64,000 bases of DNA, from NCBI GenBank assembly GCA_964016885.1, contig OZ024743.1:300514001-300578000 (forward strand), read 5' to 3'. The position numbers were made by a program, and so were the translations under genes. Every line of letters begins with the position of its first letter. Position 1 is the first letter of the stretch. Below the pieces are notes generated by a model. It was given only the letters and a program-made list of their open reading frames with translations, had not been told where the DNA came from and searched no databases. This document shows positions 1 through 64,000 of this stretch, piece after piece. Origin of the DNA: Eledone cirrhosa. Taxonomy: Eukaryota.

Positions 1-3760
<3,760 letters not shown>

Positions 3761-5147
3761 TAAAAATTAGAATTGGAGCTCTGAAATAGCAATATATATA
3801 TATGGATGTATATATAATGTATTTTTCAATACACTTTATGCATAATCTGGTATAATGCTCCTTTCTCCATCTCTATTAATAATAATATTCCTAAATTATT
3901 CTTTAGTGCCTTAAATAAATGTTTCCCTCCCTCACATATCTATAGTAAAATATTTAACAAACACACTATAACATTTTCCTATTCGACATCCTCCAACATT
4001 TCCAACATTATCTCTAAACACAACAATAAAATACTAAATACTAAATCTCTTCCTTCCAACACTGAATATCATAATAATAGTAATAGTACTCCCGACGTCA
4101 TTGTAAACTCTCGGCTAATTTCTGCAAACCCAAATACAACGTCAAACACAACTTCGCTAAATGTTCTTAATCCCATTCTAAATCAAGAAACTATTATTCC
4201 TATCGCAAATAACTTCTCCAATCCAATTCCTTCTATAGATAACACTAGGTCACTCGTTAATAATCTCTCTAATCGCAATTGCAATTGCCCTGTTAAAAAT
4301 AAATGTCCTCTCAACAACCATTGTCTTGATAAAATCTTAATCTACGAATGTAAAGTTATAACTGACACCAATTCCTTCACCTGTTTTGGCTCCACTTCCA
4401 CCTCCTTTAAAGCTCGTCTTTATAATCATCATTCGTCTTTTAAATAGCAACTTAAAAGAACCAACACGGCTCTCTCAGAACTCATATGGTCCTTGAAAGA
4501 CAAAAATATTAAATATAACATCTCTTGGAAAAAGGTTTCCTCTGCTTCGGCATACTTGAACAGTTCTCTATCCAAGACTTGCAATCTCAGTCTAAATGAA
4601 AAATTTACCATTATATCTAATTTAGATTCTATAATAAATAGACGCACTGACTTGTTTTCTCTCTGCTTGCATAAATTCCAAAGAACATTCCATAAAGTCT
4701 ACAGCTAATATCCAATACTTTATCAATTTAGAATCCTTTTCTCAAAGGCACATATATATATATATATATACTTCTTTAAAAATATACCCATCTTTCTACC
4801 TTATTTCAAAGTTATTTATTATACATTATATAATACTTGTTACTCATTCTATATCACTCCTATTTATCACTTCCCTTTCTTCCTTTTCCTTTTCTTTTCT
4901 TTTTCTTTTAATTTCTAACCCCTAATCTGTACCTCTTCTCACTGTGCCTAACATAGAAACAATTATTACACAATACAATATATTCTTACTTCATATCACC
5001 TTGAAAAATCCTTCGTAAACATAAACATTTTTTTTTACGTTAAATTATTCATCCTCTATTCATTATTTTTTCTCACTTTCATCTAACTTATTCATGCTCA
5101 TCTCACAATATATCCTTACTTGCATTACTTTTGTTTTTTTAATATTA

Positions 5148-5311
5148 CATATCAACATTTTCTTTCTATCGCACATATTATTAAACCCTTAAATCTTATT
5201 CTTAATACATATTAACATTTTCTTTCCATCGCACATATTATTAAACCCTTAAATATTATTCTTAATACATATTAACATTTTCTTTTTCATCGCACTTATT
5301 ACTAAACCCTT
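5148..5311. repeat. 60-bp minisatellite, ~2.7 copies, within the PLE 3'UTR
   Basis: CATAT(T/C)AACATTTTCTTT..ATCGCAC starts at 5148, 5208 and 5268. Confidence 0.9.
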
Positions 5312-5675
5312 CAATATACAAACCTTAACTTTACATTATTTTTTCTCTTCGTTAATTTTCAAATTCTTTTAATTTATACATTATCTTCCAACGGTTTTTC
5401 AACCTCTCTATGTAAAACAATATATTTTTCTCAGTTATAAAAGCTATCTCTCTCTCTCTCTATCACCCATCTCTCCTCCTATCTCATCCTTCCTCATTAT
5501 ACTCCTCCCCCTCCACTTTTTTACTCTCATCTCCGCCTCTTTTTCATCCTTTCCACCCCCACCCCCCAACAATTTTTGTTCCCAATATCACACATCAATC
5601 TAAAACTAATTTCCATATGTTGATTTAAAACTGCACTATTCACAAGTGTTTTTTAACCTTCATATCATGTCTTCC

Positions 5676-5746
5676 TATTTTATCTGATGAAAACACAAAT
5701 ATTATTGCATGATGATGTTTGTTTTTGAAATGCGCATAATAAAATA
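5676..5746 (+). ncRNA. Type I hammerhead ribozyme, minimal palindromic helix III
   Basis: TATTTTAT-CTGATGA(5684-90)-imperfect stem II-GAAA(5727-30)-TGCGCA-TA|ATAAAATA. Perfect 8-bp helix I; helix III is the palindrome ATGCGCAT. Confidence 0.75.
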
Positions 5747-5904
5747 CATGGAACTCTTTTAACCATCTTTTGATCTTATATATTATGTATACTCCAGTCC
5801 TACAAGCTGTAGATTGCTTCTTATCCGATATCTGCATTGCTTTATTGTACTACAATAAAACTCACCTCCTACATATATATTTATATATATATATATATAT
5901 ATAA

Positions 5905-8058
5905 AGTAGAAGTGGTATTTAATTTGTTGGAAGTCCGACAAACATAAATGTTTATAACTGATTTATAACACTCAACAAGTTACTAGAGTAAATATTCAAT
6001 GATATTAAATAAATGGAAACTATATTTATGAAACCATATTAAATGACACTGGAGAAAGAGAGAGAGAAAAGTTATAAGGGGAGAAAGATAAAACAATATT
6101 ACGAGAGAGATAGAGAGAAGAGTATGTATCTTAATAGTACGTGTAGTTACGATTATTAGTTGTTTAAAATTCGTTACTAATATAATATTTATAATTATCC
6201 TACTCTACTTTTATGAACATAGCACAAAATATAATAATAGAAATTTAAAGCCTAACCAAAATAATCACAATAGCACTAATATCTCTAGCAATATCCAACA
6301 TAATAGTACCGTTCTGAATAACAACAACTCCGGAAAATCTAACTGTAGAATTAAATTAAAATGTCCTTTACAAAATAAGTGTTTAGATAAGGACGTGGTC
6401 TATAAATGTAGAGTCAAAACCAGTGATAATATATTTAACTATGTAGGTGCAACTTCTCCAGAATTTAAAAATTCGCTGGAATAATCACACATGCTCTTTC
6501 CGCAGATTTGATGAAAAATCTTCCACTTTTCTTTCAAAGCTGATATGGAACTTAAAATGCAAGAATACGGACTATTCATTAACTTAGGAAATAATTTCAA
6601 AAACACCCGCGTACTCAAACCTAGCTTCATCTAGATTCTGCAAATTGTGTATTGAGGAAATTTTTTTGTTTACTTAAATGTAAGAACGAATTTATTTAAT
6701 TCTTGTAGACATCGCCTGAATTCAACATTTAGAACTACATATAAATTATAATTACACTTATAATATTTCTACTTATTTCTATAACGATCTTATCCACTTT
6801 GTTTTAATATATTGATACCTTAAATCATATCTATAACATTTGCTAAAATTTCACTTCTTAAAGTTTCATAAAATACATACATATATAATTCGAATTTTTT
6901 TTAAATTTTAATGTTAATTTTATTTGTAATTTTAATCTTAATAATGTTTAATTCTTTATTTTTTATTTCTTTAATTGTTTATCTTTTTTAAAAATCTCTT
7001 ATCGCTTATGAATTAATTTCTTAAAAAAATGGTCTCAAATGTTTAATATTTTTTCATTATTTTTTATTATATGTATAACCACTAACTGATTTACTCTAAA
7101 TATATCTTTCAACATTTATACTTATTGTGACTAAATAGTGTCATAATAATGAATAAATAAACTAAACTGGAGTGTTTCCGTATCTTCCCATTTTAAAATA
7201 TATAAATATAAATATTCTCATTAACTCAGTTAATTTAATTTAATTTAACTTAATATTTACTTACATTAAATACAAAACCAATATCCCTCATAACTTATTA
7301 AAACAATTATCTATAACATGATATACCCCTCTATTTATTTATTTATATATTTATCTATATATTTTTTTATTTTTTTATTTATTTATTTATTTATCTACTT
7401 ATAACATAAAATATTATATTAGAAACGAATTTGGTGGGTTGGCAGTATTGGTAGAGGGTCGGACGCCATGCTTTGACGTATAGAGTTACGGCCCTTGACA
7501 TTCTGAGTTCAAATCCCGCCAGGTTAACTTTGCCTTTAACGACCGCTTACGGGGTCGATACAATAAAGTACCAGTAATGCACTGGTGAATTGCTGGCCTT
7601 GTGCCTAACGTAGAAACACTTATATTAGAAATTTAAACAACTAATGATCGTAAAGATATATACTCAGAATATATTTTCCCCAAATTAAAGTTTTATGAGT
7701 TTCATACATCTTCTCTTGTTTATTTCTTCTCTCTATCTCTCTCGTAATATTTGTTTATCTTTATCCCCTTATATCTTTTCTCTCACTCTTTCTCCAGTGT
7801 CATTTAAATTAACGGTTGTTTTTCAATTATTTACATAGTCATTTGCATATTCACATATAAGTTTGAATAATCCCTAATATATTTCCACTATCCAGTGAAT
7901 TTCCCACCCAAAAGGTATGATTTTCATTGGTATGTATCTATTTATCAAATAAACTTTGTATTTTATCTGATGAAAGCATACCAATTTTGTCTTGGTACAC
8001 ATGAAATATATATAAAATAAATATGGTTTTATAAATATAGTTTCCATTTATTTAATAT

Positions 8059-8065
<7 letters not shown>
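5905..8065 (+). mobile_element. Truncated PLE (Naiad-like GIY-YIG remnant) with inverted 5' pLTR; SINE inserted
   Basis: ~6340-6740 reads NCRIKLKCPLQNKCLDKDVVYKCRVKT..YVGATS..FK..CKLCIEE..CRH. Segment ~5995-6120 is the reverse complement of ~7727-7806 plus ~8020-8063. Decayed CTGATGA..GAAA at 7967-8006. Confidence 0.8.
7431..7620 (+). mobile_element. tRNA-derived SINE (octopus-type)
   Basis: A-box-like TGGCAGTATTGG, B-box GAGTTCAAATCCC, central GGGGTCGATACAATAAAGTACCAG, tail GGCCTTGTGCCTAACGTAGAAAC. At least five homologues in the window. Confidence 0.85.
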
Positions 8066-8098
<33 letters not shown>

Positions 8099-8136
8099 GT
8101 GTGTGTGTATATATATAAATATATTAGTTATATTGT

Positions 8137-8219
<83 letters not shown>

Positions 8220-8222
8220 TAA

Positions 8223-8253
<31 letters not shown>

Positions 8254-8261
8254 CGTATATT

Positions 8262-8720
8262 TATTGAAATAACAGATTAAAGTTTAAGCAAATAATCGCT
8301 GCTTTCACCATTAACGGGATCATCTTAAACTAATAAAGTCAATCTGTAAACGCAGAAGTGGATATTTCGAAAAAACGTTGCAACCAGAGGAAGACAGGAA
8401 GACGATACTTTGGTTCATGGAAACGTTACCTGGCAAAGAACGGGAACAAACGAATATAATACGTCATTAATAGGAGCGGTGAAAAACAATTACGCGCAAA
8501 GACAGAACCACGTTTTTGGTATAAAAGAGGTCGTAGACTAATGTTCTTTTAGGTGGTTCATAGAGACGTTCTCTGGCAATGAACGAAAAAAACGAAGATA
8601 ATACGTCATATGTGGAACGTCGAGAACAATTGTACGTAAAGATAAAACCAAGTAAATGGCATAGCAGAAGTCGTAGACTAAAATTCTAACTCGGAGACCG
8701 AATGAATCTTCGCTTCAGAG
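8262..8720 (-). mobile_element. PLE pLTR fragment, homologous to the 3' end of the 45.3-48.3 kb element
   Basis: AAATAACAGATTAAAGTTTAAGCAAA..GCTTTC matches the reverse complement of ~48255-48312 and also 645-712. Internal duplicated block ending in GTCGTAGACTAA. Confidence 0.65.
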
Positions 8721-8869
8721 TTAAGAATAAAGTAAATTAATACAATACAGAGGTAATAGAAATAAAATAAATACATACACGCATACAAGTACGTACATAC
8801 ACAAGCATACGCGAAAACACTTACGATATGTATACAAAACCACGCACATATAAATATGTGATTGTGGTT

Positions 8870-10182
<1,313 letters not shown>

Positions 10183-10196
10183 AGTCTGTGTCTGTA

Positions 10197-10286
<90 letters not shown>

Positions 10287-11186
10287 CATATATATATATA
10301 ATAAATATATTCAAGTATATATGTACATAAAACGTGTAAATTGGCAATAAATAGTACTTAACATAGAGGAAGACTACTGATATACATTGGAAATACAAAT
10401 GAACAATAAAATTATTCTAAAAATCAAACAACTCATCGATAGAAGTTGCAACAACAAATATGTTTTTGCAGAAAGAATGCGAATGAAACATAATCACTGC
10501 AAAAAGAAGAGACATACTACCGTTTAGTGACACATCAAAGAGAAATAATACTTTTCTCATAAACAAAGTCGTTGGTGATCATAAAAGTGATGATGGTAAC
10601 AGCATTCGAAACATAATTGCTAAAACAAACATATTTTATTCGATAAAATATAATTCAACCCCATCTTCGAATTATTTTATCTCAAGTTCACCAAACAGAT
10701 ACACTCGGATGCGCACAGAGACGCACACATACATATAAATACTCACTAAGCTAGATATCTATACACAGAAACACATCCTAACATGATGAACATATAACAC
10801 TAATATGAAGAGGTTGGATAAATTATATATGCCCTTATTTGGACTAACCACACTCCTTTTGATGCAGCTACTAGACTGCCAAGGCATTCGGCTCTAAGTT
10901 TCAAAATAGTTGTTGAAACGGTAGAAGCATGTGGATGTATGTGTGGGATGATTCTCTTTTTATGTTCGAGATTCAATCGTATTAATATCCTGGCAAGTAA
11001 TACAATCATCTTTGGTTCATAGCTGAATATTTTTCTTTAGATTTTCCACTAGTTAGTGTAAAGTGAGGTGTTCAAATCACAGAATGTATGACGAAAGTGA
11101 TTTCATAATTAACCTTTTTACAAAGATCATGTATACTATAAGTACTTAAATAATAGGACCACTGTGAAATTCAACAGTTGTGTTAC

Positions 11187-11247
<61 letters not shown>

Positions 11248-11256
11248 GACTATATA

Positions 11257-11327
<71 letters not shown>

Positions 11328-11328
<1 letters not shown>

Positions 11329-11767
11329 GAATAACTATTCTAAAGAAATTACGCAATAGTTATTGCCTAAACACGAGGGTGAATGTTTCACACGTTGTCC
11401 ACACGTCGCCAAACACCTATTGCATAACTGCAAGGTTCCGAACTGATTCTTTGTAATTTTATTTTCAACTAAAATCTTATTTCAACTAAAAACTTTATTT
11501 TCAACTAAAAACGGACTTTCGCAGTTATCTCCCTTACACATCTCGCCCGCATTCTAGTATTGCCTGCGTGAAGTGACCGGGTTTCTGCGCATGCGCGTTC
11601 ATACGGTTGTCCTTCCTGTTCCTATAACAATCATGCCCATTCCGAGCTGAGGATCCGCTAAGGTGACACAATTGTTCTAGGTATGGTGAACTAACTGTTG
11701 TGTAACCACTCGTCGCATGGACTGAGTGATCTACAACTACGGATATTAGCTTCCATTGTTCCACCTC
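11328..11767 (+). mobile_element. PLE 3' end (EN C-terminus and pLTR), same family as 40.5-41.9 kb
   Basis: ILKKLRNSYCLNTR matches ILKRLCNSDCLNTRNE at ~41590; pLTR aligns with 41720-41920. Decayed HHR CGAG-CTGAGGA..GACACAATTGTT near 11643-11680. Confidence 0.75.
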
Positions 11768-11794
11768 TATATATATATATAGGAACGAGTAGGA

Positions 11795-11888
11795 TCCCGA
11801 CAGCTGAGCTCAAGCCGTTTCGACGGCTAATTCTCGACTAAATGAAATTGTTTATCCTGGTACATGGATAGCCGAGCTTCTCAGGGGG
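11795..11888 (-). ncRNA. Decayed type I hammerhead in a PLE-like terminus
   Basis: Reverse complement: CCCC-CTGAGAA-gctCGGCTA...TAGCCGtc-GAAAC-GGCT tgagctc AGCT-GTC|GGGA. Helices I, II and III form but the CUGANGA box is altered. Related fragment at ~54155-54200. Confidence 0.45.
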
Positions 11889-13099
11889 TAATTCCATATA
11901 TGGTAAAAGTGATTGTCAGGAGGATTGGTCAAAAGTTTGTTGTTGAGACACGTAATTCTATCATGGCAATTTGTGGAAGGAAGGGGTAGCTGAACCTGCC
12001 AGTAGAAGAAAGAGGGAGAGGGAGGAGAGGAAACTCAGCCGTGCGTTTATAGTGCCAACCACAGCAGTCTTCTAAGGGCAGGAGGTGAAGAAAGTATACT
12101 AGGGAGGGGGAGGAGGAGGAAGTAGAAACAGTAAGTAAATCAATATGGAGTAAATATATAGAAGAATAATAAGAATGTTAAAAATATAAAAAACAATTTC
12201 TGGCTACTATTCCCTTACCACCATCATCAAGTCTCTCACTGGTACTGCTAAACTATAGAGAAGTTTACTAGGTGTGTTGGAATTATAGTGAGAGGATTTT
12301 ATGAGTTAGTAGTAATCAACCGAATCTATCTTACAGTGACGGGTCAACAAGTTGGGGGCCAACACTAAAGAAACTACTACGAAATAATAATTCAGAGTTC
12401 CGAAACTAATACGGGATAATAATTCAGAATCCCGAAAAAGAATACTAATACTATATATAAGGGTGCCGCTACGATACAGACATTCTAATACAAACTACAT
12501 AGATGCTCGTACGATATATATGAAAAATTTGATCTATTTATTTATTTATGAGATACACAAGCATATATAGATGAAAAATATCTGGGCTGCAAATATTCAT
12601 ATCATATTGTAGTTGTTTAAATAGACAGAAAAAACTTTGAATCATGTACTCTAATTTAATTAATTTGATATATAACTGTAAGTTTTATCATTTGTTGGAA
12701 TTTAGCATTACAGAAATGATGTTATACATACATCTTTTCTACATATATCTACAGTTGAAATTAAACATATTTTACTTTCGTACAGTTCAGAATTATCCAT
12801 CAAAATGTGAAGAATATCGATTATGAAATAAACAAATTTTGTTTATCTATGAAGCTTTTTCACTACTTCCGAGTTGCTACAAATGAATCAAAGAAAATAT
12901 GTTCAATACGTATATGAGGGATGAACGTAGAAACGGATAAAAAGTATCGATGGCGTAGGATGAAAAAAAGAAGGAGGAAACGAGGTGAGACAAGGAAACG
13001 AGATTTACAAGGAAAGTGAGGTGCAGGGAATGAGAGTAAATATATGAATATATCCAGACATACACATATATGTAAAGCTTTTATATTCAAATATCCACG

Positions 13100-13154
<55 letters not shown>

Positions 13155-13159
<5 letters not shown>

Positions 13160-13564
13160 TTAATTTGTTGGAAATCCAACAAATATAGATGTTTACAACA
13201 GATTTAAGCACTCGACAGTTTTCTGGAGTAAGTATTCAATTGATATTAAGTAAATGGAAACTATATTTATAATACCATGGTGATAACTTGAGATATCATG
13301 TAATATGACAGATATGATTTCAACTGAATACATTTCAGCTAATCATCAGTTTAATTAGATGACCAGTTGCTTCGAAGATAATTGACTATTAATTCCAGGG
13401 ATAACTTGAACCGTTAAGGTATATCATTCTTGGTCATGTCACATATTTATAAAACCTTTTGTATTTTATCTGATGATGGCGTACACAAATTATTGGTACC
13501 CATGAAATATATATAATAGAATAAATATGATTTTATAAATATAGCTTTCATTTATTTCATATCA

Positions 13565-13570
<6 letters not shown>
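13155..13570 (+). mobile_element. Solo PLE terminus with inverted partial pLTR (family of the 5.9-8.07 kb element)
   Basis: 13155-13278 aligns with 5915-6040; 13525-13568 is the reverse complement of ~13236-13278. Bounded by (TA)n. Confidence 0.7.
13465..13520 (+). ncRNA. Minimal type I hammerhead ribozyme
   Basis: TTTAT-CTGATGA-tgg.gtac..gtaccca-t-GAAA-TATATA-TA|ATAGA. Core boxes intact; palindromic helix III ATATATAT. Confidence 0.6.
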
Positions 13571-13619
<49 letters not shown>

Positions 13620-14125
13620 CATATATATTTACGTCCAGTTGCTTCGCAGATGATTGATTATTAGTTCGACAATTTGTTGGAATAAGTGCTGTAGGTAGCG
13701 GAGAAATCTATGAGTATGCAGGGGTGGTGAGTGGTATATATTCTAGCCATTGGAAAAAGCCAAGTGAATTATTCACCTTAAATGGTAGGATGCATCAACA
13801 AAAATACAAAGGAGATCGCCAATCAGTTCAAAGAGTATGTCTCTACAAATTCTAATTTCTACTCCCGCCACCATCAGGGACACGATTACAAAAATGTATC
13901 TAGCCCCTCACAAACAATGAACTCCAATTATGTAGGCTGACACCACAACCGATTCTGAGTTGGTGTTTCCTTATTCATAACGGTAATGCATTGATAATTC
14001 TAAGCATTCGAGAATCTACTATTCCGCATGACGAATCTGGTGGTGACAAAAACGTAGAATCAAGCTACGGTAGTCGGATCAACATATTAGCATTGAGTGT
14101 TCATCTTTACTCACCAACACAATAT

Positions 14126-14201
<76 letters not shown>

Positions 14202-14321
14202 ATAAATATAAAGATATATATATATATTATATATATATATAAATATATATATATAGAGAGAGATGGTTAGATATAGATATATACTCATGTGTGTGTTGTA
14301 TGTATATACATATATATATGT

Positions 14322-17300
14322 ATTGGCATTATCAGTAAGAAAACTTTAGATAAAATCATCCCACAGATTAAACACAAAATATACCTTAAACAATGGGGAA
14401 ATACGGGTGAAGTTATTGAATGGTTTAAGGATATCAAGGAAAACAAAAATAAAACATTTATTCAAATTGATATCAATTCATACTACACATCTATTTCCCC
14501 TATCCTATTAAATAAGGCACTAATTATGGCCATCAACAATAGTGACCTAACTAGACCCCAGATTGATGTCATACTTGCGGCCCGTAAAACCGTAATCACT
14601 TTTGAAGACCAGTTATGGACCGGCAAGCATACACATAACAATTTCGACTTAACCATGGGATCTAGTGACTCAGCGCAGGTCACTGAATTGGTGGGCCTAT
14701 ACCTACTAAACGAAATCCATAAGGACCTTCCATACCTCAAGGTGGTTTGTACAGCGATGATGCACTACTCCTTATAGACTATAAACAATTTAATATAGAA
14801 AGAACTAGAAAACTATTGCACAAGACTTTCAAAAACTATAACCTAAGTATCACCATAGACAAAAACACTAAAAACGTTAACTTCCTAGATGCTACCCTTT
14901 ACGTAGACTCTAAGATATATACACCATTCCATTAACCTAACGAAAAACTGATTTACATAGGTACCAAGTCTAACCACCCAAGATAAATATTAAACTCTAT
15001 CTCTAAAGGAATATCCAATAGAATCTCTAATCTATCTTATGACGAAACCATATTTAGCAAAAACTCACAATACTATAATCAGGCATTAGCTAGATCAGGC
15101 CTTAATAATGAGATCGAGTTCCTACCCATAAAAGCACATAGTTACAACATTATTTCGCACAATATGTCCATGAGGAAAAATAGTAATAATGATAATAACC
15201 ACACACACACTAGTCTGAAGGGTGGCAACAAACGTAACCCACACCAAGGAGGACACCAAAATACCATAAAGGGAAGCATCTCACCAGGCAAAAAAAAGAA
15301 AAATAGAAGAATAAATAATACATTATTCAACCCCTCTTTCAATCTAAACGTCTCTACCAACCTACCTAAGGCTTTCTTCTCACTCCTGGATAAAAAACTT
15401 CCCATCTGGACACAAGTACTTATAAATAAAAGTCTTATTAATAAAAACACCATTAAAATCTCCTACTCTACCACGCCTAACATAGCATACCACATAGCTA
15501 GTAGCAATAAAAGAAAAAAATAATACTTACTTCCAACAAACTAAAACACAGCAGGGGGTAAACCTTCAAAACAACGTAATATCTGCAAACCCTGATAGCA
15601 ATAGTAATAATAGTAATAGCACTAGTGAAATCAATAACACTGGTAGCGACAACCCCCATAGCCATATGCAATACCTAGCAACCATACTTCTACACAACAT
15701 AATAACCGGCAGGTTAACATCCAAAATAATTGTAACTGTAGATCTAATAGAACCTGCCCTTTAGATAAAAACTGCTTAATCAAGGACATCATATACTCAT
15801 GCACTGTCAGAACTAACAATTCTTCTGAAACCTATATAGGCTCTAGTTCGAACTGCTTCAACACCAGCTACAATTCACACCTCCATTCTTACAAAAAACA
15901 CAGTCTAGCCAACTCCACTTCACTATCTAGCTACATACACTATCTAAAAACTAGAAATAGATCTTATACACTTCAATGGGAAGTGATAGGTAAGGCTGCA
16001 TCGTACAGACCACCTAATAAATTCTGTAAACTTTGTCTACTAGAGACCCATACTATAATCTTCTCAAACCATAACCTCCTTAATAAAAAATCGGAAGTGT
16101 TTGCGTCCTGCCAGCACCGCTTTCGACACTCCTTCCAAAACTTTAAACCCAATATATAACAATGTCGGACTTGAACCCATCACCATTTCTAACACCACAC
16201 CTCAAGGGCACGCCTTACACCACGACTCCACACTCTCTGATACACCATATCTCGACACAAATCATTCCATCTATCTATAACTTTATACCCAAGAAATATC
16301 CCCATAAACACCTACTTTTGATATAATTACTTTCAATTACTTATAATTATATAGTGATACAATACAGTATATATAAACTTTAAATACTAGATACGGCAAT
16401 AAATTATATATGCAATTGTAATTAAATGTATGGAGTGATAACATTGGATATATATAAGATTAAATTATTAACATAAGAGATCTCTCTAGCTTATATGTAG
16501 AGTGCTGCAATGAATTATGTATGAATTATATATGAATTATATATGCAAGTATAACTTGATGGATAAATTAATGACATTGTAAATGAGGGATGTATTTGTC
16601 TGCCCTAGAGATGTATTTGGTTTTGCCATGCACACAGCCATACGCTGCTCCATAACTTACCAGGGGCTATGTAGATAAAACTCTAATACGTCCCCTGATA
16701 TGTTCTGAAAGTAGACTGCATTTATAGTGGACTTTGATATAAAGGTATGGCACTTTGTATGGAATATTCAATTGTAGCACTATATAATAGGGAGTAATCA
16801 ACTTAATATAGATACCTTTAGTACATCATGATAGAGTAGACTGTATTTAAAATTGAAAACTAGATATAAATATATAACCGTCTATATAAGGGGCTCAATT
16901 AAGGCGCCTTCTAATGTATGTTAGAACAATGAATTTAGTTATGAGAATCAGCTAGTTACATCCCCTTACGCATTAACTCCTCTTAATTACACATATACTT
17001 CCGGGTAATAAACCCTGTAAACTCTCACAACAGAATCAACCTATTCTATAAATTGGGATAAAATAGCACTGAGCCTCAATACGCTAAAACAATTTAATGT
17101 AATGCATCAAACATTCAATACGGAATCATCGTTACTTATGTGATGGATGTAAAAACTATATCTTTCTTTTTCTGAATGTGAAAATGGTGGTGGATACGAA
17201 AACTATAACTTTTGTTGCCTCTTATTTTTCTTTTTCTTTTTCTGCACACATAATGTTTTGTTCTATACAAAAAATACCTTACCACTACAACCACCATAAT

Positions 17301-17790
17301 ACTCTTGCTTACCCGCTTAAAGTGCTTGCATTACATGTAACACCCTGCCACACAATAATCGTATATAAAAATGAGACACACTTGCATGCTCCATGTGTAA
17401 CTAACGCATACACTACCTACTAGATCTGACTATCAAACTATCCTCTTGCATTATCTGTGTTATGTGCCGAATGTATTTTAATTTTGATTTTGATTTTGAT
17501 TTTGAATTTTAATTGATGTACAAAAGTAGTATAGTATAATATATGTCAATCCACTGCACATCAATATATATATATGTATATGTATGTCTCTTGCGTTGGA
17601 AAGGAGGTCAATTATATGTCCAAACATTGAAAAATGCTCCGAAGACTCCAAGCCTAGGTTTGGATGAAACAATTGTAAGTGAATAAATGCTTTGAACATA
17701 GCTTTGATTCTTCTGAATTCTATATAACTGCTCTGTAGAACAACTGAGCTATTTATCTTACTGGTAATAAGGTAGTAATAAATTACAGAC
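14322..17790 (+). mobile_element. 5'-truncated PLE (Naiad-like): RT, GIY-YIG, long 3'UTR
   Basis: QWGNTGEVIEWF..FIQIDINSYYTSIS..FDLTMGSSDSAQVTELVGLYLL..GGLYSDDAL..VNFLDATL; then CNCRSNRTCPLDKNCLIKDIIYSCTV..YIGSS..CKLCLLE..CQHRF (~15730-16150). Frameshifted. Decayed HHR GCT-CCGAAGA..GAAAC-AATT-GTA|AGT at 17636-17680. Confidence 0.9.
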
Positions 17791-17922
17791 CTTCACTGTT
17801 TAAGGTTTAAAATATACATAACTATAAAAAGTGTTAATATATACATAACCATAAATAGTGTTCTTAATATTATATATATATGTATGTATATAAATGTAAT
17901 CTGAGTTATTCTAATATTAATA

Positions 17923-18103
17923 ATTGTTTCTACTTTTGGCACAAGGCCAGCAATTATCCCAGTGCATTACTGGTACTTTATTTTATCGACCCCGTAAGGA
18001 TGAGATCAAAGTTAACCTCTGCGGGATTTGAACTCAGATCGTGAAAGCCCGTAACTCAATGCTGCAAAGCATTGCCTCCAACCCTCTACCGATACCACCA
18101 ACC
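17923..18103 (-). mobile_element. tRNA-derived SINE (short-tail variant)
   Basis: Reverse complement of the 7431 SINE; GGGATTTGAACTC B-box on the plus strand. Confidence 0.85.
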
Positions 18104-18111
18104 GAATATTA

Positions 18112-18330
18112 ATATTGGTTTCTTATATAGGCACAAGGCCTGTAATTTGGGAGGAAGGGAAAGTCGATTAAGTCGATTAAATCGACCCCAGTGCGTGACT
18201 GGTACTTTATTTTATCGACCCCGTAAGGATGAAAGGCAAAGTTAACCTCGACGGGATTTGAACTCAGAATGGCAAGGGCCGTAACTCTATGTTGCAAAGC
18301 ATGGCGTCCGACCCGCTACCGATACTGGCA
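18112..18330 (-). mobile_element. tRNA-derived SINE (long variant), tandem with the previous copy
   Basis: Same head and central domain plus an extra GGGGTCGATTTAATCGACTT..CCCTTCCTCCCAAA segment before the tail. Confidence 0.85.
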
Positions 18331-18423
18331 ATAAAATTCGATTCGTTTGCAATTATGCAAACAAGCCTCACTTTTAAAGCCATGTCAGTAGAATGAACCC
18401 TTGTTTTGGTATGTAAACAGAAG

Positions 18424-18466
18424 TGTAGACAGTAGTGTTTCTGGGTATCACCCTTCATCAGTATAG
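18424..18466 (-). ncRNA. Minimal hammerhead-like motif
   Basis: Reverse complement: TA-CTGATGA-aGGGTgatACCCa-GAAAC-actact-GTC|TA. Core intact; helix I only 2 bp. Confidence 0.4.
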
Positions 18467-18739
18467 TTCACTGTTCACCTGTTCACTGTGAGAGCCAGTG
18501 AAAATATATCCTATTTTCAAAAATATACATTGACTGATCGGCCTGATCTGTATATTAGCAGACTGGCCAATCAGTCAGATCTGCATATTAGCAGCTCCAC
18601 TGATCAGTAGACTGGCTAGTCAGTTTCCTGTATACGTACGATAAATGGACGGCTTTCGAATGTTATTATTAATATTCGAAAAACTCAGATATAGTGTATT
18701 TACAGCGCAAATTTCTTTTTTTTTTTATTAATATAGATC

Positions 18740-18808
<69 letters not shown>

Positions 18809-19066
18809 AAGGTATATATTGAGTTAGGAACTTAAAATAGTCTCTTACAACAAAATAGCTCTAAGAAAGAGATATTTCCGAGCCGTATATTATAATAGAA
18901 TATAAAAGAAAAGCGAATCCAGACGTATACATACATGTGTTAAAAAGGTAAGGGACCAGATTCGCTAAGGTGAAAAGAATACTAACTTTAGACAATTGGG
19001 TTTGCTTGTCTCAATTTAAGAAAAATTCAAGAAACTAAATACAAACCCGAATTGTGGTAACTACCA

Positions 19067-19143
19067 ATCACCCAGACAACTTGGTGTTGTTTCGCAAAAT
19101 TAATTGTGATAGAATTACCAATTTATGCTCATCAGTGGGTGAT
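19067..19143 (-). ncRNA. Canonical type I hammerhead ribozyme
   Basis: Reverse complement: ATCACCCA-CTGATGA-GCA..TGC-GAAAC-AAC accaa GTT-GTC|TGGGTGAT. 8-bp helix I, G10.1-C11.1 pair, 5-bp helix III, GUC cleavage triplet. Confidence 0.9.
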
Positions 19144-19618
19144 AAATTAGTATCCTAGACACTTCTAAGTATATGAAGTAACTGAAGAGTGTGCTATATA
19201 TAATAGCGCACATGGTATCTTATCGTGTCTCACAAACTTACTCCACTAAAAATAGCAGCCAGGTTTATTCGACATTTGAAATTGCTCAACAAATCAACGG
19301 AGCCGAATATATCAAAGGTATATATTGAGTTAGGAACTCAAAATAGTCTTTTATATTCAATTATAATATACGGCTCGGAAATATCTCTTTCTTAGAGGTA
19401 TTTTGTTCTAAGAGACTATTTTCAGTTCCTAACACCATATATACCTTTGATATATTCGGCTCCGTTAATTTGTTGAGCTATTTCAAATGTCGAATAAACG
19501 TGGCTGCTACTTTTAGTGGTGTAAGTTTGTGAGACACGCTAAGATACCATGTGCGCTATTATATATAGCACACTCTTCAGTTACTTAATATACTTAGAAG
19601 TGTCTAGGATACTAATTC

Positions 19619-19696
19619 ATCACCCACTGATGGGCTTGAATTGGTAATTCTATTCACAATTAACATTGCGAAAGAACACCAAGTTGTCTGGGTGAT
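19619..19696 (+). ncRNA. Mutated copy of the 19067 hammerhead (inverted arm)
   Basis: ATCACCCA-CTGATGG-GC..GC-GAAAGAAC accaa GTT-GTC|TGGGTGAT. A9>G and helix III C>G changes. Confidence 0.7.
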
Positions 19697-20177
19697 TGGT
19701 AGCTCTCACAATTCCGGTTTGTATTTATTTTCTTGATTTTTTTCTTAAATTGAGACAAACAAACCCAATTGTCTATAGTTAGTATTCTTTTCACCATAGC
19801 GAATCTGGTCCCTTACGATTTGAACACATATATGTATATGTCTGTGTACGGTTTTCTTTTATATTCTATTATAATTATATATATATATGTAAAAGGTAAA
19901 CAGATATAACAACATAATCCGTACAGTATATGTAAGGGATATATTAGGTTAACGCTTCATATAGCAGGAAGAGTCTCTTAACGTTTCGGACTCTAGTCTT
20001 TCAGCAGAAGAAGAATGAGAAATAAGATAGAGGGGACGAGCGGGATAGAATTGGAAAATTGCTATATCAAGCGTGAACCTATTACATCCCTACCATATAC
20101 TGTAACGATTGTGTTGTTATTTCTGTTTACCTTTTACATACATACACACACACACACACACACATACACACACACAA

Positions 20178-20287
<110 letters not shown>

Positions 20288-20699
20288 ATATGCATACATA
20301 CATATCAGTTGCAGCGCGAAAATAAATAACAACAATACGAACAACAATAATAATTTTTAACGAAAGTAGTAACATAAACAATAACTTTGACTATAGAAAT
20401 ATCAGCTATAATAATAATAGTCATAACAATAATAATAGCAGGAGAGAAGAAAATAATAATAATAATAATAATAATGGAAATAGCATGTGCAGCAACGTTA
20501 ACGATAGGCAGCACAATAATCACAACAAAAACAAAAAGCAAAAACAAGAAAAGTATCAGTACAGGTAACAACCACAAGGGTAGAAATATCAGTCACAACA
20601 ACAACAACAATGGAGAGAACAACAACAACAATACATTTAACAGTCATAACAATAATAATAATATTAACAATAGGAACTGCAACAGCCATAATGACAATA

Positions 20700-20883
20700 A
20701 TTGTTTCTACATTTGGCACAAGGGCAGTAATTACCCAGTACATTACTGGTACTTTATTTTAGCGACCCTGTAGGGATGAAAGGCAAAGTTAACCTCGGCG
20801 GGATTTGAACTCAGATCGTAAAGGGACGTAACTAAGCTGGAAAGCATGGCGTCCGACTCTCTACCTATACTGCCAATCCACAG
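20700..20883 (-). mobile_element. tRNA-derived SINE
   Basis: Reverse complement of the SINE with B-box and GCCTTTCATCC central domain. Confidence 0.85.
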
Positions 20884-20904
20884 CCATAATGACAATAATA
20901 GTAG

Positions 20905-23783
20905 TACACACAACTATAACGGTAGATTTAATGACAACCCCTTAGAGAACCTGTTCGTCAACCCATCTGACAAAACATGCGCGATGAACAAAATGTATTC
21001 CACTAAATTACCTTTTAATAAAATAGTTTGTATATCACAACAAATAGATGTCGAAACAGAGGCACAGTTTACCATAGCTAGAAGTTATCTTAGACAGGTA
21101 GTAGACCAATATACTAAGAGACAAAAGAGACTAGAAATTCTAAAACTTGGAAGAAAACCTGTAGAAGTCCTACTTAGCCCAAAACAGCGCACGAGCGATG
21201 GTGAGGTAGTGTGTCTACCCACAGATAAATCTGGTAGGATATCAATAGAGAGCATACCGAACTATATCAAGGCTATGGAACCCCACATCATCAACACGAG
21301 CGAAACAACACAGCAAACATACGAGGAGAGAAAAGATCCTCAACGCTCACATGATGATGTGGACCGACATCTTAAAACCAATTACACGCACTGCCAACAC
21401 CTTCCAAGCGTCTAACAACGACATACCACCCTTGTATGGGCTCCGCAAAGAACATAAGGCAACCAACAACCCGACGACAGGAACACCAGCAAGACCTGTA
21501 TGCAGAGCCAATATTGCTAGCAACTACAGGATCTCCTACTTCCTCTCTATGATTGTAGGCTCCATAATTAAGATGACCCCAGATATATGTGACTGCACAG
21601 TGGACCTCCTTAGCTGAATCAATGAATACAACAACAACAAAATCTTAAGTAACTGCATAATAGTCAGTATGGATGTGGTATCACTGAAGCCATCCATTAA
21701 CATTGATTATGCTGTGGGAAAATGTGTGGAAATAATCAGTGAGAGCGAGGTGGAGTACTGCGACGGCGACACAGATGAACTGGGCCTCCTACTTAGACAT
21801 ACTTATGACACCAAATACCTAGATAACCATGACCTTAGGTGTTTCTGCCCCGGTAGATCTATAAAACATAGAGCCCCGCAATCATAACCTCAATGGTTAA
21901 AAAGACACCCATTGTAAGATGGAATGGATGGACCCCAAAACAATTATTAGATGAGAAAAATGGTCGCACATGCAATAGAGACTAGTATTAAAACTAAAGG
22001 CCATATGTTTAAATCTAATGAAAAGATCTCCACCCAGAATGAAGGAACAGCCATTGGCGTCAGCATAGCTGGCGATGTGGCCAATCTATATATGGTATGA
22101 TGGGAGAGGAGACCCAGAGAACTCCTTGAAGAGAACTCCATAGAAATCGTCATGTACTCTCGTTACGTAGACGATATTTATGTAGTAATAAAGACACCCC
22201 CACAAGAGAGTACTAATAAACACGAATTAGAAAATAGCAAATGGAGAGCATCCAGCAGATAGCTAACTCCATACACCAGAGTATGACTGTAACTATTGAC
22301 TACCCTTCCAAACACACTAACAATAGACACGGAACTCTGGATAAACACTATAGACGAGAGGGCGCAAATTCTCAACTCACACTATGCTAAACCCATGGCC
22401 TTCAAATACTCAAAAACTCAGCAATCTCCAATAGTACTAATTTTAATATTCTGATCGCAGACATGGTAAGAGTGATGAAGAATGTGTTCCGCATGTGCGA
22501 CCCAACTGAAGTGGAAAGACACATCCAACACTTGATCAATCGCACGCAGTTCTCTGGTTACAACTAAGGAGACATAATCGGAGTATACAAAGGAGCCACG
22601 GAGAAATATAAGAGCTTTAGAGAACTGGACATGAAACGATTTTGCCCATTATTCAGGAGCAAATCATGGAAGAGCTTAGATAGGACTAGACATAAGATAG
22701 GGAAAGTCACTTCATGGTACGACAACCAGAGATACCAGAGTGTCATATTCGTGGAAGCTACCACTGGACAGAAAGTAGCTAAGTAATGTAGAAACGCCCT
22801 ATGTAAGACCCATGGAAAGATTATAGTGGTAGAAAAGCCATGAACTACGATAACATCCCTGATCAGCAAGACATACCTCTTTAAGAAAACCCACTGTACA
22901 AATAATAAATGTGTTATTTGTAAAGTGAACCCCCAGATAAACTGTAAAACTAGAAATGTAGTCTATAGCATAAGATGTAGAGAGGGTATTTGTAGAAAAA
23001 TTACGACATACATAGATGAGAGAACTCGAAGCATAGGGGTAAAAATAGACCAACACTGGGCTGAAATAAAAGGACAACAAAAAAAAACCGTTCAGTACTA
23101 TATGTACACCCCATACAAAGATATGACGGTAAAATAGACAGCATAGAAATTAAAATAATATCCAAGCATAGAAAAGACTCTACAGGTAGGCAAATCAGAG
23201 AAGCAACTGAGATAGAACTAAGAAGACCGAAGTTGAAGAGAAAGAACGAATGGAATAACAACAACAACCATACCCAAACAAATAATACTGACTTAAGGGA
23301 AATATAAATAAATATATACAGAAGTTCAATAACAACAAAGACATATAAACACACACTAGTGAACAAAGATAGAATATAAAAAACAAAAACACATACACTC
23401 AAACGCGAACACACACACACCGAACACTATACACACACACACCGAGCACTATACACACACGCATGCGCAGAGACAGAAACAAGAATAAATAAATAAATAG
23501 AAAAAATGGCGTACGCTTTACATTGCAGTACAATGGGAGGAAACATAAATGTACGACTGATGATGTTGCAGATGTGCGACGAAAGAACTTTGATAGACTA
23601 TATATATAGATATATATATATATCTGTATTTTTAACCACTGGTCAATCAGTGATGAATATTGACTGCCAAATAAATTAACCATGGAGATATAAAAGATAC
23701 AGAAGCGAAAACCAACCAAACAGTGCGTGTTTTCTCTTATTGTTATAACAAAATTATAACACTATGACCCTCCCCAAGTATAA

Positions 23784-23790
<7 letters not shown>
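20905..23790 (+). mobile_element. Decayed PLE, Poseidon/Neptune-like (YVDD RT, C-terminal GIY-YIG, pLTR)
   Basis: PTDKSGR..IPPLYGLRKEHK..PARPVC..MDVVSLKPSI..QNEGTAIG..YSRYVDDI; EN: CTNNKCVIC..NCKTRNVVYSIRC..YIDERTRS..REATEI. pLTR ~23490-23790 is homologous to 120-416. Confidence 0.85.
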
Positions 23791-23848
<58 letters not shown>

Positions 23849-24244
23849 CCATTTCCTGTCAGCATGACTTGGCAAGCTATTTAGAACACTGGTTTAACCG
23901 CTTTACTTCCCTCCGAAGCGAAGAAGAGATATTATCTCGAAAATTAAGGACATTTAAATAAATTAAATGTAAAATACTAATTGTCAACAATTAGAAATAC
24001 AAACGTTTATACCTCATTACACATGCTTCCAGTGAACTATAACTTCCTCCATATATATATATATATATATATATAATCTATTACTCTATTATTAGTTCCA
24101 ACCGAGGATCTGAGTTTATGAAGTGGCACTGATATTGATGCAAACGTTTGTTGATGGTACTTTTATTTGTGCTTCGTCAGGTGTTGTGGGTTCATCCAGG
24201 ATCTCGGTCAAAAAATATCGATATAAGTTCATACGATTATACAT

Positions 24245-24306
<62 letters not shown>

Positions 24307-24316
24307 ACACACACAC

Positions 24317-24348
<32 letters not shown>

Positions 24349-24589
24349 TTATATATGTATGTGTGTGTGTGTGTGTGTTGTAATAATCAATGTTCTACTA
24401 TCGTCTGCTTGAAAACAAACATGTTTACCTTCAGACATTTTTACCAATATGCTGTTCATGAATATTTCATCTGGAAATGTTTATATTCAAATATATTTTT
24501 GAATTATCGACTTAATGTTAAAAATTATTCAGACATAATGGAGGATTTAGGAAATTTACTTTGATCTAAATTAAGTGAAAAACTAAACT

Positions 24590-24780
24590 ATTATATATCA
24601 GCAGCATTATAGCCATTAGCTTTATCTCGCCACCCTCATTATCATCAACATTACCACCATCACTACAACTCTCATTGTCACTAACATCAGCATCTTCATC
24701 ATCAGCATCATTAACATCGTCCTCCTCATCATCATTGCCACTATTGTCATTAACATCATGATCATCACATCCACCACCAC

Positions 24781-24816
<36 letters not shown>

Positions 24817-24822
24817 AATCAC

Positions 24823-24892
<70 letters not shown>

Positions 24893-24902
24893 GTCATCAA
24901 CA
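24590..24902. repeat. (CAT)n/(ATC)n microsatellite with degenerate flanks
   Basis: Long CATCATCAT run 24780-24895; accounts for the poly-D, poly-M and poly-I ORFs. Confidence 0.95.
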
Positions 24903-25310
24903 CGTTCATTAAATTTAGCATTAGTAATAGTGGCATTGGGAAAATTATTGTCATATTTTGTTCTCGTAATCATTAATATCATTGTTAGTATTATTATTAA
25001 TTCGTATTTCTTCGTTGCTTTTACTGCGTTATGTAGTAATTGGTATGTTTTATCAAATGCTCTTGATCCTATTAAATAATTATCTACGCCACGTTGAAAG
25101 AAAATATAGGAAGTTAGCAACATTTATACAGACGAGATAAGCAACTCGAATGTGTTCATTCTATACACATGCGCTTAAATATAATTAAGTCATGAACACA
25201 TCGTAACGTTTTATACAAGCCAATATACCTGTAGGAGAAGCACACACATATATTTATGTTTGTATATGATATATACTGTATATACTGTATATATATATAT
25301 ATATATATAT

Positions 25311-26513
25311 ATATGAATAAAGTTAGTCCTTCATCAGTGATCTTCCAACCATCATTGGTATTTCCTCGCTTTAAAGAACATATACCTCCGGTTGGTGCGA
25401 GCAACAGCTAAAAAAAGTCGTTGGGACACGTAAATAAAGGGGACACGGGTGTAAACAAACAAAAATGGTGAAGCAACGAAAAGTTTTGAAGAAGGAGTCA
25501 AGTCCCAAATGTCTTAATTTAAATTCGGTGAAATCGTGAAAGAGAGAGAATAAAGACAATCAAACCTGGTTGGAATGTAAGCAAGGAAGGAATTCCGTAC
25601 AGGTCTAACGGGAGGAAGAAGGGATCTAGTCTGTAATTTCGGTGAACGTAAGTTCTGTGAAATCGTAGACGAGAGAGAGAAAAAAAGCGACCTGCCAGAC
25701 CAAGGGTGCGAAAGAAGAGAATTACGCACAGGTCAAACGGGAAGAAGGAGGAGGAGGAGAGGTAGTAACAGAGAATGAGTGAGTGAAGGGTGAGGAAGAG
25801 GCTAACAGAGAGATTGACTGCTAGAGAGGGTAAATATACAGAGAAAGAGAAAGCAGTAAGAAGGAAATAGACGTGTAACAGCGGGGAAAAAAATATGTGT
25901 AAATATGAGAAAAACGTGCTGCGGGGTTGCTAATGGGTTACATATGAATAAAGTTAGTCCTTCATCAGTGATCTTCCAAACATCATTGGTATTTCATCGC
26001 TTTAAAGACCATATACCTCCGGTTGGTGCTAGCAACGGCTAAAAAAGGTCGTTGGGACACGTAAATAAAGGGGACTCGAGTGTAAACAAACAAAAATGGT
26101 GAAGCAACGAAAAGTGAGGAAGAAGGAGTCAAGTCCCAAATTTCTATGAATTTAAATTCGGTGAAATCGTGAACGAGAGAGAATAAAGACCATCAAACCT
26201 GTTTGGAATGTAAGCAAGGAAGGAATTCCGTACAGGTCTAACGGGAGGAAGAAGGGATCTAGTCTGTGATTTCGGTGAACGTAAGTTCTGTGAAATCGTA
26301 GACGAGAGAGAGAAAAAAGCGACCTGCCAGACCAAGGGTGCGAAAGAAAAGAATTACGCACAGGTCAAACGGGTAGAAGGAGGAGGAGTGAGTGAAGGGT
26401 GAGGAAGAGGCTAACAGAGAGAGTGACTGCTAGAGAGGGTAAAGATACAGAGAAAGAGGAAGCAGTAAGAACGAAAAAACGTGTAACAGCGGGGAAAAGA
26501 ATATGTGTAAATA
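25311..26513. repeat. Direct tandem repeat, 631-bp unit x ~1.9, non-coding
   Basis: ATATGAATAAAGTTAGTCCTTCATCAGTG at 25311 and 25942; duplicated ORFs 25514/26144; (TA)n flanks. Confidence 0.9.
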
Positions 26514-26524
26514 TATATATATAT

Positions 26525-27135
26525 ATTAAATTAAATCAAAGCACGCTTACACGCCAAACAGTTTTTATTTGCTGACAATGTTTCATCCATACCGTTGGAC
26601 AGGAACCATCAGGGCTTAATAAACAAAAATAGGGTGCTCTACCAAGCTTAGTCACACAACCAATTGGAATACAATAGGGAGATGGGAGATGGCAAATAAG
26701 GAGAGAGTCTTTTTATGGGCTTAACACTTTTTCTTTATACCTTTTTTTCTTTTATGATTTTTTAATCTTTTTTATTTATTTTTTATCTCTTTATATTATT
26801 TTCCTTTTACATTTTTATTATATCTTTTAACCATTGTTTATACTTTTTGCTTCTGTGTGTCATCACTTGCATTTGCATATTGTGAACAAATCTGCCTGTA
26901 CCTTAGCATTTAGCTGTGGTGCTTAATAACAACCTTAACATGCACTCTCTCCTTATTCGCCATCTCCAATCTCCCTATTCTTACCCTCTATTTTAATCCA
27001 ATTTTGGTGTGACAAAGCTTGGTAGAGCTATATTTTTTGTTTATTAAGCTCTGATGATTCCTACCCAACGGTATGGATGAAACATTTTCAGCAAATAAAA
27101 ACTGTTTGAGTATGTAAGCGTTCTTTGATTTCATA
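26525..27135. mobile_element. PLE-type terminus as an inverted pair (minus ~26530-26710, plus ~26845-27135), each with a hammerhead
   Basis: Minus 26571-26615: GCC-CTGATGG..GAAAC-ATT-GTC|AGC. Plus 27048-27092: GCT-CTGATGA..GAAAC-ATT-TTC|AGC. The two copies carry complementary defects. Confidence 0.75.
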
Positions 27136-27227
27136 TAACGTCTCTGTTCTCGTACATTGAGCTTCAACAATACTGTCAAAATACGACGCGGTACATGTGT
27201 GTTTACGCTCCGTGCTCTACGTAAATA

Positions 27228-27329
<102 letters not shown>

Positions 27330-27662
27330 TATAGAGAGAGAGAGAATATCTAAAAATATGGACGAAACCATGGTAGAGATGTAATTCCGGTATGTACACG
27401 TTTCTTCTAAGTTTAAATTTACACCTAATTGTGTATGGTTGACGGTATATTTAGTCAGTTTCTACATGCTGTTGAAATGTTGGGTAAATACTCTATTGAG
27501 GTCAACGCGAAGAGGCCGCTTTCGCTTATTTATCAAATATTTCTTCATAGGAGCCTTTATTCTTATAGCCTGGTCTAATTGATTTTTTATATGGTTAATT
27601 ATGCTAATTGAGAGAGCAAATGGTATATATGTTATCTAATAATTCTAAGAACATGATGTATG

Positions 27663-27693
<31 letters not shown>

Positions 27694-28203
27694 CATACAT
27701 ATATGTATATGGAAATAGATGCTCAGAGGTTTGATGCATTGTTATTTATATTATTAATGTTATAGAACAGATAAGTACGAGGTAAGACGCGTGAGGTAGG
27801 ATCCCAGATGACCGTGTCTTGCTCATACATAATTCTTTCAAGTTTGGTTACTAGGGCTGGAAACCTTTATTAACTCCAACGAAATTTACAATGTGAATTG
27901 GGTGATTTTTAGTGAAACCAACACGGCCACTCAGCAGGTCCGACTGGATGCTTTTCGACGTGTTATAATCACGACAGGTGGGCTGTCTGCCTGTTGTTGT
28001 GTAACCAACCCTGAACCGACAGGGGCTGGATTAGACACCTTCCATCGTGACACCAACACGACTTCTTGACAGAGTGGACCGTGAGTCTCCTGACCACCTT
28101 GCTGGAAGGGCTACATAATCCTTTACCATGTCACATTACAGGAATGATTCGGGGCTCTTTTGTCCTGTCACCAGCATACTTGACTAGGGACTTTGTTTTG
28201 GTA

Positions 28204-28293
<90 letters not shown>

Positions 28294-28367
28294 GGAGAGA
28301 GAGATTTACACAGATAGACGATACAGTAGGATGTATTTCTAGCATATACATATATAATATATATATA

Positions 28368-28460
<93 letters not shown>

Positions 28461-28463
<3 letters not shown>

Positions 28464-28699
28464 TATCCTGTACTGTTTCACTACTGTTCTGGTGACTAAG
28501 CTTGGTAGGGCTTATATTCAGCACTATATTTTTGTTTATAACGCTCTGATGATTCCTTCCCCACGGTATGGATGAAACATCGTTTCATCCATACCGTGGG
28601 GAAAGAATCATCAGAGCGTTATAAACAAACATATAGTGCTGAATATAAGCCCTACCAAGCTTAGTCACCAGAACAGTAGTGAAACAGTACAGGATAGCA
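28461..28699. repeat. Near-perfect fold-back: 118-bp arms, 3-nt loop (ATC), built from an HHR-containing terminus
   Basis: 28461-28578 is the reverse complement of 28582-28699 with 2 mismatches; CTGATGA at 28546, GAAAC at 28574. The right arm continues to ~28850, homologous to 26845-26990. Confidence 0.95.
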
Positions 28700-28948
28700 A
28701 GAGTGAGATTGGATATGAGAAGGAAGGAGAGAATGCGTACTGGATTCATTAGTCAACATTATAGAAAAACATGATAATACAAGAACACAGGCAGATTTTC
28801 CCACAAGAGACTGAGGCATGTGAAGGCACACAAAAGCAACAAAGGAGGGTATGCATTGGTTACTGTAGAAGACAGGTGATTTAGTTTCATATGCCGTAGA
28901 ATCATAGAAATACTATGAGATCTATAAGGTACCTTCAGAAGGTCTCAG

Positions 28949-29013
<65 letters not shown>

Positions 29014-29639
29014 GGGTGGGTGTGCTTGTTTAACAATAATTAAATAAGTCCTTCTTGTATTTGCATTGCAAGCAGGGGCGACATTTCAATACAGACACGG
29101 TAAAGGAATCAGAAGTTAAAAGATGGGAGAACATTGGAGTTACGACGGAATCCGACTTCATTTCATACGACGACATTTTAATAAAAAGTCCCTCTCCATG
29201 CCTGCTATCAAGAACCTACATGTTCTTCATAGACGTATAGCATCGTAGTGTTTATAGATAATACATTGTTGATCTCCTAAACCCGGTCACAACAGATTCT
29301 AATGTGCACACGGTGCAACTAAGATCGATGACTAACCTCGCGGAGTCTGACGCCACAGGAGCAATTAATGAGTTCAAATGGGGCTAGGTCTCTTATGCGG
29401 ACGTTATTTAGCCAACGATTCTAAAAGCCTTAATTAGAGAAACTTTTCTCGGGCTAACTCATATCTGCCGGGTTTTATGTATCTCTAGTAAGGTTCCTAT
29501 GCAATGAAAATCGGGAGTGATAATCCCAATTATCTAAAGAAGAGAAAAGAGAGATTGCATTAATTATAGAAGTTTGTCGTTGTTAACCATCCCCACTAAG
29601 ATCTATACTAAGCGTGTGGGAAAGATATGTAGGAATTTG

Positions 29640-29830
29640 TCAAGACCAAGCTAACTGACGAACTGTGTGGTTTTCGCCCCTCACACAACACAGCCGATCA
29701 AATATTCCCCAAGCGGGTGTCTTCAAGAAATCATGGAGTATTGCTAAGAGTTTTAGGGTGTTTCATAGACATCAAAAGGTTTATGAGTTCTTCGGGATCT
29801 GTTCCAGAAGATTCTGCAGGAATACGTGAT
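29640..29830 (+). mobile_element. Old RTE-like LINE RT fragment
   Basis: KLTDELCGFRPSHNTADQIF..KKSW..CFIDIK resembles the RT Q.GFR..ST.DQIF..FID..KAYD motifs. Confidence 0.55.
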
Positions 29831-30016
29831 CGAATAAATGAAAAGTAAGAATTGCATGAGCTTCTGTAGTCATACGCTAGATGCAGAATTAGGTCATCAG
29901 AAGAATAGACTTAGGTGTAAAGTCCAACTCGGCGTTCGTGATATAATTTCCCTATGATCATGAATGTTTGCTAATGACGAAACTAAAACTATTGCGAATA
30001 CGAGCGACTAGTAGAC

Positions 30017-33000
30017 GTCTGTGCCACAATTGGACAGGACGGACAGATTTCTTCAGACATCTAGAGACCTTTCTTGGAACGTCCCGCTCTTTAGTGTTAG
30101 TGAGCGACTGGAACGGTATCTTGAATGCACGCTGGGATTGTGTGGGGCTAGTCGATAGGGGAGGAGGATGCAAGATCCTCACCAACCTGCTCAGACGTTT
30201 TGAACTGTCTGACAGGAATCGACTGGATCCCCCGAATGTGCCAATGTGGACATGGACAAACCGCATCGTGTCATCCAGATCGTATCTCGTTAGGGTATTC
30301 TGCAGAGAACTAGATAAGGCTAGTATAAGTTGTCCACAATTTAAAATAGTCGACTACACAGACCACAAATTTGTGATCTGTGAGATCGACATAAACAGAC
30401 TTCATAGACAAGAGCCCGGTTACTGTAAGTTGAACGCGTCTTTCCCGGCGGGCAAAGCTTACAGAGACCGGGTTAGCGTATTAGTTAAGCGGGCGTTGAC
30501 GAGAGCGGTCATCAACAACAGGTGGTGGTTCCCCCTGAAAAGGGCAATTAAAGTAGAGTCGATTAGGTTTAGCAAAGGAGTAGTGACAGAGGAAAATAGA
30601 GTAGGGGGAGAGCTAATTAGAAAGCTAGAAGAGCCGTTTAGGACAGGCATCGCAACCAACGTGCTTGCGGTGAGATTGGCACTCGACCGATTCTTCAACG
30701 CAAAACACGAAGGCTGCGTTGTCAGAGCTAGAGCGCGTGCTCTGAAACGCGAGGGGACAAAATCCGTCCAATGGGGCCGGGTGGCAGAGACGCGACGTGG
30801 CAACAAAGCCACAATTCGGTCTTTTTCTGGCCAAAACGGGTGCGTGATGCTGAACTGTTCGGGAGCAGCGGCGGACCGGATCGCATACCTCCATGGACTG
30901 CCTCGGCTCTCGACGACCGCAGCACAGTGTTGCGAAAAGCCAATAACAGCCGGTGAAATACGGGAAGCGATGGCTAACTGCACAAGGGTAAATCGCCACG
31001 AGCTTTATGCATTTATGACAGACTTGTTAGGTGACCTCTTGGCAAACGTCTAGTGCAACTGGCAGCGGAACGGGAGCATTCCCAGTTTCGTGAGCCGGGG
31101 AGCGGTGGCGCTGCTGAGAAAAGACCCGACAAGGGGGATGTTATCGGTAATTTCAGGCCCATAACCCAAGATGTTGTCCAAGGTGTTAGCAACGAGGTTG
31201 GCGCTTGTCGTCAAGTGTCTGGTGGGAGAGGCGCAGATATGCGCCATTCCGGACAGATCCATACACGACAACCTCAACCTCATGCGATACATCATAGAGA
31301 GGGTGGTTAAGGAACCTGGCACGGGTGGGGCCCTGATCAACTTGGATCAATCCAAAGCAATCGATAGGGTCGACCATCGGTACCTGGCGGCGGTCCTCGA
31401 GGCAGCCGGTTTCGGGCCCGTTTACAGGGGTTGGATCGCAGCGATGTACAGCGACATCTGCTCAGATGTGAGGGTAAACGGTCACCTGTCGCAGCCGTTC
31501 AGCATCATGCGCTCAGTGCGCCAGGGTTATCCCCTCTCGTCCCTCTTGTACGTATTGGCTCTCGAGCCATTACTGCACAAACTGAGGGCGATGACGGGCG
31601 TCCCACGCGAACTAGGATGCGGGAAATCCGAGTGGGCCTACGCCGACGACGTCACCGTGATGGTGTTGAACACCAGATACGTCCAGCACCTCGACACCGC
31701 TCTCAAGGAATACGAAGCGGTGGCAGGAGCAAAGATAAACCGGGTAAAGTCAGTGGGCTTGCAGCTCGGCAGCTGGAGAGGCATGTCCATGCCGTCCGAC
31801 AGCGTGGTGGTGCGTTGGACGGATGGACCGGTTAAATGGCTCGGGGTCTGTTCGGACCGGGCCTCCAGATGGAGAAAAACTGGAACGAGGAGACGAGCAA
31901 GGTGGCCTCCCTCACCCAGAAATGGGCCGAGAGGAAGCTGTCCCTAAAAGGCCGGACGGATCTGCTACCGCCTCACCGTCGTCCCTTGATCCGGCCCAAC
32001 TCTCACCAAAATGGAGCGCTTCCTCTTCCGCTTTTTGTGGGAGGTACGCGCTCCCATGGTCAGACGATCCATCTGCTGTCAACTCCTGTTGCGTGGAGGT
32101 CTGATGATGCGCAAACATGCGCTGAGGCTGCAACATCTCTGGTGCTTCCTTGACGGTGAACAGGTGTGGTCGCCCTTCGCCAGATACGTTTTCCCACAGC
32201 TCGTCTCCTTGACGGAGCTGCAGTCCAGGGTCAGAAAAAACCGAGGTATAGCCCTTGGAGACTGGAATGTCTCCAGGCGCTCACTGCCCTCTGCCAGCCG
32301 AGCACCAGTATCGGTGGAACATCCACCTCGGCGTTCTATAGAGGACTAGTGGAGGGGAAGAGCGACGACATTCTCGGAGAGATCCTGGGCGTCGAAGAAG
32401 ATCAGCTGTTTGTTCTCTCTTCCGGAGAACTTTCAGCCCGGGTCCTATGGATAACTTCCAAAAATCCCTGGCAGTGCTACCGGAGAGCGCTACCGGTTCG
32501 AGATAAGCTATACAGGCACGGAAGTGCCGTCAGCCGAGCCTGTCCGAGATGCGCGCAGAGCGACGAAACCGTCGTGCACGCACTCGTTCAGTGCCCGAGC
32601 ATTGCTGACTTGTGGAGCTATGTCGAACAGTTGCTGTCGGGTGTAGGACTGATCCAGTTATCGACTGGGTCGATTGTGCAGTTGGTCTCGCCGTCTTCCT
32701 TCGAGGAGGAAGGGCAGGAGATTTTCATCGGCCTGGTGGCCATGGCGAAAGAGATCGTGTGGTGGACAAGGTTGAAAGGGTTAAAGTCAAACACTTTCCT
32801 CTTCAGCGAATCTCTAATTAACTTTTTCAAGTTTCACTTGAAGAGGAAAATCAGGGTGGAGAGGCAATTGCTGCTTTCTAGCAAATGTGTTGAAAGGTTG
32901 GTGAATGCAGTGAGAATGGTCCGATTGAACGGGACCACTCTGAATATACGTCTGTAGTTTGAGAAATGGAAAAATTGAGAGAGGGCGCTTGCCCTGGTGG

Positions 33001-33282
33001 ACAGCGTGGCCGTGGTCTTTTGTGTGGTTTTCGTCACGAGTAATCCTCGGAGGTTTCCCCCCTATTAGGGCATTTTTCATTGTTTCAATTTTCCTTTTTA
33101 TTGTTTATATATATATATATATATGTTTCTATGTCCTTTTTTATTTTCTTATATAAATAATAAAACTATTTACACGCACAAAACCCACATCGTACCGTAA
33201 TGTACCGTCCTGTGCCGCCTGTAATGTTTTTCTTGATTTCAGCCCTTGTGGCCAATAAAGAAATCATTATTATTATTATTAT
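30017..33282 (+). mobile_element. L1/Tx1-clade non-LTR retrotransposon, 5'-truncated, decayed ORF2
   Basis: APE motifs (DWNGIL, SRSYL, TDHK, PGYCKLN), RT (LDQSKAIDRVDH, RQGYPLS, YADD), CCHC (CPRC..ETVVHALVQC); ends AATAAAGAAAT(CATT)(ATT)n. Confidence 0.95.
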
Positions 33283-36200
33283 TGTTCTAAGCGGACGAAT
33301 TTTGCTCGGTCACAGTAAGTCGTTAAATATTTCTTGTTGTGTAAGGGATATAAGCCCTTAGACTTTGCCCCGTGAAGGGGAAAGTATAATATTTGGGCCT
33401 TTCGGCCCAAATATTTGAACTTTTTTTTACATATTAAAAAATTTACGAAGAAAAAAAACATGGCTGAGCCACGCCCCCCAGCGATATGTAGGCTGTCGTG
33501 CGTCAACGACGTAGAAGTTGAGAGGAGCGCTACAGCAAAATTAACACACATTGATAACACAAACACCACCACAAACAAGGTAACCAAAGACACCAATGAT
33601 ACCAATAAGAACTCTAATTTTGAAAGAAATGACAGTAAGAGCGACAACGAAAATACAGATAACAAAAAAAAAAAAACAAATACAACAACAATATCAACAC
33701 CACTAACATGAAAACAAATAGCGACAACCCCAACAGCAACAATACCAACTGCACCGAGAACAACGGTGGCAACAAAGTCAACAGTGATAACAGCGACAGT
33801 GCTAACAACAACACCAACAAGAACAACGACAACAAAACCCCCAACGAAAACAAGAAGAACACTTTCGCTGCAAAAAAGAGGCAATGCTTCAACATGGATC
33901 TCTCAAACAAAGATGAAAATTCGGCCCAGGCATGGAAGCTCATTAAGCAAGAGCAAACTTGGGCCAACTTAACTGTCCCGGTAGAAGCTATTGAGGCAGT
34001 GGAGCGCAACACTGTGCATTATAGATGCATCTCAGCACAAACAAAAAGGGCAGCTTTAATCCCAAAAGAAGATGTCGAAGTCGCGTTGAGATGCATAAGA
34101 GAAGACACCCAGTACATAGAGAGGGGCAGGCAGTACGGCACCATTTCGGTGTTGTTCAAGTCAGAAGCCTTCGCTATGAAACACGCTATGATTCCTTGCA
34201 AAACCAGCAAGGTCATAATGTACACCTCCCACATGGGAAAAAGAACGGCCCGTCCTGCATTCCCAGAATCCCACCAGATCTTGACATCTGATGGCTTCTG
34301 GGATGTGTGAATGTGGAGTGGACGGATACAGTCCCTATAGAAGTGACCAGACCGGCCGGAGAGGACTGGTCCGGGGTTGAACTGGAGATTCTTCTACAGA
34401 TCAGACCCGAGAATGTGAAGACAAACCCGGACCACATCATGACCGAAGGCAAAAAGGCCGCCGTGTTTTGTTTGTTGAGAAAAAACCCATTTGCGAGCCT
34501 TCTCCCCTCAACTGCCGAAAGAGGCAAGGGGTCGAAAGGCTCCACTGTTGCCGCCGCTGGGGCGAGGACCACAACCAACACCAGCACCGGCAAAACCACC
34601 AACAACAACACCAATAGAAAGACCACCACCAACATTGATCTCCCAGGGGGGAAACGAGGAAATCTGTCAAATTCCCCCTCCCCCCAAATATGCACACACC
34701 AATAAAACCATAAACATACATACAGACACACTTACAGACACAGACCCATCATCTACCAGTAGTGAAAATGAGGGAAATCAAAAATCCCCTAAAATACAAA
34801 AAAGGAACCACAATAAGAAAAAAAAAACTCAACAAAGCACAAAAGCACCCACAATAAAAAATGCAGACACCACCCACCCAAACATCTCTCCAATAACACC
34901 AACATCAACACCACCATCACCATCATCAGAATCCCCCAAACGCAAACAACCTAAACAGACTCAAGAACATCTGAAACCACAGACATCTGAAACCACAGAC
35001 ACCGCACTCACAACAAACACAGATACAACTGAAACAACACCACTAAAACCATCACCACCACATCCACAAAAACAAATAAAATCACACCAACAAAACATAC
35101 AAAACTTCGTGCTCGTCAGGAGGGCCCACAAGGAACTGATGGCCCTCGTAGCACGAAGTGAAAACATACAAAAAGGGGGAAATTTTTAAATCGAGCACAT
35201 TTCGCGTGCCGGAAGATTTGGTTCGGGTGCAAATGTCGATCGACATATTCAAAGAAATACGAGACAGCTTTCCTCGGGACGTGGGAACCCCGAACGTAAA
35301 ACCCACTTCAAGACTTTTAAAGGGGTTCCCAAAAGAAACCCCACTAACTATGGAGGTCGAACCCCCCGACCTTCACAAGAGCCGGAAGGTAAATAAACCT
35401 TACTCTCTCTCTGTTTAACCTGCCAACATGGCCGTATTAAGAGTAGGATGTTTAAATGTTCGAGGCCTAGATCGTCCTGGAAGCACGGTCACCTGCTCAA
35501 CGACCTCAGGTCTATAGAAATGGATGTAATTGCAGTCAGCGAGACCAGGATTTCGGACACGCGCGCACTAGCCCCCAGTTTCGACGACTATCAGACCTTT
35601 GCATCTGTTAGCCGACCGGGAATGGGAGGCGGGGTGGCAGTGCTGTTTAGGAAATGCCTGGTTCTCGAGGTAAGGTCGATCTTCCGTGACCCGGACGGGA
35701 AGTTGGTGGTCCTGGACATGAACAACAATGAAGGTGGTGCCTTTAGTCTGGTGGCCGTCTATGCTCCTACTGGGGCAGGACGGCCGGACTTCTTTAGACG
35801 CCTAAAAGCCTTTCTGGGTACGTCTCGCCCTTTACTGTTAGCGGGGGACTGGAACGGCATCTTAGACACACGCTAGGACTGTGTGGGAGAATCCGATAGG
35901 AGCGTTGGGTGCAAAGGCCTCAAGAACCTGATCAGCCAGTTCCAACTGTCTGACAGGTACCGACTAGATTTCCCTAATGCGCCAGTGTGGACCTGGGCTA
36001 ACCGCATAGGGTCATCTAGATCGTATATAGACAGGATATTCATTAGGAAAATAGACAGAAATAGTGTAAGCTGTCAACGTTTTGAAACAGTCGCCTATTC
36101 AGATCACAAGTTTGTGATCTGTATGGTCGACCTAGATAAGACGCGTAGGTTAGGACCTGGTTACTGGAAGCTAAACATGTCATTTCCGACACGTAAGGCT

Positions 36201-38735
36201 TACAGGGATCAGGTCAACAATTTAGTTAAGCAAAAGTTGACAGGGGGAATCGTCAACAATAGATGGTGGGGGGCTCTCAAAAGAGAGATTAGAGTAATGT
36301 CGATAGAGTTTAGCAAAGAAATAGCATTAGAGAAAAATAGAAAGGGGGGGGGGGTAGATAAGTTAGACGAGGCTATTAGTAGTGGCATTGCAACTGATGT
36401 GCTAGCGGCGAGAATGGCATTAGACCATTTCTTCAATGCGAAACACGAAGGTTGCATTGTCAGAGCTAAGGCGCGTACTCTGAGAAAGGAGGAAACCAAA
36501 GCTGTTCGATGAGCCCGCGTGGCAGAGGCGCAGCGTGGTAATAAAACCACGATTCGGTGTTTGAAGAACCGAGACGGGCACGAGCTGAGCGATTCCAAGA
36601 GGATGTGTGAGGCCTTTGGCCAACATTTGGCTCGGTTGTTCGGGGGAAGTGGCGGATCAGAGATGGTGGCGGACTTCAGTCCCTACCTCGATGACTTGCC
36701 GCCACTCTCGACGGCTGAGGCTGGGCGCTGCGAAAGGCCAGTTACTTTAGCCGAGATTCAGGATGCCCTTGTCGGCTGCATGAAGCGCAAGTCACCCGGT
36801 TTGGATGGTCTGCCCTACGAGCTTTACTTAAATATGCCAGACTTGTTCTCCAATTTCCTCGAAGCCTTCTACTGCAACTGGCAGCAAAACGGGAGTATTC
36901 CCAGTTCTGTGAGCCGGGGCGTAGTGACGCTGATAAGGAAAGACGAGAATAAGAGGGACACATTAGACAATTTCAGGCCCATAACTCTGCTCAACACAGA
37001 GTTTAAGATTTTGGCCAGGGTGTTAGTGATGAGGTTGGGGCTTGTCGTCGGGGATTTTGTTGGGGAGGCGCAAACTTGCGCAATCCCAACCAGGTCCATA
37101 CACGAAAACCTCCACCTAATGCGATACATCATAGAGAGGGTAGAGTGTAAACCTAGCTTCGGTGGGGCTCTGATCAATTTAGATCAATCGAAAGCATTCG
37201 ATAGGGTCGACCATCGGTACCTGGAGGCTGTCCTCAAGGCGGCTGGTTTCGGCCCCGTCTTCAGAACCTGGATTGCTGCAATGCACAGCGGCATCTGCTC
37301 GATGGTCAAAATTAATGGCCACCTCTCAGAACCGTTTCAGGTCTCCCGATCGGTCCGCCAAGGGTGCCCTCTCTCCTCTCTTCTTCACGTATTTACTCTC
37401 GAGCCTTTACAGCGGAAGCTGGAGCTGTTGCAGGGCATCCCGCTGGAACCGGGACGCGGAAAGGCTCTGTCGGCTTATGCGCACGACATCACCGTAATGG
37501 TGGCGGACACCTCAGAAATCGAGGTGATCGGCAACTTATTGGAGGAATATGAAAGTTTGACGGGAGCAAAACTTAACCCGGAAAAGTCAGTGGGCTTGAA
37601 ACTCGGCAACTGGAGAGGCAAGTCCATGCCGTCCAACAGCATCGTTAGGCGCTGCACGGACGGACTGGTAAATTTGCTAGGGGTTTGGTTCGGGCCAGAC
37701 CTTCAGGTGGATAAGAATTGGGACGAGGTGACGGGCAGGATAGTCAGTCTCACCCAGAAATGGGCTGGGTGAAGATATCACTGAAAGGTCGGGCGGAGGT
37801 GGCGAACGCGTACATCGCGCCGTCATCTACTACCGTCTGACTGTCGTCCCTTGCCCCCGTTCGCGCCTCGCCATCTTGGAGCGGCTCCTCTTCAAATTCT
37901 GGTGGAGGGGTGAGATTACGCTGGTGAGGCAGTCCATCTGCTGCAAGCACCCTCTACGTGGATGACTGGGCGTGCCGTGGCTAATGATGCGCAGGCAGGC
38001 GCTGAGGCTGCGGCATCTCCAGATATTCTGCCTAAACGGTGAACAGGTGTGGTAGCCGTTTGTCAGACGGGCCTTTCCGCAGCTCGTTTCTTTGACTGAG
38101 TCGCAGTCCTGGGTCACGAAGAGACCGAGACTGGGTGACTGGCATCTACCAGGCGGGCAATGCGGTCAGTGAAACTTCCACTCTCGAGTTCTATAGATGT
38201 TTAGTGGTGGGCAAGTGCGACGACGCACTAGGAGAGGCTCTGGGAGTCAACGAAGTCGAACTAACCAGTCTGTACCGGAGGACGTTCGAGCCGGGGACGA
38301 TAGATAATTACCCAAAATCCCTCGCTTGGCAGTGCTACCGGGGAGGCACTGCCGGTTCGAGATAAACTCTACATGCACGGAAGTGCTGTCAGATCGAGCT
38401 GCCTGAGATGCGCGCAGAGCGACTAAACCGTTCTGCACCCACTCGTCCAGTGTCCGTACATTACTGACTTGTGGAGTTATGTTGAACAGCTGTTGTCGCG
38501 TGTAGAACGGATCCGGCTATCGGCCGAGTCCATAGTGAAGATCGACCCGCCACCTTCTTTTGGCCAGGAAGGGCAGGCAATTTTCCTCTGTCTGGTGGCA
38601 GTAGCGAAAGAGGTTGTATGGTGGACGAAGTTGAAAGGACAGAAGACAGACACTTTTCTCTTCGGCCAATCCCTCATCAACTTTTTCAAGTTTCACTTGG
38701 AAAGGAAGGTGAGGGTGGAGAGAGAAGTGCTGCCA
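33283..38735 (+). mobile_element. L1/Tx1-clade element, near full length (5'UTR, ORF1, ORF2), 3' end lost, decayed
   Basis: ORF1 ~33460-35418, frameshifted, with a decayed CFVC*EKTHLRAFS gag-type knuckle at ~34465-34505. ORF2 from 35428 (MAVLRVGCLNVRGL..SETR..GDWNG..SDHK..KSPGLDG..NFRPITLLN..RQGCPLS) with stops. Confidence 0.95.
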
Positions 38736-38822
38736 GGACCATATTTGTGTTATAGACAGGATTACAGAATAAATTTCCTCGAGTAACATGTTTATCAAGC
38801 TAAAAACAAAATGTCATTGTTG

Positions 38823-38915
38823 AGGCGGCGAATTAGTAGATTCGGTAGAACATCTGATATAATGATTTGCGACATTCGTTTCGGCAGTCTGCCGTCCGAG
38901 GTTGATCTTTCTTTA
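38823..38915 (+). mobile_element. Degenerate SINE head
   Basis: GGCGGCGAATTAGTAGATTCGGTAG..GAGGTTGATCTTT resembles the SINE 5' region; further decayed minus-strand pieces at ~39340-39440 and 39515-39541. Confidence 0.45.
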
Positions 38916-39929
38916 AAATGTGTTACCAATTCCATTCTCTCACTCTCTATCCTTCTCTGGAAGAAATATGCAATGCATGCATGGTTTGCCTTGTTTCTGG
39001 ATTCAAGAACAACATTAACGACAAGGATGAGAGACAACAGTAACGAAACCACCACCACCACCACCAATAATAATGACGGTGACGTGAGTGAACAACCGCA
39101 CCACCATCAACAATAATGACGGCAATGAGCTGCACGAATAGCGCCAAAAACACCACCACCTCCAAAAACAAAGTTGACGACTTACTCAGTTACCTCAAAT
39201 ACGGTGATGTAACTGACAACATCGCAACAGACTAGGATGGGATAGGTTGTTAGGGTAGGTTGTGGTAGAGGTGAAAATAATTCGTTTTAATATTAGCGCG
39301 TCGCAAGTAATTTGAAGAGAATTTTGAAAAGTCGATTAAATAGACCCAAATGCGTTATGGGTACTTTATTTTATCAACCACCAAGTAGGAAATGCAAAGA
39401 TAACCTTGGCAGGATTAGAACCCAAAACGTAAAAAGCCATAAATATATGCCGCATATCATGTCGTACTTTCTATATATACTGCACAGTTATTTTGATGTT
39501 ACTAATGATAATAATGGTTTCTGATTTAGGTACAAGGCCAGAAAATGTACATGAAATTACTTGGGAAATACATGTAAAGTCACATAAATGCATACATGGA
39601 AACGCTTACATCTCACGCTTTACCTTTTCAGTACCACGGGCGGTATGATTCGTCCTAACATGTTTGAACACGTTCTGACAGTTCATAACTTCAAAGTTAT
39701 GAAATCGTTTCCAACAATTCATTACTTCAAAGCTTGATCGGGTTACAAGCGTACTCATGTGATGTTTGTCACTCATTAAGTAAGATATGTGTTGTTAATA
39801 AATATTTGTTTAAAAAAAATAATCATACTACTGAAGAAGAAAAAAATCGGCACAGGCAATGTAGCTGTGTAAAATATACCCGGCAGTCAACAGATTAAGT
39901 CAGCAATCCCATAATTCATATATATATAT

Positions 39930-40213
39930 ATCAACTATAAATAGATTGACATATATATATATAAAATAAACATATGAAACAATCACAGGGAATAATTTAT
40001 AAAGAATGTAAGCACACATAGCTAGGTCGGTAACTAATTAAAGTTTAACTAGAACTTCAATGATTTTAAAAGGTATCTATATTTGAAGTTCTAGCTAAAC
40101 TTTAATTAGTTACCTACCTAGCTATGTGTGCTTACATTCTTTACAAATTATTCCCTGTGATTGTTTCATATGTTTATTTTATATATATATATGTCAATCT
40201 ATTTATAGTTGAT
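39930..40213. repeat. Inverted repeat: 131-bp arms, 22-nt spacer
   Basis: 39930-40060 is the reverse complement of 40083-40213 with a few mismatches. Confidence 0.9.
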
Positions 40214-40310
40214 GTGTAATGCTCAGATCTATTCATTGGAATCTTTGAGCTTATTCTACAGTGAATATGGTGCATGTCTCTCAGACATGATGACCCTTAA
40301 TTTTTATTTT

Positions 40311-40390
<80 letters not shown>

Positions 40391-40397
40391 ATGTATG

Positions 40398-40444
<47 letters not shown>

Positions 40445-40486
40445 TACTGTATATATACACATACTACATACATATATATATATATA

Positions 40487-41920
40487 GTGGTAGAACACTG
40501 GAAGGTAATATCCGTGGGGGTCGAGCACTCTGTCCATGGAACGAGTTAGGTAGAAGTGGTTTCACAACAGTTAGTTCACCATACCGAGAACAATTGTTTC
40601 ACCTTAGCGAACCCTCAGCTCGTAATGGACATGGTTATACGCAACAGGAAGGAAAAAAAACCGTACGAACGCGCATGCGGTGAAACGATCATCATCACAC
40701 AGGCAATACTAGCTTCTACCTTCAATTAGATAGGACTTAGGATAACAGTAGCTACCAACCTCTCGGCTTAGATTTCTTAGACATTAATTTAGACCTTCGC
40801 ACACACACCTACATATCCTTCCATAAGCTAAACGAAAACTTCAATTACATTCACAAGGACTTTGCTACCCTCCCACAGTTTTTAGAAAGTTCGTAAATAA
40901 TATCAGTACTAGAATCTAAAAGCTCCCCTCTAATTAGGCTATCTTTGACAGAGCGGCACCCTACTATAACGCAGCGTTAGCTAACAGCGGCTTCTCGCAA
41001 CCTATCACTTACTCTCCCACTAACAAGAACAGCAATAAGAATAGAAAGCGTTGCAATAGACAAACTATTTTGTTCTCTCCTCCCTTCTCACTCAACGTTA
41101 AAACTCAAAGGCAAAAAAAATGTCTAGCCCTCTTAGATAGACACTTTCCCATATGTCATAAATACCGCTCCATCTTTAACCGACACAAACTAGGATAATC
41201 CTGCGCTAAGAACATGAAGGCCCACATCACCAACAGCCCTAAGAGCAACACTCCACCAGGGTGCTCTTGCCATCAGCCAAAAACTTGTCCACTTCAATAG
41301 CAATGCAACACACTCGCTGTAATCACTTCCAACCGACCAAATCAACAACAGGAGGTCAAATCATATGTGGGTATGGCGGAGGGCCGATTTAAGAAACGCT
41401 TCCTGAACCACCAGTCGACCTTTAGGTACCCGGACAGAGGTTCATCCATGAAACTTGCGAGCCACGTATGGTCCCTCATGGACTCAAGTATAGACTACTC
41501 CATTCAATGGAAAACCATCACTAAGTCCAAGCCATACGCAAGGGGCAATCCGTCGTGTGGACTATGTATTGATGTACGAATAAATATTCTAAAGAGATTA
41601 TGCAATAGTGATTGCCTAAACACGAGAAATGAATTCTTCACACGTCTGAAAACACCTCTTACATAACTACAAAGTTCCGGATTGAATTACAACAACATCC
41701 TAATTTTGTTATCAACTAGAAACCTTCGGACTTTCGCAGTTATCTCCCTTACACCTCTGGCACGCAATTTAGTAGTGCCTGCGAGAAGTGATCGTGTCTG
41801 CGCATGCTTGTTCGTACGGTTGTCCTTCCTGTTCCGTATAACCATGTCCATTACGAGGTGATGATCCGATAAGGTGAAACAATTGTTGTCGTTATGGTGA
41901 ACTAACAGTTTTGTAACCAC

Positions 41921-41922
<2 letters not shown>
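40487..41922 (+). mobile_element. Truncated Naiad-like PLE with inverted 5' pLTR (40487-40712)
   Basis: FLDINLDL..YVGMAEGRFKKRFLNHQSTF..LASHVWSL..CGLC..LNTRNE. 40487-40712 is the reverse complement of the pLTR family at 41770-41920 and 11555-11765. HHR relics CGAG-CTGAGGG..GAAAC-AATT-GTT|CTCG. Confidence 0.85.
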
Positions 41923-41986
<64 letters not shown>

Positions 41987-41994
<8 letters not shown>

Positions 41995-43420
41995 ACTTGG
42001 GGAGGGTAATATTGTTGTAATAACATTGCCAGAAATAATAACAGAACACACTCGCTGTTTGGTTGGTTTTCGCTTCTGTATCTTTTATATCATCACAGTT
42101 AATTCATTCGGTCGTCAATGTTTACCATTACTGACCAACGGTCAAAAATACAGATGTAATATAGACACACACACATACACATAGTCTAACAAAGTTCTTT
42201 TGTTGCACATCTGCAACATCATCAGTGGTACTTTATGTTCCTCCTGTTGTATTGTATGCCATCTTTACGCCATGTATATTTACGCCATCTTATATTTACG
42301 CCATTTTATATGCTTATTTATTTATTTATTTTTGTATTTTTCTCTGCGCATGCGTTTGCGTGTGTGTTCGTGTTCGGGTGACTGTGTTTTGGTTATTGTA
42401 TTCTATCTTAGTTTACTAGTGTGTGTTTATATGTGCCTGTTTTATTGTGCTTGTGTATATATATATTTATTTATTTATATTTCTCTTAAGTCAGTATTGT
42501 TTGTTTGGGTGTTGTTATTCCATTCATTTTTCTCTGTTTAGGTTTGGCCTTTTAAACTCTATTTCGCCTGCCACTCTGATTTGCCTATCTGCTGGGTCAT
42601 TTCTATGTTTAGATGTTATTTTAATTTCTATGCTGTCTATGTTACCGTCATGTTGTTGTCAGGCGTGTTCCTATAGTACTGAACCGTTTTTTGTCCTTTT
42701 AGTTCCCCCCATTGAGGGTTTATCCTTTCTCCTAGCTGTCTCATCTATGTATGTTATGTCATGTTTCTGCAAGTACCCTCTGCATATCTTATGCTATAGA
42801 CCGCGTTTCTAGTTTTACAGTTTATCCGGGTGTTTACTTTACATATAACACATTTTCTATTAGTACAGTGGGTTTTCTTAGAAGGGTATGTTTTGCTGAT
42901 CAGGGATTTTATGCTAGTTCCTGGCTTTTCTACCACTTTAATCTTTAAGTGGGTCTTTCTCAGGGCCTTTCTACACTGGTTAGCTAATTTCCCCCCAGGG
43001 GTCACGTCCACGAACATTACACTCAGGTATCTCTGGTTTTCGTGCCATGCGGTGGCTTTCCCTATCTTATGTTTAGTCCTATCTAAGCTATTCCATGATT
43101 TGCTCCTGTATAATGGGCAAATTCATTTCATGTCCAGTTCTATGAGGATCTTATACTTCTCCGTGGGTCCTTCGTATACTTTGATTCTGTCTCTTTGGTT
43201 GTAGCCAGAGAACTGTATGCGGTTGATGAAGTGTTGGATGTGTCTTTCCATTTCTGTTGGGTTGCACATGCGGGACACGTTCTTCATCACTCGTAGCAAG
43301 TTTGCGTTGAGAATATTAAACTTAGCACTACTGGACATTGCAATGTCTGTGAGTCGGTTCTGTTATTATTTCTGGCAATATTATTACAACAATATGGCCA
43401 TCTCCAAGTATAACAATATT
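41987..43420 (-). mobile_element. Truncated PLE (family of the 20.9-23.8 kb element) with a short inverted pLTR at 43355-43420
   Basis: Minus ORFs NILNANLLRVMKNVSRMC..FSGYNQRDR and CTNRKCVIC..NCKTRNAVYSIR match 22.4-23.2 kb. 43355-43418 is the reverse complement of 41988-42050. Confidence 0.85.
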
Positions 43421-44094
43421 TGTTTCGACACACGATTTCATATCAAAAACCTCGCAAAACAAATATATATTCATATATTGTATATTAAAAGATTGTATTG
43501 TATATATAAACATACTTACTCACCCCCTCGTTCGTTATTTACATTTAATATATAAAATATCGAAATATAAAAAGGAAATTGCTCTTAGTGAAATGAAATT
43601 CATATTGGTATCACTGAAATGGAATATTTGCATCAGCGTAAATTTAAAGTAATTTTGTCAGACTTCCCTATTTACAGTTTCAATTTAATATTTCTAGAAC
43701 TCATGCTTTCGTATAACTTATATTAACGCATTAATGTCGGCTGAATTATTCCTAATGTTTCACAAATAATTATGGTCGTATGTATAATATTACAATTTTA
43801 CGAAAATTCCATCTCTTTGATGCTTGCAATTATGATTATTTATTAAGATGTAAGACTTTGTTCAAAATGTAAAGATTAAAATTTAGAGGAATAGGAAATT
43901 ATTAATATATGCAAACTTTAAACCCTTAGAAACTTATTGCAGGATAGGAAAATGCTTTCAACAAATCGTTTGTAATAGTTACATAGCAAATTGTAGAACA
44001 CGTCGATGAACTACGGTTTAGGGTATGCTTATGTGGTAGCCGTTTATGGCAATATTTATTTTGAAATGCTTAGTCCACCTCATTGGACTAACAT

Positions 44095-44278
44095 AATTGT
44101 TTCTACTTTAGGCACAAGGCCAGCAATTACTCAGTTCATTACTGGTACTTTATTTTATCGACCCCGTAAGGATGAAAGGCAAAGTCAACCTCGGCGGGAT
44201 TTGAACTCAGATCGTAAAGGGATGTAACTATGCTGGAAAGCATGGCGTCCGACCCTCTACCGATACTGCCAATCCAAC
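44095..44278 (-). mobile_element. tRNA-derived SINE
   Basis: Very similar to the 20700 copy; B-box GGGATTTGAACTC on plus. Confidence 0.85.
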
Positions 44279-45213
44279 ATAATACTGCATGGATATAGGA
44301 AGTAATGATTGATAAAGATGTAGTGACGTCAATTGTATAAAGGTGTATTCTAGATGACGCTATTACATTAAGTTTAAGTCTCCATGTTACAGTGTTAAAG
44401 CGTATCGTGGCTTCAGTCCGCACACACAACATGTTCTGATAAATAGTAGATGTTATATCAGGAACTGAATATCGGAGTATATTTATGAGAGAAGAATTTA
44501 GACAAGATGTGGATTAAGATTTAGATATTGCTTCATAATTTAAAACTTAAGTGCCATAAATGATATATTAGTTACTATACGTTGCATTTCATTGTATTGC
44601 TGTATGCCGATATTAGAAGTACGTTTGCTAGTGTGTAAGAGGATATTGAAACAACACTTCTACGTAATAAGATAAAAAAAGTTGAATGTTTGTATTAACA
44701 AATCTAGTACCCCCTCTCTCACTCAACATTATTTATACTGGTATACTTCAGTAACACTAATGCTTGTGCAAATAGATTCTTACATATATATATAAATCGC
44801 ATTTGTAGCATTCCAATTTTCGTTCTATTTGCCATTTATAAGCTTGTTTCTGATCACTATCTTTGATTAGTTTTTTATATCCTCATCAAACGGATAAATT
44901 ACTCTCTCCTTCCACAACTCATGTTGACAGGCATTTAGATTATTAAACTTGTGTACATTATTAATTGATCTGTTTGTTTCATTGTATTAAGAAGATTCGT
45001 ATGTGTATAGAAACAATTGTTGAGATTAAAGATGGATTAATTTAACAAACTTAGCTTTGTTCTGTAAATACGCCCCTCACTGTTTTCAACTGCAAGTAGG
45101 GTAGCAATTCGGAGTACATGTTTTATTAGACTTGGTTTCCTAATATTGTCCAGCTTAACTACCTAAACACTTTTACAGACCTTATCAAAATAATAGTGAG
45201 TGGATTGAACACC

Positions 45214-45281
<68 letters not shown>

Positions 45282-45284
45282 ATA

Positions 45285-49398
<4,114 letters not shown>

Positions 49399-49606
49399 GT
49401 ATATATGCATATATACACACACACATATATATATATAGAGATATATATATAGATATAAATTTTGAGTATATGTTGGTTGTATACCAGCACTCCAGTATGC
49501 ACAATGGAGCACTCGACGAAGTGCGCAGGTTGGTTTGGTTACTCCGGATTAATGTAAAATAAAATAAAATAAATAAATCAAATGTTTAAATTTGTCTTCG
49601 TGTATT

Positions 49607-49661
49607 ACTGCTATATATATTTCGGTGACAGCCATCTTTGGCTGTGACCTCTTCAGACAGT
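49607..49661 (-). ncRNA. Minimal type I hammerhead (inverted pLTR copy)
   Basis: Reverse complement: ACTGT-CTGAAGA-GGTcACAGCCA aaga TGGCTGTcACC-GAAA-TATATA-TA|GCAGT. Confidence 0.8.
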
Positions 49662-49885
49662 CCGAATTAGTGTGGTAGAGACGAGTACACATGTTGTTGA
49701 GGTGTTTAACTTTGTCAATACTCTGATATACCCAGTTCCTGGTTGGTTTGTTATTTCACTGAGGAACTGGAATCATATGAATTTCGACAAACGAATTTCA
49801 GCGTCAAAAGGCCTCTTCTCCTCTCATAGGTCTTTTGTTAAACAGCTCAACAACATGTATACTCGTCTCTACCACACTAATTCGG

Positions 49886-49940
49886 ACTGCCTGAAGAGGT
49901 CACAGCCAATGATGGCTGTCACCGAAATATATATAACAGT
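49886..49940 (+). ncRNA. Minimal type I hammerhead (5' pLTR copy; first helix I pair mutated)
   Basis: ACTGC-CTGAAGA-stem II-GAAA-TATATA-TA|ACAGT. Confidence 0.7.
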
Positions 49941-52900
49941 AATAACCGAAGCCAAATTTTAAACATTTGACTTATTTATTTTATTTTATTTGACATTACT
50001 CCAGAGTAACCAAACCAACCTGCGCACTTCGTCGAGTGTTCCAATCTGCATCCTGAGGTGTTGGCATACAGCCAACATATACTCAAAATTTATCTAGCTC
50101 CCCCACGGGTTGAGCGCTTCAAGCAGTAGCGGACTTAATTCACTATGGAAAAACTGGCAAACTTAGCGTCACTGAAGGACATCCTCCTACCTGACAAACG
50201 AGAATACACCAGTGATCTCATCAGGAGTACGGACTCCCTCGTCCGTAGGATGAGATGGAAGGCATTCCACTTCGAAAGAGGAAAGCAAAAAATGACCAAC
50301 ACACAAAACATGGAGTACCTTTTTCGATCAAGGAGGAATCCCCCCCACAACAGTCTAATGGAGGAGTTTGAGAACGAGATAATAAACATCATAACCAACC
50401 TCAAATTCTCCGGAAACCCAACCAGTAGTCGGGAGTACCTCAGACACCTGAGAAACCGGATTACAGTACTTAAAGAGACAACTGGAATACTTGTCCATGC
50501 TAACAAAACCAACAACCTCGACAACATGAACACTGAACTGTATAATAAGCTAATTCTCAGGGAACTGAGGAAGTGCTACAAAAAACACCTGGATTTACCC
50601 TGGATGAGATCAATGCCATATCTTTCAGGATTATATCTGGACTCGGCATAGAGGACAGGACGGCCCCATACCAACCAAGGGAGCCGCAGATTACCCTTAA
50701 AGATCACAAGCCAAACTTTGAGTCCGACCTCCATGTCAGACTAATAGCTCCCACCAGATCTGACCTAGGGATCGTCAGTAAAATAATATTAGAGAGGATT
50801 CTGCCCAATCTTCGGAAAGAAACTAGATTACAGCAATGGGCATCCACGGGCGAGGTAATAGAATGGTTTAAGATACTACATGAGAAAAGTAAGACCAGCT
50901 TTATACAATTGGGTATCGCAGGCTACTACTCCTCAATCTCACCCATAGTACTCAATAAGGCCCTATTTCTAGCGATGTCCAATACGGAGCTAACACGAGA
51001 GGAGGTGAGCATAATCCACGCCGCAGGAAAGACCTTAATCTGTTTCCATGGAGATCTTTGGACCAGGAGTGATTGGCTAAATAGCTTTGACATCACGATG
51101 GGCTGCAGCGACTCAGCACAGGTAACGGACCTGGTTGGGCTCTTCTTGCTGAAGCAGATAAAAGATGAAGTCCCCTGACTGTGCGGCGGATTATATCGTT
51201 ACGATGCGCTCTTCACAGTATATGACCACATCACCAATATGTTGGAGCGAATGAGGAGGCGTATTAGCCATTTCTTTAAGAACCAGAAGCTCAGTATCTA
51301 ACTAAACCCAAATAGAAATGTAGATAACTTCCTAGACACCACCCTAAACCTGAACATCGAACAATACTACCCTTACCACAAGTCCAACGAGAAACTCGTG
51401 TATATTAACGCCAAGTCAACCCACCCTAGATCCATAACCAAGGCCGTGGTGAAGAGTGTCTCGGACAGGATCTCCAGCCTGTCCGCAAGTAGGAAAATCT
51501 TCGATAACAAACCGGAATATTAAAACGCAACTGGGGCGAAGCCTAACAATACAAGCAGAACAGAAACAAATAGGCACCATGAGACCGAAACCACCACACC
51601 GGCGTTGGTGACGAGTACGCTTAAACATGAGGTTAAACCCATATGAGTAGCAGTCTCAAGGGTGATGCTAACCACCCCGGGCCCGACGACCCCAACCGTA
51701 GGACACGTGTGTGTGTGGGGGGAGGGGGAGGGGGGGGGGGCAAAAGGGGACAACCCCACGGTGGATCTCCCAGCGCGGGCAATGACCACTCCCAAGAAAC
51801 GGGCTGTGAAGATAGCAAAACGCATAGCGCCCAACGGGGAAGCAACAAGGCGGGAATCACCAGCAACCCAACAAATCTCCAACAACTCACGACTCCTCCA
51901 AACCACCCATATAGGCGGAGACACAGAAAAATCACGTGGTACAACCCACCCTACACCCTACTCAGCGGCCCTAAAGTACAGCTTGGCCCGATCATTCTTT
52001 GGAGCACTTGATAAATTCTTCCCGAGGGACCATAGATACCACAAGATCTTCAACAGTCACACTGTGAAGCTCTCGTATTCCACCACGAGAAATCTGGCCC
52101 AACACATAGCTAGCCTCAACAGGAGTAGGCTTAAAAATCACACACAACCAGAAATGGCAATACAAGCACCCAGCAGAACCATGTGGAAGGAGAGAAGGAG
52201 GGACCCAGTGCCCATACAAGAAAACCCCCCCACCGTGCACGGGGGACGACCACCATGTAACACGTAACGGGAACCCCACTCTAGGCACGGAGAGGTCGAC
52301 CATCATCTGAAACTGCAGAAACCCCGAATCATGCCCCTTAGTAATGAATGCCTTAAGAAGAACCTAGTATACGGTTGTAGGGTTACAAATCCCAACTCCG
52401 AACACCATTACATAGGAGCCACATCAACGAGCTTTAAATTCCTTCAATAAGGAGGCCAAAAGGAAAAGTACGGCTCTCTCCTACCTGATCTGGAGACTTA
52501 AGCCGGAGAGGACCCCGTACTCTCTGGTCTGGTCCATAATCAGGAAAGTACCACCCGATAAAAGGGGATCTGGCAAACCCGATAAAGGGAGTTCATATGC
52601 AAACTATGTCTGGACGAGACCCTCGAGTTACTAAGAGGTGGAAGCCGCCTGATAAACCTCAGAACCGACTTCTTCGGGACATACAGACACCTCAGGGCCG
52701 GGACCTTCCTCAAGATATATGGACAGAAGCAACACAATAAGATGTGAACACCCTCAAGCTATAGGGACTTCTCCAGAACATGTAGACACCTCTTGGCCAG
52801 ACCTCCGTCAAGCTATATGGGCAGTAACAACACCATAGGTTGGGAACTCCCCTCAGGCCATAGGGACCTACCCAGGCTGAGCAGACACCATGATAGCCTA

Positions 52901-54009
52901 GAGATTGATTCTAACACAGTCTTTCTAATTTGGCCAACATCTTTATAACACACACACATTTTATTTTACTTGATTTTTCCTTTTTGATTTTTCATTATTC
53001 ATTTGTTATTTGTTTTGTTTTCTTCACTTTATCACCCAATATTTATATTTAAGTTGAGATTGGTTATAAAACAAACACATTTTATTTGATTATCCTATTT
53101 CGTTTTATTCTTTTACCATCTTGTTCCTCCTACCACTTTATCCAACATATTTCTGACCTTGAGATTGGTTATAGCACACACACATTTTATTTTATTTGAA
53201 TCTTCATTTTTATTTTTCACTTCTCATTTTCATTTTTCATTTTCATTTTCATTTTCATGTTTCATTAATTTTTCATTAATTTTTCATTTATTCTCTATTT
53301 ATTATTTATTTTCTGTTTTCTTCATTTTTATTGCCTTCTATTTCTTAATATACATGGCAGAAGCTCACCACCACCATCACAACCACAGGAGGTGGTGGCG
53401 GGAGGGATGACGAAACACACACACAGATACTTCTAAATGTCAGCAGCAGCAAGACATAGGCTGACCACAACACCAACAACACTATCAAAATAAGGGTAGA
53501 GGTCAGATGTACTTAACAATAGCAAACACAAACACAACAGGGAGCCTCACCCCAGAAATAATTTCTATAGACTTTTAACTGAGGAATGCTCTCAAAACTG
53601 ACCAATGGGAAGAGTGACCTTACAAATATTTATAACATTGCGATGGGTATAACACACACACACATTTTATTCGATTATTTTATTTTATTTTGTTCCTTTA
53701 CCATCTTATTACTTCTACCACTACCAATATAAGAATAGAGGTCAGATGTACCTAACAATAAAAAGAACAACCACTACAGATTGGCTTGCCTCAGAACGAA
53801 TTTCTATAGACTATTGACTGAGGAATGTTCCAACAACTGACCAATGAGAGGAGAAGAGGCCCTTTGACGCTGAAATTCGTTTGTTTAAATTCATATGATT
53901 CCAGTTCCTCAGTGAAATAACAACCGAACCAGGAACTGGGCATATCAGAGTATTGACAAAGTTAAACACCTCAACAACATGTGTACTCGTCTCTACCATA
54001 CTAATTCGG

Positions 54010-54064
54010 ACTGCCTGAAGAGGTGACAGCCAAAGATGGTTGTCACCGAAATATATATAGCAGT
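54010..54064 (+). ncRNA. Minimal type I hammerhead (3' pLTR copy), intact
   Basis: ACTGC-CTGAAGA-GGTGACAGCCA aaga TGGTTGTCACC-GAAA-TATATA-TA|GCAGT. 5-bp helix I, 11-bp helix II, palindromic helix III. Confidence 0.85.
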
Positions 54065-54118
54065 AATAAACGAAGCCCAATTTTAAACATTTGACTTATT
54101 TATTTTATTTTATTTTAT

Positions 54119-54153
<35 letters not shown>

Positions 54154-54216
54154 GTCCAGAAATAGCCGACGAGACGGCTTGAGCTCTGCCGTCGGGGCCA
54201 TACTTTTTCCTATATT

Positions 54217-54280
<64 letters not shown>

Positions 54281-54298
54281 CACAATATGTTATTTCAG

Positions 54299-54660
54299 AT
54301 TTCCACCCCTAATTTAATTGTCATTGTTGACTTACTTTGCATTGTTCTATTTTTCATTTGGGGTGTTTGTTATTGCGTGGTTTGCACTGATTGCTTTCTC
54401 TTTAGGAGAATTTTAGAATTCTGCTTTAGTTTAAACTAATGGTTTTCTATGACTTTCTATTTCATCAATTTTTCTGTTCATTTCTGTTCATTATTTTCTT
54501 CTTCACCTTCTTCTTCACCATATATATATATATATATGTATGTGTGTGCCTGTGTGTGTGTGTGTGAGTGAGTGTGCGTGTGTATATGTGTGTCTGTGCG
54601 TGTGTGAATGTATGTATGCACGTGTGTGTGTATATTTATTATATATATATATACACACAC

Positions 54661-54699
<39 letters not shown>

Positions 54700-55420
54700 A
54701 ATATATATATATTCGCCATATTTCTCTTTTTCGCCAATTTTAATCACTTTTAATTGTTTTAAGGAGTTTTATGGTTGTACTGCTGATACGTAGTACTAGT
54801 TTTCTGTTTGTCTCAGATATTCGTTTGTCGTGAGGTTTATTGTATTTGGAACGCTGTTATACTTTCCGCAATTTTCTTTCTTACATCTCCAATTTATTTA
54901 ATTCCAGGTTTTTATGTTAAATTTGTCATGCACATCATTTTGTCAGCATTGAATATAGTTGTTATTATTAATCTACTTCTTCTACAAGGCAAATTATATT
55001 TTGCTTGTAACATAAGTGCAAATCCAATATTAATGCATTTCGTTGAGATCTATAAAATTAAAAATAAATATTTTTATAGAAAATATATGATACATAGTAG
55101 GAATGCTATGGACGTGTCTAGGAGTTTAAACCGCTTGTGTATTTCCATGTTAATAGTTCTATAGCAAATATTCAGTCTAAAAGACAATCAATTCAGTGTA
55201 CGTCTCTGTCCAGAAGTAAATTCCGAAATACACAATCCATGAATATATCCCCTATATGAGAAAATTATTCAGTTTATTGAAAGAAACAGAAGCATATTTG
55301 CCGTTTGTAGCCAAATGACTAATTTAAAGACATTCCAACTACACGTAGAAAATGATTATCAATCGCAGTTCTCCCACAACAATAATGCTCTTAATCATAA
55401 TCGAAATAAAATAGGAACAT
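54299..55420 (+). pseudogene. Possible class C GPCR-like transmembrane exon remnants
   Basis: Acceptors TATTTCAG (54298) and TTTTCTGTTTGTCTCAG (54816) precede hydrophobic frames ISTPNLIVIVDLLCIVLFFIWG and YCIWNAVILSAIFF..NIVVIINLLLL. Resemblance to class C TM6-TM7 is by eye only. Confidence 0.25.
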
Positions 55421-56485
55421 GAACGTAATACTTTGTAACATCAGGCCGGCCGTTGATTAGTCAATGCAAACAGTTAGTGGGGCCATGGCTTAGAGGGATG
55501 GTTTCAGATAATTTTGTGGCTAATATCGTATTTCAGGAAGAAATATTAGGGAATAGCATGATTTCTTTATCTTAATAGCACCCTGCTACGTGGAAGTGAC
55601 TTGACAATCGTTGAGGACGTGCGACGTATCTCATGAAAATAACGAGCTATCTTGTGGCCGGATATTAGATCTGAACTTTTCAAGCAATATTACACATGAA
55701 ATAAGTAACGGATCGTTTTAATAAATCACATCAGAAGCCTCTCAGACTAGCCACCGGATATTTATTGTCTCGTGCATCTATAAAAAAGTTTCGAGAACCC
55801 GACGATGTAGTAGATAAATACCTGCAACGATATGAAACGCATTACTATCTTTCACATAGCAGGTGATTCTTAAGTAGTCTTCTTTACTATTATGGCCAAA
55901 CTCACGTCAACATAATTGGATTTTCTAACATAACTTGTCATATTTTTTAGACAATTTAATTTTTTTATATTTTTAATTTTGTAACATTGCTTGTTGAATA
56001 TTCAATTCCGCAATATGTCTGGATTCAAATAAAAGTTTAAACATCTAGTCGACATATTGGGTGTGATATTGAAAGAAATAATTGAAATATATTTGCAACG
56101 TTATCTCTATTAAAGACAGAATCATTGTCGATGCTGTGCAAACCAAAACGTGAATAATTATTCTTCAATATTGATTTTGGCTTTCGAAAATTCTTGTTGA
56201 AATTGTTCTATATACGGATAAGAAAAAATGAGATATTTCTATCGAAACTTGAATAATAGTATATGATAATTTGATAAAGAACATGATAGGTTCGTCTAAT
56301 GTTCTTTCTAATCTACATGTCTACATTTATTGTTCTCCTTTTCACTCCCTTTATCGCTTTCCTCTCTTTTTTCCCATCTTATATACATACGTACACTCAT
56401 ACAAACACACACAGACGCGAGCAAACACATATCTATCAATCCATCGCGCTTCCTCTATTCCTCTCTCTCTATATATATATACATT

Positions 56486-56541
<56 letters not shown>

Positions 56542-56571
56542 AATATATATATTTACACACACACACTCACA

Positions 56572-56602
<31 letters not shown>

Positions 56603-56603
56603 A

Positions 56604-59600
56604 CATCTTCGATGACTTTGAGATCTACGCATCTCTCTGTCAACCGGGGGTGGGGGCGGAGTTGCCGTTTTGCTGCGGAAACACCTGGGCCTCGTAACAC
56701 AGACGGTACATCTGGACCCGGAGGGTCGACTGGTGGTCCTAGACGTTGACGGTAGTGAAGGTGGAGCCTTCAGGCTGGTGGCCGCATATGCCCCATCCGG
56801 GACACCGCGGCCAGACTTCTTCAAACGTCTAGAGACTTTTCTGGGAACGTCCCGCTCCTTGCTTTTAGTGGGGGACTGGAATGGAATCCTAGATGCACGT
56901 TGGGACTATGTGGGAGCATGTCCCGACAAAGGGGGGTGTAACAGCCTCAAACAGTTAATCGACCGATTTGACCTGGCCGATAGATATCGACTAGATTTTC
57001 CGACTGCGCCAATGTGGACGTGGAGTAATCGTAGCGGAACATCTAGATCGTACCTAGATAGGGTTCTAGTTAGAAATAAGGATAGGGACATGTTAAGCTG
57101 TCCACAAATGTTAATGGTTGCCTATTCAGATCACAAACTAGTGACCTGCATGGCCAACCTTGATAGAACCCATAGACAAGGACCCGGCTACTGGAAGCTG
57201 AACTTGTCGTTACCGACAAGCAAAGCCTACAGTAGACGGATTAGCACTTTAGTTAAACAGCACTTGACAGGGGACATTGTCAACAACAGATGGTGGTACT
57301 CTCTCAAGAGGGCAGTTAGATTAGACTCGATAGTTTTTAGTAAAGAATTAGCGTTAGATAGAAATAGAACCGAGAAGGAACTGGTAGATAAAGTAGAAGA
57401 GGCAATTAGAAGTGGCAACGTAGCCAGCGTGCTAGCAACGAGAACGGCCTTGGACCAGTTCTTCGACGCAAAGCACGAGGGCTGCGTTGTCAGAAGCAAA
57501 ATACGTGCTCTGGGAAACGAGGGAGCCAAAGCTGTTAGCTGGGCCCGGGTGACGGAGGCAAAAAGTGGCAACAAGTCCACGATTCGGTCTTTGAAGGACC
57601 AAAACGGACGCGTGATACGTGAGCCGAAGCAGATGTGTGCGGCTTTTCAGCGGCACTTTGCTCGGCTGTTCGGGGGGAGCGGAGCGCCGGGAGAGGCTAT
57701 GGATTTCGGTCCATACCTCGACGGCCTACCGCGACTCTCGGACAGTGAGGCGAAGTTCTGCGAAAAGCCGATTTCAGCCACTGAGATAGGGGACGCGCTG
57801 AGCCAATGCGGCAAACGCAAATCTCCAGGTCTCGACGGTCTACCCTACGAATTTTACGTAGCAATGCCGGACTTATTCTCCGGTCTCCTGGAAGCGGTCT
57901 ACTGCAACTGGCAACAGAACGGGAGAATTCCCAGTTCTGTAACCGGGGGCGTGGTCACACTAATCAGGAAGGACGAGAATAAGGGGGATGACATAGGCAA
58001 CTTCCGGCCCATAACTCTGCTAAACAGAGTTACAGATTTTGGCCAAGGTGTTGGCAAAGAGGCTGGCGCTTGTCGTCGAGAACCTGGTGGGAGAAGCGCA
58101 GACATGCGCGATCCCGACCAGGTCCATACACGACAACCTCCACCTCATGCGATACATCATAGAGAGGGTAGGGTGTAAACCCGGCTTCGGTGGGGCCCTG
58201 ATCAACTTGGATCAGTCTAAGGCTTTCGATAGGGTTGACCATCGTTACCTGGATGCGGTGCTCGAGGCGGCAGGCTTCGGACCCGTGTTCAGGGGCTGGA
58301 TTGCTGCAATGCACAACAGCAACATCTGCTCAAGGGTCAAGGTGAACGGTTACCTCTCGGAGCCGTTCCATATTACGCGATCCATTCGACAGGGATGCCC
58401 TCTCTCCTCCCTTCTGTACGTACTGACTCTCGAGCCACTACTGCGGAAGCTGGAGCTATTGCAGGGCATCCCTCTGGAACCGGGACTGCGGAAAGCGGCG
58501 TCGGCCTACGCCGACGACGTGACAGTAATGGTGTCGAGCGCCTCGCAAATCGAGGAAGTCGGCACCTTACTAAAGGAATACGAAAGTCTCACAGGAGCGA
58601 AGCTGAACCGGGACAAGTCCATCGGTTTGCAACTCGGATCGTGGAGAGGCAGACCGATGCCTTCCGATGGCGTCGTCGGACGCTGGACGGAAGGACCGGT
58701 AAAGCTGCTCGGGGTCTGGTTTGGTCCGGACCTCCAGGTGGAGAAGAACTGGAACGAAGTGACGGTCAAGGTGTTTGCACTCACCCAGAAGTGGGCCGAG
58801 TGCAAACTATCCTTAAAAGGTCGAGCGGAGGTGGCGAACACTTTTATAGCGTCCGCCATCTACTACCGCTTGACCGTCGTGCCTTGTCCAGCCAAAACGC
58901 TCGCCAAAATGGAGCGCGCCCTCTTCCGATTCCTTTGGAAGAGGCGGGCTCCTTTGGTAAGAAGATCCATCTGCTGCCAACACCCTTCTAACGGAGGGCT
59001 GGGGATGCCGTGGTTGACGATGCGCAAACACGCGCTCAGGCTGCGGCATCTCTACGTATTCCTCACCGGACAACCGGTGTGGGCCCCGTTCGTGAGGCGA
59101 GCCTTCCCACGACTCGTCTCGCTGACCGAGCTGCAGTCCTGGGTCAAGCAGAGACCGAGGAAAATGGGCGAGTGGCACATCGAATGTGCTCAGGCGCTCA
59201 CAGCCCTCTGGCAGGCGGACCCAGCGATCAGTGGAGACTCCACTTCGTCATTCTATAGAGGGTTGGTCCGCAGCAAGTGCGACGACGCGCTCGGTGAAAC
59301 TCTAGGCGTGGAGGAAGATGAACTGGCCAGTCTGTTCGGTAGGACCTTCCGCCCGGGACCGATGGACAACTTCCAAAAGTCCCTGGCCTGGCAGTGCTAC
59401 CGAGGAGCTCTACCAGTTCGAGACAAGCTCTACAGACATGGGCGCCCGGGCAGGGACCCTGCAAAAAAGATTTGTCCGAGGTGCGTGCGAGACGAAGAAA
59501 CCGTCGCGCACGCATTCATACACTGCCCGGGCGTCACTGACCTGTGGGGCTATGTAGAACGACTATTGTCGCGGGTGGGACCAATCCAGTTGACCACCGA

Positions 59601-60127
59601 GTCCATTGTCATGATCAAACCGCCACCCTCCTTCAAAAACGAAGGAGAGGCGGTTTTCCTTTGTGTGATAGCTATGGCGAAAGAGGTTGTATGGTGGACA
59701 AGGTTGAAAGGGCTGAGGTCAGACACCTTTCTCTCCGGCCAACAACTGATTCTTTTTTTCAAATACCACTTTGGAAGAAGAATCAGGATGGAGAGAGAGG
59801 TGCTGTACCCCAGCAAGTTTTATGAAAGGTGGGTGAAAGTGGCGAGAATGGCCCGAGTGAATGGGCCTTCTCTCTATATCAGCCTGTAGGTTGAGGAAAA
59901 GGAGGAGGAGAGGAAAGGAGTACAAGCTCTTCGTACTCCTGGAGATGAGGGTTGCACATTTTTTTCGGGGGTCTGTGTCACCCATATAAACTGTCTCCCT
60001 CTATTGGGGAAAATCGACTAACTTTTAAATTCCATCTGTGATAACATTTTACACGTTTTTATTGTATGTAAACTTCCCCCTTTGTATTTGTCTCCTTCTT
60101 TTGTGCCCCTGTGGCTAATAAAGAAAT
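56604..60127 (+). mobile_element. L1/Tx1-clade element, 5'-truncated, ORF2 almost intact
   Basis: ORFs 56670-58178 and 58039-59889 join through one frameshift at ~58025 (ITLLN[T]ELQILAK). APE, RT (YADD) and CPRC..H..HC motifs all present; (TATC)n at both ends. Confidence 0.97.
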
Positions 60128-60432
60128 ATATCTATCTATCTATATATCTATCTATCTATCTATCTATCTGTCTCTCCCTCTATGTGTGTTTGTGTATGTG
60201 TTTGTGTGTGTGTGCGTGTAAATATAAACAGTAAACAGGAAAGTTGACAGGGCCCGCAGAATGTTTCCTGGATACTCAGAACTTTCCGGTTGAGAGATAT
60301 CCTCACAATTATCCTTCTATTCTGTACATTTGCCCGAAACTACCTTGAATACTGTTGTATAATCTGGTCTCCCCACACGAAACTAAAGAATCATGAAAAT
60401 TGATGCAAATCAAATGTCAACCACAAGACAGA

Positions 60433-63400
60433 TATATTTATTTATTAGCCACAAACGCGCACCAGAAAAGGGGACAAAACAAAGACATGCCGGGGAATTT
60501 ACATACAATCGTGTAAAAAATATAAAACAAACAATTATAACAATCGAAATCCCCAATAGTGGGGGGAGGGGGGCTCCACAAATGGTTTGTGTAATACCCC
60601 ATCGATAGAACAACCCTCAACTCCAGGAGCGTGTTGTGCAAGTGCCCTTTCTGCCTTTTGCTCTCTTCTTTAAGCTACAGGCTTATATTTAGAGAAGGCC
60701 CAATCACTCGGGCCATTTTCGCTTCATTCACCCACCTTTCAGTAAATTTACTGGAGTGCAGTGCCTGTCTCTCCTCTCTGATTCTCCTTCTAAAGAGATA
60801 CTTAAAGAAGGGAATCAATTGTTGTCCGGAGAGAAAGGCATCTGTCCTCAATCTTCTCAATCTCGTCCACCATATAACTTCTTTCACCATAGACACTGTA
60901 CAGAGGAAAACCGCCTCTCTTTCCTTTTTGAAAGAGGCTGGCGGTTTGGTCCTTACTATGGGACACGTCAGTCAACTGGATTTGTCCCAGTTGCGACCGC
61001 AGTTGTTCTGCATAGTTCCACAGGTCGTTTACGCCCGGGCAGTGTACAATTGCGTGCAAGACGGTTTCAATGTCCTGCTCGCATCTTGGACACATCCTCT
61101 TGGAAGGATCCTGCCGGGCGTCCCTGCCTGTAGATCTTATCTCGAACGGGTAGAGCTCCTCGGTTGCACTGCCAGGCCAGGGACCTCTGGAAGATGTCCA
61201 TAGGTCCCGGGCGGAAAGTCCTGCCGAAGAGACTGGTGAGCATGTCGTTATCGGTGCACGTCGTCGCACTTGAAAAGATCTAACCCTCCATAGAATGTCA
61301 AAGTGGAGTCTCCGCTTGACAGAGGACTGTGAGCCCTTGGGCGCATTCAATGTGCCAGGCGCCCATCTTCTTCGGTCTTCGCTTGACCCAGGACTGCAGC
61401 TCCGTCAGCGAGACAAGTTGTGGGAAAGCCTGTCTCCCACACGGTGCCCACACCGGTTGGTCTGTGAGGAATACCTGGAAATGCCGTAGCCTCAGCGCAT
61501 GTTTGAGCATCATTAGTCACGGCATGCCCAGCCCTTCATTGGATGGGTGTTGACAGTAGTCGGATCTCCTCATCAGTTGAGCCTGTTTCTTCCACAGGAA
61601 CTGGAAGAGCATGCGTTCCATTTTGGTGAGGTATTCACGGGGACAAGGCACGACAGTCAAGCGTAAGTAGATGACGGACGCTATGAAAGAGTTCGCCACC
61701 TCCGCTCGACCTTTCAAAGACAGCTTGACATCTGCCCACTTCTGGGTGAGCGCAAATACCTTGCCCATGATCTCGTTGCAGTTTTTCTCCACCTGGATGT
61801 CTGGATCGAACCAGACCCCGAGCAATTTCACCGGTCCTTCCGTCCAGCGTCCGACAACGCTATCGGACGGCATCGGTTTGCCTCTCCACGTTCCGAGTTA
61901 CAAACGGACAGACTTTTCCGGGTTCAGTTTTGCTCCTGTGAAACTTTCGGATTCCTGTAGTAGGTTGCCGATTACCTCGATTTCCGAGGTTTTCGACACC
62001 ATTACCGTCATGTCGTTGGCATAAGCCGACGCCGCTTTTCGCAGTCCTGGTTCTAAAGGGATGCCAGAAAAAGCTCCAACTTCCGCAGTAGTGATTCTAG
62101 AGTCAATACGTACAGAATGGAGGAGATAGGGCATCCCTGTTGAATAGAACGCGTGATTGCACACGGCTCCGATAGGTAGCCGTTCACCTTGACCTTCGAG
62201 CAGATGCTGGTGTGCATCGCCTTGATCAGCCTCTGAAAACGGGACCGAAAACGGTCGCCTTGAGGACCGCTCCCAATATTCGATGGTCGACCCTATCGAA
62301 TGCCTTAGATTCATCTATATTGATCAGAGCCCCACCGAAGCCGGGTGTACACCCCACCCTCTCTATGATGTATCGCAAGAGGTGAAGGTTGTCGTGTATG
62401 TACCTGGACGGGATTGCACACGTTTGCGCTTTCCCTACCTGGTTTTCGACGACAAGCGCCAGCCTCGTTGCTAGCACCTTGGCAAAAATCTTGAGCAGAG
62501 TTATGGGTCTGAAATTGTTTATTTCGTCCCCCTTGTTCTCGTCTTTCATGATCAGCGTCACTACGCCCTTGCCTGCATAATTGCGAATTGTCCCGTTCTG
62601 CTGCCAATTGCAGTAGACGCCGTCGAGGAAGCCAGAGAACAAGTCTGGCATGACTATGTAAAACTCATAGGGTAGACCGTCTAGACCGGGTGATTTGCGT
62701 TTCCCGCAGCGGCCCAGAGCCTCCCGTATCTCAGTGGCTGTGATCGGTCCTTCGCAGAACTTGGCGTCCATCCTCGAAAGACGCGACAGGCCGTCAAGAT
62801 ATGAACCAAAGTCCATTGCCCCGTTCGGTGCACCGTCGTTCTGCTCAAACAGTCGCGCAAAGTGCCGCTGAAAGGCCGCGCAGATCTGCCTGGGGTCAAG
62901 TAGCACGCGTCCGCTTTGGTCTTTCAAAGACCGAATCGTGGACTTGTTACCACTATTCGTTTCCGCCACTCGGGCCCAGTCATCAGTTTCCTAGGGCACG
63001 TCATTTAGACCACGCAGCCTTCATGTTTCGCGTCGAAGAACTGGTCCAGTGCCGTTCTCGATGCTAGCACTCTATCTGCGTTGCCATTCCTAAGCGCCTC
63101 TTCTACCTTGGCTAGTAGTTCTGTTTCGAATGTGTTTCTCTCTAAAGCTAATTCTCTGCAAAACCCTATCGATTCTACTCTAATTGCTCTTTTGAGAGAG
63201 TACCACCATCTATTGTTGACGATGGCTCCCGTCAAATCTTGCTTAACTAATCTACTTATCCGTTCACTGTAGGCTTTTCGTGCCGGCAACGACACGTTCA
63301 GCTTCCAGTATCCGGGTCCTTGTCTATGTATTCTATAATGGTTGACTATGCAGACGACTAGTTTGTGATCTGAATAGGCAACCATGTGCATTTGTGGACA

Positions 63401-64000
63401 GCTTAACATCTACTTGTACTTCTCTCTAATGAAAAACCTATCTAGATACGATCTAGATGTCGCGCTGCGGTTTGCCCATGTTCACTGTGGTGCAGTCGGG
63501 GAATCTAGTCGATAACTGTCGGCCAGTTGGAATTGGCCGATTAGATTTTTGAGGCTGTTGCACCCCCCCCCCCTACTGGGACATACACCCACATAGTTCC
63601 ATCGTGCGTCTAGGATACCATTCCAGTCCCCCACTAAAAGCAAGATGCGAGATGTGAGTTTTGGTGGTTTTGTGGTGTCTCTCTTTTTGTGTTTTGGATT
63701 TCCAAGGCTCTCTTCTTCTTCACTTAAAGAAGGAGGAGCAGCCTCATCTGTTGAGGAATAATCATCATCAGGAGTGTGGGGTAGGGTTATGTTCGGTGGT
63801 GATGGTGTTTTGGTGTTTGTTTGTGGTAGTGTTGGATTGAGTGAGGTGGTGTGGGGCTTTATTCTTCAGGGGTGCTGTCTGTGTTTTTTCTGTTGTTTGT
63901 GGTTGAGTGGTTGTCTCTTTGGGTGTGTTTGCTTGTTTTGTGTGTTGTTGTGGTGGTGGTGATTGTTTTGGTGTTGGTGTTGGTAAAAGTACTTTCTTTT
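60433..64000 (-). mobile_element. L1/Tx1-clade element, decayed, internally deleted; runs off the right edge
   Basis: Minus ORFs carry SDHK, GPGYWKLN, KSPGLDGLPYE, DESKAFDRVDH, CPRC..HC. At ~63657 the endonuclease abuts T/P/K-rich ORF1-like sequence. 3' end TGTGGCTAATAAA at ~60440. Confidence 0.93.

Follow-up and report, generated by a model that had tools for sequence, protein, structure and literature searches.

A rare tail-to-tail fold-back at helix III of a hammerhead motif in a Hydra-clade-like Penelope-like element of Eledone cirrhosa

We analysed a stretch of 64,000 nucleotides of Eledone cirrhosa DNA (contig OZ024743.1, forward-strand positions 300,514,001 to 300,578,000; hereafter the window, to which all coordinates without a prefix refer) containing a palindrome with 118-bp arms whose tip is helix III of a hammerhead motif. 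The palindrome is far beyond chance, while its placement at helix III is not clearly so. Our main reading, to which we assign a probability of about 0.5, is a tail-to-tail fold-back made in DNA after insertion of the element, in which a single-stranded 3' end would have paired at the helix III sequence AAC-ATY-GTT and then been extended. The structure is real and rare and lies in a known kind of element (a Penelope-like element, PLE), with a known type of repair event probably behind it. The general claim of an earlier sequence-only reading, that hammerhead cleavage links mechanistically to the inverted termini of PLE insertions, is not supported, and the corresponding claim for this single event has low odds.

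The features of the locus and of a related pair are listed below. We take the hammerhead numbering (position 17 at T28584, pair A14-U17) to be that of established hammerhead knowledge.

28344..28461, no strand: imperfect (TA)n tract adjoining the left arm, seen in the sequence
28461..28578, plus strand: left arm, a 5'-truncated terminal repeat (pLTR) fragment of a Hydra-clade-like PLE in sense, with the helix III loop in the family orientation
28542..28584, plus strand: minimal type I hammerhead up to position 17
Parts of this hammerhead, plus strand: helix I 5' strand CGCT, CTGATGA (28546-28552), helix II, GAAAC (28574-28578), ATC, GTT
28576..28584, plus strand: apex, micro inverted repeat AAC-ATC-GTT (helix III plus A14-U17); the scissile bond would come after 28584
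28582..28945, minus strand: right arm, an inverted pLTR copy, of which 28582-28699 pairs with the left arm and 28700-28945 is further family sequence
28948..29011, no strand: (CT)n(TA)n tract adjoining the right arm, the repeat type found after intact tails of the family
26526-26708 (minus strand) and 26944-27138 (plus strand): head-to-head inverted pLTR pair of a related subfamily, arms 81% identical

Pairing outward from C28578/G28582, the arms (28461-28578 and 28582-28699) agree at 116 of 118 pairs around a loop at 28579-28581 that reads ATC on the plus strand and GAT on the minus strand; the two mismatches are 28556/28604 and 28530/28630. The fold-back described earlier, with a left arm reading GCT-CTGATGA-stem II-GAAAC-ATC-GT, is therefore present. 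The arms are unequal: the right one matches the pLTR family out to about 28945, and the left one halts at the (TA)n tract at 28461. The hammerhead of the left arm carries a G>T change in helix II at 28558 and is without the helix I 3' strand and the tail.

Copies of the closest subfamily (about 87-93% identical to the arms) mostly read GAAAC-ATT-GTT/AGC. The tip is therefore the 3-bp AAC-ATC-GTT with position 17 at T28584. The junction could fall at any base of 28582-28584, bounded on the right by the scissile bond; judged from the copies, its position can coincide exactly with the cleavage site. The sequence-only reading, which had started the inversion at the cleavage nucleotide with AC/GT as the helix III tip, has the geometry right, and with a tip of 3 bp the fit is closer than it noticed. 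The copy that it took as the unbroken form (26612-26571, minus strand) does read GAAAC-ATT-GTC-AGC, but it is only about 75% identical, and closer copies read GTT/AGC. A short inverted repeat, AAC-ATT-GTT, was already present at the apex in the parent copies. Since helix III is a micro inverted repeat ending at the cleavage site, any fold-back there lands on that site, and since A14-U17 extends the micro repeat of GUU ribozymes exactly to it, RNA snap-back and DNA fold-back yield the same junction. The match to the cleavage site thus follows from hammerhead architecture, in which the GUU micro repeat ends at position 17, and a helix III apex is expected from this architecture alone.

The arms are pLTR sequence of an old fragment of a PLE, whose label is kept at "Hydra-clade-like" because Pfam searches did not confirm the domains. 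At locus L037 two direct pLTRs 5.3 kb apart flank a broken ORF, which matches the PLE protein P0002 over residues 1-662. A DKT motif stands in place of DKG (SDKTKN in L037, SDKTGN and ADKTSN in P0001 and P0002), the CxCX5C linker reads CNCRRRENC in L037:4997-5392, and the RWK motif reads RWK in P0002 and RWR in P0001 and has decayed to RLS in L037. The YRDD core is present in L026, inspection by eye picked out KIYVG as resembling GIY-YIG, and, pointing to (TA)n insertion, the tails of aligned copies adjoin TA or CT/TA repeats. Searches of Pfam (ORF pieces and 4 of 9 homologues) and of PDB (P0001, nothing significant) returned no RT or GIY-YIG match.

The pLTR-ORF-pLTR layout (L037), the DKT, CxCX5C and YRDD motifs, the pLTR hammerhead, the (TA)n insertion and the inverted 5'-truncated partner copies resemble the Hydra clade PLEs, as the part of Craig et al. 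2021 (PMC8557442) available to us describes them. The inverted copies published there lie at the 5' end, head-to-head, whereas the present pair is tail-to-tail with both tails gone. In the window, at least five broken ORF regions resemble P0001/P0002 (3842-4675, 14334-16129, 40768-41645, 45401-47285 and 50166-52705).

Intact copies of the family read CGCT-CTGATGA-helix II-GAAAC-ATT-GTH-AGCG, with type I hammerhead cores, helix II, an NUH site and helix I, and are predicted minimal type I hammerheads. A 14-mer of the family ribozyme has 995 genome matches as against 4 in the control. Position 17, read by eye in the helix-III-intact copies among the first 100 matches listed, is almost always U, C or A and never G, which suggests that these ribozymes were functional. 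An Rfam scan of the window gave no hammerhead match, only microsatellite-driven miRNA matches, and RNA folding did not recover the hammerhead fold (z-scores -1.44 to 1.72). A bulged base before helix II, a long helix II and a short near-palindromic helix III are shared with the metazoan PLE minimal type I hammerheads, going by an excerpt of Cervera and de la Pena 2014 (PMC4209133); unlike those, no ribozyme can form at the 28461-28699 locus, since the helix I 3' strand is lost.

The usual inverted pairs have a head-to-head arrangement in which the ribozymes are intact, the tails face outward and the arms are 88-96% identical. Ribozyme motifs and tails also point outward in the pair at 26526..27138, whose plus-strand copy has GTC changed to TTC. 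The window holds a further head-to-head pair at 19070-19700, with 245-bp arms at 94% set 55 nt apart; its two outer ends carry motifs of another family that resemble hammerheads. Head-to-head fold-backs are also seen in a very short hammerhead family, CTGATGATTTC...GAAACAGTTCTAG (L063:1391-1528, L021:2259-2386, L098, L106), where CTGATGA follows a few bases 3' of the apex and the insert is little beyond two back-to-back ribozymes and their tails.

We assessed how often such fold-backs recur. Intact hammerhead motifs have 17,960 matches genome-wide and 624 in the control, about 17,300 above control and from many PLE-type families; motifs and fold-backs were searched with exact patterns, so these counts are lower bounds. 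With a pattern tied to no particular family, describing a hammerhead that folds back on a 3-nt loop of helix III, the 28461-28699 locus was the sole match in the genome. It was also the single fold-back found genome-wide within 75 bp after AAGCTTGGTAG, where helix III accounts for 2 of the 8 micro-repeat entries listed. Candidates at L032 and L033 are unrelated palindromes, L034 is a chance match, and L088 was rejected, not being a hammerhead in that orientation. Families with CCGAAAC showed no fold-back (4 unrelated matches, judged from the listing).

Tail-to-tail pairs were also sought more broadly with two-gap patterns, which returned 11, 4, 15 and 105 matches, with 30 loci examined among the 105. 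In most of the 51 locus records examined, a TA tract separates two tails that point towards each other, or the match is due to chance. Direct fold-backs numbered three, small numbers in any case: the 28461-28699 locus and L092, both at helix III, and L165, whose apex lies at +18 in the tail on an AAGCTT micro-palindrome. L092 (G000:C25:8231422-8231466, minus strand) belongs to another GUU family (parent reading GTT-AGTG at L142) and reads GAAAC-AATT-GTT plus 9 templated bases, followed by a tRNA-like repeat; with a chance expectation of about 0.07 for its 9-nt fold-back, this second candidate is about as likely as chance.

The background rate was measured in 400 kb of evenly spaced sequence, which holds 12 fold-backs, half of them with loops of at most 5 nt; several of these are element-end junctions, and the background density is therefore an upper bound. 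At this density, 0.04-0.26 fold-backs would be expected at a single fixed centre across 17,300 motifs, prior to micro-repeat weighting. Two near-perfect inverted duplications, L163 (312 bp with 1 mismatch) and L157 (160 bp with 2), have (TA)n at their centre and extend beyond the element ends, indicating that DNA-level events of such size do happen in this genome.

The age of the duplication was judged from variants. Three variants common to both arms are rare among 32 aligned copies: T>A is confined to the two arms among 43 exact 34-mer matches, A>G occurs at one other locus among exact matches, and G>T occurs at one other locus among 3 exact matches (ancestral at the other two sites) and in one aligned copy. 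No copy with two of the three was seen in the exact-pattern searches or among the aligned copies. One of the three gives a U-U mismatch in helix II. The nearest family copy differs from the arms by 8%, and the arms differ from each other at 2 of 118 positions. For comparison, six sister pairs, each from a single locus (five head-to-head and one direct), have 4, 10, 11, 8, 6 and 9 differences and 0-2 rare variants in common. Each contrast gives a Poisson P of about 0.014.

Taken together, the two differences and three shared rare variants make the duplication likely younger than the insertion. The simplest reading of the variants is that the duplication, or a homogenisation of the arms, postdates decay of the copy in place; the arms do not look as old as the insertion, unless they were homogenised or the source copy was lost. 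L083 likewise has close arms, with 5 differences in 175 and two rare variants in common, and the sharing of variants may therefore not be confined to late events. Homogenisation is not obligatory, as tight palindromes in the old elements L063, L021 and L080 have arms about 84-86% identical.

In the reading that we prefer, a DNA fold-back after insertion, (1) a break would have occurred at or near the TA/CT tract behind the element tail, (2) the sense 3' end would have folded at helix III, its unpaired tail being trimmed, (3) about 360 nt would have been copied and then joined to the (CT)n(TA)n end, and (4) the original left arm would later have been cut to 118 bp. Of the two mechanisms proposed by the sequence-only reading, template switching is the better one; priming from a ribozyme-generated end is disfavoured, the arms looking younger than the insertion. 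Work in yeast (Yu et al. 2024, PMC11724301; Al-Zain et al. 2023, PMC10622511) describes priming by fold-back where a short inverted repeat lies next to a break, together with trimming and the joining of ends. As in the present locus, an existing short inverted repeat primes, distal sequence is lost and the other end is joined with little homology. On the other hand, in the sections of these papers that we used, the repeats measure 5-11 bp and local insertions are mostly 5-34 bp, as opposed to 3 bp and about 360 bp here.

The fold-back of L165 at a different micro-palindrome counts for the DNA reading. Its weak point is the loop: with ATC on the plus strand, the short left arm must have served as template, which calls for a further deletion step. 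Four further observations count against it, namely the 3-bp stem, shorter than the yeast repeats cited above; the position at helix III of the sole fold-back in the 75 bp after AAGCTTGGTAG; the second helix III case, L092, in another GUU family; and the stops at +2/+3, inside loop 3, of three of the four asymmetric tail-to-tail pairs from one search. A homogenisation of the arms could, moreover, mimic a late origin.

Such homogenisation enters the next explanation, a central deletion, which we regard as unlikely. Here a tail-to-tail pair would already have existed (a full-tail copy, TA filler and an inverted copy starting from helix III), its spacer would have been lost between GTT microhomologies, and the arms would be young or homogenised. 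L083, of the same subfamily, reads GAAAC-ATTGTT-tail-(TA)-GTTTCATCC, and loss of an L083-like middle between its two GTT would give the observed junction with the loop in the correct orientation. Tail-to-tail pairs across (TA)n are also common, as the searches with 15 and 105 matches indicate. What weighs against a deletion is that the 2 differences and 3 shared variants need homogenisation or a recent duplication, the former not being obligatory in view of the palindromes at L063, L021 and L080.

A ribozyme-primed snap-back is, in our judgement, quite unlikely. The 5' product GAAAC-AUY-GUU would fold through U17-A14, the RT of the element would extend this product along the product's own sense RNA, and the resulting hairpin would be captured in a TA tract. 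The locus and L092 would then be a fossil of hammerhead-cleaved Penelope RNA with a self-priming GUU end, an improbable origin and a rare side path. The junction can be placed exactly at position 17, unequal arms arise naturally, L092 supplies a second helix III case, and the position 17 pattern (first 100 matches listed, by eye) suggests functional ribozymes. Asymmetric tail-to-tail pairs give a further hint in its favour, since their stops cluster near helix III, at +2 (L083), +2 (L085), +3 (L090), +4 (L155, L161), +12, +14, +19 and +21, although the spacer limit of the two-gap searches biases these pairs to short offsets. In L083, L085, L090, L155 and L161 one copy halts or is deleted 2-4 nt past GAAAC, in or at the end of helix III.

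Against the snap-back stand the single long case among about 17,300 motifs, the U-U mismatch in helix II and the shared variants, which require a decayed source copy; none was found in exact-pattern searches. The 5' product of a hammerhead ends in a 2',3'-cyclic phosphate, and healing would be needed before priming. The anole PLE ribozyme is dispensable for in vitro insertion, and no RNA reads start or end at its site (PMC11167929). Minimal PLE hammerheads cleave poorly as monomers, according to the portion of PMC4209133 at hand, where cleavage and circularisation are proposed, not snap-back priming. Arkhipova et al. 2013 (PMC3846280) explain palindromic PLE junctions by self-priming and predict tail-to-tail repeats where the template is sense, as seen here, which favours the snap-back; the usual outcome in their model is head-to-head, and the section available to us invokes no ribozyme.

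We investigated whether the cleavage site is where copies terminate. Of about 995 copies, 18 are non-canonical, that is, without AG at +7/+8, and at a sensitivity of about 56% none stops at position 17 besides the 28461-28699 locus. Two of the 18 are this locus and eight have small indels that keep the tail. Internal deletions account for three (L109 and L119 on inspection, L118 as judged from the listing) and a different repeat for four (L113 inspected); in the last one, the break into TA comes at about +4. Three apparent breaks directly after GAAAC were chance matches and not family copies.

In the GAATGAAAC family, TA-abutting 3' ends were tallied by eye in the first 100 of 164 rows, with position 17 placed at +4 by inference. 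They fall at -5 (4), -4 (4), 0 (4), +3 (5), +4 (5), +6 (5), +9 (3), +12 (9) and +13/14 (about 15), with about 10 in helix II, the remaining rows being internal deletions or unclear. In these 100 there is no 3'-break peak at the cleavage site, even with +3 and +4 pooled, which also counts against the snap-back.

A library or assembly fold-back chimera is very unlikely, since a chimera would copy an arm exactly and these arms carry two arm-specific substitutions and unequal lengths; among the contigs listed for runs X1-X3 none reaches across the apex, with the unique flanks there at depth 7-9 and 0 differences, but contigs drop rare variants, so gaps prove nothing, and the non-palindromic distal arm is likewise absent as one exact piece among the contigs listed.

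Cleavage as a general source of PLE inverted termini is not supported, given the one long case against 17,960 matches, the head-to-head orientation of ordinary pairs, the finding that no copy besides this locus stops at position 17 among the 18 non-canonical matches, and the missing peak at the cleavage site among the GAATGAAAC rows tallied. The useful result is this negative one: in a genome with about 17,300 motifs, cleavage-site ends are seemingly not a regular insertion terminus. The role of the hammerhead in endonuclease-bearing PLEs is described as "still unclear" in the part of PMC8557442 that we used, and we found no description of hammerhead snap-back priming in PLEs in the main texts, supplements aside, of the open-access literature. 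If the junction were nonetheless ribozyme-made, it would be in vivo evidence of metazoan PLE hammerhead cleavage and of sense self-priming.

Other inverted structures were observed in passing. The window contains a palindrome at 39925-40218 with 136-bp arms (96%) and a 22-nt spacer, and long GC-rich repeats at 56931-63575 and 35897-38028 that are mutually inverted and 74-84% complementary. Elsewhere in the genome, near-perfect palindromes lie beside (TA)n at L077:2274-2676 and L055:6327-6564, with arms of 200 and 119 bp and 1 mismatch each; related copies of L077 start at or near its apex.
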